IMG/VR virus record: IMGVR_UViG_3300031800_000537
Coordinates: 1-53,326 of that record
DNA length: 53,326 nt
Strand: one strand, 5' to 3'
DNA from: a virus
Lineage: Duplodnaviria; Caudoviricetes
The position numbers and the translations under genes were made by a program. The notes beneath the pieces were generated by a model. It worked only from the letters and a program-made list of their open reading frames with translations. It did no database searches and was not told the origin of the DNA. Positions 1-53,326 of this stretch are shown here, one piece after another; position 1 is the first letter of the stretch; each line of letters begins with the position of its first letter.

Positions 1-74
1 GTTGCCACACGCCCATCGGAAAACTGCCCGTTTTCTTCGCAAGCCTTGCAAGTTGTTTTAATAAGTGTTTTCAT
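1..74 (-). CDS. hypothetical protein, 5' part only (runs off window)
   Basis: ATG at 74 preceded by GGAGGA; reads MKTLIKTTCKACEENGQ (CxxC). Confidence 0.5.
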   Translation of the reverse strand, partial: MKTLIKTTCKACEENGQFSDGRVA

Positions 75-251
75 TTAATCCTCCAATTTTTTTACTCGGT
101 AGTTGTTGCTGTCGGTATCGGTATGTGAGTAGCTTAATTCCATTTCGTCGCCTTCCCCTTGCAGGGCAAGCTCTATTGCTTCCTCTTTACTGTCTGCAAT
201 TATCGTCCAAATGGCATAATGCACTTCGGGTATTGTTATTTCGTATTTCAT
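75..251 (-). CDS. small hypothetical protein (58 aa)
   Basis: Hand-translated, below ORF-track cut-off: MKYEITIPEVHYAIWTIIADSKEEAIELA...; GGAG upstream; fills the gap exactly. Confidence 0.6.
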   Translation of the reverse strand: MKYEITIPEVHYAIWTIIADSKEEAIELALQGEGDEMELSYSHTDTDSNNYRVKKLED

Positions 252-254
252 AAT

Positions 255-410
255 TTAATTCTCCAATAAATAATTTGTCGGTGTGTTTCCTTTTAATTGT
301 ATCTGAAATTCATCTTTCCAAATTGTAATTACATCGCCTTGCTCAAGCCTCCCTTGGAGTGCTTTAATTTCTTCTTTAACTTGTCGAATCTGTAATACTT
401 TCTTTTCCAT
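255..410 (-). CDS. small hypothetical protein
   Basis: ORF track 255..440; start moved to MEKKV at 410, which has a GGGGGA SD and no overlap. Confidence 0.55.
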   Translation of the reverse strand: MEKKVLQIRQVKEEIKALQGRLEQGDVITIWKDEFQIQLKGNTPTNYLLEN

Positions 411-411
411 T

Positions 412-597
412 TTATTCCCCCAATACATTGAACGGTTCATTCTCTAGTGCATAATCTTCAATCTCATCGAGCATTTCCACCAGCCCCCAAAGTTCGCTAT
501 CTTTGTCGTCCCAAAGTTTAGCAATCAATAGCTGCCTTTGTCTTTGCAACAGCATCATATCTACGTTTTTTACTTCGATTATGTGTAGTTTTTTCAT
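412..597 (-). CDS. small hypothetical protein
   Basis: 61-aa ORF, GAGGGA SD, tightly packed. Confidence 0.6.
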   Translation of the reverse strand: MKKLHIIEVKNVDMMLLQRQRQLLIAKLWDDKDSELWGLVEMLDEIEDYALENEPFNVLGE

Positions 598-598
598 T

Positions 599-769
599 TT
601 AATCCCTCACTTTCACTTCAAGGATTTCGTACCCCATTGCTGCTGCTTGGTGTTCGTAAGCCTTGAGGACTGCCTCTATGTCCCTAAACACTCCCTGCGT
701 TAGTGTCCACAAGGGGTTGCTGCATCTTACGGGTTCGCTGTACTTAATTTTCATCCAATACTGTTTCAT
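599..769 (-). CDS. small hypothetical protein (56 aa)
   Basis: Hand-translated MKQYWMKIKYSEPV...; AAGGAG upstream; ATGA overlap with previous gene. Confidence 0.55.
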   Translation of the reverse strand: MKQYWMKIKYSEPVRCSNPLWTLTQGVFRDIEAVLKAYEHQAAAMGYEILEVKVRD

Positions 770-918
770 CGTTTCATCTCCTTAAAGTGCTTGTCTATAA
801 TGTCGTGTAGGTCTAATACTTCATCGCTATAAAAGCCCCTTCTTTTCTCGCTCCAATCTTGGAGTGCTGTTTTAATATCTTCCTCCATTTTAATCCATTG
901 TTGTTCTTTTGTGTTCAT
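766..918 (-). CDS. small hypothetical protein (50 aa)
   Basis: Hand-translated MNTKEQQWIKMEEDI...; fits gene packing. Confidence 0.55.
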   Translation of the reverse strand: MNTKEQQWIKMEEDIKTALQDWSEKRRGFYSDEVLDLHDIIDKHFKEMKR

Positions 919-921
919 AAT

Positions 922-1005
922 TTATACTTGTGCTAATAATATCATAGCTTTAATCCACATCAGTCCAAACAGCGAGGTAACGATATATTGTGTGCGTAGT
1001 TTCAT
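922..1005 (-). CDS. putative 27-aa hydrophobic peptide
   Basis: MKLRTQYIVTSLFGLMWIKAMILLAQV with GGAGGA SD. Confidence 0.4.
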   Translation of the reverse strand: MKLRTQYIVTSLFGLMWIKAMILLAQV

Positions 1006-1752
1006 TTAATCCTCCAATACATAGCTCCAATATCTGCTGTCAGTCTGGTCTTGTTTTCTGTCCCACAAGATTGCACGGGCAATCGTTGATGGCACATTCC
1101 ACATGGCGCACATACCTAGCCAGTAATCTTCAATTTCCTTGTAGCGTCGAGCATCTTTAGTCTGACTCAAGCCGTATGCTTGAAACAGGTGTGTATCCAT
1201 GCAAGCTACCTTTGCCTCGTTGGGATAAATCATCTCTAGGGCAAACGATACTTTAGCGATTCCAAGGCCAAGGATACTCTTAACCAATCTATCACGGAAT
1301 GTTTGCCAGTTGCCTTCTTGGTACTTGTACCAATCGGGGTCGCTCCAAAATTTGTGGGCAAACTGCGAGACAAATCTTGTACGATTTTTATGCAAGCCTA
1401 CTCGACTCTCAACGAGTAGTCGTTCAAGCTCATCATCGCGGTTTACCCATTTAGTCCAATCCTTAACGGCTTCATAGCCTCTCACGTTGGATTCCCAACT
1501 GGTATGGACAGACATAAATGCAAAGAGCCAACGCCGAAATACCTCTGTGTCGTTCTTGGGCTTTACGCTTTCCCAATAACTTTTATATCGCTCAACTTCC
1601 TCTGTATTGAAGGAGTTGAATAAGGCATCGACCTTGACGAAATCTACGTCATTACGAATCTTTGTCGGTTTGCCTTTGGAGTCCCAAAGGTTGAATTGCT
1701 CTAGCCCTCTTTCGATTTTGGGGCTTCCGATAAAATCTAACTGCGCTTGCAT
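1006..1752 (-). CDS. HhH-superfamily DNA glycosylase, 8-oxoguanine glycosylase (Ogg2)-like
   Basis: RDRLVKSILGLGIAKVSF...VACMDTHL resembles the Ogg2 GxGxKxxSHF...DRH HhH motif. Confidence 0.6.
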   Translation of the reverse strand: MQAQLDFIGSPKIERGLEQFNLWDSKGKPTKIRNDVDFVKVDALFNSFNTEEVERYKSYWESVKPKNDTEVFRRWLFAFMSVHTSWESNVRGYEAVKDWTKWVNRDDELERLLVESRVGLHKNRTRFVSQFAHKFWSDPDWYKYQEGNWQTFRDRLVKSILGLGIAKVSFALEMIYPNEAKVACMDTHLFQAYGLSQTKDARRYKEIEDYWLGMCAMWNVPSTIARAILWDRKQDQTDSRYWSYVLED

Positions 1753-1779
1753 CCTCCTATGCTAAACGAGTTCTAAACT

Positions 1780-2232
1780 TCAGTCAAGCATTATTTTGCG
1801 TAATTCTATTTTGTAATAATTAAAAATCTCCCTAGCCTGAACATCTCTCTCGTATTCTTCGGAATAAACGACAAGGGGGATGCCGTAAGCCGCTATCATC
1901 GTCGCACAATAAGAGCAAGGTAATAATGTAACAGCAATAAGTCTAGCTTCCCCCTTCTTGAACAGCGACATACAGTTAGCCTCGGCATGAATCATATATT
2001 TGCGCCTGTTATCCCTATCAGACCAAAAATCTTCGGTGGGGTTTACGCCTGACGCTAAACCATTGTAACCAAGACCAAGAACCATGTTCTCTTTATTTAG
2101 GGCGCAAGCCCCAACCTTCATGTACGGGTCTTGGCTGCGTAACGAGGCGGCTTTAGCTATGGTTAGGGCGTATTCTTCCCAAGGTAATCTAGTGGGTAGG
2201 GATTGGGTTGAGTTCGTTTTCATACAATACAT
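1780..2232 (-). CDS. dCMP deaminase
   Basis: KVGAC, GYNG, HAEAN and PCSYC zinc-deaminase motifs. Confidence 0.9.
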   Translation of the reverse strand: MYCMKTNSTQSLPTRLPWEEYALTIAKAASLRSQDPYMKVGACALNKENMVLGLGYNGLASGVNPTEDFWSDRDNRRKYMIHAEANCMSLFKKGEARLIAVTLLPCSYCATMIAAYGIPLVVYSEEYERDVQAREIFNYYKIELRKIMLD

Positions 2233-2737
2233 AGTTTAGGGGGTATTGCTGACCATAGCGTTTTTTTCTCGCTTTTTTAATTAGGTTGTCTTTTGTCTCC
2301 CAACCAAAAAGATGCACTTCTTTCGGCTTTTTTTTGTCATAGCAAACGCCCAAGTAAACATCCACGTTTTTCATCTTCTCAAGGTCTTTCTTTTTTTCAC
2401 ACGGCACTTTTAAGTGTGGGTCTTTCATAACCATCCCGTTCCCGTGGTCAATGAATGATTTTACGTCAACTTTGCCGCCCAACGCATCTATTACCATGTC
2501 GTAGCCATCGTCGCCGTGCTTATCGAAAATCCTTTCGTCTATTTGGACTCCAAAATGCTTGGCTACCGCTATTTCTCCTATTAGTCCCGATGCGTGTGTA
2601 GCTTCCGAACTGCCAGCCTTATCGGAAAGATGCGCGTGTCTGCCGCGACCAAAATATCTTTCCTTCTCGTTCCGTTTTTTTCCTATTTCTTCGGCTTTAT
2701 TTATTTCTTCGTCTGTTAGTTTTACAATTACTCTCAT
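2189..2737 (-). CDS. hypothetical protein, possible PD-(D/E)xK nuclease fold
   Basis: GEIAV...DDGYD...VDVKS pattern. Confidence 0.45.
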   Translation of the reverse strand: MRVIVKLTDEEINKAEEIGKKRNEKERYFGRGRHAHLSDKAGSSEATHASGLIGEIAVAKHFGVQIDERIFDKHGDDGYDMVIDALGGKVDVKSFIDHGNGMVMKDPHLKVPCEKKKDLEKMKNVDVYLGVCYDKKKPKEVHLFGWETKDNLIKKARKKRYGQQYPLNYVLYENELNPIPTH

Positions 2738-3462
2738 AGATTCTCCAAAATTTTTATTGTCTCCTCTGGCCCCGTAACTGGAAAAACCTCCCCGTCACCA
2801 TTGGCCCTAATGTCTTGCGCTATATCGTAGTCGTTTCCGCCTTCATTCGTTTTGTCGCCAAAGAACATCATCCTACCTCCTATATTAGCACGAATATATT
2901 TGCTTGCAAGTGATTTGTTTTTTCCTTTGGGTTGTATGTCCATGCTTATTCTGCCGCCTATAAGAATATCTATATTTGGATATTTGTCTCTCAAACTAGA
3001 CGCTATACTCTCCCTTTCCCCGTGTATCTTGTCCCATTTGAAGTAAGCCTTTCTTTCTTCCATATTTGAATCTCTCCCCGCGACGGAAAAATTCATCATG
3101 CCTGACCTGTGTTCTAAATAGTTATTTTTCTTAACGGGATACGGGGAACTCATTTGGAACTTACACAAATCTGAAATAAGCTCAATAGGCGGCTTCCATT
3201 TATTTTGGTAAATCAATTCCTTCTTGCCGTTGACGACCCAAAGCTCATTAGCCATGCTGCAAAAAACACCCTCCAACCTCTGAAGTATGCTGGGTACTAT
3301 TTGGTGTTCTACCTTGTCGAGTCCACTACCAGCAACTATGTAGACATCTTTATTTGCCATCCAAGAGAGGAAACTAACAATGTGACCCATCTGCATCTTT
3401 TTTTGAGGAAGGGTTAGCGTGCCGTCAACATCAAATAGATAGCTTATATTTTCTTCGCCCAT
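2734..3462 (-). CDS. HAD-IIB phosphomannomutase (eukaryote-type PMM family)
   Basis: FDVDGTLT, EHRSGMMNFS, GGRISMDI, FFGDKTNEGGNDY. Confidence 0.85.
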   Translation of the reverse strand: MGEENISYLFDVDGTLTLPQKKMQMGHIVSFLSWMANKDVYIVAGSGLDKVEHQIVPSILQRLEGVFCSMANELWVVNGKKELIYQNKWKPPIELISDLCKFQMSSPYPVKKNNYLEHRSGMMNFSVAGRDSNMEERKAYFKWDKIHGERESIASSLRDKYPNIDILIGGRISMDIQPKGKNKSLASKYIRANIGGRMMFFGDKTNEGGNDYDIAQDIRANGDGEVFPVTGPEETIKILENL

Positions 3463-3803
3463 CCTTCGGCCACCATCATTTCGTTTATTATTTTGCCTTC
3501 ATACTTTTCACTTCTGAAGTAATAGCCAGTAATATGCAACTCTCCTATACATCTCCCATATTTGCCAACTCCATGAGAAATGAGCAAAAATTCATCTTTA
3601 TTTGCGGCGATTGCGTCTTCAAGCACCTTCTTGGCTATAAACCCTTTTTTCTTTTCTTCTTTATTTCTGGTGCGAATTTCGGGAGTATCTATACCAGCGA
3701 GCCTAATGCGTTTTTTAACCCAAATATCAAACCCAAGGTCAACCATAGCATCAACGGTGTCGCCGTCGATTACTCTTACTAGCTTGCATTTATATTTGTG
3801 CAT
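3444..3803 (-). CDS. thermonuclease (SNase)-like nuclease
   Basis: VRVIDGDT, RIRLAGIDTPE, KYGR, INEMMVAEG. Confidence 0.85.
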   Translation of the reverse strand: MHKYKCKLVRVIDGDTVDAMVDLGFDIWVKKRIRLAGIDTPEIRTRNKEEKKKGFIAKKVLEDAIAANKDEFLLISHGVGKYGRCIGELHITGYYFRSEKYEGKIINEMMVAEGWAKKI

Positions 3804-4031
3804 TTAATTTATCCACTTAATATAGCCGTAGATGTTCATAGTTACCAAGGCAAAGGACATCACCGCTGTGGGCCATGCTCTTTTCTCCACGCAATATAAT
3901 CCGACCAAGGAGTTGCCAACAATCCACACTAGCCAACAATAATTGCTCATATTTGCGTTGAGGTAGTATCCATACAATACCAAAAGTGCGCCCAACCAGC
4001 CCAGCGCGTGATGTTCGTATAGCTGTTTCAT
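3804..4031 (-). CDS. small 3-TM membrane protein, PnuC/SemiSWEET-like half transporter
   Basis: Start moved to MKQLY at 4031; three hydrophobic helices; WLVWIVGN and NIYGYIKW as in PnuC-like proteins. Confidence 0.55.
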   Translation of the reverse strand: MKQLYEHHALGWLGALLVLYGYYLNANMSNYCWLVWIVGNSLVGLYCVEKRAWPTAVMSFALVTMNIYGYIKWIN

Positions 4032-4606
4032 CCGAGCCTCCTGCTTTCGTAGCTGGCGGGGTAAAGTTTCTTCTCTAAAGAATAACACGATTGCAGCAAA
4101 TCTTCCCTCACTCCTAAAAGGTGTCTTATTTCTCCTACTTGATAATCCAATAGCTCCTTGAAGCCTACTTCGGATAAATCTACTTCGCATTTATTTCCAG
4201 CGACAACGCCGAAGGTAAAAACAAGCCTCTCGTCTTCTCCAAACCTGTATCCTTCTGGATATAGATATTTTGAACAAAACATAAATAAATTTCTTTTAAG
4301 GCGAGATATTTTTTTTGTACTTCCCATAGTGTATCCAATTACAAACGCTTCGTCTTTTAGCAAAAGACCCCTGCCAAGAAGAATGTGAATACAGTCATGG
4401 GTAAATAAATCGACAGCACCACTAAAAAATTCAGACGTAAACCATTTAGGATTCTCGATTAATTTAATCCTTAACGGAACCTCGTCTTGGCGCAGCGTGA
4501 AGTCCTTCATCTGCTCCAAGGACTTTTCCAACGTAAGCAACTCGTCGCCCACAAGGCGGGGGTGCCATTTTTCGAAGTCCGTTAAGCACACTCTATTTTG
4601 CCCCAA
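4028..4606 (-). CDS. hypothetical protein with Coq4-like metal motif
   Basis: HDCIHILLG...DE resembles the Coq4 HDxxH-(x)n-E motif. Confidence 0.5.
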   Translation of the reverse strand: MGQNRVCLTDFEKWHPRLVGDELLTLEKSLEQMKDFTLRQDEVPLRIKLIENPKWFTSEFFSGAVDLFTHDCIHILLGRGLLLKDEAFVIGYTMGSTKKISRLKRNLFMFCSKYLYPEGYRFGEDERLVFTFGVVAGNKCEVDLSEVGFKELLDYQVGEIRHLLGVREDLLQSCYSLEKKLYPASYESRRLG

Positions 4607-5115
4607 TCCGTATACGGTCTATTTGCAACCCAGTTTATTTGCCTTCCCGTGTCTCCGTTAAACCAGTAGTGGGCAACATGAAGTTCTCTAGGCTGTGCAG
4701 ACTCATACTCAAGGTCGTCCAAATCTAAATAATAAACGTCATAGATAGAGTCTATGAGATTTGTATCATCTTTAGCTCTAACGTGCATTTCAACAAAATC
4801 AGTAGCATCGTCAAGAGTAGAGAAATATAATTTGCCGCCATCCATCCAGCCAGCATAAGGACGCCACTCCTCTTCTTCGAAAGTCATATACTCTCTTTCG
4901 GGGGCGAAAGAGCCTCTTGTGTTATAGCTAAACGTCCACTCCCCTTGCTGCCTCTCGTAACAATAAACAACGTACTCCCAACGCTTCCACCCTTCGCTTG
5001 TCTTAGAGCTTTCCCTCTCTGGCCCCTTCTCGTCGTCCTCATATTTGCAGGTGATTGCGATGGCTGGTATTGCTACCACAGGAACAGCCGCTTTAATAAA
5101 TTGTCTCCTATTCAT
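4582..5115 (-). CDS. hypothetical exported protein with twin-arginine-like signal
   Basis: MNRRQFIKAAVPVVAIPAIAITC. Confidence 0.6.
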   Translation of the reverse strand: MNRRQFIKAAVPVVAIPAIAITCKYEDDEKGPERESSKTSEGWKRWEYVVYCYERQQGEWTFSYNTRGSFAPEREYMTFEEEEWRPYAGWMDGGKLYFSTLDDATDFVEMHVRAKDDTNLIDSIYDVYYLDLDDLEYESAQPRELHVAHYWFNGDTGRQINWVANRPYTDWGKIECA

Positions 5116-5144
5116 AATCTATTATAAAACATTATATTTGAAAA

Positions 5145-5831
5145 TCAAGACATATGAGCGCATAAAATAAACATATCAAGGTGTCCTTGTTGGGTTGTGT
5201 TTGCCACCACAGGGCTTCCCCAGTGCCACACTTTGCTATCGTCTACCACCACCATTTCGCCATCGTCAAGTTCATATTTCAAAAATGGCTCGCTTTCGTG
5301 TGTATTAAGTGGCCCACCTTGGTCAACCTCGTATCTATTTTTGTAAAGATGCACTTCCCCACCGCTGATGTTGTGTCTGTTTATTGAAACCATGCCTACT
5401 CGGTCAAAGCCATCTTGGTGAACGCCTTCTGGCGCAAGCTCGGACTTTCCGTTAAGCGTGACGCAGCGCATTTGATGAACGTCAATCTGCTGCCCGTCTA
5501 CCATGTTATTTGCGCGTTTAAAGGTTAGGCATATTTCCTTGAACCCATCGCTTTGCAACACTTCTTCTTCAACGTTTTCAAATTTGCGCTTCATTCCCCC
5601 TTGGTGCTTATTATACTCCGTACTCTGCGTAAACTCTTTTACGGGAAGCTGCCTTATTTCCGCTCCCTCATTAGCGTCCCAAAAACTGGTGCGAAGCTCA
5701 ATTACGGAATAACGCCTGAGTCTGAACTTGCCGTCCTTGTGGTCTGTCTCCGGAAGCCTGTTAAATGAATCTTGTAGCTCTGCTACAGCAGATTTACTTA
5801 TTTTTATTAATTCTATAATAGTTTCATTCAT
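5145..5831 (-). CDS. 2OG-Fe(II) dioxygenase (BsmA/2OG-Fe_Oxy_2-like)
   Basis: RLRRYS, VHQMR, PEGVHQDG (HxD) and distal WH. Confidence 0.8.
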   Translation of the reverse strand: MNETIIELIKISKSAVAELQDSFNRLPETDHKDGKFRLRRYSVIELRTSFWDANEGAEIRQLPVKEFTQSTEYNKHQGGMKRKFENVEEEVLQSDGFKEICLTFKRANNMVDGQQIDVHQMRCVTLNGKSELAPEGVHQDGFDRVGMVSINRHNISGGEVHLYKNRYEVDQGGPLNTHESEPFLKYELDDGEMVVVDDSKVWHWGSPVVANTTQQGHLDMFILCAHMS

Positions 5832-6031
5832 TGTTCGTCTGTCGGGTCTGCGTAGGGAAACGGCTCTCTTTTTCGATTACCCGAATCTAATTCTTTTCGC
5901 ATTTGCTCGCATCTTCCCCACGCTTCTTCTTCTTGTATAGTTTTATAATCTCTAGGGTCATATTTGCCCCAACAGAATACTTCCCAGCACAGTTTCAGTC
6001 TGGTTCTCCAGCTTAGTTTGGTTTTGTCCAT
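5828..6031 (-). CDS. hypothetical protein
   Basis: 67-aa ORF coupled to both neighbours. Confidence 0.6.
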   Translation of the reverse strand: MDKTKLSWRTRLKLCWEVFCWGKYDPRDYKTIQEEEAWGRCEQMRKELDSGNRKREPFPYADPTDEQ

Positions 6032-6576
6032 TATCTAAGCTCCTCCCTTAAAAGTCTCCACCTGTTGCTGTCTATTCTCTTTTCGCCAGTGTCAATCTCT
6101 TTTATCATCTCAATGACCTCTTCGATTGAATCGTAAATATATTTGTGCGGCAACATGCCCATCATCCAGAGCGGGGTCTTACTTTTGCCCCCCTCCATAG
6201 AGATGAAAATCGGTTTCTTCATCCTAACCGCCGTCACAATTTCCTCTGCGCTTCCCCAGCTAGCTACGTCTGGCAAGAGGTGGGCTATTATGAAATCCGA
6301 CCTGTCTACTAAATTTAAATCGTAGCTACGAACAATAGTCATCCTTTCCGCTATGTCATTATAATAGCCGTGGGCCATGCAATGCTCTAGTGAGAGGCGT
6401 TCTTCTTCGTCTTCACTCACATCTTTAACGAAGGGCTTTTTGTAGGGGTTAAAGATTCTAATCCCGAGGGGCTCAAGTTGAGCTTCGGTGTAGTCGCGCC
6501 AGTCCCTTCCCTCGGCGTATTGCATGTGGCCTACGAGGTAGGTTCGGGTTTTGTTAAGTAAGTTCTTTTGCTTCAT
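6031..6576 (-). CDS. nucleoside 2-deoxyribosyltransferase-like protein
   Basis: TYLVGHM, IFNP, DLNLVDRSD, SWGSAEEI. Confidence 0.7.
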   Translation of the reverse strand: MKQKNLLNKTRTYLVGHMQYAEGRDWRDYTEAQLEPLGIRIFNPYKKPFVKDVSEDEEERLSLEHCMAHGYYNDIAERMTIVRSYDLNLVDRSDFIIAHLLPDVASWGSAEEIVTAVRMKKPIFISMEGGKSKTPLWMMGMLPHKYIYDSIEEVIEMIKEIDTGEKRIDSNRWRLLREELR

Positions 6577-6799
6577 GTTTAGAAGGCCTGTAAGTTCCGT
6601 TCTCGTAAGCTTCTCTTAGGGACTGCATCTTTGTTGCATATTTGGCATTGCGGGCTTTTCGGTATTTTTTTCTACTAGGCTTCTCGTAATACCTTTTGTC
6701 TCGGATGATCTTGATTATGCCCTCCCTACTTACTCTTCTCTTTAAGCGTCTTAATGCTCTTTCGACTGGTTCGCCTTTTTTAACTTTAATTTCCACCAT
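6554..6799 (-). CDS. rpsU: ribosomal protein bS21
   Basis: VKKGEPVERALRRLKR...EGI...RYYEKPS. Confidence 0.92.
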   Translation of the reverse strand: MVEIKVKKGEPVERALRRLKRRVSREGIIKIIRDKRYYEKPSRKKYRKARNAKYATKMQSLREAYENGTYRPSKHEAKELT

Positions 6800-6959
6800 A
6801 TTTCTTTTTAAATTTTTTTATCACTTCCCTATTAACGTCCCGCAAAACCCATTTGGAGTTAGAGAGGGAGTCGTCCATCTGCCCCGCTTCGCTTGCGCGT
6901 TCTTCGTAACGTCTCTCCAAAGAAAGCAAAACAGCCCGAATTTCCGCATAAGTAAGCAT
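6786..6959 (-). CDS. small hypothetical protein (57 aa)
   Basis: Hand-translated MLTYAEIRAVLLSLERRYEE...; GTGTAA motif 9 nt upstream. Confidence 0.55.
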   Translation of the reverse strand: MLTYAEIRAVLLSLERRYEERASEAGQMDDSLSNSKWVLRDVNREVIKKFKKKYGGN

Positions 6960-6983
6960 TATTGAATTTTACACTAGCTTTCA

Positions 6984-7574
6984 TCATGTGTACTGAACAA
7001 AGGAGCGCAGCTTTGCGGCTATGTCTTTTTCGGCGGTGAGTTTGATCCACTGGGCGTTAAATAGCAACTGTCTGCTGCCACTTTTTAGGTATAAATCTGT
7101 TGGGACTGTGCTGTTTTTAAGTTTAAGCGACTCGAAGCCTTTCCACGTGAACCCTTCCAAAACGTCTTGAAGCTTTTCGAATGCTTCGTAACACCTTCTT
7201 ATTTCCGTTAGCTTCTTGGAGGCTCCTCTTGAGTTATCGCGGCGGTGGATTTTTCTCTTTTTTACCTCGTCAAGTCCGTCCTTAAGCTCTTTGGATTTTA
7301 GGCGCACAAATTTGACGTCTCCGTCTTTTTTTGAAATCGGATAAAAAAAGGCACCCTTCTCGTCGATGTGTATGTGTGGGACTGAGAGAAGTTTTTTTAC
7401 TATATCAACACTGGCTCTTTTAGCCTTCTTTTTTTTGTTATACCAATAAGCCGCCTTTTTAGCTACCTCTACAAAATTATTAGCAACAACGACCCTAACA
7501 GGTTTACCGCTGTACACTATTTCATATAGTTCTGACACTAATGATAGTCTAAACCCTTTCTGGGCGGAGGTCAA
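6984..7574 (-). CDS. basic hypothetical protein
   Basis: 196-aa K/R-rich ORF. Confidence 0.65.
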   Translation of the reverse strand: MTSAQKGFRLSLVSELYEIVYSGKPVRVVVANNFVEVAKKAAYWYNKKKKAKRASVDIVKKLLSVPHIHIDEKGAFFYPISKKDGDVKFVRLKSKELKDGLDEVKKRKIHRRDNSRGASKKLTEIRRCYEAFEKLQDVLEGFTWKGFESLKLKNSTVPTDLYLKSGSRQLLFNAQWIKLTAEKDIAAKLRSFVQYT

Positions 7575-7768
7575 GGGGATCGTTCAGAATTTTTCAAAAT
7601 ATTGTAGCCTTTATGCGCTATATAGTTTATTTCTATAGCATCTTCCCAAGTCTTATTTTTTTCGTTTCTATTTTTATTTATTAATAAAAGAGACTTTTTG
7701 CCTATTTTTTCAAAGAGATCAAGGGCTAGCTGTACTTTTTTATCGTGACTTTCACCGCAACATGCCAT
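7571..7768 (-). CDS. hypothetical protein
   Basis: Start moved to MACCGESH at 7768 (GTGTAA-N8-ATG), which removes the overlap with the upstream gene. Confidence 0.55.
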   Translation of the reverse strand: MACCGESHDKKVQLALDLFEKIGKKSLLLINKNRNEKNKTWEDAIEINYIAHKGYNILKNSERSP

Positions 7769-7790
7769 GTGTATATTTACACATTTTACG

Positions 7791-8360
7791 TCAGGGAAGA
7801 CGATTTTCAATCTTTGAAATGATCCGTAGGAAAAAGCCCAAGGCTCTAGCGAAAAGCACTAGGAAAAATCTTAATACGAAACCGACACACCACCGCGGTT
7901 TGTACCACCACTTCTTTTTGGCAGCGACTTCTTTCATTAACACCTCTCGTGTTCGCTCTTGGAATTTTACTCGGTCTGTGTTCTTATTTTTTTTCCATTC
8001 GAGAAGTTCGATTTCTTTTAAATCCCCCTTCCAGAATAGGGTTTTGAATGACATAACGAAATCGTATTTGTCTTCTAAATGTACCCCGTGGAAAATCAGT
8101 TCTCCTGTGTACTCTTTTTTTTCTATACCTGTAGAAAAGGGTTCTATGGAATCTTCTTCAACTTTGAAATCCATCTTCTCTTCGTAGATCTGCCCGTCTG
8201 ATTCTATTGAAAACGCGCTAAAAAGATTTTCAGAAAGGGTCTGATTTTCGGAAAAAGTAAATATCGCCTCCTTCCAATCGGGAGGATTTTCCATTTCTTC
8301 CGTCAACTCTTCCGGTATAGGCAGCGGATACTCGACCTTGACTTGGTTTAAATCAAACAT
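7791..8360 (-). CDS. hypothetical protein with hydrophobic/basic C-terminus
   Basis: ORF 7791..8429; likely start MFD at 8360. Confidence 0.6.
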   Translation of the reverse strand: MFDLNQVKVEYPLPIPEELTEEMENPPDWKEAIFTFSENQTLSENLFSAFSIESDGQIYEEKMDFKVEEDSIEPFSTGIEKKEYTGELIFHGVHLEDKYDFVMSFKTLFWKGDLKEIELLEWKKNKNTDRVKFQERTREVLMKEVAAKKKWWYKPRWCVGFVLRFFLVLFARALGFFLRIISKIENRLP

Positions 8361-8955
8361 CCCAGTCCGTCCTTTGAAGTTCTTTCCTAAGATAGTAAAC
8401 CCTCGACATAACCGTTCCGACTGGGACATTAGCCTTGCGGGAAGCCTCTTCGTAAGTCATCCCCCTTAGTAAAACTAGATCGGCTATTTGCTGTTTCTCC
8501 TCGGATAAGGAGCTCATTATTTTATTAAATTTTTTAGACTTAAATGAGAATCCATCTTTTTCCTCCAAATTTTTAGCTGGCGTTTCTATTTCTGGGCGAA
8601 TTTTAGCTAAGAGAAACTCTTCTCCTGACTCGCCGCTGTCATTGGGTTTGCAAACGTCCTCGAAGAAGACTTCTCTCTTTCTTTTTCTTACGTAATCGTA
8701 GAATGAATTGAAAGCTATTCTGATAATCCAAGTGAGCAGCTTGCTTTTATTTTGAAAAAGGCCAATTTTTTTCCAAACTTTTATCCAAGTTATTTGCGCT
8801 ACCTCTTCGGCAAGAAGGTAATCGCCGCATTTCGATAATATAAAAGATTTTACCCTATTGTTATGTTTCTCATAGACAAAATTAAAAGCTTCAGAATCTC
8901 CCTCTTTAAGCAGCCGACAAAGCTCTTTTTCGCTTAGTGATTCATAATCAATCAT
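8353..8955 (-). CDS. ECF-type RNA polymerase sigma factor
   Basis: GDSEAF, AEEVAQITWIKVW, TWIIRIAFN, MTYEEAS...PVGTVMSRVY. Confidence 0.9.
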   Translation of the reverse strand: MIDYESLSEKELCRLLKEGDSEAFNFVYEKHNNRVKSFILSKCGDYLLAEEVAQITWIKVWKKIGLFQNKSKLLTWIIRIAFNSFYDYVRKRKREVFFEDVCKPNDSGESGEEFLLAKIRPEIETPAKNLEEKDGFSFKSKKFNKIMSSLSEEKQQIADLVLLRGMTYEEASRKANVPVGTVMSRVYYLRKELQRTDWDV

Positions 8956-8960
8956 ACAGA

Positions 8961-8989
8961 AAGCTAAGCTTTTTTCTGGGGGAAGTCAA
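8961..8989 (-). promoter_or_regulatory. sigma70-like promoter of the ECF sigma gene
   Basis: TTGACT-N17-TAGCTT, 5 nt before the ATG. Confidence 0.5.
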
Positions 8990-8999
8990 GAGGTATTGT

Positions 9000-9359
9000 T
9001 TATTTGCCCTTGTATGTTCTTTTTCCGGAGCGCTCAATTTTTCTCCAAGAACACTCATTGTAAAGAAATCTGCTGAGGGCATTCGCAAACACTGTCACGG
9101 ATCTTTCAGTCTTGTCCCAAAAAAATGCGTGGGCAAATTCGTGTATGCAGGTGTTTAGTTCTGATTGTTTTGTTAAATAGGGGTTAATGTATATGCGGGG
9201 TCTTTTATCGTCTGGAGCGTAACACACGCCGTCTGCTTCGTCGTAGTGTTTACCGTGGGGCTTCTTAAATAGAACAACATACTCTATGCCTTTAGAGTTC
9301 TTAAAGGTGAAGAGCTTATCATCTTTTTTCTTTGCTCGTTTTTTCTTCTTGGCTGCCAT
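9000..9359 (-). CDS. zincin-like metallopeptidase-domain protein
   Basis: IYINP...CIHEFAHA (HExxH). Confidence 0.6.
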   Translation of the reverse strand: MAAKKKKRAKKKDDKLFTFKNSKGIEYVVLFKKPHGKHYDEADGVCYAPDDKRPRIYINPYLTKQSELNTCIHEFAHAFFWDKTERSVTVFANALSRFLYNECSWRKIERSGKRTYKGK

Positions 9360-9364
9360 GCGTA

Positions 9365-9787
9365 TTATCTGAAAAGGGGTTTCTTTCTTCGTTTTTGCAT
9401 TCTTCGCTGCTGCTTGCCATATTTTTGCAGCTGTTTCTGGAGCGCCTCGTCACGGACATGAACAGTAGGCAACCATTTTTTAAGAACGTCGCAAACTTTT
9501 ATAAGCCAGTCAACGCATTCTTGGCTCACATCCTCATCGTGATCGAGCATTATCTCGTCTGGCACCCGAGTTTTAGAGAGAAAAGATTTAAAATGTTCTA
9601 GGGTCTGCGCTTGATAATAGTCAGCTTCAACGCTGTCTTTTTTGCAAAGGCAGAGCTTGTAATTAAGGTTCTGACCGCTCTTTCTACGCCGTCTCTCTCT
9701 CCAACCATGCAGTCGCACCATCTGGATCAACTCATCATTCGAGGCGTCTGGCTTTATTCGCCTTGTGTTTTTTTTCTTTTTTGGCAT
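9365..9787 (-). CDS. hypothetical protein, divergent cyclic-phosphate-processing receiver-like domain
   Basis: PDEIMLDHD...CVDWL...PTVHV resembles that family's LDHD motif. Confidence 0.4.
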   Translation of the reverse strand: MPKKKKNTRRIKPDASNDELIQMVRLHGWRERRRRKSGQNLNYKLCLCKKDSVEADYYQAQTLEHFKSFLSKTRVPDEIMLDHDEDVSQECVDWLIKVCDVLKKWLPTVHVRDEALQKQLQKYGKQQRRMQKRRKKPLFR

Positions 9788-10044
9788 TCTATCATCCTTT
9801 TCGTAAAATATTTTGCGAGTTTTTTGTCGAACTCTCTTATTTGAGCCGCTTCAAAGTGGCCTTTGTTTTCCAGATACTCCAGTCTTTTTTCTAGCCTCTC
9901 TAGCTTTTTTATGTCACCGTCATCGTCGCTTAGTTCCCAAGCCTCCTTCATCGCTTCTTCAGATTTGGCCTGCCACCAAGTCATAGACTCGTTTAATACT
10001 TCGACCTCTTTGGCTAGTTCGTCAAGTTCTTTATTGCTACTCAT
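9754..10044 (-). CDS. coiled-coil hypothetical protein
   Basis: 96-aa E/K-rich ORF. Confidence 0.6.
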   Translation of the reverse strand: MSSNKELDELAKEVEVLNESMTWWQAKSEEAMKEAWELSDDDGDIKKLERLEKRLEYLENKGHFEAAQIREFDKKLAKYFTKRMIECQKRKKTQGE

Positions 10045-10355
10045 AGTAAAAAATCAGAATTATCCTCCTCGTCGTCGAGTCTATTAGTAACTGTAATTAC
10101 GAATTTCTTATTCGCATCTTTTATCTCCACGCAGAAATCTTCATGCCCTATCTCTATTGACTTTTTTTTTAAAAATTTATAAAAACAATCATGACAAATA
10201 AAGCGGGTTTTGTCATTTATGGTTATGTTGAAGTAGACAAGCTTTTGAGCTCTGTAAAGAATATCGTAATCCCTCTTCGGGTAGGAGAGATGACATCTTT
10301 CGCATGATGCTTCACCCTTAATCTTGTAAGGGCGAATAACTGTGAGCTTAACCAT
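10041..10355 (-). CDS. hypothetical zinc-finger-like protein
   Basis: CERC and CHDC pairs; start set by GTGTAA-N8-ATG. Confidence 0.55.
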   Translation of the reverse strand: MVKLTVIRPYKIKGEASCERCHLSYPKRDYDILYRAQKLVYFNITINDKTRFICHDCFYKFLKKKSIEIGHEDFCVEIKDANKKFVITVTNRLDDEEDNSDFLL

Positions 10356-10359
10356 GTCA

Positions 10360-10512
10360 TTATTTACACCCGTCAACATCATCGCTTTCTCCTTTTTTGT
10401 AATAATGGTTAAAAATTTCGTCTGAATCTATCTCCGGCTCTCGGCCAAGATGTATCGCCACTAAAAAAGAACCAACAAACCAAAGTATCACTTCTAAGAT
10501 ATGAGCTTCCAT
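10360..10512 (-). CDS. small membrane peptide (50 aa)
   Basis: Hand-translated MEAHILEVILWFVGSFLVAIHLG... Confidence 0.4.
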   Translation of the reverse strand: MEAHILEVILWFVGSFLVAIHLGREPEIDSDEIFNHYYKKGESDDVDGCK

Positions 10513-10515
10513 TAT

Positions 10516-10677
10516 TTACCTTTCTTCTACGATAAGCTCTTCGCCCTTCTGCTGTATTTTTTTTCTATGTTTTTCCGCCATGGACTTGCCTTCCTCTGTA
10601 AACGGGAAGGCTCCATAGATGTAGCCATTCTTGTCGAGAATTACGTAAGCTTTTTCTTTATTTTTTATTTTCGGCAT
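10516..10677 (-). CDS. small hypothetical protein (53 aa)
   Basis: Hand-translated MPKIKNKEKAYVILDKNGYIYGAFPFT... Confidence 0.5.
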   Translation of the reverse strand: MPKIKNKEKAYVILDKNGYIYGAFPFTEEGKSMAEKHRKKIQQKGEELIVEER

Positions 10678-10846
10678 TTTTATGATTTTCTAAAAGTTCC
10701 CTGACTAATTTAAGGTGATACGTGATCCACCCGTCTCCATCGAGGGATCTGTCCCACTCAGGTTTGCTCGCCTCGATCTTATCGTCAATTTCGCTTTTTT
10801 CTATCACCTGATTAAGGAGATCGAGAGCTTGGTTTAAGTCCTTCAT
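10658..10846 (-). CDS. hypothetical protein
   Basis: 62-aa ORF behind TGGACT-N17-TATTAT. Confidence 0.55.
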   Translation of the reverse strand: MKDLNQALDLLNQVIEKSEIDDKIEASKPEWDRSLDGDGWITYHLKLVRELLENHKNAENKK

Positions 10847-10893
10847 CTAGCTACTATAATAGATGAATTCTGACATAAAGTCCAGAACTTTTG

Positions 10894-11214
10894 TTATTTT
10901 AGTAATTCTGGGAGATCCTCAAACGAGGACCGCAGAAAAATACTCTCTCTAAGCGGGGATTTTGGGTCAACCATTTGCTCCATTGAAAAACCCTCTGCTT
11001 CCGCCCACATCCATTTCCTGACATCTATCACGAAGCTTTCTATCTTAGCTTTGCCCTCTCCTGCTCCACACATGCCAATGGCAGCAACCTTTTCGTTTTC
11101 CCTGTTTACGAGTAAAAATAGTTGCTTTTCGCACTCGACAATCTCGATTTCAAACCCTAAAACTCTACAGCGGGTTCTGCACATGTTGGCCTTGGCTTTC
11201 AGTAGATGATTCAC
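10894..11214 (-). CDS. hypothetical protein
   Basis: 106-aa ORF; GTG start 8 nt after GTGTAA. Confidence 0.6.
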   Translation of the reverse strand: MNHLLKAKANMCRTRCRVLGFEIEIVECEKQLFLLVNRENEKVAAIGMCGAGEGKAKIESFVIDVRKWMWAEAEGFSMEQMVDPKSPLRESIFLRSSFEDLPELLK

Positions 11215-11278
11215 ACAATAAATTACACAATCATTTATTTCTTATGAAAATAAAGAATGACGGGCTATAATAGGAAAG

Positions 11279-11830
11279 ATGAAACATGTTCCAAAGTGGT
11301 TAAGGCACCCCCTCTGGCTAGTGGCTGTTATTTTGTTCGTATGGTATATCTCTTTCGGCTATAAATATGGATTTATTTACAGTCAAGGTATTAGCATGCA
11401 ACCCACCATTGAGAACGGGGAGTGGATTATAATGCAGAAAAGATCTGCCATGGGGGAAGGGTGGACGCCAGACAGATACGACGTCGTTATTGTTAACGAC
11501 GCAGGGTCTGGGGAAAGTCTTTCTAAAAGAATTATAGGTTTACCCGGCGATACCATAGAGGTTAGGGAAGGAATTATATATTTAAATAAAAGAGAATTAA
11601 AAGACCCATTTGGAAGGGGGAAAATACTGATCTATCTTGTTGATGAGAACGGTAACAACTTAAGATATTGGGACGGGCCAGAGGAGGGGGAGCCGGTCAT
11701 AGAATTAACAAGCCACAAGGAAGAAAAAATTGAGAAGGGGTGCGTGTGGCTTATTGGCGACAACAGGTCAGAGTCTTGGTACGGTATATTACCAATAAAA
11801 GACATAAAAGGACTAGCGGTGATCTTTTGA
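11279..11830 (+). CDS. lepB: signal peptidase I
   Basis: N-terminal TM; SMQPT (catalytic Ser), KRIIGLPGD (catalytic Lys), GDNRSES. Confidence 0.92.
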   Translation: MKHVPKWLRHPLWLVAVILFVWYISFGYKYGFIYSQGISMQPTIENGEWIIMQKRSAMGEGWTPDRYDVVIVNDAGSGESLSKRIIGLPGDTIEVREGIIYLNKRELKDPFGRGKILIYLVDENGNNLRYWDGPEEGEPVIELTSHKEEKIEKGCVWLIGDNRSESWYGILPIKDIKGLAVIF

Positions 11831-12042
11831 AAAATGATATAGACAGGCTAGTTTTGAACGGAATGGTGGTAGAAATATACTACGACAAGGACGGGTACTG
11901 GGAAGGGGATAAAATTTACATATACGACTGCACGGAGGAACTCCCAGAGGAAGAGGCCAACGCTATGGTAGATTATCTATATCAAGAAGGGTTTGTGATG
12001 GACAGGAGAACGAAAATGACAATCGTGAGGGGCGGGCTTTAA
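11827..12042 (+). CDS. acidic hypothetical protein
   Basis: C-terminal part of ORF 11740..12042; start uncertain. Confidence 0.5.
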   Translation: MKNDIDRLVLNGMVVEIYYDKDGYWEGDKIYIYDCTEELPEEEANAMVDYLYQEGFVMDRRTKMTIVRGGL

Positions 12043-12236
12043 ATAATATAGAAGGGGCCGTTGTCCCACTTCTCCCAATCTTCACACTCGCATGCTTTCG
12101 CCTTTTTTAAGCGAGAGTGGCATACCGCCAAACGCTGCTTGTGATCCGGAAATTCTTTTTTCATTTTTTCGCTACTCATGCAGCTAGAGACGAAAGAGCT
12201 TTTCTTCTGGTTTCCTTTTGGTGATGGTAGCGGCAT
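12039..12236 (-). CDS. small hypothetical protein
   Basis: MPLPSP...FVSSCM...EFPDHKQRLAVC, a pattern recalled from phage proteins. Confidence 0.6.
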   Translation of the reverse strand: MPLPSPKGNQKKSSFVSSCMSSEKMKKEFPDHKQRLAVCHSRLKKAKACECEDWEKWDNGPFYII

Positions 12237-12239
12237 TTT

Positions 12240-12515
12240 TTATTCCTCTGTCCAAACGAACCCACCCCTGCTTGCGTCGAAGACCTTTCTTCTGACTTTG
12301 GGGGCTTCCTCTGGTGGGGAAGGCTCCTCTTTTTCAGCGGTGGCGAAATAAGCCTTACTGCGTCCTTTGGGGTTATCGTGACAATCACAAGAGCATTTGT
12401 CTAAGTTGCATAAACCCACTTTACAGAGCCAGTGTTTGAATTTTATCCACCATTTACCGTGGTCCGGATCTTTTTTAGGGAACTTGCCTGTTCCTGAACT
12501 CCATGTGCTGCTCAT
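12240..12515 (-). CDS. hypothetical Cys-containing protein
   Basis: 91 aa; GTGTAA-N8-ATG upstream. Confidence 0.55.
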   Translation of the reverse strand: MSSTWSSGTGKFPKKDPDHGKWWIKFKHWLCKVGLCNLDKCSCDCHDNPKGRSKAYFATAEKEEPSPPEEAPKVRRKVFDASRGGFVWTEE

Positions 12516-12523
12516 AAGGTAAA

Positions 12524-13090
12524 TTACACAAGAGTTATAAAAGCGTCCTCGTAAAAATCAAATATCATTACTACCCTGTCCTTCTTCGTGTTGTTTTGCG
12601 CTTCGTGTTCGATGGTGTCGTCAAATATAAGTAGCTCCCCTTCTCTCCAAGTCTTCGTTTCCCCTCCTACCCTTAACCAGCAATCCTTTTCGGGAATTAT
12701 CACTCCGTCTTTAGTGGGCTTTGGTACAGACAGGGCTAGATGGGATCGTATGATTCGATTATCTGCAATATAACCAGTATGGGGGTATATGTGCGCGCCA
12801 GCCCTGAGCCAGCTAAACCCGACTCCATGAAGGTGGCTCTGGTCTATTTCACTGATTAATGAGGTGGTCTCAGGGTAATCAGAGGGAGAGTTGAAAAGAA
12901 ACCTCCCATCTGCGTAAAGAACGCGAACCATCCATTTTCCATTATGAATTACCTCTGGGGCATCTTTGGTAACTGCCCAAGGGTGGAACTTTCTGCTGCC
13001 AAACTCATTAAATTCCTTGAGCGCCGTGGGGTAGATTTTAGTAATTAAATCAGCGTGCTTTAATTTTTTAGCATTTATAAACATAAACAA
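12524..13090 (-). CDS. aspartyl/asparaginyl beta-hydroxylase family dioxygenase
   Basis: FSWL...IYPHTG, RSHLAL, WREGELLIFDDTIEHEAQN, DRVV. Confidence 0.88.
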   Translation of the reverse strand: MFMFINAKKLKHADLITKIYPTALKEFNEFGSRKFHPWAVTKDAPEVIHNGKWMVRVLYADGRFLFNSPSDYPETTSLISEIDQSHLHGVGFSWLRAGAHIYPHTGYIADNRIIRSHLALSVPKPTKDGVIIPEKDCWLRVGGETKTWREGELLIFDDTIEHEAQNNTKKDRVVMIFDFYEDAFITLV

Positions 13091-13103
13091 ATACTACCAC
13101 ATA

Positions 13104-13170
13104 AAGGGGGAAACGCAACGCGCACCCGCAAGCACGCGCTGCGTCGTTACTCCACCTTGGTCATCCCCTT
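13104..13170 (-). other. GC-rich intergenic stem-loop (terminator or structured leader)
   Basis: 13-bp arms at 13113-13125 and 13132-13144 that pair with G-U only on the minus strand; outer AAGGGG/CCCCTT arms. Confidence 0.5.
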
Positions 13171-13211
13171 GGCACCCAATAATCTTTTTTAGAAAGATTA
13201 GGCGTGGAAAT

Positions 13212-13364
13212 TTATTTTTTGCACACGCAATCGCAATCGACAACTGAGCAACTGTCGGATGAACAACAGCCTGCCTCGCAGGAACAGTCCGGACATCCGG
13301 AATTTCCCCAGTTACAGCCGATTACAAAAGCGCCAGCAAACAAAATTACTACTAATTTTTTCAT
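13212..13364 (-). CDS. 50-aa Cys-rich putative lipoprotein
   Basis: Hand-translated MKKLVVILFAGAFVIGC-NWGNSGCPDCSCEAGCCSSDSCSVVDCDCVCKK. Confidence 0.65.
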   Translation of the reverse strand: MKKLVVILFAGAFVIGCNWGNSGCPDCSCEAGCCSSDSCSVVDCDCVCKK

Positions 13365-13370
13365 TTTTTA

Positions 13371-14306
13371 TTATTTTCTATGGTGAATTACACGCAGCCT
13401 GAATGGAAACATCTTTTTAGTCGCCTCTTTTTTTGCATCTTTAGCCTCTTCTTTTTCTTTCGGAGTGTTTTCGATGGGCATTTCCTTTAGCTCGGCTTCC
13501 GTGGGCATTGGTACGTTTTTATCTAGGGCCCACATCATTTTGTTCTCTTGGCAGTACTCGACCATCCTGCGTATAGGTACGATTAAATTGAACCCTTCTC
13601 CTGCTCCTCTAACCAACATTCCTACATATCTGGCGTCATTTTTTAAATATACTCCACCGCCACTAGAGCCCGGAAACGCCGTACAAGTAGTCTGGTCGAA
13701 GATGCGCTTGTTTAAATCTTTTAAAATTCTACCGTGTTGTGAGTAAATCCCGTCTGTCATGCTATTCGCCCCCATTTGGCCTAGCAGGGAACCAACGTGT
13801 AGGAGATCCGTGCCCAACGAGGGGATCTTTTCGTCCAAATAAAATACCACGCTGTCGTGTACGAAATTAAGCTTACGAACACGCAACAGCGCAAGATCGT
13901 GGCCATCTTCACTTTCCGAATACTTCAGTACTTCCGCGTCCATCTGAAGACGACCAACGGTTCTGCCGTTTTGGCGAATCTCTTTAATGATTACAGGATC
14001 TTTAAAATGTACGATAGTTTTATACGTACCATCAACTAGGATGCGCTTCGTGAGGCGGAGATTGTCTACGACATGAGCGGCGGTCCACACAAAATTTACT
14101 AAGTTCCCTTCCGAGTCTTTTCGGGTAAAAATTACCCCTGACCCCTCTCCGGCCATAAAGCCGGACTCGGCTCGGATTGTAACAGAGACGTTCTGGAGGT
14201 GTTCTGCTGTCGATTGCTTCTTTTCAGGAGCAAATTGCTTCTTTTCTACCGCAAGCGAAGAAATCGCGAGGGAGAAACCTAGGATTAGGGTTCCAAGTAC
14301 TTTCAT
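13371..14306 (-). CDS. secreted trypsin-like serine protease
   Basis: Signal peptide; GSG, TAAHV, DLALL, PGSSGGG. Confidence 0.88.
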   Translation of the reverse strand: MKVLGTLILGFSLAISSLAVEKKQFAPEKKQSTAEHLQNVSVTIRAESGFMAGEGSGVIFTRKDSEGNLVNFVWTAAHVVDNLRLTKRILVDGTYKTIVHFKDPVIIKEIRQNGRTVGRLQMDAEVLKYSESEDGHDLALLRVRKLNFVHDSVVFYLDEKIPSLGTDLLHVGSLLGQMGANSMTDGIYSQHGRILKDLNKRIFDQTTCTAFPGSSGGGVYLKNDARYVGMLVRGAGEGFNLIVPIRRMVEYCQENKMMWALDKNVPMPTEAELKEMPIENTPKEKEEAKDAKKEATKKMFPFRLRVIHHRK

Positions 14307-14394
14307 AAATGCCTAGTATATAATAAATGTTGAGAAAGGCTTTGTCTAAAGTTTTTTATTTAGCCCCTCTTTCCTTCTGTATAAATCGTCACAC

Positions 14395-14829
14395 TTATTG
14401 TTCTATCTTTTCGTTTATGCTGGAAGACGATCTTATTTTCTCCCCAAGTCCATCTATCATTTCAATGTTGTATTTTTTTGCAACCTTTGCCTCTGGTATC
14501 TCTCCCACCGCTCTGTCTCCGCCGTTAGCAAATACTATTTCACAGTCGGGGTAGGATAGTCTCAGGCTCTTAGCAAGCACCCCGAGAGACGAGCACACCG
14601 TTATATTGTCGTCTACGCTTAGAAACGGTAAGTCTACATATTTGATGGCTCCAATTATTTCCAGTCTGTCTTCCTCTCTTAGAAAGGCTCTGCCCTTCTT
14701 AATTTTTGCCTGTATGTCGTTGTTAACTATAACGACTAACTTGTCCCCAAGAGCTTTCGCAAGCTGAAACATTTCCAAATGTCCAACATGAATAGGATCA
14801 AAATACCCGCTGACTATTACAATTTTCAT
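14395..14829 (-). CDS. cytidylyltransferase-family nucleotidyltransferase
   Basis: SGYFDPIHVGH, FANGGDR, KIRSSS. Confidence 0.85.
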   Translation of the reverse strand: MKIVIVSGYFDPIHVGHLEMFQLAKALGDKLVVIVNNDIQAKIKKGRAFLREEDRLEIIGAIKYVDLPFLSVDDNITVCSSLGVLAKSLRLSYPDCEIVFANGGDRAVGEIPEAKVAKKYNIEMIDGLGEKIRSSSSINEKIEQ

Positions 14830-14836
14830 AATCCTT

Positions 14837-15037
14837 CTATCTCCAAATGTTTTTGTCTTCTTTTCTTTTCCTTCTCATGTAGTCGCGCTTTTGTTTTCTG
14901 CGCTTCGCTCTGTCTCTGGAATCGTATTTATCTTTAGCCCTCTTGGCTGCTTCTTTGCCCTTTTCGGATTCTAGATATTTTTTCTGCGACTCATATATGT
15001 CGTCCACCAACTTTTTTTTTCTTCTTTTTCTTTTCAT
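14837..15037 (-). CDS. small highly basic protein
   Basis: 66 aa, very K/R-rich; TATACT -10-like box upstream. Confidence 0.6.
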   Translation of the reverse strand: MKRKRRKKKLVDDIYESQKKYLESEKGKEAAKRAKDKYDSRDRAKRRKQKRDYMRRKRKEDKNIWR

Positions 15038-15045
15038 CTCTATAG

Positions 15046-15057
15046 TATATCGTCCAC
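15046..15057. repeat. TATATCGTCCAC motif copy
   Basis: Exact 12-mer also at 22800 and 29372; one-mismatch copy at 14996. Confidence 0.75.
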
Positions 15058-15081
15058 TTATTATTTTTTCTAAGTTTTTTA

Positions 15082-15158
15082 TGGTACCCCCGGAAGGACT
15101 CGAACCTTCGACCCTCTGTTTAGAAGACAGATGCTCTATCCAACTGAGCTACGAGGGC
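15082..15158 (-). tRNA. tRNA-Arg(UCU)
   Basis: GCCCTCG...TCTGT-CT-TCT-AA-ACAGA...GGTTCGAGTCC...ACCA, full cloverleaf. Confidence 0.95.
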
Positions 15159-15161
15159 GGC

Positions 15162-15235
15162 TGGAGCGGGTGGCGAGAATCGAACTCGCGTTATCAGCTT
15201 GGAAGGCTGGAGTAATACCATTATACGACACCCGC
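15162..15235 (-). tRNA. tRNA-Gly(UCC)
   Basis: GCGGGTG...CAGC-CT-TCC-AA-GCTG...GTTCGATTC...CACCCGCTCCA. Confidence 0.93.
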
Positions 15236-16114
15236 GGTTAATTCATGAGGCTTGACCCTAAGGATATTCCCTTTTCTGTCCGTTACCAAGATAAGCTCCT
15301 CGGGTTCGAATTTTCGCCAGTTTTCGACCCCGTCAGCAGTCACCGTTTCAGGTGAGTTTGTCCACGAGCCATCTTCACCACGCCACATGGGCCACGGGCA
15401 CTGCCTCTCAAAATTACTCTGGACGGCGGGTAAAACGGACACAAAATCTAAACGAACATACTCATAGCTAGAAAGATCAACATACCACAGGGCCGCATCG
15501 AAATCAATTGAAAGACCTCTGTGCTGAGGCATCCGAACAGGAATCTCTGGATCTTCCCAGAAGACGCCGCAAAGATCGAAAGGAAGACCTTTCTCTGTAA
15601 AAAAGTTCTCAACAGCTTCCCTGACTCCAAACAATGGGTTGTTGTAATCATGACCGGCAAAAATAGCGTCCTTTTTCAGCTTCGGAAACCAAGCGTTTAG
15701 ATCTTCTGTTACTGACTCATACGAATGGTCTGCGTCCAGAAAAACAAAATCCAAGGATTGATCTTCGTATAGTTTAGCGGCCTCAACAGAGGGCTTCCTT
15801 ATAGGGTTGATTACATGTTTAACGCGTTTAGTATTTTTCAAAAAAAGATCGTAAAGCTTTCCTTTCTTAATTACGTCCATCTCTTTGTGGTTTGCTCCGT
15901 CTTCGCTCCCCTCCCAAGTATCCACGCAATCGAATTTAATATTCTTTTTGCTGTTTATGATATTTACAGCCATCTGAACCGAACTGCGACCAGCCCATGA
16001 CCCCACCTCTACAAAGTGCGCTCCGTCTTTATTGTATTTGACGACCTCTCTGTAAAGCTGGTCGTCGCTAGGTCCGCCCCACCATCCTTCTATTTTCTCA
16101 TAAAAATGTTTCAC
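15221..16114 (-). CDS. class I SAM-dependent methyltransferase (Methyltransf_24-like)
   Basis: VEVGSWAGRS, VDTW, DFVFLDADHSYE, AGHDY. Confidence 0.88.
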   Translation of the reverse strand: MKHFYEKIEGWWGGPSDDQLYREVVKYNKDGAHFVEVGSWAGRSSVQMAVNIINSKKNIKFDCVDTWEGSEDGANHKEMDVIKKGKLYDLFLKNTKRVKHVINPIRKPSVEAAKLYEDQSLDFVFLDADHSYESVTEDLNAWFPKLKKDAIFAGHDYNNPLFGVREAVENFFTEKGLPFDLCGVFWEDPEIPVRMPQHRGLSIDFDAALWYVDLSSYEYVRLDFVSVLPAVQSNFERQCPWPMWRGEDGSWTNSPETVTADGVENWRKFEPEELILVTDRKGNILRVKPHELTAGVV

Positions 16115-17079
16115 TCTACCACTGCCCTTCCCTTGTCTCCTTCCCAGTCTCTCTCTGGCCTGTCTACCTCTAAGTTTCTGGTGATGGCTGCGTCAATTAT
16201 GTAGCTCGTCATTCCTGCGTCAATCATCTGGGTAAGCAGGGCTTCCATGTCTTTCGGGAAACAGGTGCCTCCAAACCCCCTTTTTCCGTCTGGGCCGGGA
16301 ACCATGGTATGGCTTTCAGACACTCTGTCGTCAAGGCATACTAGTTCTCTCACTAGGTCATACGACACGCCTTTCTTTCTACAGAACTCTTCTAGTTCGT
16401 TAAAAAATGAAACCTTTGTGGCTAGGAAACAGTTTTTCATGTCCTTGCACATTTCTGCAACGTCTGACGGCGCAAAATGCACCACAGGTGGATTTGAGAG
16501 CCTCTCGTTTTTGAACGCCAGCTTGAGGAGAAGTATTACTTTTTCTTTGAAGTCGAGATTGTTGGGATCATATGTTCCAACCACCCAGTCTTTGCTTTGT
16601 TTGACATCTTCAACCCAGTTTTTTTCAGTTAAAAATTCCGGCATGAAGTTAACACCGTGCTCCTTACAGAACCCCACTGGAACCGTAGACCTAACTATGA
16701 TGGGGGTGTCGCCAACGTTATCTTTTAGTTTTTGGATAACACTTTCTACTATGCCCGTATGGCAGCGGCCATTTTTCTCCATCGGGGTTGGGACGCTAAC
16801 AAAAATGAGGTTAGCATTTTTAAGGTCTGATATGTCTGGACAATATATACTGTTGCTTCCTGTGAAATCTTCGTCCTTGATTTCCCTAACGTCATGGATA
16901 AGAACCCTAACATTCTCGCATCCGAGGAGGCTGGTGGCTTTTCCTACATATCCATAACCAACTATGCCTATGCTCATGTTTTTGGCAACAAGGTGTCTTT
17001 TTTTCTTCAATATAGCTTTTTTTTCTTTTTCTAGCTTAGAAATCTCGTCTGCCGTGGGGCTCTCTTCAGTAGTTTGCAT
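16111..17079 (-). CDS. UDP-glucose/GDP-mannose 6-dehydrogenase family (lacks C-terminal domain)
   Basis: GYGYVG, SVPTP, RSTVPVG, PEFL, GFGGTCFPKD; start moved downstream of the terminator and promoter. Confidence 0.85.
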   Translation of the reverse strand: MQTTEESPTADEISKLEKEKKAILKKKRHLVAKNMSIGIVGYGYVGKATSLLGCENVRVLIHDVREIKDEDFTGSNSIYCPDISDLKNANLIFVSVPTPMEKNGRCHTGIVESVIQKLKDNVGDTPIIVRSTVPVGFCKEHGVNFMPEFLTEKNWVEDVKQSKDWVVGTYDPNNLDFKEKVILLLKLAFKNERLSNPPVVHFAPSDVAEMCKDMKNCFLATKVSFFNELEEFCRKKGVSYDLVRELVCLDDRVSESHTMVPGPDGKRGFGGTCFPKDMEALLTQMIDAGMTSYIIDAAITRNLEVDRPERDWEGDKGRAVVE

Positions 17080-17119
17080 TATATATAATAATATAGAGCA
17101 TAAGGGGTAAAAGTCAAAG

Positions 17120-17160
17120 AAAAAACCCGCCGCGCAAAGCCAACGAAACGCGACGGGTTT
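17120..17160 (-). terminator. intrinsic terminator
   Basis: CCCGTCGCG...CGCGGCGGG followed by TTTTTT on the minus strand; a TTGACT promoter follows immediately. Confidence 0.65.
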
Positions 17161-17254
17161 CATAAAGCGAACCTAGTTATTTATCACATACTGTCAGTGG
17201 CTCGCATTAATTATGACGGGGTGGCTGATGTTTAATTCAATCTCGCTTCGTCCT

Positions 17255-17992
17255 CTACTCAACTTGCTTACCGCCCTTGGGTAGCTTAATCTTCGGCTCG
17301 CCTTCCTCCTCATCCAGCTTCTTCATCTCTTTTTCTGCGTCGATCACGGTCATACCCGCGTCGCTGTACTCACCTTGACTGTATTCATCAGTGAAAATCT
17401 TAGTCGTCTCTAGCCCCATTTTCTTTTGTTCCTTAGCCTTTACTTTAGCTTGTTTCGCTCTTTCCTCGTCTCTCTTGGTTATGTCCTCTGGGAAGAGCGT
17501 CTTGTCAAAAAGAAAGTCCCTGAGGTGGCCGACAGTTTGTATCTTATTAAAATCCATCAGCGTGTTGTCTATCTCCACACCGTATTTATCTTCTAGATCG
17601 AGAAGCATCTCGATGGCCTCAAGCGAATCCAAATCAAGATCCTCCTTGAGTTTAGACTTCAGGGTGACTTTCACCCCCTCTTTCGCCACGTTTAACGAAA
17701 TTTCCTCCTTAAGCACCTTAGTGAAAAGCTTCTTGTCGGGACAGAGGCCCATTTTTTCCTTGCCAGACGCGGCATGTTTTGCCTTCTTATCTGCAATAAT
17801 CTGACCCTTGTTTACCACCTTACCCGCCTCCGCGCTAGTGCCCTTCTTGCCTGTCATCCCTTTGCGCGCACCGTAAATGATGTCATCTGGCCACGTGCTG
17901 GGGTCAGAACTGTCTACCACTGGCTTGTGGCTAACAACATTACGGGACACCTTGTTTCCTAATTTTACTGGTTTCTTTTTTTTAGGTTTCAT
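17255..17992 (-). CDS. acyl carrier protein domain with long charged N- and C-terminal extensions
   Basis: LKEDLDLDSLEAIEMLLDLEDKYGVEI...IQTVGHL, phosphopantetheine Ser in DSL. Confidence 0.85.
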   Translation of the reverse strand: MKPKKKKPVKLGNKVSRNVVSHKPVVDSSDPSTWPDDIIYGARKGMTGKKGTSAEAGKVVNKGQIIADKKAKHAASGKEKMGLCPDKKLFTKVLKEEISLNVAKEGVKVTLKSKLKEDLDLDSLEAIEMLLDLEDKYGVEIDNTLMDFNKIQTVGHLRDFLFDKTLFPEDITKRDEERAKQAKVKAKEQKKMGLETTKIFTDEYSQGEYSDAGMTVIDAEKEMKKLDEEEGEPKIKLPKGGKQVE

Positions 17993-18236
17993 TCTTTTCC
18001 TTTATTAGGGTTAGCTCCAATTTGGAGCACATAATTTTATACTGCTCTATATATTCAGGTTTAACCTGATTTGCTGCGCATGTCAATTTGTGATGTAGCG
18101 CGGGTAGTTTTACCGCAGTTATGGTGTTCATGTCTATCTCCTTCATACCTCCAAGCGGAAACAAATAATTCACTACATATAAAACAATCCCTTTCTCTTC
18201 GTCTGTTAAGGTCTCTAGGACATGCCTATAAATCAT
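17982..18236 (-). CDS. hypothetical protein
   Basis: 84-aa ORF overlapping both neighbours. Confidence 0.6.
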   Translation of the reverse strand: MIYRHVLETLTDEEKGIVLYVVNYLFPLGGMKEIDMNTITAVKLPALHHKLTCAANQVKPEYIEQYKIMCSKLELTLIKEKNET

Positions 18237-18613
18237 TCCCAGCTTTCCACGATTGTCGTCGCTGTCGCGTACTCTCTAGTATGACTCACGCTTACGTACA
18301 CATCGCATTCTAATTTGCAGAACGTTTTCAGGGCGTGCTCGCTGAATTGAATATAGGGCTGGCCAGACTCTCTTCTCCTAAGTTCTATGTGCTTCCATTC
18401 CATCCTAGCTCCTATGCCGTGCCCGAAACATTTGGCGGTGGCCTCCTTAGCCGCAAACCTAGCGGCAACATACTGCGCTGGGTTTCGATGAGACAAACAG
18501 TATTCTTTTTCGTCTGTCGTTAATATTTTATTTAAAAATCTGTCACCCCACTTCTCCAAAAGTCGTTGGACTCTAGCTACATCAACTATATCTGTTCCTA
18601 TCCCTAATATCAT
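18233..18613 (-). CDS. acpS: holo-[ACP] synthase
   Basis: GIGTDIV, ARFAAKEATAK, SGQP, VSVSHT. Confidence 0.95.
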   Translation of the reverse strand: MILGIGTDIVDVARVQRLLEKWGDRFLNKILTTDEKEYCLSHRNPAQYVAARFAAKEATAKCFGHGIGARMEWKHIELRRRESGQPYIQFSEHALKTFCKLECDVYVSVSHTREYATATTIVESWE

Positions 18614-18888
18614 AATATTTCCACTATTAATTGGCCGCTCATTGTGATTTGAACGCTTTGATTATCGTTTAGTTCTTTAATTAGACGCTTGTCGCGCTCA
18701 TCTATTTTATGAGCTAGGGCACCAAAATAGGCCACTAAAGCTTGCCTTTTTTGCGTTCTCTCGCATTTACAGCAGCTTCTTGAAATATCTCTAAGGCTCA
18801 TAAGCGTATTTATAACATCACTGTCAGCGAATTTATCTCTATGCTTATCAACAAAATGAAAAAATTTTGACCCATCAATGACTACCAT
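18610..18888 (-). CDS. hypothetical protein
   Basis: 92-aa ORF with CCKC. Confidence 0.6.
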   Translation of the reverse strand: MVVIDGSKFFHFVDKHRDKFADSDVINTLMSLRDISRSCCKCERTQKRQALVAYFGALAHKIDERDKRLIKELNDNQSVQITMSGQLIVEIL

Positions 18889-18889
18889 T

Positions 18890-19231
18890 TTAATATAGTT
18901 TTTTTATTATAAAAAATAAAGACAGACTAATCAAATTAATTACCGGAAAATACAAAAATGAAAAGTCACCGCTTAGGGTGGCTACTGCGGACAGCCAAAC
19001 AGAAAGACAAAGAGGGCAAGTGATAAGGCTTATCCAGAAGGAGTCGCGGTATTTAACCCTCAAAAAATCCAAATAATCTACCTCGCCGTACAGGAGGTCG
19101 TTCTCGTAGGCTATAATATGAAAATGCAGAGAGAGGCCAAACGCCTTGGCGTAATGTGTAAACGCATCGGTTTCGAACCATATTATTAGGGCCAGCGCGA
19201 CCCAACAAGATAAGACAATAAGCTCCGCCAT
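18890..19231 (-). CDS. membrane protein, DUF1360-like
   Basis: TM helices and LITCPLCLSVW. Confidence 0.6.
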   Translation of the reverse strand: MAELIVLSCWVALALIIWFETDAFTHYAKAFGLSLHFHIIAYENDLLYGEVDYLDFLRVKYRDSFWISLITCPLCLSVWLSAVATLSGDFSFLYFPVINLISLSLFFIIKKLY

Positions 19232-19232
19232 A

Positions 19233-19664
19233 CTATGTTATTTCCCTGAGACTCAGGTTCTCTAAGGATTTTTCTACTACAATAGTCGCTATCTCATCGC
19301 CCTTATCGACGCGAAAAGAATTATGTGACCCAAACAGGGCTGAGCGAGCCTTCATTGATTCTTTTTTTAAATATAAAAAATCCGGAACAGTTACGTTGAT
19401 GAGGGTAATCTTCACTTCTCCGCCTGAACTCATGACCTTGGGTGCACAAACCACCCCGCACTCTAAGAGCAAGTGGCATGACGGGTAAACCTTGACGGTT
19501 AGCCCCGGTGAAGGGAACAGCATTATACCTGTACTCACCTCCGCTCTCTCAAACGGCTGAACAGTCTTGCCCTCATTAGCGAACAACTTAAACACCGGCT
19601 TGCTTGCGTCAAGCTGTTCCGGGTCACGGGTATGGGGGTCTAATTTGGTAAAATTTAAAACCAT
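19233..19664 (-). CDS. degenerate dUTPase-fold protein
   Basis: VQPFERAEVSTGI, GEVKITLIN, FRVDKGDEIA; catalytic motifs missing. Confidence 0.55.
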   Translation of the reverse strand: MVLNFTKLDPHTRDPEQLDASKPVFKLFANEGKTVQPFERAEVSTGIMLFPSPGLTVKVYPSCHLLLECGVVCAPKVMSSGGEVKITLINVTVPDFLYLKKESMKARSALFGSHNSFRVDKGDEIATIVVEKSLENLSLREIT

Positions 19665-19669
19665 AAAGC

Positions 19670-19746
19670 TGGCGGGAGCGACGGGACTCGAACCCGCGAC
19701 CTCTGGCGTGACAGGCCAGCGCTCTGGCCGATTGAGCTACGCCCCC
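19670..19746 (-). tRNA. tRNA-Asp(GUC)
   Basis: GGGGGCG...CTGGC-CT-GTC-AC-GCCAG...GGTTCGAGTCC...GCCA. Confidence 0.95.
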
Positions 19747-19772
19747 CTTCTCCTTCTTTAATCGCTAGTCTC

Positions 19773-20018
19773 TTACAGATCGCTGGCGGCTACCTTGTAG
19801 GTTCTCCTAGGTCTTCCGACTCCGTAGGTAGATTTGCCAACTTCAGTAAGCTCGCCGCGATCAACGGCGGAACGCACCTTCATCCGGATGGAGGCGTCTG
19901 TCAGGGTCTTTCCAGACGCTTCTGAAACGTCCTTAACTGTAAACACGGTAGCATTTGTTGGCCACGTGACGTGAACAGAGGGTCTTCCTCTTTTTGGTTT
20001 TTGTGTATTTTCATTCAT
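19773..20018 (-). CDS. small DNA-binding protein (wHTH-like, AT-hook-like GRP motifs)
   Basis: KRGRPS and GVGRPR flanking FTVKDV...IRMKV. Confidence 0.55.
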   Translation of the reverse strand: MNENTQKPKRGRPSVHVTWPTNATVFTVKDVSEASGKTLTDASIRMKVRSAVDRGELTEVGKSTYGVGRPRRTYKVAASDL

Positions 20019-20026
20019 ATCTCATT

Positions 20027-20091
20027 ATGATAGACTAACCGCTGAGCCTTTGCAAGTTTTATTTGATAAAAAAATGAAAGGAGGATATGAT
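20027..20091. promoter_or_regulatory. back-to-back sigma70-like promoters at the strand switch
   Basis: Minus: TTGCAA(20055-20050)-N17-TATCAT. Plus: TTGATA(20063)-N17-TATGAT. Confidence 0.6.
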
Positions 20092-20100
20092 AGGGTAAAG

Positions 20101-20742
20101 ATGAGTGGCAAAATTGTAAAAGGAAATCACGACGCAGTTGTAAAAGGAAATCAGGCCGCAGTTCAACGACGGCAACGAGGAGCACAGAAAGCGGAATTTG
20201 ATTACGAAAAATACAAAAACGACCCAAGGATTCTGGATAGGTTCGCCGCTTGGTATGTGCGCTCAGCAAGAGAGGGATCTCTTCCAATTAAAATGTTTTT
20301 CGACAACGTAGCCTTCTTTAACAAGGGGGGAGTGGGGGATGAGGGAACCGAATTCCTTGAAACGGCTGCGATAACGCTATACCGCCAAGAACAATTGCAG
20401 GTCCAGCTAATCCTTTCCCCCGCTAATTCTGTGGTTCCCAAGCATAACCACCCAAATGTAGATAGCTACGAAACCTTTATTGGCGGCCCCGTCCACCTCG
20501 AAACAGACCAACTGGGTGATGGCACGATGGTGCTCGCTACACCAAAGGAGAGTATTTTTGCACTAGAGGACGGAACCTGTAGCGTCTTTCTTCGTAGCGT
20601 AAAAGTTCCATCTTCAATGACACACGGAGGCCCCGTTGGCGACAGCCCCGCCGCGTTCCTTACCATCCAACACTGGAAGAATGGCGTAAAACCAACATTC
20701 GTTCATTTAGACTGGGCTGAAGATGGAGCCGAAACCGTATGA
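20101..20742 (+). CDS. cupin-fold protein
   Basis: PKHNHPNVDSYE...THGG metal motif; start moved to ATG 20101. Confidence 0.65.
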   Translation: MSGKIVKGNHDAVVKGNQAAVQRRQRGAQKAEFDYEKYKNDPRILDRFAAWYVRSAREGSLPIKMFFDNVAFFNKGGVGDEGTEFLETAAITLYRQEQLQVQLILSPANSVVPKHNHPNVDSYETFIGGPVHLETDQLGDGTMVLATPKESIFALEDGTCSVFLRSVKVPSSMTHGGPVGDSPAAFLTIQHWKNGVKPTFVHLDWAEDGAETV

Positions 20743-21173
20743 CTATCTTAGACGCCACCACTCATTTATTCGAATGGTTTAAAACCCACGACTCCTTCGA
20801 GGAAAAAAACGTCAAGGATGTTATTCTTATATCCGATACTCCAGAAAGAGACAAGGCGGCCTTTTTGTGCTGCTTGGACGAGCTTGTGTTAAATGAGGTT
20901 CTTGGAGTAACAGAGATAAAAGAAAGAAAAATTTGGGTACTTAAAAAGAATCTGCAAGCCTACGATCAATCTGTTGATGTTCCTTACCCTTTGGCTCTAG
21001 AAGTAGCAGGCTGCATCCACAGAATGTGCGATGTTTTGGGTGACTACAGCGATGAGGCTGACCCCAAGGCTCTTAGCACTAAAGACATAATGAACCTAAC
21101 ATTCATATGCAAAACCCTGCAAGGGCCGCCTCCTGATTCGCTGGAAGAACCACCCCCAGAAGTTTCTCTTTGA
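20739..21173 (+). CDS. hypothetical protein
   Basis: 144-aa ORF, ATGA overlap. Confidence 0.65.
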   Translation: MTILDATTHLFEWFKTHDSFEEKNVKDVILISDTPERDKAAFLCCLDELVLNEVLGVTEIKERKIWVLKKNLQAYDQSVDVPYPLALEVAGCIHRMCDVLGDYSDEADPKALSTKDIMNLTFICKTLQGPPPDSLEEPPPEVSL

Positions 21174-21207
21174 CTTTTTGATAGAAGGACATTACTATCT
21201 ATCAAAA
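21170..21207 (+). promoter_or_regulatory. sigma70-like promoter overlapped by an inverted repeat
   Basis: TTGACT-N17-TACTAT; TTTTGATAGA(21176-85) and TCTATCAAAA(21198-207). Confidence 0.65.
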
Positions 21208-21590
21208 GGTGCGAATCCTTTTCAGCCCGCCGAGAGCAAACGGTAGGGTTTCCCCAGATGAGGCCTTAGGGGCCAGAGCTTGGCAAAGCTTATATTCAAG
21301 GGAATGCCTAGGAAGTTATACATCCTATAAAAAACTAGCGGGTAGTTCCCGCTGCAATGCCCCGGCGTGTTGTGGTTAATCACTGTAATGAGTTTTCAAG
21401 CACAGTTTCTCATCCTGTTACAAGGAAGGTGGTTCCAGTTTTATTACTGGTTGTGTACGGTCTTCTGAATGTCCCATCAGACTTTTAAATCACTGGGTCC
21501 AGAGAAAGAAGAAGCATGCTACATGGAATCCCCTACAGGGGGTTTCATGTCTCATCCGAAAAAGAAGTATCATGCTAATGGATACAATAA
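21204..21590 (+). ncRNA. candidate large structured non-coding RNA
   Basis: Longest gap in the window, own promoter, about ten consecutive hairpins; no family recognised. Confidence 0.5.
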
Positions 21591-21644
21591 GACTTGACTG
21601 GGTTAACTTTAGATTGTAATTTTTTTTAATATATATAAGCCAGA

Positions 21645-22253
21645 ATGAAAACATTGTTTATTGGAATAAGTGGAGTAGCCGCATCAGGTAAGGATTTATT
21701 TTTCAACCTCCTAAAGAACGAGTTGGGCAAAAGAGGAATCCCTGCTCATAAATACTCACTAGCACACTCCCTTAAGGAGGAAGTCAATGGGTACCTCAAG
21801 AAACACCATCGAGTAGATATATTTAACTGTACTAGAAGAGAAAAAGATTCTGTTAGACCATTTTTAGTATTTCACGGAAGCATGAAGAGGGCCGCGTCTG
21901 AGGGCAGACATTGGATAGAAATTTTAGACAAAAAGATAAAAGAACAAAACTTAGCGGGAGTTATTTGTGTTACAGATATAAGATACAACGAATTCGAAGG
22001 GGACGAAGTAGACTGGATAAAGGGGGAGCTTGGGGGCTCACTTGTTCACATAAAACGGGAAGGGATAGAGCCAGCAAACGAGGAAGAAACACGGCAAGAC
22101 CCGTCTTTAATAAATAAAAGTAATTATAAAATCGAATGGCCCACGTTACAGGGGTGTCAAAAAGACATAGAAAGCCAGCTAACAAAGGAATATATAATAA
22201 AATTCTCTGATTGGCTGCTAAATGAAAATCCCAGACGACTTCCTAGCGAATGA
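21645..22253 (+). CDS. deoxynucleoside monophosphate kinase-like P-loop kinase
   Basis: ISGVAASGKD, SLKEEV, VTDIRY. Confidence 0.75.
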   Translation: MKTLFIGISGVAASGKDLFFNLLKNELGKRGIPAHKYSLAHSLKEEVNGYLKKHHRVDIFNCTRREKDSVRPFLVFHGSMKRAASEGRHWIEILDKKIKEQNLAGVICVTDIRYNEFEGDEVDWIKGELGGSLVHIKREGIEPANEEETRQDPSLINKSNYKIEWPTLQGCQKDIESQLTKEYIIKFSDWLLNENPRRLPSE

Positions 22254-22797
22254 AGTAAAAGAAAAAGACTGCGAAAATAGCTTGGTCGAACTCATAGGTA
22301 GACATTCTAATCTGTGCTACAAAGTATGCCAAAAATATATGCCAGTGATGAATGCATCCGGAATTTTTGTAGATGACGTGCTTGGCGACAAAGACTACAT
22401 AATTTATCATTCCGCCAAGACTTTCGATCCCACTCGGAAAACTAAATTTTCAACTTGGCTAGGCAATCAGGTTAGATATCATTGCCTTAATAAAATTAAT
22501 AAAAATAAAAAATACGTAACAACAGAAGACCAAGAACTAAGTTTTCTTATAGATAAAGACGAGCAAAAGGATAATACAGACGAACTCAAAGACTACATCT
22601 CGAATTTGCTAAAAAGAATAAAAGACAAACGTATTAAACAAATTTTTGAATTAAGGTATTTTAGTGACGAAGAAAAAATGACTTGGACCGCCGTCGCGAA
22701 AAAGGTTAAGGTAAGCTCACAAACAGCGATAAATCTGCACAACAGGGGGTTATCCATTTTAAAGAAGAGAATTAAGAAAGAAGCTGCTGTTCGTTAA
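22222..22797 (+). CDS. sigma-70 family RNA polymerase sigma factor
   Basis: FDPTRKTKFSTW (region 2) and LRYF...MTWTAVAK (region 4 HTH). Confidence 0.85.
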   Translation: MKIPDDFLANEVKEKDCENSLVELIGRHSNLCYKVCQKYMPVMNASGIFVDDVLGDKDYIIYHSAKTFDPTRKTKFSTWLGNQVRYHCLNKINKNKKYVTTEDQELSFLIDKDEQKDNTDELKDYISNLLKRIKDKRIKQIFELRYFSDEEKMTWTAVAKKVKVSSQTAINLHNRGLSILKKRIKKEAAVR

Positions 22798-22799
22798 TG

Positions 22800-22811
22800 T
22801 ATATCGTCCAC
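22800..22811. repeat. TATATCGTCCAC motif copy
   Basis: Exact 12-mer, intergenic. Confidence 0.75.
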
Positions 22812-22836
22812 CAAGTAATTTTTTTAGAAAATAATG

Positions 22837-22865
22837 TTGACATAGATAAATAATGAGACTACTAT
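22837..22865 (+). promoter_or_regulatory. sigma70-like promoter
   Basis: TTGACA-N17-TACTAT, 8 nt before ATG 22874. Confidence 0.75.
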
Positions 22866-22873
22866 AGAAAAGT

Positions 22874-23167
22874 ATGAGTACTGAAAATAATAATCAAACC
22901 AACGACAGCGAATGGAGAAAGCGCGAAATGGGCGCTCTCTGGAAAAAGGTGGGAAGAAACCAAACCTTCCTCTCCGGTCAGATCAAGCTCAAAGCCAGCG
23001 ATGGTAGTGAGGAATTAGTTCGGATCATTGTTTTTAACAACAAAAACAAGAAGTCCGATAACGCCCCCGACTTTGTAATCTACAAGTCCGAGGACAGACG
23101 AGAACAATCCTCCGAGGATTCCGACGCTACGGAGAAGGAAACAGTAGAGGCTGACGGACTATTGTAG
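22874..23167 (+). CDS. DUF736-like protein with acidic tail
   Basis: GALWKK...FLSGQI...KSDNAPDF. Confidence 0.55.
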   Translation: MSTENNNQTNDSEWRKREMGALWKKVGRNQTFLSGQIKLKASDGSEELVRIIVFNNKNKKSDNAPDFVIYKSEDRREQSSEDSDATEKETVEADGLL

Positions 23168-24244
23168 ATGAGCTTTGCTGTAAATGCACCAATTAACTCC
23201 GTTTCTTTTGGTCAAACGTCAACAGCGTTGCTGAGGGAGATGAAGAATAGATCGCTTGACCCTTCGATATTTCCTATCGGGGGGCAAGTAGATCTTTCTA
23301 CCCAAGAACCTAATCAAGAATTCGACCAGTGGGTGCAAAAGAATTGCCAGAAAGCTCCTGCTTCTCACAATAGGGACGTCCCCGTATTTAAACTATGGCA
23401 TCTCAATGGCTCACTCGAATCATTCAGCAACAAACAAGTCCTTCTTTCTTTTTATGAGCTAGACGAACCCACCGCAGCTGAAACAAACGTAGCAAGAAAC
23501 CATACTGTGCTATTCTCCTCCGAATATACCTGCGAAGCCTTCAGAAACAGGGGGGCGGAAACTCATTACGTCCCTTTGTTCTTTGATAAACATAATTTTA
23601 AAAATACTAATAAAAAATACTTCGACGACGAAAGGATAACCTTTAATATAGTAGGAAAAGTTGAAAAAAGAAAACGTCATGAAAAAACAATCCGCGCATG
23701 GGTTAAGAGATTCGGAAACGACAAGAAGTATTTCCTTCAATGCGCTGTCTACAACCCGTTCTTCAAAGATGAAGACAACAACGCAATCATTAGCAATATA
23801 TGCGAAGGCGAAAAATATTTTAACGTGAGCTTTCTTGGTTTCATGGGTAAAAATGCTATCTACAATGACTTTTTAAACTCTGCTGACATTGTTCTCGGCA
23901 TGTCAGGCGGAGAAGGGTGGGGCCTTCCGGAGTTTCATTCGGTGGGGCTCGGAAAACATGCTGTAATCATGAACGCTCACTCCTACAAAGGGTGGGCTAA
24001 TGAAAACAACAGCACCCTAGTTAATCCCGGCCCAAAAATGGAAGCATACGACGGAGTGTTCTTCCATAAAGGTCAACCATTTAACCAAGGAAACATCTTC
24101 GATTACGACGAAGACGAGTTTATCGCCGCCTGCGAAGAGGCAATCAAAAAAGTTGAAAACAATAGAGTCAACGAAGAAGGGCTCAAGATACAAGAAGAGT
24201 TCACCGTTGGTAAGACCTTAGATAGAGTACTGGAGTTTGTCTAA
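23168..24244 (+). CDS. GT-B glycosyltransferase (GT4-like)
   Basis: GKVEKRK, SGGEGWGLPEF. Confidence 0.8.
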   Translation: MSFAVNAPINSVSFGQTSTALLREMKNRSLDPSIFPIGGQVDLSTQEPNQEFDQWVQKNCQKAPASHNRDVPVFKLWHLNGSLESFSNKQVLLSFYELDEPTAAETNVARNHTVLFSSEYTCEAFRNRGAETHYVPLFFDKHNFKNTNKKYFDDERITFNIVGKVEKRKRHEKTIRAWVKRFGNDKKYFLQCAVYNPFFKDEDNNAIISNICEGEKYFNVSFLGFMGKNAIYNDFLNSADIVLGMSGGEGWGLPEFHSVGLGKHAVIMNAHSYKGWANENNSTLVNPGPKMEAYDGVFFHKGQPFNQGNIFDYDEDEFIAACEEAIKKVENNRVNEEGLKIQEEFTVGKTLDRVLEFV

Positions 24245-24598
24245 ATGCCTATTTATGTGTTTCAGCACCCCGAAACCGAAGAGGTTACCGAGGAGGTTCA
24301 AAGAATGAAAGACCCCCACGTCTACATCGACGAGGAAGGGGTAAAGTGGCAAAGGATATGGGCCATACCTAACGCTTCCTCAGACGTGAACATAGACGCC
24401 TTCGATCCGAATGTTTTCAATGATAAACATAGGCATAACGACAAAGCATCTTACGGAGACATACAGGATCACGCCAAAGAATTAAGCCAAATAAGGAAAG
24501 AGAAATCAGGACTCGGGCACGATCCAGTACAAAGGAAGTACTTCGACGACTGGAGTACGGGAAGAAAAGGAAAGAAGCACCCTGCGGACAAGCGCTAG
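24245..24598 (+). CDS. hypothetical protein, FmdB-like N-terminus without Cys
   Basis: MPIYVF...WQRIW. Confidence 0.55.
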   Translation: MPIYVFQHPETEEVTEEVQRMKDPHVYIDEEGVKWQRIWAIPNASSDVNIDAFDPNVFNDKHRHNDKASYGDIQDHAKELSQIRKEKSGLGHDPVQRKYFDDWSTGRKGKKHPADKR

Positions 24599-24700
24599 GC
24601 ATACACCTTCTATTTTCCTTTGTTTCCTAATATCTTTCTTCACTTTTTCCTTTCATTTTTGTTAGAACCGATGTAATATCTTATTGTCAGCAATGCAAGA

Positions 24701-27154
24701 ATGAACTCCCTAAAGGTCACTCAGGTAAAGAAAAGAAACGGAAGACTTCAGAAGCTCAACATCAACAAAATTAACCTTTGCGCTCAAAGAGCATGCGAAG
24801 GGTTAGATGATGTATCAGCTAGTGAAGTAGTTATCGACGCTAACGTTCAGCTTTTCGAAAAGACACCCACTAAGGACATCGACAGGGCTCTCATCATGTC
24901 CGCGAGAGCCAAGATCGAAAAAGACCCCAATTATTCCTACGTAGCCGCCAGATTATTGCTGGGTAACATCCATAAGGAGGTTTTCGGCAGCAGCGTAGAC
25001 AAAGACGCGTTTGACCACCAATACAGACTCTCGTTCATCAGGAATATTAAACTCCTAGTTAAAGAGGAGGTTTTAGACGAGAAGCTCCTCGACTTTGACC
25101 TGAAGAGATTATCTTCGGTTCTAGTCCTAGAAAGAGACTACAAATTTAAGTACCTTGGGTTACAGATATTATATGACCGCTATTTTCACTCTCTAGAGCA
25201 GAGAAGGCTCGAATCTCCACAATCTTTCTGGATGAGAGTAGCTATGGGCCTAGCAATTAATGAAGATGACAAAGAAGAAAAAGCAATTGAGTTCTATCAC
25301 TGCATATCTAACTTCAGATTATGCTGCTCAACTCCCACGCTATTTAACAGTGGTAGCACTCATTCTCAGCTTTCTTCTTGCTATCTTAACACTTTCGATG
25401 ACTCTATTGATGGGATCTTCGAAGGACTCTGGCAAGAAGCAAGGAAATCCAAGTTCGCTGGCGGACTAGGGTTCGATGTTACCCCGTTTAGAGCTTCTGG
25501 CTCTTACGTTAAGGGAACCAATGGCTTATCAAGCGGATTAATCCCTTGGCTAAAGCTTTACAACGACACTCTCATTGCCGTTGATCAGGGAGGAAAGAGG
25601 CCCGGTGCTGGCTGCGCTTACCTTGAGCCTTGGCACCTAGACATCGAAGACTTCCTAGATCTAAAGAAAAATACTGGCGAAGAAAGAAGGCGATGCCACG
25701 ACATGAACACAGCTAACTGGCTCCCTGACCTTTTCATCAGAAGGGTGAAGAAGGACGGAGATTGGTACCTGTTCAGCCCAAGCGACGCGAGAGACCTGCA
25801 CGACCTGTACGGAGAGAAATTTGACAAAAGATACAACCACTACTGCAGGGAAGCGGACAAAGGAGAAATAACCAACTTCAAAAAATTGCGAGCCAAAGAC
25901 CTCTGGAAAAAGATGCTTCGCTCCCTATATGAAACCGGTCACCCTTGGATGACCTTTAAAGACAGCTCTAACTTTCGTTATTCTAATAGCCATGAAGGTA
26001 TTGTGCATAGCTCCAACCTCTGCACTGAAATTTTCCTACATACTAAGCCCTCTCAATACGAAAATGGGGAAAAATCCGTAGTGGGGGAGACTGCCGTTTG
26101 CAATTTGAGTTCAGTGAACCTCAAAGAACACCTAATGGAAAACGGTAAACTAGACTTTGAACTATTAGCTAACACCATTTCTATACAAATGAGGATGTTA
26201 GATAATGTAATTGATTTAAATTTTTATCCGACCAAAGAAGCAAAGAAATCAAACCTAAAGCACAGACCTGTGGGTGCTGGCAGCATGGGGTGGGCAGACG
26301 TTTTTCACTCTTACGGGATTAACTATTCCTCAGAGGAAGCAGTTAGACTTTCCGACGAATTGTACGACTATATGTCCTTCCATTGCCTGCTTAATTCCAG
26401 CGTCCTTTCAGCAGAGAAGGGAAAGTACGAAACCTACGAAGGATCGAAGTGGTCCAAGGATAAACTTCCCATAGATACATACGAAGAATTAATGGATTAC
26501 ATCGGTGAAGACCCGATCACCTTCAACGAAAAGACCTACGTTCCCGAGTCAAACTGGGAGTACCTTCGCAAGCATATTAAAGACCATGGAATGCGTAACA
26601 GTAACACAATGGCGATTGCTCCCACCGCCACAATCTCCTACATTCAGGGGTGTAGCCCCGGCACAGAGCCAGATTTTTCCATCCTGTTTGTCTATGAAAG
26701 CAAAAGCGGAAACCTTCTTATTATAAATGAATGGTTTGTAAGGGAGTGCAAGAAGCTCGGCATATGGGACCAGAACTTCATGGAAAGTATCAAAGCGGTT
26801 GATGGGGACGTCTCTAGACTCAACGGCGAGCTCCCCGAAGAACTGAAGAGCCAGTATCGCACCGCCTTCGACCACGATCAGTTCAAATTAATCGATTCTG
26901 CTGCTGCAAGACAAAAGTGGATTGACATGGGTCAGTCTTTAAATTTATTTAACAATAAAACTTCATTAAAGTACTTGAATGATTTATACATTCATGCTAG
27001 AAATAGAGGTCTGAAGAGTACGTATTACTTAAGAAACAAAAGCGCAAGCCAAATCGAAAAGTCCACGGTTGCTGCTGTAAGGGTCGAGATCGCCGACGAG
27101 GAGTCCGTCGCCTGCAGCATAGACAAAGGGCCAGATTGTGAAAGTTGTCAATGA
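24701..27154 (+). CDS. nrdA: ribonucleotide reductase class I alpha subunit with ATP cone
   Basis: VKKRNG cone, TPTLFN, SSCY, SNLCTEI, VCNL, APTAT, STYY, C-terminal CESC. Confidence 0.97.
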   Translation: MNSLKVTQVKKRNGRLQKLNINKINLCAQRACEGLDDVSASEVVIDANVQLFEKTPTKDIDRALIMSARAKIEKDPNYSYVAARLLLGNIHKEVFGSSVDKDAFDHQYRLSFIRNIKLLVKEEVLDEKLLDFDLKRLSSVLVLERDYKFKYLGLQILYDRYFHSLEQRRLESPQSFWMRVAMGLAINEDDKEEKAIEFYHCISNFRLCCSTPTLFNSGSTHSQLSSCYLNTFDDSIDGIFEGLWQEARKSKFAGGLGFDVTPFRASGSYVKGTNGLSSGLIPWLKLYNDTLIAVDQGGKRPGAGCAYLEPWHLDIEDFLDLKKNTGEERRRCHDMNTANWLPDLFIRRVKKDGDWYLFSPSDARDLHDLYGEKFDKRYNHYCREADKGEITNFKKLRAKDLWKKMLRSLYETGHPWMTFKDSSNFRYSNSHEGIVHSSNLCTEIFLHTKPSQYENGEKSVVGETAVCNLSSVNLKEHLMENGKLDFELLANTISIQMRMLDNVIDLNFYPTKEAKKSNLKHRPVGAGSMGWADVFHSYGINYSSEEAVRLSDELYDYMSFHCLLNSSVLSAEKGKYETYEGSKWSKDKLPIDTYEELMDYIGEDPITFNEKTYVPESNWEYLRKHIKDHGMRNSNTMAIAPTATISYIQGCSPGTEPDFSILFVYESKSGNLLIINEWFVRECKKLGIWDQNFMESIKAVDGDVSRLNGELPEELKSQYRTAFDHDQFKLIDSAAARQKWIDMGQSLNLFNNKTSLKYLNDLYIHARNRGLKSTYYLRNKSASQIEKSTVAAVRVEIADEESVACSIDKGPDCESCQ

Positions 27155-27327
27155 AAACTATAAAAGAACAAATCTTATCAGCTATGTACAAGAGCGTAGA
27201 TAGACAAAACCGTCATATCGCCAACGCCAACCATCAGAGCGCAGAATCAGAGAAGTGGCTGCAGGTAAATTTAAGACACAATTTTAATGAGATAAGCAAA
27301 AAGGAAAACGATGGCAGGCAGCAGTAA
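27151..27327 (+). CDS. small hypothetical protein between nrdA and nrdB
   Basis: 58 aa, overlaps both genes. Confidence 0.45.
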   Translation: MKTIKEQILSAMYKSVDRQNRHIANANHQSAESEKWLQVNLRHNFNEISKKENDGRQQ

Positions 27328-28330
27328 GACAGGACTACTCTTAGGTGAAGAGGTAGCAGGGGTTAATCAAATTCTACCTCACAAACACAAGTTTGCGTGG
27401 GACTTGTTCCTCAAAGGCACGGCTAACAACTGGTCTCCAGCGGAGATCAACATGAGTGAGGACGTAGACCAATGGAAAAGCGGTATGCTCACTAATGACG
27501 AAAAACTCTTAGTCAAGCGCTGCTTGGGCTTCTTTGCGGGATCCGAGTCTCTAGTTGCTAACAATCTTTTGCTTACTGTTAATCGATGGATAACAGATGC
27601 AGAATGTAGGCAGTATATTTTAAGGCAAGCCTACGAAGAGTCCTTGCACAACTGGACAGTCGTTACATGCTGCGATAGTTTTAGTCTTAGAGTCGCCGAA
27701 GTTTATGAAGCATACCTAAACATACCATCCATAAAGGCTAAGGATGATTTTCTAATGGAGATTACCACAGATGTTAACCGCCCAGACTTTTCCACAAAAA
27801 CCGTAGAAGGTAAAAGGGAATTCCTTAGGAATCTTGTCACGTTCTACATCGTATGCGAGGGGACATTCTTTTTTAGTGGCTTTGCCATGCTTCTCGCGCT
27901 AGGCAGACAGAACAAGCTGCCGGGGTTGTCTGACCAGATTCGCTACACACTCCGCGATGAGAGCCTACACATCCAATTTGGGACATATTTAATTAATACC
28001 ATAAAAGAACAGTACCCCACGGTATGGACTAAAAAGTTCGAAGCAGAGACCGTTGAACACGTCAAAAAAGCTATCGAACTTGAGGTGCGGTACGTCCACG
28101 ACGTATTACCCCGTGGCATACTGGGGCTGAACGCTGATATGTTTGTTGAATACATGGAATACATCGGGAATAGGCGACTCGAAGGCATAGGTATTGATTA
28201 CCGCTTTCAGGGAGACAGCAACCCATTCCCTTGGCTATCCGAAGTAGTAGACACTCAAGCAATGACCAATTTCTTTGAAAGAAAAGTTAAAGACTATCAA
28301 AGCTCCGGTTCTCTCGTAGACGATTTCTAA
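27311..28330 (+). CDS. nrdB: ribonucleotide reductase beta subunit, class Ic (R2c)-type residues
   Basis: Ligands E79, E110/H113, E183, E217/H220; Val117 at the radical-Tyr position; NFFE...Y tail. Confidence 0.95.
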   Translation: MAGSSKTGLLLGEEVAGVNQILPHKHKFAWDLFLKGTANNWSPAEINMSEDVDQWKSGMLTNDEKLLVKRCLGFFAGSESLVANNLLLTVNRWITDAECRQYILRQAYEESLHNWTVVTCCDSFSLRVAEVYEAYLNIPSIKAKDDFLMEITTDVNRPDFSTKTVEGKREFLRNLVTFYIVCEGTFFFSGFAMLLALGRQNKLPGLSDQIRYTLRDESLHIQFGTYLINTIKEQYPTVWTKKFEAETVEHVKKAIELEVRYVHDVLPRGILGLNADMFVEYMEYIGNRRLEGIGIDYRFQGDSNPFPWLSEVVDTQAMTNFFERKVKDYQSSGSLVDDF

Positions 28331-28347
28331 TTTTTTTGAAACAAATA

Positions 28348-28545
28348 ATGAAACCACTAGCAATAGTAACAGTAGGGATGCTCCTTTTTGCAGCATCAGG
28401 TTGTTCGAGTACAGTAACCCTTGGCCCGAAGGCTAACGAGAACGAGGTTCTCGGAGCCACGGCTGGCACAGGCGGCGTGAGTTTAACGCTCCCGCTTATC
28501 AGGGGGGAGGTGACTCCTACGACACCCACAGAAACTAAGAAGTAA
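28348..28545 (+). CDS. small lipoprotein
   Basis: MKPLAIVTVGMLLFAASGC lipobox-like signal. Confidence 0.65.
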   Translation: MKPLAIVTVGMLLFAASGCSSTVTLGPKANENEVLGATAGTGGVSLTLPLIRGEVTPTTPTETKK

Positions 28546-28564
28546 CAAAAAGTTGCTCCACCAC

Positions 28565-28596
28565 CCCGCTTTTTTTTTAAAGCGGGTCTTTTTTTT
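28565..28596 (+). terminator. intrinsic terminator
   Basis: CCCGCTTT/AAAGCGGG stem followed by T8. Confidence 0.75.
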
Positions 28597-28610
28597 GTGT
28601 AAATAAGGGT
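28597..28610 (+). promoter_or_regulatory. GTGTAA-N8-ATG motif (candidate phage-specific promoter)
   Basis: Same motif and spacing at 7782, 10369, 11228, 12529 and 29974 on the minus strand. Confidence 0.65.
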
Positions 28611-28895
28611 ATGGACTACCAAATTCTTGTTAATATATCGGTGGGCGTGGTCACGCTTATGGGCGGATGGGTTTTCAAGATGATTCTTGGCACCTTAAAT
28701 GAAATTAAAGCAGAGCACCACGACCTGATGAAAAGCCACCATTCTGACATCGACAAACTAAGAGAAAAGCACAACAACCTAGCCCTTTCTCTCGGTAAGG
28801 AATACGTTAGCAAAGAAGACTTTAAGATGTTCTCTGAGAGAATGAACGACAGATTTGATCGTCTGGAAGAAAAGATAGATGGCCTTAACAGATAA
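28611..28895 (+). CDS. single-TM coiled-coil protein (holin-like architecture)
   Basis: N-terminal TM, then YVSKEDF...FDRLEEKID. Confidence 0.6.
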   Translation: MDYQILVNISVGVVTLMGGWVFKMILGTLNEIKAEHHDLMKSHHSDIDKLREKHNNLALSLGKEYVSKEDFKMFSERMNDRFDRLEEKIDGLNR

Positions 28896-28899
28896 ACCT

Positions 28900-29001
28900 A
28901 TGTTTTGGAAGACCGCAAAACTCTACGCATTGATCTGGCTGATAGCGTTTGGCTTCGGGGTTTTTCTATCATGGGCATTCGTAACATTAGTTTCAAATTG
29001 A
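28900..29001 (+). CDS. putative 33-aa membrane peptide
   Basis: Hand-translated MFWKTAKLYALIWLIAFGFGVFLSWAFVTLVSN. Confidence 0.4.
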   Translation: MFWKTAKLYALIWLIAFGFGVFLSWAFVTLVSN

Positions 29002-29006
29002 AGCCC

Positions 29007-29357
29007 TCATGACTCAAAAGATTTTCCGCAACCACAGGTAGTCTTGGCCTTTGGGTTTGTTACCTTGAAACCCCCGTCATTAAGATCATCCGAAAAATCC
29101 ACCACTGAACCACGGAGATGATCCGCACTAATTTTGTCCACCACAACGAACAACCCTTCGAAGTCAATCCTATGATCCCCTTCCCGTTCCTCGTCAAAAA
29201 CCAAACCATACTGCATTCCAGAACAGCCTCCTTGTTCTACGTATACCCTTAGCGCATTTTTAGCAGTATCTGCCTCGGATTCCAATAAGCGCCTTGCTTC
29301 GGTAAAAGCGGCTGGAGTTAAATCAATGCACTTTTTAACTGGAAGGGTCTCTCTCAT
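29007..29357 (-). CDS. A-type Fe-S cluster carrier (HesB/IscA/ErpA family)
   Basis: LRVYVEQGGCSGMQY, NPKAKTTCGCGKSF. Confidence 0.92.
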   Translation of the reverse strand: MRETLPVKKCIDLTPAAFTEARRLLESEADTAKNALRVYVEQGGCSGMQYGLVFDEEREGDHRIDFEGLFVVVDKISADHLRGSVVDFSDDLNDGGFKVTNPKAKTTCGCGKSFES

Positions 29358-29371
29358 GCTCTTATTAATTA

Positions 29372-29383
29372 TATATCGTCCAC
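29372..29383. repeat. TATATCGTCCAC motif copy
   Basis: Exact 12-mer, intergenic, adjacent to TATAAT on the minus strand. Confidence 0.75.
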
Positions 29384-29394
29384 CTATTACTTTT

Positions 29395-29628
29395 CTACTC
29401 TTTTTTTCCCCAGTCAGTCCTATTCCACATCCTTTCATGGAAGTAGTAGAGGAACATCTTGGTTAGTATTTCTACCCCAGCTATGGCGGTGGCCCAGCTT
29501 AACTTCCCAGTTATAAGCCAAGAGATAATAAACGTATCCATTGTCGCAGTGACCCTCCAAGTCAAGGCCTTAAATAGTGACCTTCTACTCGAGTCTTCCT
29601 GAGTCGGTAATTTTAATTTGAACTTCAT
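29395..29628 (-). CDS. DUF2061 membrane protein
   Basis: RSLFKALTWR...SWLITG...YYFHERMW. Confidence 0.8.
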   Translation of the reverse strand: MKFKLKLPTQEDSSRRSLFKALTWRVTATMDTFIISWLITGKLSWATAIAGVEILTKMFLYYFHERMWNRTDWGKKE

Positions 29629-29960
29629 GGCTCGCCCCCCTTTACTTGTGTTATGTCTCGGACTAAGGCGAGAGTGTTCTCGCACCTAATACCTTTTGTT
29701 ATTATCGTATTTGAGTAATTAAAACCCGTGTCTAGCCTCAAGCCTTCTTCTTGATTCTCTGTTATAAAATCGTCTACAAAATCAAACCATCCATGTTGCT
29801 TGAGATATTTCCAATAAAAATCTATTGCTTTTTTTTCTGTTTCGAGTAATATACTATATTGTAGCTGTGTCTTTGCAACTAGCGTCAAGTACCGAAAGTA
29901 AAGCCCCTCAGAGAGGGGTTCACACGACAGTGGTGATACGATTATTAGGTTCGAATTCAT
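29625..29960 (-). CDS. hypothetical protein
   Basis: Start moved to MNSNL (GTGTAA-N8-ATG). Confidence 0.55.
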   Translation of the reverse strand: MNSNLIIVSPLSCEPLSEGLYFRYLTLVAKTQLQYSILLETEKKAIDFYWKYLKQHGWFDFVDDFITENQEEGLRLDTGFNYSNTIITKGIRCENTLALVRDITQVKGGEP

Positions 29961-30015
29961 AGTTATAATTACACATATTGTTTTGATTTTTTTGCGAAAT
30001 TGCATATTATAAGGT

Positions 30016-30777
30016 ATGAAGCCCAAAGTTTCTCTGTATACGTCCCTATTTAAGGGGGCAAAGCACCTAAAAGGGTTCCTAGAAGACGTCGAAAGACAGA
30101 CCATCTTCAAGGAGTGCGAGCTAGTTATAATCAACGCAAATTCCCCAGAAAGAGAAGAGGAAGAGGCTATCCTTAAGCCCTACCTACACAAACATAGAGG
30201 CCACGGCAACGGTCTCATCAAGTACTCAGTCCTTGATAGCGACCCCGGAGTTTACGCCGTTTGGAACAAGTGCATCAAGGAGTGCTCCTCAGATCTCATT
30301 TCAAATGCGAATGTGGACGACAGAAAGCACCCAGAACACCTAGAAATGCACTATCAAGGCCTAAAGGATAACCCAGACATAGACTTAACGTATGCGGAGG
30401 TAGCCGTTACATACAAGGCCAACGAAACCATGGAAAAAAACAGTGTCGTGTTGATACAGAACTTTCCAGAGTATTCGTTTATAAATTTAATAAAATATAA
30501 CATGCCACATAATAATCCAGTGTGGAGGAAATCCATTCACGAAAAACATGGATACTTTAGGGAGGACATGATTTCCGCAGCGGACTTTGACATGTGGCTA
30601 AGGGCAGCGTCAAACGGAAGTAAATTTAAAAAGGTAAGCGGAGTGCTTAGTCTATATTATAAGAACCCAGAGGGCGTTTCAACCAAGGGAGAGACCTTGA
30701 GCGAAGCAATAGAAGAGGTCAATAAACTAAGGGAAGAGTATTCTCACAAGATAGACTACAGAGAATTAAGGCTATGA
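30016..30777 (+). CDS. GT2 family glycosyltransferase
   Basis: PKVSLYTS, ELVIIN, YAVWN, NVDD, DFDMWLR. Confidence 0.85.
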   Translation: MKPKVSLYTSLFKGAKHLKGFLEDVERQTIFKECELVIINANSPEREEEEAILKPYLHKHRGHGNGLIKYSVLDSDPGVYAVWNKCIKECSSDLISNANVDDRKHPEHLEMHYQGLKDNPDIDLTYAEVAVTYKANETMEKNSVVLIQNFPEYSFINLIKYNMPHNNPVWRKSIHEKHGYFREDMISAADFDMWLRAASNGSKFKKVSGVLSLYYKNPEGVSTKGETLSEAIEEVNKLREEYSHKIDYRELRL

Positions 30778-31613
30778 TAATCCCAGTTTGCACAGTAGTT
30801 ACAGAAAATTGTTACACTGAATTCTTATTGTTCAGGACATCCATAGAAGCATTTCACGACTGCGAATGGTTCATATCGTGTGACCCGTGGGTCAAGGAAC
30901 AACTTGAGGAAAGCGAAAAAGTCCATGCGCATTGCCTAATAGAGTCCGACAACTGCGATCACGTAATAAACGACGAGGAGCAGAACAAAAACTTTACGAA
31001 GCTAATCTTGACCAAATTCGACATATGCAACGAGGGACTAAAGCATCACCCATTCGTTCTCCTCATTGATGATGATATGATTTTTACAAATCCCATTGAC
31101 GACGTGATCCTAGAGCTACTTAGTAATAAAGTGGTCGATGCCTGCGTTACGCCTCACATGACAGATGGGTATGGCGACGAAAAAGTAACCGGGTACTTTA
31201 ATTGTGGCATGGTTTTTATATCCAACCCACAGTTTATCGAACACTGGGCCACCTTGACAGCTAACCACGATCAGCTTGGCTTATATTACGAGCAAAAGCC
31301 CCTAGAACTAATCCTTAAGTCTTTCGTTACGATTAACCTACCCCTTAACTACAACATCGGATGGTGGAGATTCCTTACTCCACAAACTCAAAAGAGGCTT
31401 GACCTCTTCAACATAAAGGATCAAAGTCTATATTTTGGCAGGAGACCGGCGATTAATTTTCACGTGCACACGCTCAAAAATCTAAAATACCATAACCAAG
31501 GACAGTTCCTTAAGGATCTTTTGTTCGACTCACTCCCTCAATGCTTCAACCCAGCTTACAGAAAAATAATAGAAAAATACGAGGAACTTAATAATGAAAA
31601 TATACAAAGCTAG
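30774..31613 (+). CDS. GT-A glycosyltransferase (GT8-like)
   Basis: IDDDM, FNCGMVF, EQ, NYN. Confidence 0.7.
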   Translation: MIIPVCTVVTENCYTEFLLFRTSIEAFHDCEWFISCDPWVKEQLEESEKVHAHCLIESDNCDHVINDEEQNKNFTKLILTKFDICNEGLKHHPFVLLIDDDMIFTNPIDDVILELLSNKVVDACVTPHMTDGYGDEKVTGYFNCGMVFISNPQFIEHWATLTANHDQLGLYYEQKPLELILKSFVTINLPLNYNIGWWRFLTPQTQKRLDLFNIKDQSLYFGRRPAINFHVHTLKNLKYHNQGQFLKDLLFDSLPQCFNPAYRKIIEKYEELNNENIQS

Positions 31614-32415
31614 AACAGCTTGGACAGACTCCTTCCCCGAACTGCTATCCATGTGGGAAGAAAAAGGGTGGGTTGAGGTAATACAGACAGAAAATAGATG
31701 TACTTGGGTAGAAAACGAAGGAGACATACTTCTCTATGAGCACGACACCCTCGGCCAGCTTCCAATGGACTGGAACTATGGTCTTTTTGCTACTTCAGTT
31801 CATCACGGGTCTAAAAGCAGCCCATGGATACTCTGGCCTAGACACCCAAGAAATCTAGAACTCCTACTCGAAGAAGAAGGGGTACTCAATCACAACCAGA
31901 AGGACATAGAGTCTATTTTTCTAGGTAAAGTAGAAAACCCAATTCAGAAAGAGAGAAGGACCGCCCACGACTGGAGTAGATGCGTCGAAGAATTCTCAAT
32001 GCCTGTCGAGCTCGGTATATCTGGGAACTATAAACTACCAAACATGGACTACCTTAAGAGAATAAGGAGAGCCAAGTTCGGCCTGTGTCTTCCCGGCTAT
32101 GGGTCCAAGTGTCAAAGAGAAGTAGAACTTATGGGAGTAGGCACAGTTCCCATTATAACGAAAGGGGTTGACACCACATATTTCCGGACCCTCATAGAGG
32201 GGGTACATTATCTTTACGCGGAAAATCCAGATCATGTTAAGAAAATAATAGATAGCTGCTCCGTGCAAAAATGGAAACAGATGCAAGCTAACTGTCTAGA
32301 CTGGTACATGCATAGCTGCTCGAGAGAGGGGTCTCTTGAAACAACCCAACTAATAATCATGAGATATCTGAACGAAAGCGGTAGGAGCTCAGAAATAGCC
32401 TTTGATGATGAGTAA
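31594..32415 (+). CDS. exostosin (GT47)-like glycosyltransferase
   Basis: AKFGLCLPGYG...REVE...GTVPII. Confidence 0.65.
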   Translation: MKIYKARTAWTDSFPELLSMWEEKGWVEVIQTENRCTWVENEGDILLYEHDTLGQLPMDWNYGLFATSVHHGSKSSPWILWPRHPRNLELLLEEEGVLNHNQKDIESIFLGKVENPIQKERRTAHDWSRCVEEFSMPVELGISGNYKLPNMDYLKRIRRAKFGLCLPGYGSKCQREVELMGVGTVPIITKGVDTTYFRTLIEGVHYLYAENPDHVKKIIDSCSVQKWKQMQANCLDWYMHSCSREGSLETTQLIIMRYLNESGRSSEIAFDDE

Positions 32416-33319
32416 GATTAAACCACGACACGAGAGCCCGGCGGAAGAGTATAAAAATAAATGCTTAAGCTCCGAAGAACTAAACATCGAGCTTAAAGCT
32501 CTTGTGCTTAACGGCACCCCAACCAGCGCCGCTAAGATGGGCATGGTCGAAGCGATGTCTGTTTACCACTACCTACTTCGCAAAGAAAAAGGACACAAGA
32601 CTGAATATCATGGCATAGGGCAGCTTATGTTCGTTAACGCTGGGATTTTCCCACCAACGGTTGAGTCGTTTGATCAGTTCAATGAGACCTACCTCTCCTA
32701 CTTCTCCGATCTAGATTTATTTGGAATGTGGATATGGGGCCCAGAACCCTGCGGGGAATACGAGAAATTAGTGTACGACGAATACACAAAGGATGCATCC
32801 CTGTGTTTCGGAGGGGACTGGATGCCCTTCTTCCGCGAAAAGCCTTGGACGGCAGAACTAAAAGGCAAAAGAGTGCTTGTTATAAGCCCGTTTGCAAACA
32901 CCATAACCAAACAATATGAAAAGCGTGAAAAAATTTGGGAGAGCAACCCAGACATACTACCATCCTTCGATCTTAAAACTATAAAATGTCCGCTCTCAGC
33001 AGGGATAAGTGATTCACCATTCACAGACTGGACAGAAGGTCTTCACGCCATGGAAGACATAATGGATAAAACAGATTTCGATGTATGCTTTGTCGGTGCT
33101 GGAGCATGGGGCCTACCTCTAGCTGTTCACGCTAGAAGGCTAGGCAAAATAGGAATCCATGGGGGGGGAGACACCCAACTCTTGTTCGGCATAAAAGGAA
33201 AAAGATGGGACGACAACCCAGACATAAGCGACAAGCTATACAACGAGCACTGGGTTAGGCCATCCCGAAATGAAACCCCAACAAACAGAAAGTTTATTGA
33301 AGATGGATGCTACTGGTAA
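32402..33319 (+). CDS. polysaccharide-locus protein, possible GT-D fold
   Basis: GKRVLVISPF, GAGAWGLPL, IHGGG.TQLLFGIKGKRW. Confidence 0.6.
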   Translation: MMMSKIKPRHESPAEEYKNKCLSSEELNIELKALVLNGTPTSAAKMGMVEAMSVYHYLLRKEKGHKTEYHGIGQLMFVNAGIFPPTVESFDQFNETYLSYFSDLDLFGMWIWGPEPCGEYEKLVYDEYTKDASLCFGGDWMPFFREKPWTAELKGKRVLVISPFANTITKQYEKREKIWESNPDILPSFDLKTIKCPLSAGISDSPFTDWTEGLHAMEDIMDKTDFDVCFVGAGAWGLPLAVHARRLGKIGIHGGGDTQLLFGIKGKRWDDNPDISDKLYNEHWVRPSRNETPTNRKFIEDGCYW

Positions 33320-33623
33320 AACGCTAGAGGAAAAAGTAAAAGAACTAGAAAAACTACGAGGGAAGCTGGAGAGAGAGCGGAAGAAAGACCTCGCAGAAAA
33401 AGAAAAATTTTACGAAGGCCAAATGGACGTGCTCTCAAAACTTCAAGTCGGCCCAGAAGAGCAAGCAAAAGTGCAAGAACAAATGGACGGCATAAGGGTT
33501 CAGCAAGTAGAAGATCATAATAATATAATAAGAAACAGCGAAATTAAAATTAACTCCGTTTACGCTCAAATAAATTTACTAACTGAATTCATCTCCGACG
33601 GATATAAACTAGAGAAAAAATGA
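33303..33623 (+). CDS. coiled-coil hypothetical protein
   Basis: E/K/Q-rich heptads. Confidence 0.55.
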   Translation: MDATGKTLEEKVKELEKLRGKLERERKKDLAEKEKFYEGQMDVLSKLQVGPEEQAKVQEQMDGIRVQQVEDHNNIIRNSEIKINSVYAQINLLTEFISDGYKLEKK

Positions 33624-34393
33624 AAAAAATATTTTTAGTAATAGCAGACTATAAAGACGAAAAGCAAGACCTTTTCGAGAACAAGATCTCCCCAATAAAC
33701 GAAGCATACTGCCTCAAGCATGGGTTCGAGTACATGTTCGTAAAAAAGGACACTCCCCCCATGATAAGAGATAACCCTACTTGGTGGAAGTTTACCATAC
33801 TTCAGGAGCTCTTAGATAAAAACCAGCTAAATGACGGCGACGTTTTCACCCATCTAGACGCGGACATGGTCATAGTCGACGACAGCACGTCGTACCAGAC
33901 CAGCAAGTCCTTTTCCTACTCGATAGACAATGGAAACAGCCATTGCATGGGCAACTACACAATGACCATAAACGACTGGTCGAGGAAACTTGTAGAAAAC
34001 ATACTGAAAGACGAACAGCTTGAAAAAATGAACAACGATCCAGAGTGGAAGTCTTATTGGGCTACTGGCGGAGGAGTTATGAGAGAGCAGGGTGTCTGGT
34101 ATACCCTAGCTGGAGTTCAACCGCATAGCTGGGTTCCCTTCCCCGACTTGCCTAACTCCGGATTCCATTCGAAAACTACTCCCGAACCAGTCTACTCCCT
34201 AGAGGAGCTCGAAGAACACGTGGAAATCAGAGGTCCAGAATGGAACTGCACGCTTCTTGCCGAAGAAGCAGACGACTATATTAGTCAATCCTTACAAAAA
34301 TATAATATAGTTCGAAGTAAAAAGGAAGATATAATAATTAGGCATTTCGCTGGAGGCCAACGTTGGCGAGAAGAATATCTTAACAATGGATAA
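33620..34393 (+). CDS. GT34-like glycosyltransferase
   Basis: YCLKHGFEY, WWKF, LDADM, EQ, IRHFAG. Confidence 0.7.
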   Translation: MKKIFLVIADYKDEKQDLFENKISPINEAYCLKHGFEYMFVKKDTPPMIRDNPTWWKFTILQELLDKNQLNDGDVFTHLDADMVIVDDSTSYQTSKSFSYSIDNGNSHCMGNYTMTINDWSRKLVENILKDEQLEKMNNDPEWKSYWATGGGVMREQGVWYTLAGVQPHSWVPFPDLPNSGFHSKTTPEPVYSLEELEEHVEIRGPEWNCTLLAEEADDYISQSLQKYNIVRSKKEDIIIRHFAGGQRWREEYLNNG

Positions 34394-35303
34394 ACTAAGA
34401 ATAAATTTTGTAGACTTCTGGCCCAACTTTGAGAAACGTGATAATTATTTTTATCACCTACTCTCCACCGAGTTCGACGTGGTTATAGACGAAGAAGAGC
34501 CTGAAATTCTTTTCCACTCTTCCGATTATCTCAACGAACAAAACCACAAAAAATACGACGACGGGAGGGCTATAAAAGTTTACTACACTGGTGAAAACGA
34601 AAGACCGGACTTCAACGAAAGTCATTTTACTTTTACGTTTGATTATTCTGACGACCCAAGGAATTATAGGTTACCACTATGGCTTCTTCATCTAAATTGG
34701 TTTAACGTGCCCCACAATGAAGAGAGGGATCAATCCTATTTGCATTCTTTAGATCTTTTTCTAGACAAAAAGATAGACATAGACAAAATAAGAGAAACAA
34801 AAAAAGAATTTTGCACATTCATATCGTCTGTTGCTAAAGGTCGCCGAGTTGATTTTGTACCAAAACTACACAACGAATACAAGCCTATAGCATGCGCCGG
34901 CGGCTTGTTTAATAATGTACGCGGTAAACTTAATGGACGTGGAGATCAAAGGTGGAAAATAGAATTTTTAGATTTATTTAAATTCAACATAAGCTTCGAG
35001 CACACAAGACACCCCGGTTATGTTACAGAAAAAATAATTCACCCCATGTTTGCCAACACTATACCTATTTATTGGGGGAGTAGACGGGTAGAGGAGGAAT
35101 TTAACCCGAAGAGCTTTATTAATGGAAATAAATACCACAATGATGAAGAACTTATTGACGTCATAGCAAAGATAGACAGCGACGAAGATCTATATATATC
35201 AATGCTAAACGAACCTTGGTTCAACAACAATGAAATACCAGAGTACGCAAAGCCAGAAAACGTCATGAAATTTTTCAAGGAAAAAGTATTGGCATCCCTA
35301 TGA
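34386..35303 (+). CDS. alpha-1,3/4-fucosyltransferase (GT10)
   Basis: YTGEN, FKFNISFE...GYVTEKI...IPIYWG. Confidence 0.88.
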   Translation: MDKLRINFVDFWPNFEKRDNYFYHLLSTEFDVVIDEEEPEILFHSSDYLNEQNHKKYDDGRAIKVYYTGENERPDFNESHFTFTFDYSDDPRNYRLPLWLLHLNWFNVPHNEERDQSYLHSLDLFLDKKIDIDKIRETKKEFCTFISSVAKGRRVDFVPKLHNEYKPIACAGGLFNNVRGKLNGRGDQRWKIEFLDLFKFNISFEHTRHPGYVTEKIIHPMFANTIPIYWGSRRVEEEFNPKSFINGNKYHNDEELIDVIAKIDSDEDLYISMLNEPWFNNNEIPEYAKPENVMKFFKEKVLASL

Positions 35304-36013
35304 GGCTCAACGTAGACAAAATATTTTGCTGTCACCACCCCTCTGAATTTCTCAAGAGCAGGAAGGAAAAGTTAGTAAACTTTTTCAAAGAAAACGACAT
35401 AGACGTCGAGTGGGTTGAAGGCTTCCCTCCCGAAGAAGCCGAAAACTACGATTACAGCAGGTTAGTACACAGGACAATGACTAGAGGGCCAATGGAATGC
35501 AGAACCGACGCCGCAAAAGCCAAAGACCTTTCTCGTAAAGGCGTATCTCTCATATTAAAGCATAATTATTGCTACGAGCAACAAATTGAAAACAATTACA
35601 AAAACATATTGATACTAGAAGACGATGTAGATCTTTTCTCCGGCTTTTCTGAAGAATATTTTAATAAGTGCATGCGAGAATTCGAGGCCGCCGGTTTAGA
35701 AATGCTATACTTGGGCTCGTGCTGTGAGATGAAGCATCCGGAAACCAGACCAGATAAGTATGTTTACTACGACCATTGTACGAAACCACTTCCATCTAGA
35801 TGTACCCACTGCTACGTAGTCAGTACAGAAGGGGCCCGCAAAACACTAAAGCACTCCTTCGGTATGTTCGACTCTGTAGACTGGCAATTGAACTGGATAA
35901 TAGAAAAAGAAAAAATAAAAAATAGCTGGGCAGAGCCCAGCGTAAGACAGCTAAACCTTGGCTCATCTCTTAATTCAGAGGGAGACCTAGAAAACCTACA
36001 GGTAGATGAATAG
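35300..36013 (+). CDS. GT25-like glycosyltransferase
   Basis: LKH...ILILEDDV, LYLG, THCYVVS. Confidence 0.75.
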   Translation: MRLNVDKIFCCHHPSEFLKSRKEKLVNFFKENDIDVEWVEGFPPEEAENYDYSRLVHRTMTRGPMECRTDAAKAKDLSRKGVSLILKHNYCYEQQIENNYKNILILEDDVDLFSGFSEEYFNKCMREFEAAGLEMLYLGSCCEMKHPETRPDKYVYYDHCTKPLPSRCTHCYVVSTEGARKTLKHSFGMFDSVDWQLNWIIEKEKIKNSWAEPSVRQLNLGSSLNSEGDLENLQVDE

Positions 36014-37124
36014 ACCCAAAACTAAAATAGCATTCGTTAAGTTCGCCGGCATGGCTTCCGGCGGGGTTGAAAAATATCTCCAAACCATTGCGTGCATGTT
36101 GCCTAAAGAGGAATTTGAAGTAGATTATTTTTACACAAACGCCGCTCCCTTCATCAATTCCGATTTCGTACACCCAGACAATGATCCCGAAAGACTCAAG
36201 CTGGTAGACTCTCACGGCGTTAGGACTATCAAGGTTCATGTGGAAGCAAAGTACGGCGACCCGGAGCCTTACGAATGGGTAAACACAGATTTTTGGGAGC
36301 TATTTGACGAGTCTAAGTACGATGCAGTAACAACCGCAGGAGCGGGATGCCTAGAATATCCATATAATTTAATCAACAAAACTAAAATAATAGCAACCAT
36401 CCATGGCTTTCACGGTTATGACAGACCCAATATTTACAGGGCTATTCTTTTGTGCGATTGGCAAGCAGGCGAATGGGCAAAAAACGGTGGAAATACAAGC
36501 AAAGCCGTTATTATACCCGGCTTAATAGAAGCTCCCCCAAAGAAAGAAAGCACAATCAGAGAGGTCATGAGCATACCGCAGGATGCCTTTGTGTATGGGT
36601 TCCATCAGGGAAACAGGGAGGACATATTCTCGCCAGCGTCCCTACAAGCATACGACCTAATCAAAAACCCCAATAACTACTTTGTCATAATGGGCGGAGC
36701 AAACAAACACAGGGAACTAGGCAGGCAACTCAACTGCCCTAATATAAAATTTATAGACTTTTCGAGCTCGACAAAAGATATACATAATTTTTTAGGAGGC
36801 ATAGATGTCTTCGCTCACGCCAGAGCAGATGGAGAAGTGTGCTCTGGAGCTATAATAGAAGCCCTGTACCACGGTAAACCTGTTATATCCCACCCAGCGT
36901 TAAACATGGGGCACGCCGAACAAATAGACGGATGCGGGAAACTGGTTTACACCCTAGAAGAATACGCAAAAGAGATGCTCAAACTAGAAAGAGACAAAGA
37001 TCATTATAATAACATGTCGAAAAATGCACTTGAAAAATATCGAAAAAAATACGACTATAACGTGATAAAAAGAAAAATATTAGATGTCTATCTCGAATTA
37101 AGACACTTAAACGAAAGCGAATAA
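36006..37124 (+). CDS. GT4 glycosyltransferase
   Basis: GGVEK, DVFAH...GE...IIEALYHGKPVI. Confidence 0.82.
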   Translation: MNRPKTKIAFVKFAGMASGGVEKYLQTIACMLPKEEFEVDYFYTNAAPFINSDFVHPDNDPERLKLVDSHGVRTIKVHVEAKYGDPEPYEWVNTDFWELFDESKYDAVTTAGAGCLEYPYNLINKTKIIATIHGFHGYDRPNIYRAILLCDWQAGEWAKNGGNTSKAVIIPGLIEAPPKKESTIREVMSIPQDAFVYGFHQGNREDIFSPASLQAYDLIKNPNNYFVIMGGANKHRELGRQLNCPNIKFIDFSSSTKDIHNFLGGIDVFAHARADGEVCSGAIIEALYHGKPVISHPALNMGHAEQIDGCGKLVYTLEEYAKEMLKLERDKDHYNNMSKNALEKYRKKYDYNVIKRKILDVYLELRHLNESE

Positions 37125-37128
37125 AAAC

Positions 37129-37707
37129 ATGAACGAAATAAAAGACGATGTAAAAAGGTATCTTGGGGAGGTTTCTACCATATGTAGCTCTATAGACCAA
37201 GAAGACATAAGGAACTTCTGCGAAGGCATAAAAAATATCAAAGAAAATGGGGGGCGTTTATTTATCATGGGCGTCGGCGGTAGCGCCGCGAACTCTTCCC
37301 ACGCAGTAAATGATTTCAGAAAAATTCTAGAGCTGGAGACGTACTGCCCCTTCGACAACGTTTCCGAGCTAACAGCCAGAATAAACGACGACGGCTGGGA
37401 CACATCCGTATCAAACTGGCTTAAAGTCTCTAGGATAAACGAGAAAGACGGGGTGATGGTCTACTCTGTTAGTGGGGGAGGAGAGAACACGTCTCAAAAT
37501 CTAGTTAAAGCCATGCTTGCTGCGAAAGAAGTTGGCGCAAAAGTATTCTCCATTACTGGAAGGACTGATGGGGAAGCTAACAAGTTGGCGGATTATCCGG
37601 TGGTTGTACCAAATGTTTCCGAGGAGAGAGTAACTCCCCATACCGAAGAATGGCAGGGCGTAGTATGGCACCTAGTAGTTACCGTATTAAAGGATAATTT
37701 AAAATGA
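37129..37707 (+). CDS. gmhA: SIS-domain phosphoheptose isomerase
   Basis: GVGGSAANSSHAVND, ELTARIND, PHTE. Confidence 0.8.
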   Translation: MNEIKDDVKRYLGEVSTICSSIDQEDIRNFCEGIKNIKENGGRLFIMGVGGSAANSSHAVNDFRKILELETYCPFDNVSELTARINDDGWDTSVSNWLKVSRINEKDGVMVYSVSGGGENTSQNLVKAMLAAKEVGAKVFSITGRTDGEANKLADYPVVVPNVSEERVTPHTEEWQGVVWHLVVTVLKDNLK

Positions 37708-38411
37708 AGGTAAAACTTTTCGCAGATGGAGCAGTCATTTCAGAGATGGTTGACTGTTATAACAATGGAACAGTGCAGGGGTTCACAACCAACCCCACCT
37801 TAATGCGTCAAGCAGGTATTGAAGACTACGAAAGCTTCGCTAAAGAAGCGTTAGAAAAAATTCCTGATGCACCTATTTCATTTGAAGTATTCTCTGATGA
37901 TTTTCCAGACATGCACCGTCAGGCCTTAAAGCTAAATGAGCTAGCTTCAAACGTCTACGTGAAAATACCAATAACTAACACCAAGGGAGAAAGCAGCCTC
38001 CCACTGGTCGAGTCACTTGTTCTACATGGCGTCAAAGTAAATGTGACAGCTATCATGACGGCTAATCAGGTGCGTGATCTCGCCCCCGTGCTATCTGCGG
38101 GTGTCCCTAGCGTGGTTTCTGTTTTTGCTGGCAGGATTGCAGACTCCCTCCGAGACCCAGAGCCCATAATGAGAGAATGCAGGCTGCACCTAAGCTACTA
38201 TAAACTAGAGCACAAAGCGGAGTTGCTCTGGGCAAGCTGTAGAGAAGTTTACAACATAAAACAGGCAGACGACTGCGGGTGTCAGATCGTTACCGTAAGC
38301 CCATCTATCTTAAAGAAACTAAAATTAAAAGGCAAAGACCTAAAGGAATACTCCCTAGAGACAGTACAAATGTTCTACGACGACGCTTCTCAGGCCGGAT
38401 ACAAACTATGA
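37704..38411 (+). CDS. tal: transaldolase
   Basis: LFAD, GFTTNPTL, SFEV, VYVKIP, NVT, SVFAGR. Confidence 0.92.
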   Translation: MKVKLFADGAVISEMVDCYNNGTVQGFTTNPTLMRQAGIEDYESFAKEALEKIPDAPISFEVFSDDFPDMHRQALKLNELASNVYVKIPITNTKGESSLPLVESLVLHGVKVNVTAIMTANQVRDLAPVLSAGVPSVVSVFAGRIADSLRDPEPIMRECRLHLSYYKLEHKAELLWASCREVYNIKQADDCGCQIVTVSPSILKKLKLKGKDLKEYSLETVQMFYDDASQAGYKL

Positions 38412-39388
38412 TTATAACTCGGGCTCCATTTAGAATAACCCTTGGCGGCGGAGGCACCGACCTGCCCTCGTTCTACGAGAAGAACGAGGGGTTTGTATTG
38501 ACCATGGCAATAGACAAACACATCTATGTCACATTTAAAAAAAATATCCTAGAGCCCAAAATAAGACTGCAATATTTGAAGACTGAATTCGTAGATACCC
38601 CAAGGGAACTAGAACATGAACGAGCAAGAGAAGCCCTCCTATTGCACGGGATTACAAGAGGCGCAGAGATAAGCAGCATAGCAGACCTGCCGTCTCGGGC
38701 AGGGCTGGGGTCTTCCGGTAGTTACTTAGTAGCCCTACTCACCGCGTTAAGATGCTACAAAAAACTGTCTCCTGAACCAAAGATCATAGCTGAAGAGGCT
38801 TGTCGTATAGAAATCGACACGCTCAAGGAGCCAGTAGGAAAACAAGATCAATATATAGCTGCTTTTGGCGGGGTGAAAAGCTTATATATAGACCGCCATG
38901 GGAAAGTCGAAGTAGAAGAGTTGGACTTATCACAGAGCAGCATGCAGGACTTCTTATCCTCTGTCCATATTTACTATACCGGCGTATTGCGGTCTGCATC
39001 AGAGATCTTAAAGGAACAGTCTTCCCTGCAAAATAACGCAGAAGAGAACCTAAAGCAAATAAAAGATATAGGCTATGAAGTGAAAGAGAGCTTGCTCAGC
39101 GCAAACTTCGACAACTTTGGCCTACTCATGGATAAACACTGGCAATTAAAAAAACAATTATCAAAAAAAATTAGCCTTCCCTCGATGGATAAGCTTTATA
39201 ATATAGTTAAAGAAAGATTCGGCGTTCTTGGTGGAAAAATAATCGGCGCTGGAGGGGGAGGCTTTATCATGCTGTACGCCTCCAAGAACCGTGCAGAGCT
39301 CGAATCTTTTATGAAGGAAAACGGATATCCGAGAGTCAGCTATAATATAGATTACTCTGGATGTCAAACGATAGTAAACTTTGGATAA
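38408..39388 (+). CDS. hddA: GHMP kinase, heptose-7-phosphate kinase-like
   Basis: RAPFRITLGGGGTD, GLGSSG, GKQDQY, GAGGGG; start at MIITR. Confidence 0.8.
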   Translation: MIITRAPFRITLGGGGTDLPSFYEKNEGFVLTMAIDKHIYVTFKKNILEPKIRLQYLKTEFVDTPRELEHERAREALLLHGITRGAEISSIADLPSRAGLGSSGSYLVALLTALRCYKKLSPEPKIIAEEACRIEIDTLKEPVGKQDQYIAAFGGVKSLYIDRHGKVEVEELDLSQSSMQDFLSSVHIYYTGVLRSASEILKEQSSLQNNAEENLKQIKDIGYEVKESLLSANFDNFGLLMDKHWQLKKQLSKKISLPSMDKLYNIVKERFGVLGGKIIGAGGGGFIMLYASKNRAELESFMKENGYPRVSYNIDYSGCQTIVNFG

Positions 39389-39394
39389 AATAAA

Positions 39395-40096
39395 ATGGAG
39401 AACTTAGAACTTGAAAATAAAATGGACGAATTGCAAGTCGCAATTAAAAACGACGGCAAACGAATAGGGGCATGGGATAATCACGAGACTTACCACAAAG
39501 CGTGCACGTCAGAAGTCTCCGTAGATGGACTATGGCTAGAATTCGGCGTCTATCGCGGGAGAACTATTACAACCATAGCGAAAGAAACCTCCAGCATGGT
39601 GTATGGATTTGATAGTTTCGAGGGATTGCCAGAGAATTGGGATCACGAGAACCCAAAGGGGGTATACGGATTAAACGGATCAATTCCACTCGCTGCAATT
39701 ACCGGAGAGAACGACGATAACCCGGGCATGTATGACCCACGCCCCACGATAACCACGGAGCCTTGGCAAGAAAACATTGTCCTAATAAAGGGGTGGTTCG
39801 AGGAGACGCTCCCCTTCTTTCTTAAAGAACATAAAGAAAAAGCAGCCTTCGTACACATAGATAGCGACGTGTATAGCTCCGCACAAACAATACTTTCCCT
39901 TCTAAAGGAAGGGGATCGCTTCCAAGACGGAACGATACTTTTGTTCGACGAGATAATCGATTACCCAACCTACAGGGAGCATGAAATAAAAGCATTTGCT
40001 GAATTTTTACTAGAAACTAATTACAAATACGAATGCCTATATCACCAAAGCTTGGGAGATTACAGCCAAGCGTGTTTTAAAATTTTAGAAAGATAA
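39395..40096 (+). CDS. TylF/MycF-like O-methyltransferase
   Basis: LEFGV, FDSFEGLP, KGWFEETL, HIDSDVYSS, FDE. Confidence 0.85.
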   Translation: MENLELENKMDELQVAIKNDGKRIGAWDNHETYHKACTSEVSVDGLWLEFGVYRGRTITTIAKETSSMVYGFDSFEGLPENWDHENPKGVYGLNGSIPLAAITGENDDNPGMYDPRPTITTEPWQENIVLIKGWFEETLPFFLKEHKEKAAFVHIDSDVYSSAQTILSLLKEGDRFQDGTILLFDEIIDYPTYREHEIKAFAEFLLETNYKYECLYHQSLGDYSQACFKILER

Positions 40097-40101
40097 AAAA
40101 T

Positions 40102-40857
40102 ATGGAAAGAGAACAGGGATCGAGAACGAAAGATAAGGAAGCAAACGAGGACTGCGTCCACGATGGTCATCTTGGTGGCTGTGCTATGAATGGTGACGGC
40201 GCTGGGTATTGCCCAAGAACGTGGTCGCACTTAATAAAAAAATACAACATTAAATCCATGGTAGACGTGGGTTGTGGAGCAGGGTTTTCCGCAGATTATT
40301 TCAAGGATCTAGGGGTAGAAGTGTTGGGAGTGGAAGGGTGCAAGGAAGCCGTAGAAAGGTCATTGCTCCCAAAAGAAAACGTGGTCCTCCATGATTACGA
40401 AAATGACGGCCCATACGTACCGGATAGAGACTTTGACTTTTGTTGGTCAAACGAGTTCGTAGAACACGTCGAAGGGGACTGCGCTCAAAACTTTCTAGCA
40501 ACATTCAAAAAATGCAGAATGATTGCCATGACATTTGCCGGCCCCGGCCAAGGCGGACACCACCATGTAAACGAACAGCCAATCGATTACTGGCTAGATC
40601 GCCTCTCGGAAATTGGTTTTACCTACGACGAAAAAGAGACTAAAGAGTGCAAGGAGTTCGCTAAGTTAGATATGATCAAATATTGTCCGTATGGCGGTAA
40701 CCACTTTGTTGCTAGGGGTCTCCTCTTTCACAGGAATGGAGACCCGCTTCCCAAAAATGAGTCATATTCTTATGCAATGCCAGACGTCCCCCCTTTGAAA
40801 CCGCACTGGGATAACTGGGTTCTCTACAAGAAAGGAGGTAGATTTGAGAACGATTAA
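40102..40857 (+). CDS. class I SAM-dependent methyltransferase
   Basis: VDVGCGAG, EFVEHV, PGQGGHHHVNEQ. Confidence 0.85.
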   Translation: MEREQGSRTKDKEANEDCVHDGHLGGCAMNGDGAGYCPRTWSHLIKKYNIKSMVDVGCGAGFSADYFKDLGVEVLGVEGCKEAVERSLLPKENVVLHDYENDGPYVPDRDFDFCWSNEFVEHVEGDCAQNFLATFKKCRMIAMTFAGPGQGGHHHVNEQPIDYWLDRLSEIGFTYDEKETKECKEFAKLDMIKYCPYGGNHFVARGLLFHRNGDPLPKNESYSYAMPDVPPLKPHWDNWVLYKKGGRFEND

Positions 40858-41758
40858 ATCTAATATCAAAATAGCGATGTTTTGGGAGTTCTATGAAGAC
40901 GACCCCAATTACTGGAGTAGCACCAGCGGCATCAACCACCACCTTAAAAAAATGGTCGACACGGTTGATAACTATCACATCCCCAAAGAAGACAAGTCCT
41001 TAGGCTTTAAGGAGTTCTTGGAGCGAGGCGAACAATACGACGCCTGTATACTATGGAACGCTGGGAGCCTAAGGGAAGGCACTCCATACTGGAGAAAAGA
41101 CGTCCTTAAAGACTGCTTATTAGTTTTAGAAGCGGGTGACGAGCCTCAGGCTTACCAGCAGCACATTGAACTCAGCAATCAATCAGACTTGGTTTTGACC
41201 ACTGATTTAAGATGCACTTGGGCATACAAGCAACGAGGTATTAACGCCCATTGGTTTAATTCTTGGTGCAACGAACAGGTTTTCCATCCGAGAAAGTCAA
41301 ACGATCCCGAGCCAGACTTAAGCGTCATAACAACCATGTATGGTGACCGCAGATTCGAACCCGAAGTAGCGTCTGCCCTTGGCGATAAGTACCTCAAAAA
41401 GAACGACTTAGAAGGCAACGAGAACGGGGATTTTTTTCGTAGAGGCAAGATAATTTTTCAACAAGCAAGATGGGGAGAGATTACTAGAAGAATCTTCGAA
41501 GGCATGGGCTGCCGTAAATTAGTATTTACTGACTACCTTCATCCAGATACAGGTATATACGAACTATTTCAACAGAGAAAAGACATAATTTACTACGACA
41601 ACGCTAATGAATGCATCCAATTGATGAATTATTTTCTAGAACACGACGAAGAAAGAGAAGAAATTGCGGACAATGGATATAAAAAAATACTCGAACATCA
41701 TTCTTCCGAGAAGAGAGCGCAAGAGTTGCTCGGCCTCATAGAAAAGTTAATTAAATGA
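40844..41758 (+). CDS. CgeB-like glycosyltransferase
   Basis: RRIFEGMGC...F...DIIYY...REEIADNG...HSSEKRA. Confidence 0.75.
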   Translation: MRTIKSNIKIAMFWEFYEDDPNYWSSTSGINHHLKKMVDTVDNYHIPKEDKSLGFKEFLERGEQYDACILWNAGSLREGTPYWRKDVLKDCLLVLEAGDEPQAYQQHIELSNQSDLVLTTDLRCTWAYKQRGINAHWFNSWCNEQVFHPRKSNDPEPDLSVITTMYGDRRFEPEVASALGDKYLKKNDLEGNENGDFFRRGKIIFQQARWGEITRRIFEGMGCRKLVFTDYLHPDTGIYELFQQRKDIIYYDNANECIQLMNYFLEHDEEREEIADNGYKKILEHHSSEKRAQELLGLIEKLIK

Positions 41759-42696
41759 TCGTATCCAAATGCCCAATGAGAATATCCCTAGCTGGTGGCT
41801 CCACCGACCTAGAAGAGTACGTGGACACCAATGGCTACGGTAGTGTCATAAGCTTTCCGTGCACTCTATATTCTTACATCAGTATTTTTCACGACAAGAA
41901 TGGATACAATAATTTTTTCAATAAATATATAATAAACTACACATCAAGAGAGCAAGTTGACGACATAAGCGAAATAAAAAATGACGTCGCTAGAGAGGTG
42001 CTTGATCACTTCAAGTGTGAGCCATTAGCTATGAGCTTTCACGCGGATGTATTCTCAGAAGGATCTGGCCTAGCTTCCTCTTCTGCTTATTTGATAGCCT
42101 GCATCAAGGCAGTCTCGGTTCGTAAAGGAGTTGTCCTTTCCGAGTTTGATATATGTAATTTAGCTCTAAAAATAGAAAAAAAATTCAACCCGCTTACCGG
42201 CTATCAAGACGTATATGGCTGCGGGCTTGGCGGACTAAAAAGAATGCACTTCCACGAAGGGGGGAGAGTAAAGGTCCAGTATCTCAAGAAGAGTATGTTT
42301 ACTTTTTTTGATATGTATCTTGTATACACGGGCATAAAAAGGAAGTCCACCAAGCTGCTTGAAAGTTTAGACTTGAAAAAAATTGATAAAATATTACCTT
42401 TAGTAGACGAGATGGAAAGAAGCATAAACAACTACGACGCTCAAAGCTTCCTTGATATTATCAAAGAAGGGTGGGCAAAGAAGAAGGAAACCTCCCCGAT
42501 GATAACGCAAAACGCTATCATATCTGACATAGACGATACCCTGAGGAGAGACAAGGGTGTGCTAGCCCATAGGCTGTGCGGCGCAGGAAACGGTGGATAC
42601 TTTTTAGTGTTTAAGAAGGCCAACACCCCAAACGAATTAAAAAATTGTCTTAAAATCGAAATGTCGAAAGAATCAATCACATGCAAAACAATATAG
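41755..42696 (+). CDS. second GHMP (HddA-like) sugar kinase
   Basis: PMRISLAGGSTD, GSGLASS, GYQD, GAGNGG. Confidence 0.82.
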   Translation: MIVSKCPMRISLAGGSTDLEEYVDTNGYGSVISFPCTLYSYISIFHDKNGYNNFFNKYIINYTSREQVDDISEIKNDVAREVLDHFKCEPLAMSFHADVFSEGSGLASSSAYLIACIKAVSVRKGVVLSEFDICNLALKIEKKFNPLTGYQDVYGCGLGGLKRMHFHEGGRVKVQYLKKSMFTFFDMYLVYTGIKRKSTKLLESLDLKKIDKILPLVDEMERSINNYDAQSFLDIIKEGWAKKKETSPMITQNAIISDIDDTLRRDKGVLAHRLCGAGNGGYFLVFKKANTPNELKNCLKIEMSKESITCKTI

Positions 42697-42698
42697 AA

Positions 42699-45317
42699 AT
42701 GAACAAAAATAAAATAGTTATAACCGGCGGGCTAGGATATATAGGAGTCGAATTGTGCAAGCTTTATTCCGGCGAGGCTTGGCGTAAAGACATCGTCGTT
42801 ACAGACAACAAGTTCGCTTCTGAAAGAGTAAAACAATTAAGAGACTGGGGGATGAAGTTTGTTCAGGTCGATATCCTAGACGAAGACGCGATGTCAAGCA
42901 TCCTAAAGGACGCGGATGTGGTGATTCACTTGGCTGGCGTCACAGACGTAGCCTACACCAAGACGGAAGGAGATTCTGAGAAGGACATGAGGATAACCGA
43001 GGTCGCAGTGAACGGAACTCGTAATATAATAAAGCTTACAAAAGAAGATTGCAAAATAGTGTTCCCGTCCACGCATGTTGTTTATGAAGGGTTCGGTGAA
43101 ACAAAATTAGACATAAAAGAAGACGAAGACACTACACCACTTTTGACCTATTCCAACGGTAAGGTCAGATCGGAGAAAGACCTTGCAGAGTCTAACAAAA
43201 ATTATGTTATCCTAAGGTTAGCTACCGTCTGCGGTTATTCTTCTGACACAATGAGAATGAATATCATGCCGAATCTATTCTCAAAGATAGCCTCGCAAAA
43301 CGGAAGCATCAAATTATTCTCTGGAGGTGTTCAGCTTAAAAGCTTGGTTCCATTGATTGATGTTGCTAGGTGTTTCAAATTCATGGCTGAAAACGAGTCC
43401 ATTAGCAGGGAGACCTTCCACTGTTCTAAGGAGTCTATGACGGTCAAGGACGTAGCAATGATTTGCAAAGAATTTAACCCAGACTTAGACATAACAGAAA
43501 CAGACGACGAAATCCCCAACCTTGGCTATACCATTTCCAACGAAAAGCTTTTGTCGACAGGGTTTGAGTTCCTCTACGACGTAAAAGACTGTATTAAGGA
43601 GATGATAGAAAACTGGTCTGAAAAAGAAATAAGACCAGAGCTAGAGTATACAGTGCAAGGAGGGAACGAATACGTTGACGACAGAGGCAGGATAAATAAC
43701 TACGAACTAACTGAACCTATTAACCTCATAGGGTGGATAGAATCTACCGCTGGTTCAATTAGAGCAAACCATTACCACCCGATACAGGAGCAAAAATGCC
43801 TCCTTATAACAGGACAGTACATAAGTATAGTCAAAGACCTCACCGTTCCAAACGCTCCGATCATCACCAAGCTGATAAATCCCGGAGACATCGCGATAAT
43901 CAAGCCAAACGTAGCACACACAATGGTTTTTACTGACGATTCCCTCTTCTTGAATCTTGTCAGAGGGGAGAGAGATCATGAAAATTACGGTATCACACAC
44001 ACTATACCCTATGAACTCGTGAGCAGAAAGTTCGCTGATAGACTTATAGAGAGCTACGCATCAGAGTGCAGAAGCTGCGGGAACACCAGTCTAGAGAGGG
44101 TAGTTTCCTTGGGTGAGTCTCCTCTTGCAAATAACCTGCTCGATTCGGCAGACCAAGAATCAGACACCTACCCCCTTGAAGTCGACTACTGCCCAAGCTG
44201 CCACAACTGCCAGCTAAGCTCAATCGTTCCCCCGGGAAAAATGTTTGACAATTATTTGTATGTATCTTCTACTTCCAAAAAATTTAGGGAACACTTCGAG
44301 AAGGTTGCGTTGGATTATATAGAAAGATTCAGGCTGGGGCACAACTCAACCGTTGTAGATATCGGAAGTAATGACGGCATTGCCCTAAGACCCTATCTAG
44401 AACACGAATACGACATCAACGTGATTGGTGTCGAGCCAGCAAAGAATGTGGCAGCAATAGCAAACGAAAATGGCATCAGGACAATCAACTCTTATTTTGA
44501 TTCAGATGCAGTAGAGGAAATCGGCCCGGGTACAGCGAGCCTAGTAACCGCCTCAAACGTATTTGCTCATTCCGATAAGCTGAAAGAGATAACGCGTGAC
44601 GCCTTTTCCCTGCTCAGGTTTGACGGAACCTTCGTTGTAGAGGTTCAATATTTGCTGGACACCATGAAAGACCTCACCTTCGACAATATTTACCATGAGC
44701 ATGTCAATTACTGGTCGGTCACCTCTATCAAAAACTTTTTTGAAAACTTGGGCTATCAGGTTACCCGCGTAGAACATATAGATACACATGGAGGTTCCAT
44801 AAGGGTATATGTAGGCCGGACAGACTTGCCGGGGGCCTGCCAAGGTTTTCCTCTAGGGATGACAAAGATGGACAGAGATACCGTTGCGGAGTTCCTTCAG
44901 GTCGAAGGAGAAGTAGGACTCCTAGAACGCAGGTCTTATTTAGCATTTGGAAAAAGCATTGAAAAAATAAAAATAAACGCCAGAAACAACATGAACGTCC
45001 TAAAGAGTATCTATAAAAAAATCGCGGCCTACGGATCACCCGCTAAGGCGACAACGGCGCTCAACTATTTTGGAATTGATAATAACGATATTGAATACAC
45101 CATTGAAGATAACGAATTAAAACACGACAAGTTAATCCCCGGAGTAAACATTCCCATTAAAAGCAAGGAATACTGTAATGAAAACCTTCCCGACCTCATA
45201 ATCGTGTTGGCTTGGAATTTCTTTGACGTTATTGTAGAGAACAATCAAGAACTAGTGGACAAAGGAGTAAAGTTCATCAACGTAAAGGAACTACAAAATC
45301 CAGAAATGTTAATATGA
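42699..45317 (+). CDS. fusion of NAD-dependent epimerase, cupin and NDP-sugar C-methyltransferase
   Basis: TGGLGYIG/YSNGK; RANHYH...AHTM; CRSC...CPSCHNC, DIGSNDG, YHEH, HGGS, YGSPAKA; alternative start 42681. Confidence 0.88.
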   Translation: MNKNKIVITGGLGYIGVELCKLYSGEAWRKDIVVTDNKFASERVKQLRDWGMKFVQVDILDEDAMSSILKDADVVIHLAGVTDVAYTKTEGDSEKDMRITEVAVNGTRNIIKLTKEDCKIVFPSTHVVYEGFGETKLDIKEDEDTTPLLTYSNGKVRSEKDLAESNKNYVILRLATVCGYSSDTMRMNIMPNLFSKIASQNGSIKLFSGGVQLKSLVPLIDVARCFKFMAENESISRETFHCSKESMTVKDVAMICKEFNPDLDITETDDEIPNLGYTISNEKLLSTGFEFLYDVKDCIKEMIENWSEKEIRPELEYTVQGGNEYVDDRGRINNYELTEPINLIGWIESTAGSIRANHYHPIQEQKCLLITGQYISIVKDLTVPNAPIITKLINPGDIAIIKPNVAHTMVFTDDSLFLNLVRGERDHENYGITHTIPYELVSRKFADRLIESYASECRSCGNTSLERVVSLGESPLANNLLDSADQESDTYPLEVDYCPSCHNCQLSSIVPPGKMFDNYLYVSSTSKKFREHFEKVALDYIERFRLGHNSTVVDIGSNDGIALRPYLEHEYDINVIGVEPAKNVAAIANENGIRTINSYFDSDAVEEIGPGTASLVTASNVFAHSDKLKEITRDAFSLLRFDGTFVVEVQYLLDTMKDLTFDNIYHEHVNYWSVTSIKNFFENLGYQVTRVEHIDTHGGSIRVYVGRTDLPGACQGFPLGMTKMDRDTVAEFLQVEGEVGLLERRSYLAFGKSIEKIKINARNNMNVLKSIYKKIAAYGSPAKATTALNYFGIDNNDIEYTIEDNELKHDKLIPGVNIPIKSKEYCNENLPDLIIVLAWNFFDVIVENNQELVDKGVKFINVKELQNPEMLI

Positions 45318-45796
45318 ATAAATACGAGAAGCTAAAAGAAAAAGGAATAAAGCTGGGCTTTGTTTGTAGCTGTTGGGATCTAATGCATGCAGGGCATTGC
45401 CTTTTCATAGAAGATGGGAAGAGGCAATGCGACTATCTTATTGCAGGCCTACAAACAGACCCCACCATAGATAGGCCGCAAAAAAACAAACCGATACTGA
45501 GCCTCGAAGAAAGAAAAATAATACTAGAGTCCAATAGGCACGTCGATGAAATCGTAATGTACGAGACGGAAAAAGACCTAGCCTTCGCGCTAGAGAGAAT
45601 AAGGCCAGACGTCAGGGTCCTTGGTAGCGATTATTACCTCATCGAAAACGGCGGTCCAGCTTACTTTACCGGCGCAGGAACAGAGAAAGACATATACTAC
45701 CACGATAGAAGCAAGCACGGCTGGTCTACTAGCGAGATTAGGAGAAGAATATTTAAGGCCGAGCTCGAGAAAGGCAATGGGATGAGTGTTTCGTGA
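45314..45796 (+). CDS. TagD-like cytidylyltransferase
   Basis: DLMHAGH, LQTDPTIDRP, GSDY, WSTS. Confidence 0.85.
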   Translation: MNKYEKLKEKGIKLGFVCSCWDLMHAGHCLFIEDGKRQCDYLIAGLQTDPTIDRPQKNKPILSLEERKIILESNRHVDEIVMYETEKDLAFALERIRPDVRVLGSDYYLIENGGPAYFTGAGTEKDIYYHDRSKHGWSTSEIRRRIFKAELEKGNGMSVS

Positions 45797-46641
45797 AGAT
45801 AGCCATCATATCTGAAGATGATTTTGGATTTTCGAAAGGGCTTAAAAGAACCAATCATGATGTAAGCCTATACGATTGCCCCTCTATCAACGACCTCTGT
45901 AGTGACGTAAGCGACGGATACAGGCCGGACTGCATTTTCCTAATGGAAGACGGCAGAGTCCCCCCGGCGTTCTGGGACAAAAACAATATTAAACTTCATT
46001 TTAACTTTTCTCCGACTCTAATTTACTTTACAAGGGAGTGCCTCGAACCCACAGACAGTGATCTAAAAAAAATAGAATCCAGCGACTTGGTTCTAACCCA
46101 AAACATGCATTTAATATCAGACCTAGCCTTTAATGACATAAATGTATTTAGGTTTCCGTACTGGGTAGACACAAGTGTGTTTTTTTCCACCGATTCCCTT
46201 AAGGAATACGACTGCGTCAGTTCTACAAGCGATTTAGATACAGCAAACAAGTTCGAAGCCGCTCTTTCCTCTAAGGGGCTCAGTTTTTTGAATAACCCAA
46301 TTTGTGATCCTGACTTTTTGAATAGCGGTAAAGTTTTTTTGAATTTTGAGCAAAAAGTAGTAGTTCCTCGGGCTTTTTTTGAGGCTTCCGCGTGTGGGCT
46401 ACCCATTTTATCGTCTTACTTAAACGAATGCTCCGTAGTAGAGTCTCTCTTCGAGGAAGAAAGAGAGATTCTTTACTTTTCTTCCCTTGACGAATGCGCC
46501 AACAGGGCGTATCTTTATGCTAGAGATGAAAGAGAGAGAAGGGTCGTGGCTAGAAAAAGTTTTTATTTAATTGAAAAGTACCATACAATAGAGAAGAGAG
46601 TCCGAAAATTTATAAAAGAAATTAAGATTTTAAAATCATGA
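45793..46641 (+). CDS. divergent CgeB-like glycosyltransferase
   Basis: SDLVLT, FFEASACG, HTIEKRV; paralogous to 40844..41758. Confidence 0.6.
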   Translation: MKIAIISEDDFGFSKGLKRTNHDVSLYDCPSINDLCSDVSDGYRPDCIFLMEDGRVPPAFWDKNNIKLHFNFSPTLIYFTRECLEPTDSDLKKIESSDLVLTQNMHLISDLAFNDINVFRFPYWVDTSVFFSTDSLKEYDCVSSTSDLDTANKFEAALSSKGLSFLNNPICDPDFLNSGKVFLNFEQKVVVPRAFFEASACGLPILSSYLNECSVVESLFEEEREILYFSSLDECANRAYLYARDERERRVVARKSFYLIEKYHTIEKRVRKFIKEIKILKS

Positions 46642-47561
46642 AAGCATTAGTAACTGGAGGAGCGGGATTTATAGGAAGCAACCTTGTCGATTATTTGGTC
46701 TCAAAGGGGCACGATGTAATTGTCCTTGACGACGAATCAGCAGAATCCAATGAGGAATTCTTCTGGAGAGACGGCGCGAAAAGAGTCTCCCTAGATATCT
46801 GTGACGCCGACGGGCTGGACGAACTCTTTTCCAGAGAGAAAGAGATACATGGCCAAGCAATAGACTGGGTTTTCCACCTTGCTGCCGAATCCAGAATCCA
46901 ACCTACGCTTGAGCGCCCACAAAGAGCCTGTGAGGTCAACTTCGTCGGAACCTGCAATGTTCTCCAAGCAGCCAGACTTCATGGTACAAAACGAGTAGTC
47001 TATTCATCAACCTCCGCGGGCTATGGGTTGAAAAACGAACCCCCGCTAGTGGAGACGATGAGTAGGGAATGCCTCAACCCGTACTCTGTAACCAAAGTGG
47101 CGGCAGAAGACTTGTGCAAAATGTACCATTCTCTGTGGGGGCTCGAAACAGTTATCCTGAGATACTTTAATGTCTACGGTGAGCGCCAACCCATTGCGGG
47201 TCAATACGCTCCAGTCATTGGTATATTTCTTAGACAAAAAGCCGCCGGTGAAACAATGACTATTGTCGGCGACGGCGAGCAAAGAAGAGACTTCACTCAC
47301 GTTAAGGACGTTGTTTCTGCAAACTATCTATCAGCAACCACAACCGACGAGAAAGCCCTTGGCGAAGTGTTCAACGTAGGGACGGGCACCAATCACAGTG
47401 TCCTCGAGGTTTCTGAACTAATCGGCGGTGATCATTCCTTTATACCAAAAAGACCCGGGGAGGCGGACACCACCCTAGCAGACATAAGCAAGATAAGAAA
47501 CATCCTAGGCTGGGAGCCCACAGTAAAGCTCGAAGACTGGATAAAAGAAAACAATGTATAG
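46638..47561 (+). CDS. NAD-dependent NDP-sugar epimerase (extended SDR)
   Basis: TGGAGFIG, FHLAA, YSVTK, LRYFNVYG, RDF. Confidence 0.92.
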   Translation: MKALVTGGAGFIGSNLVDYLVSKGHDVIVLDDESAESNEEFFWRDGAKRVSLDICDADGLDELFSREKEIHGQAIDWVFHLAAESRIQPTLERPQRACEVNFVGTCNVLQAARLHGTKRVVYSSTSAGYGLKNEPPLVETMSRECLNPYSVTKVAAEDLCKMYHSLWGLETVILRYFNVYGERQPIAGQYAPVIGIFLRQKAAGETMTIVGDGEQRRDFTHVKDVVSANYLSATTTDEKALGEVFNVGTGTNHSVLEVSELIGGDHSFIPKRPGEADTTLADISKIRNILGWEPTVKLEDWIKENNV

Positions 47562-48531
47562 TGATTACATAACACCAGAAGTTGGCGTAAATAAAATCTT
47601 CATAGCTGGCCATCAAGGTATGGTTGGCTCAGCGATTGCCAAAAAACTAGGAGAAGGGTATATCCATGCTAAAAAACGAGTCCTTGATCTGCAAAGACAA
47701 GATAAAGTAGAGAGCTTCTTTGCTGAATATCGCCCAGAAATCGTTATCTTAGCGGCGGCGAAGGTTGGCGGAATTCACGCCAACAACGCGTACAGAGCAG
47801 AATTTATTTATAATAATTTACAAATCCAAAACAACATAATCCACTCCTCTTGGTTATTCGGAGTCAAAAAATTAATATTCCTAGGCAGTTCCTGTATCTA
47901 CCCCAAGTTTGCAGAACAGCCCATTAAGGAAGAGTACCTACTCTCATCGCCGCTGGAATACACAAACGAGCCATACTCTGTAGCTAAGATTGCTGGAATT
48001 AAAATGTGTGAAAGCTACCACAAGCAATACGGTTGTAACTTTATTGCCGTAATGCCATGTAACCTGTACGGACCCAACGATAATTTCCACAATGAAGACT
48101 CTCATGTTCTCCCCGCATTAATTAGGAGATTTCACGAAGCCAAACAGAACAATGAGCCTCATGTTGAGGTCTGGGGCACGGGGAAAGCCCAGAGAGAATT
48201 CATGCACGTCGACGACTTAGCTGATGCCGTTGTCTTTACCCTCCGAAAGATAGACGCAGAGCACATTTACAGCCAAAACATTTCTCATTTAAACATAGGC
48301 ACGGGCCAAGAAATATCCATAGCCGAACTCGCGAAGAAAATCGCACATACAGTTGGTTACGAAGGAGAAATAAGACACCAGCTTGATAAACCCGACGGGA
48401 CATTACGCAAACTGCTAGATGTCACCAGACTCCATAACTTTGGGTGGAAACACAAGATAGAGCTAGAAAATGGACTTAGCGATACCTACGGTTGGTATGG
48501 CGAACAGGACGCGGCAAATTTGAGGCTATGA
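47554..48531 (+). CDS. fcl: GDP-L-fucose synthase
   Basis: AGHQGMVG, AAKVGGI, LGSSCIYPK, YSVAK, PCNLYG, SHVLPAL. Confidence 0.93.
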   Translation: MYSDYITPEVGVNKIFIAGHQGMVGSAIAKKLGEGYIHAKKRVLDLQRQDKVESFFAEYRPEIVILAAAKVGGIHANNAYRAEFIYNNLQIQNNIIHSSWLFGVKKLIFLGSSCIYPKFAEQPIKEEYLLSSPLEYTNEPYSVAKIAGIKMCESYHKQYGCNFIAVMPCNLYGPNDNFHNEDSHVLPALIRRFHEAKQNNEPHVEVWGTGKAQREFMHVDDLADAVVFTLRKIDAEHIYSQNISHLNIGTGQEISIAELAKKIAHTVGYEGEIRHQLDKPDGTLRKLLDVTRLHNFGWKHKIELENGLSDTYGWYGEQDAANLRL

Positions 48532-50078
48532 ACTATCATTTTATGCAATTCGAAGGTAGAAATTACATTGACGGTGAATGGAAAGCTACCCCAAGCATGT
48601 ACTCCAAGATTAATCCGTCCACCGGAAAGCCTCAAGGAGAGTTTCCGCTAAGCGGTCCAAGTGACGTTAGCGAGGCCGTACTATCTGCTCGAAAAGCGTT
48701 CAAGAACTGGAGAAAAGTGAGTCGCTTTGTTCGTTCAGACTACATGAACAAGGTCGCCCAGCTTATTGAAAGAGATAGGGAGAAGTTGGCTACGGTTATT
48801 TCCTTAGAAACAGGTAAGAACTATAACGAGTCCATAGCAGAAGTTAATGAAGCTTTACACATGGCTCAGTTTGCCTTCGGGTCAGGGCGTTATTCTCACG
48901 GTGAGGTTGTTTCCTCTGAAATCTCAGACAAAGACGCTTACATGATACGTAAGCCGAAAGGTGTAATAGCAATTATAACCCCATTTAATTTCCCCTTGGC
49001 GATTGGAATGTTCTGGAACGCCGCCCCCGCCCTTGTAGAAGGAAATACAATAGTAATTAAACCAAGCGAAGATGCTCCAATGTCTACCCAAATGGCTGTC
49101 GAGATTTACGAGGAAGCTGGCATTCCACGTGGAGTCATTAATTTGGTGCACGGCCACGGTGATACTGGCAGCCTTTTGGCTCACGCTGATATCGATCATA
49201 TTTGCTTCACTGGTTCTGCGGAAGTTGGCCAAGATATTCGAATGGTAGCAGCGGAAAGCTGGCATAAGACCACCTCTTGTGAGATGGGTAGCAAATCAGC
49301 CTGTATTATTTTTGATGATGTAGAAATGGATTTAGCCGTTGAAGCCGCCGTTGCAAGCGCATTTAAGCTATCAGGTCAACGATGCGTCTCCTCTGGCCGC
49401 ATGATAGTACAAAGGACTATGTCGGATGAGTTTGCCAGACGCTTTGCCGAAGAGGCTTCTAAATTAAGAACAGGTAATCCATTTAAAAAAGTTTTCTCAT
49501 CAAGCGGAGACCCGGGATGCGTAGGATGGGAAGACTATGTTCCCGACGAAAGCGTTTATTATGGTCCGATCATTAATAAGCAAGGGTTTGAAAAAATAAA
49601 AAAATATAACGACATGGTCTTGAATGATCCGCTGGCAGAAGTTCTGTTAGACCCTGTTTATGAGGACATAAATGATAGAGCTTTCTTTTCTAGCCCGATG
49701 GTCTACAAGGTCGAATGGCGCGGCGTAGACGCCCCCTACCTCAGGAACGAAGTCTTTGGTCCTCACGTTGCAATTGTTCCTTTTGATACTTTAGAAGATG
49801 CAATTCATATTTATAATGATACTGATTACGGTCTTGCGCTAGGCGTGCTTACTAATGATTTCCGCAAAGCACGAGTCTTGCGAGACGAATGCGACGCAGG
49901 GATGATTTATTGGAACGGTGGTTCTATCGCCGCCGAGTCACACCTCGCCTTTGGCGGCGTTAAAAAGTCAGGCAACGGTTTTCCAAGCGCAGCCAGAACA
50001 TTTAGAGCGGTTACCCATGAGATCAGCTGGACGGTTAACCATGCAGACAGATTAACTTTCCCACAAGGAATGAAATAA
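48528..50078 (+). CDS. aldehyde dehydrogenase
   Basis: PFNFP, FTGS, EMGSK, GQRC, EVFGP, FGGVKKSG. Confidence 0.93.
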   Translation: MNYHFMQFEGRNYIDGEWKATPSMYSKINPSTGKPQGEFPLSGPSDVSEAVLSARKAFKNWRKVSRFVRSDYMNKVAQLIERDREKLATVISLETGKNYNESIAEVNEALHMAQFAFGSGRYSHGEVVSSEISDKDAYMIRKPKGVIAIITPFNFPLAIGMFWNAAPALVEGNTIVIKPSEDAPMSTQMAVEIYEEAGIPRGVINLVHGHGDTGSLLAHADIDHICFTGSAEVGQDIRMVAAESWHKTTSCEMGSKSACIIFDDVEMDLAVEAAVASAFKLSGQRCVSSGRMIVQRTMSDEFARRFAEEASKLRTGNPFKKVFSSSGDPGCVGWEDYVPDESVYYGPIINKQGFEKIKKYNDMVLNDPLAEVLLDPVYEDINDRAFFSSPMVYKVEWRGVDAPYLRNEVFGPHVAIVPFDTLEDAIHIYNDTDYGLALGVLTNDFRKARVLRDECDAGMIYWNGGSIAAESHLAFGGVKKSGNGFPSAARTFRAVTHEISWTVNHADRLTFPQGMK

Positions 50079-50497
50079 TGATGAGTGAACACCCAGAAGC
50101 AGCCATGTATAATGAACTAGCAAAAAATATGGAATTCCACGAGTCCAGCAGGTTGGCATCTAAAGGAGAAAAGAGAGTTGCATTGATTGACATTGACGAA
50201 ACAATTTGCTTTTACTCAGGTAAACGTAGGTACGACTTAGCGGAACCCGACAGCGAAGGCATTGCAAAGATAAATAAACTATACGATGACGGCTGGCACA
50301 TTGTTTATTGGACCGCCAGAGGGGGTTCTGAAAAATCTAAAGCATCAGGGAAGTGTTATTATGATTTTACTTGGAAACAACTAGAATCTTGGGGGTGCAA
50401 GTTCCACGATTTATCCACGGGCACAAAGGGGGAACACATAAAGCCCCCTTATGATTTAATCGTTGACGACAAAGCGAAAAGGATTGAAGAATTATAA
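50078..50497 (+). CDS. small HAD-superfamily phosphatase
   Basis: DIDETI, WTARG, KP...DDK. Confidence 0.8.
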   Translation: MMSEHPEAAMYNELAKNMEFHESSRLASKGEKRVALIDIDETICFYSGKRRYDLAEPDSEGIAKINKLYDDGWHIVYWTARGGSEKSKASGKCYYDFTWKQLESWGCKFHDLSTGTKGEHIKPPYDLIVDDKAKRIEEL

Positions 50498-50498
50498 A

Positions 50499-50969
50499 AT
50501 GAATACTTTTACGAAATGGTTTTTGCTCAATTCTGTTGTGGTTACAGCCTCTTTCTTTGCTGAGACAAAAGGAGCACTCTCTACGATGATCAAGAATGAC
50601 GTTAGTTATTTAACTGTTGTAATCATGGTATTGTATGTCATTTTTACGGCATTCGTTGGCAAGCTATGTTACTTAGCGGACAAAGTAGACTCAAAAAAGG
50701 TTAAGAGTGAGACAGCCAAGCTTTCCAGACAAGCAGAGGTGGGTTGGTTCGTAGCGGAACACTTCTTTTCGCTTGGCCTGTTAGGTACCGTTTTTGGCTT
50801 GTGCGTGGCTACGTCTGGCAACCTTGACGAAACCGCGCAAGTAAGCTCCATTGTAGCAGGCCTGAAGATTGGACTGAACACTGCGTTCTACACTACTATC
50901 TGCGGTATTGTCTTTAGCCTGCCCCTACAAGCCCAACTAATGATTTTGAGATATAAATTAGAGGAATGA
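50499..50969 (+). CDS. MotA/TolQ/ExbB proton-channel family protein
   Basis: LGLLGTVFG and GLNTAFYTTICG helices. Confidence 0.8.
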   Translation: MNTFTKWFLLNSVVVTASFFAETKGALSTMIKNDVSYLTVVIMVLYVIFTAFVGKLCYLADKVDSKKVKSETAKLSRQAEVGWFVAEHFFSLGLLGTVFGLCVATSGNLDETAQVSSIVAGLKIGLNTAFYTTICGIVFSLPLQAQLMILRYKLEE

Positions 50970-51574
50970 TTAACAAAGGGTACAAAAAATTCTTTTCATT
51001 CAGACCGTTTATTGACGTGCTGTTCTGTTGCCTGTTGATGCTTGTGGCCATCTTGTTCCTTCTCAAGAGCGAAGAAGAGCAAACGAAAGTACGCCCACCC
51101 AACGTACTGTATGAGGTTATTCTAACATGGGACGGGGACAGCGAAGATGATCTAGACCTGTATGTTAGATCCGCATCAGGACACACCGTAGCGTTCAACA
51201 ACAGAGAAGGCGGTCAGGGCAGCCTAATTAGCCTAGACCATGATGCACTGGGCAGGCGCAGCAACAATAGCCTAGCGCAAGGAGTAGAGGGCAAGGTGGT
51301 CGCCTTCAACGAAGAGATAGTATCATTCAGAGGGGTAACAGAGGGAGAGAATATAGTCACGGTGCATGTATACGCCAAGAGAGACGACAAACCCACCAAG
51401 GGCACAATTAAACTGATAAAGGTTAAGCCATTCAAAGAGGTGATCGTTAAAGAGAGGGAGTTCACAACGACGGGGGAAGAAAAAATAGCTTTTAGATTCA
51501 AAACAGACAAGGACGGAAACATACTTGACGTGAACGAACTAGAGGCAAACCTAAGAGACCCATTGCCTCAATGA
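50966..51574 (+). CDS. ExbD/TolR-like TM anchor fused to a YfaP/DUF2135-like domain
   Basis: PFIDVLF TM with Asp; LTW...DLDLYV...LDHD...EIV. Confidence 0.6.
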   Translation: MINKGYKKFFSFRPFIDVLFCCLLMLVAILFLLKSEEEQTKVRPPNVLYEVILTWDGDSEDDLDLYVRSASGHTVAFNNREGGQGSLISLDHDALGRRSNNSLAQGVEGKVVAFNEEIVSFRGVTEGENIVTVHVYAKRDDKPTKGTIKLIKVKPFKEVIVKEREFTTTGEEKIAFRFKTDKDGNILDVNELEANLRDPLPQ

Positions 51575-52125
51575 GATTAGACCATATAGCATATAGAGTA
51601 AAAGACAGGGCCAAAAGCGCCGACTTCTTTAAAGAAGCCTTTGGTTATAAGATTGGCACAGAATTTCAAATAGAATTTGATGACGGGTCTAAGGCTGACT
51701 GTCTAGCTCTAGTACCACCAGAAACAAGAAACACAGACACTAGCCTTTGGACCTATTATTCTTTGCAGGCTGCCCCTTATGGTGAGCCCATCAAGTCTGA
51801 GTACCATGCTCCACCAGAAATTTTTATTAGTGACGGAACAGAAGGCTCGATTGTAGGCGATTGGGTGGCGGAAAGAGGTGGTGTAGGAGGCATCCATCAT
51901 ATGGCCTATCAAGTAGACAGCGTGGAAGCTGTTATGAATGAGTGGAAAGACAAGGGATACGCTGAATTTTACACCGAAGAGCCCATTACCTGCAAAGACC
52001 CAAATCTTACCCAAGTATTTACAAAACCATCGAAGCTAACAGGGGTAATATACGAATTCATTAATAGAGAAGGCGCAGGATTCTGCAAAGACAGCGTTAA
52101 ACAATTAATGGAAAGCACAAAATGA
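51571..52125 (+). CDS. VOC-family protein resembling the HPPD catalytic domain
   Basis: LDH, GGIHHMAY, LTQVFTKP, YEFINR, GF. Confidence 0.75.
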   Translation: MRLDHIAYRVKDRAKSADFFKEAFGYKIGTEFQIEFDDGSKADCLALVPPETRNTDTSLWTYYSLQAAPYGEPIKSEYHAPPEIFISDGTEGSIVGDWVAERGGVGGIHHMAYQVDSVEAVMNEWKDKGYAEFYTEEPITCKDPNLTQVFTKPSKLTGVIYEFINREGAGFCKDSVKQLMESTK

Positions 52126-52655
52126 TCTACGTTCTCTACGGTCAACCGGGCTCGGGCAAAACTACCTTGGGTAGACTGCTCGCCGAGCACCTCGACACGC
52201 CATTCATCATTGATGGCGACGAGTTTAGAGAAATGTTTACAAATAAAAATTACGGCAGAGAAGGGCGTGAAGAAAATATCAAAAACGCAAACGCCGTAGC
52301 AACTTATCTAAATAAAAAAGGCAAAGATGGCAACTGGAAAGCTGTTTATATTAACGACGGAGAAAATAGCTGGAAAAGTCACCCCATAAATAAAGAAACT
52401 CATGTGGTTATGTGCTTGGTAAACCCTTACGAGCATTTGCGAGAAGAGTTAACGCAAAATAATTTCTGGGGATCGGCGCATGATGATGGTTGGGTTCGTA
52501 ACCAAGTAGTCAAAATATTATTAGAATCAAATAGGGAGCTCAGAAAAGAACACCACGTAGAAGATTTCGAGGAGGGCAATCCAATCTATATAATAAATAC
52601 AGACAGAGACGTGGAGGACAGTTGGCAAGAGTTAAAACATCAATTAGAATTATAA
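52122..52655 (+). CDS. adenylyl-sulfate kinase-like P-loop kinase
   Basis: GQPGSGKTT, IDGDEFR, GREENI, NPY; CysC-like but divergent. Confidence 0.7.
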   Translation: MIYVLYGQPGSGKTTLGRLLAEHLDTPFIIDGDEFREMFTNKNYGREGREENIKNANAVATYLNKKGKDGNWKAVYINDGENSWKSHPINKETHVVMCLVNPYEHLREELTQNNFWGSAHDDGWVRNQVVKILLESNRELRKEHHVEDFEEGNPIYIINTDRDVEDSWQELKHQLEL

Positions 52656-52660
52656 GTAAA

Positions 52661-52936
52661 ATGGCTGATAAACAAAAATTCATTCAATGTGATTGTTGGG
52701 GCGAAGGTATGCTCGTTACCAAGTTTGACGACGAAGAAGAAATGTACTTTAGCTACTGGCGTCAGGGTATCAATCCCATCAAATTACCTTGGCTGGTGCG
52801 ACTGAAACTGTGCTGGATGGTGCTGACGAAAGGCAATGTCTACGATGACCAAGTCGTTCTAAATAAAGAAAAAGCTATGGAGCTTGCGTTATGGATTCAA
52901 GACGAACATGATAGCTCCGGTAGCTCAACGGGTTAG
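52661..52936 (+). CDS. hypothetical protein
   Basis: 91 aa from ATG 52661; stop codon lies inside the tRNA. Confidence 0.6.
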   Translation: MADKQKFIQCDCWGEGMLVTKFDDEEEMYFSYWRQGINPIKLPWLVRLKLCWMVLTKGNVYDDQVVLNKEKAMELALWIQDEHDSSGSSTG

Positions 52937-52990
52937 AGCACACGCCTTATAAGCGTGAGGTTGTGGGTTCGAGGCCCACTCGGAGTACCA
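52914..52990 (+). tRNA. tRNA-Ile(UAU)
   Basis: GCTCCGG TA GCTC...GAGC A CACGC-CT-TAT-AA-GCGTG...GTGGG TTCGAGG CCCAC TCGGAGT ACCA. Confidence 0.93.
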
Positions 52991-52998
52991 CTTTAGGC

Positions 52999-53028
52999 TT
53001 GACGTGTCCTCAGGAATCATGCTATCAT
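52999..53028 (+). promoter_or_regulatory. sigma70-like promoter
   Basis: TTGACG-N18-TATCAT with TGn extension, 6 nt before the ATG. Confidence 0.6.
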
Positions 53029-53034
53029 AGGTGT

Positions 53035-53326
53035 ATGAGAATAACAATTGAACCAACCGAAGACCAGTCTGGCAGAAGCGCGGACACCATGCACTCGAAG
53101 GTAAGCATAAGCATTGCCAGCGACGATTTGGATATTGGCGAGGCGATGGAACAAGTAGTGAAAGCCCTGCAAGCGTGGGGATTTCACAACGAGAGCATCG
53201 CGAAAGAGCTCGATTATGAACTCGCGCATGAGCTTGGGCTGAAGAAGGAGCCCCCCGAAGAAACCGTTATGGTTATGAGAGAGGCTGTGGAGCGAGCCAG
53301 TGACGCAATGAAAAATGATGAAAACT
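53035..53326 (+). CDS. hypothetical protein, truncated by window end
   Basis: Open frame MRITIEPTEDQSG... to the end of the window. Confidence 0.65.
   Translation, partial: MRITIEPTEDQSGRSADTMHSKVSISIASDDLDIGEAMEQVVKALQAWGFHNESIAKELDYELAHELGLKKEPPEETVMVMREAVERASDAMKNDEN

Follow-up and report, generated by a model that had tools for sequence, protein, structure and literature searches.

A viral gene for the small (beta) subunit of a class I ribonucleotide reductase (RNR), in which valine stands at the site of the radical tyrosine, raises the question of where such an enzyme would keep its oxidant and on which metals. The type of RNR reveals the trace metals needed for viral replication. The DNA analyzed here, called the window throughout, comprises 53,326 bases and is a virus record of IMG/VR with an estimated completeness of 30%. 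Two of its genes encode the RNR:

24701..27154, + strand: nrdA, large subunit of the class I RNR (817 aa), with a single ATP-cone at the N-terminus
27311..28330, + strand: nrdB, class I RNR small (beta) subunit, 339 aa, class Ic-like

The RNR genes and the dimetal site

The product of nrdB matches the Pfam family Ribonuc_red_sm (PF00268) with an E-value of 1.2e-74. Its own translation carries the metal ligands E79 (in the motif FFAGSESLVAN), E110 and H113 (both in YEESLHNW), E183, E217 and H220, with V117 at the radical-Tyr site. The best solved relatives are structures of the Chlamydia trachomatis R2c protein (1SYY, 2ANI and 4D8F, E 7e-107) and 6Y2N (3e-101), followed at a distance by R2 proteins of class Ia type (about 1e-34 or weaker) and by R2lox proteins (9e-11 to 3e-9). 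The phmmer alignment to 1SYY joins residues 16-221 of NrdB to residues 26-231 of the chain without gaps, and all seven sites therefore lie at an offset of -10 from those of C. trachomatis R2c. The column of V117 holds F127 in C. trachomatis R2c and Tyr in 2ANI, which is the F127Y mutant. The same alignment was inspected for a tyrosine near metal site 1: none replaces residue 117, and Tyr129 of C. trachomatis corresponds to Thr119.

W41, F187, Y212 and Y329 of NrdB align with W51, F197, Y222 and Y338 of the C. trachomatis protein, and we take these four to be the electron-relay residues whose role is known from the C. trachomatis literature. An AlphaFold2 model of NrdB, built from a 53-row alignment, has a mean pLDDT of 90 and a pTM of 0.88. 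Foldseek places it closest to the C. trachomatis NrdB structures 4M1I, 4D8F and 1SYY (TM 0.86-0.88, rmsd 1.3-1.4 A, 49% identity), and 4M1I is the Mn(II)Fe(II) form of that protein. The two proteins thus share the six ligands including the first Glu, a redox-inert residue at the Tyr site, the four aligned relay positions and the fold (TM 0.88, rmsd 1.3 A at best). They differ around the metal site at Val117/Phe127, Thr213/Ile223, Asn114/Thr124, Trp115/His125 and Thr119/Tyr129, with the phage residue given first.

Among the features of class Ic, a Glu as first ligand, the remaining ligands E, H, E, E and H and a redox-inert residue in place of Tyr are present in NrdB, and a relay Trp, a C-terminal Tyr and a class I alpha partner are found as well; the window protein departs from the characterised enzyme and from the cellular members in having Val, not Phe, in the position of the Tyr. 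Leu, Ile and Val at the Tyr site are documented in R2c proteins according to the accessible part of PMC3824934, which cites Hogbom 2010. The original prediction had described the gene as a viral NrdB with the sequence signature of class Ic, naming the Glu first ligand, a Val in place of Tyr and a constant offset to C. trachomatis R2c. The translation and the phmmer alignment agree with it on these three points, and the R2c proteins as closest relatives, the ligand set and the source in a virus record bear out the assignment.

The partner gene nrdA is located 156 bases upstream of nrdB. Its product consists of an ATP-cone, an all-alpha domain and a barrel domain, with Pfam matches to Ribonuc_red_lgC (E 3.7e-174), to Ribonuc_red_lgN and to the ATP-cone at residues 8-93. 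The translation contains NLCTEI, STYY and a C-terminal CESC, which we take to be functional motifs. Its best solved relative is 5IM3 (E 5.7e-233, versus 1e-141 for eukaryotic R1 and 1e-78 for Escherichia coli R1), presumably the class Ia enzyme of Pseudomonas aeruginosa. In the available text of PMC9669993, the alpha subunits of P. aeruginosa and C. trachomatis both belong to the clade NrdAz, and many alphas of NrdAz and NrdAq partner betas with a redox-inert residue at the radical site. The same text gives three ATP-cones for the C. trachomatis NrdA, in contrast to the single one in the window.

Relatives of NrdB are encoded by 444 of 449 pattern-matched stretches in IMG/VR and thus occur on at least 444 contigs there; the best 80 have 82-97% identity to it. 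Within these best 80 loci, nrdA adjoins nrdB on the upstream side in 78. The other common neighbours of nrdB are genes for a dNMP kinase (59 of the 80 loci), a glycosyltransferase (58), a sigma factor (44), a dCMP deaminase (43) and a signal peptidase (41).

Conservation, phylogeny and the pocket beside residue 117

A total of ten positions, W41, E79, E110, H113, E183, F187, Y212, E217, H220 and Y329, are invariant in the window and its best 80 viral relatives (81 of 81 loci), and hence the pattern in NrdB is not due to chance. Site 117 in these 81 loci is Val in 65 and Ile in 16. A similar picture is seen in the 120 best database homologues (81-88% identity), with Val in 106, Ile in 13 and Leu in one. 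The acidic tail of NrdB, ending in DDF, is conserved. Comparison with the viral locus L002 (97% identity) gives a dN of 0.015, a dS of 0.71 and a ratio of 0.021; against the other 79 of the 80 loci dS is saturated, with dN near 0.1. NrdB is under strong purifying selection.

At a greater depth, the best 150 representatives at 50% identity display several combinations of the first three ligands and the Tyr site. The most frequent is D-E-H-Y (37), followed by E-E-H-F (17), E-E-H-V (10), E-E-H-Y (7), E-E-H-L (5), E-E-H-I (2) and E-E-H-A (2), and the remainder are fragments or degenerate. Many representatives of the Val/Ile clade (P0121, P0124, P0125, P0129, P0136 and P0147) are 577-684 aa long and carry an insert of about 300 aa that divides the RNR domain in two. 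In P0129 the insert opens with a Cys that directly follows the EE of the metal motif EExxH, and its last residue is an Asn, followed by Ser; in this respect it is intein-like. A search for inteins in these six long proteins gave one weak match to Intein_splicing, below the cut-off.

Cellular relatives were surveyed with one genome per prokaryote species (at least 80 loci), using search patterns biased to the motif EExxH[NT][HW]T. Among the matches listed, 76 cellular proteins have 45-50% identity to the window protein (none above 50%) and the same ligand set and relay residues, and every one of the 76 has Phe at site 117 and Ile at 213. Their holders belong to Planctomycetota, Verrucomicrobiota, Chlamydiota, Bdellovibrionota, Actinomycetota (Saccharopolyspora, Nocardiopsis, Amycolatopsis) and Alpha- and Gammaproteobacteria.

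A phylogenetic analysis of NrdB was performed as a quick IQ-TREE run on 78 hand-chosen rows and 334 columns, with rows taken among others from the viral loci (six of 80), the genome loci (27 of 80) and the representatives (42 of 150). The proteins with Val, Ile or Ala at site 117 all group together in a single clade (23 rows, SH-aLRT 97). Chlamydiota, Verrucomicrobiota and Planctomycetota fall into a Phe clade (14 rows, 96) together with Bdellovibrionota, Hydrogenedentota, Abditibacteriota and Chloroflexota, and a third clade of 29 rows (98) combines actinobacterial and proteobacterial Phe types with Asp/Tyr types. In this tree the window NrdB stands in a clade separate from the Phe clade of Chlamydia type; the backbone between the clades is unsupported, several rows are long, and support values from a quick tree need caution. 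Forcing the Val/Ile clade and the 14-row Phe clade together, a grouping named after the tree had been seen, changed the log-likelihood by -7.9 (p-AU 0.312), which neither rejects nor demonstrates a sister relation of the two. The nearest NrdB proteins from isolated phages are those of Acinetobacter phage MD-2021a (45% identity) and Pseudomonas phage vB_PpuM-Peetri (43%). Their first ligand is Asp and their radical site holds Tyr, unlike in the window protein, and in the tree they branch next to the Phe clade of actinobacterial and alphaproteobacterial proteins.

The surroundings of residue 117 were compared in 120 close viral, 8 deep Val/Ile, 76 cellular Phe-type and 17 Asp/Tyr-type proteins. 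Position 213 stands four residues ahead of the ligand E217, and from the ligand spacing in the yeast numbering we take it to correspond to the Ile of the pocket around the tyrosyl radical. Three positions separate the groups:

Position 213: Thr in 120 close viral and 7 deep Val/Ile proteins; Ile in 76 cellular Phe-type and 17 Asp/Tyr-type proteins
Position 114: Asn in 119 close viral and 8 deep Val/Ile proteins; Thr in 76 cellular Phe-type proteins; Thr in 7 and Ser in 5 Asp/Tyr-type proteins
Position 182: Cys in 108 and Ala in 12 close viral proteins; Cys in 7 deep Val/Ile proteins; Phe in 50 and Met in 26 cellular Phe-type proteins; Phe in 9, Leu in 4 and Met in 2 Asp/Tyr-type proteins

The hydrophobic pocket of the tyrosyl radical consists of Phe243, Phe247 and Ile269 in the numbering of yeast Y2 (PMC3824934). 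Given Val or Ile at 117 and the changed second-shell residues Thr213, Asn114 and Cys182, the pocket beside metal site 1 is predicted to be smaller and more polar in the Val/Ile lineage. Judged from these substitutions, site 1 of the clade may differ in its behaviour from that of the Chlamydia enzyme.

A preprint (PMC12918982, bioRxiv, February 2026) describes, in the portion available, a marine viral 'subclass Ic-like' clade of 269 class I alpha sequences from GOV 2.0 that adjoins NrdAz. The betas encoded beside these alphas are without the radical Tyr and have Ile or Val instead. In the same portion, its authors state that no member has been characterised, leave the cofactor open, and hold the clade apart from class Ic because site 1 may act unlike the Chlamydia enzyme. 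The preprint reports an anti-correlation between the group and modelled iron, with the highest levels at the deep chlorophyll maximum; the ocean distribution of the clade, according to the accessible discussion, fits no single-metal pattern. The window shares with it the origin from marine viral contigs and a beta with Ile or Val; its alpha may also lie near NrdAz, the best solved relative of the window NrdA being 5IM3. The close homologues of NrdB bear source labels of Tara and other marine metagenomes. Going by these matching features, the window NrdB probably belongs to the marine phage Val/Ile lineage named 'subclass Ic-like' there. The finding is real but not new, as the lineage is already flagged in PMC12918982. 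The Glu first ligand, Thr213 and Asn114 are not mentioned in the portion of that source available, and the co-variation of Thr213 and Asn114, not seen mentioned there for its clade, is a modest addition.

Oxidant and cofactor of the phage enzyme

The nrdA-nrdB pair would act as a two-gene class I RNR of the phage and would make deoxyribonucleotides during infection. With Glu as the first ligand and no oxidisable side chain at position 117, the oxidant most likely resides on the metal cluster. Val117 could not take up the oxidizing equivalent, which the complete dimetal site of six residues would hold instead. The cluster would be Mn(IV)/Fe(III) as in C. trachomatis R2c, with Mn in site 1, beside residue 117, and the oxidizing equivalent would be passed from the cluster to Trp41, then to the C-terminal Tyr329 and finally to NrdA. 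In our assessment, NrdB is probably a working RNR beta subunit that stores its oxidant on the metal cluster, most likely Mn(IV)/Fe(III). Homology, ligand set, fold, conservation, selection, the pairing with nrdA and the viral origin are demonstrated by the data above; the metal identity and the radical-transfer route are what we infer for NrdB, and the Mn/Fe cofactor is a best guess, unproven for the phage protein.

Points against the guess are the Phe, in place of Val, in all 76 cellular relatives of Ic type among the matches listed and the altered second-shell positions of the Val/Ile clade. According to the part of PMC4118035 available, C. trachomatis R2c requires Mn/Fe for high activity and carries Mn in site 1, and metal preference follows no simple structural rule. 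Its active state is described there as stable to hydrogen peroxide and capable of being assembled by it, and its resistance to NO is presented as a hypothesis. A tolerance of peroxide or NO in the RNR of a marine phage is a hypothesis borrowed from the Chlamydia enzyme by analogy, and iron saving is at least as plausible a reason for an ocean phage. A tyrosine-free and perhaps one-iron enzyme in abundant marine phages of 158-178 kb would tie viral replication to the supply of Fe and Mn in the ocean. The phage protein would also provide a second and very different test case for class Ic, with a Val/Thr pocket versus the Phe/Ile pocket.

A functional beta subunit could also employ a different oxidant, such as a dimanganese cluster of class Id type, a high-valent diiron cluster or an undescribed cofactor, tuned by the pocket of Val/Ile117, Thr213 and Asn114; we regard this as unlikely but deserving of attention. 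The proteins with Val, Ile or Ala at site 117 make up a clade by themselves (23 rows), and the residues facing site 1 follow that division closely: Thr213 occurs in 120 of 120 close and seven of eight deep members against Ile in all 76 Phe-type and all 17 Asp/Tyr-type proteins, and Asn114 in 119 of 120 close and eight of eight deep members against Thr in all 76 Phe-type proteins. The ocean distribution of the clade, which in the available discussion of PMC12918982 shows no single-metal pattern, also fits this reading. However, the six ligands are identical to those of R2c, the fold is nearest to the Mn/Fe-loaded C. trachomatis NrdB, and no positive pointer to another metal pair was found. A further proposal takes the Val/Ile lineage as a separate class I RNR subclass, so far seen only in viruses, whose pocket (Val/Ile117, Thr213, Asn114 and Cys182) gives a cofactor or redox tuning other than that of Chlamydia. 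We consider this rather improbable; if the lineage is such a subclass, adaptation to hosts of the iron-poor open ocean is a possibility.

It is very unlikely that NrdB, in the manner of yeast Y4, is a beta-like subunit with an accessory or non-catalytic role and depends on a host beta with a tyrosyl radical, even though it has no radical Tyr of its own. All metal ligands are intact, unlike in known inactive partner subunits, and both Tyr329 and the acidic DDF tail are conserved under a dN/dS of 0.021. Moreover, each of four related records (three of them at least 96% complete) contains exactly one PF00268 gene, which makes NrdB the only beta subunit of the phage. An identity as R2lox, a Mn/Fe-binding protein that likewise has Glu as its first ligand and no radical Tyr (PMC3824934), can be practically dismissed, since R2lox structures score only 9e-11 to 3e-9 versus 7e-107 for R2c, nrdB is paired with nrdA in 78 of 80 loci, and R2lox is without the C-terminal Tyr (PMC3824934) that is present as Y329 in all 81 viral loci.

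The phage lineage, its host and other genes of the window

Related complete genomes have a size of 158-178 kb, including G001 (178 kb, 100% complete) and G003 (158 kb, with direct terminal repeats). In G003, a PHROGs scan revealed a large terminase (TerL), tail fibres and a tape measure protein, the last at least 2802 aa long, along with a DNA polymerase, a clamp loader and a DnaB helicase, and this gene content identifies the lineage as a large tailed phage. No relative of its TerL above 27% identity was found among phage isolates, and the lineage therefore cannot be placed beside a cultured phage. An NCLDV origin was considered and rejected: PF04451 was not found in the four related records, a weak negative as the control genomes were silent too, and the PHROGs content of G003 is that of a tailed phage. 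A T4-like origin was rejected as well, PF07068 being not found in the same four records, again a weak negative with silent control genomes.

Four Val/Ile NrdB loci (L082-L085, 60-85% identity) appear among the matches listed from the collection of "cellular" genomes. Contigs of this phage lineage are held in MAG bins labelled Pseudomonadales, Cellvibrionales, Woesebacteria and Alphaproteobacteria. In G007, a 210-kb contig (C4) encodes NrdB and a TerL homologue with in-frame stops on the same molecule. The bin G009 (contigs C1, C51 and C105) contains a TerL of 71% identity and, on another contig, a second NrdB that is 44% identical; in G008 a TerL homologue was not found. Two of the four loci (those in G007 and G009) are demonstrably phage DNA, and because phage contigs occur in MAG bins, the taxonomic labels of those contigs should not be read as hosts.

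The original prediction had also taken NrdB as support for a host of the PVC group, and this part is not supported. The Val/Ile clade lies apart from the Phe clade with the PVC sequences, that Phe clade also includes Bdellovibrionota, Hydrogenedentota, Abditibacteriota and Chloroflexota, and cellular relatives of several other phyla are equally distant (45-50% identity). A hint independent of NrdB comes from a relative. The window and four related records were screened for DUF1501, and one of the five contains it, namely G002 (96% complete, 87% NrdB identity); it was not found in the window or in the other three related records. The gene is as follows:

L164, at G002:C1:160605-162379: DUF1501 protein, partial, at the contig end, 55-66% identical to proteins of Planctomycetota and Verrucomicrobiota

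With 201 genomes searched per group, this fragment has matches at E <= 1e-35 in three Verrucomicrobiota (up to 62% identity) and 16 Planctomycetota (up to 66%), and in no Gammaproteobacteria even at E <= 1e-20. A PVC-like DUF1501 in one related phage, not in the window, is a weak hint at a PVC host. The aldehyde dehydrogenase of the window is uninformative on the host, with a best identity of 37% among 201 Verrucomicrobiota genomes; an 80% match to it in G009 is located on another contig of the MAG bin that also holds the phage TerL. Overall, we put the chance of a PVC host for the phage at about one half or slightly lower.

About 700 bases downstream of nrdB, a gene for an A-type iron-sulphur carrier was considered as a conserved iron-delivery partner of the RNR:

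29007-29438, - strand: IscA/ErpA-like A-type iron-sulphur carrier (PF01521, E 8.7e-16; phrog_17776)

It was not found in the flanks of any of the 80 related viral loci, and it was rejected in that role as an accessory gene specific to the window.

Several other functions are encoded elsewhere in the window:

1780-2232, - strand: dCMP deaminase
2734-3462, - strand: eukaryotic-type phosphomannomutase (PF03332)
5145-5831, - strand: 2OG-Fe dioxygenase (PF10014)
8353-8955, - strand: first sigma-70-family factor, in none of the 80 related loci within the flanks
12524-13090, - strand: Asp/Arg beta-hydroxylase
22222-22797, + strand: second sigma-70-family factor, in 44 of the 80 related loci
15082-15235, 19670-19746 and 52914-52990: four tRNA genes, Arg(TCT), Gly(TCC), Asp(GTC) and Ile(TAT)

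At 17255-18613 on the - strand, a protein with a phosphopantetheine attachment site adjoins a 4'-phosphopantetheinyl transferase; judging by the two annotations, the phage would bring along a carrier protein and the enzyme that activates it. A co-directional block of about 20 kb (30016-50078, + strand) contains genes for sugar-nucleotide and glycan synthesis. They encode GT2, GT10 fucosyltransferase, GT25 and GT4 enzymes, two GHMP kinases, an SIS isomerase, a transaldolase and cytidylyltransferases, as well as an 878-aa fusion of epimerase and C-methyltransferase, a GDP-mannose-dehydratase-like enzyme and the aldehyde dehydrogenase mentioned above. The block is mostly unshared with the relatives: GT30016 occurs in two of the 80 loci, the transaldolase in one and the aldehyde dehydrogenase in eleven.
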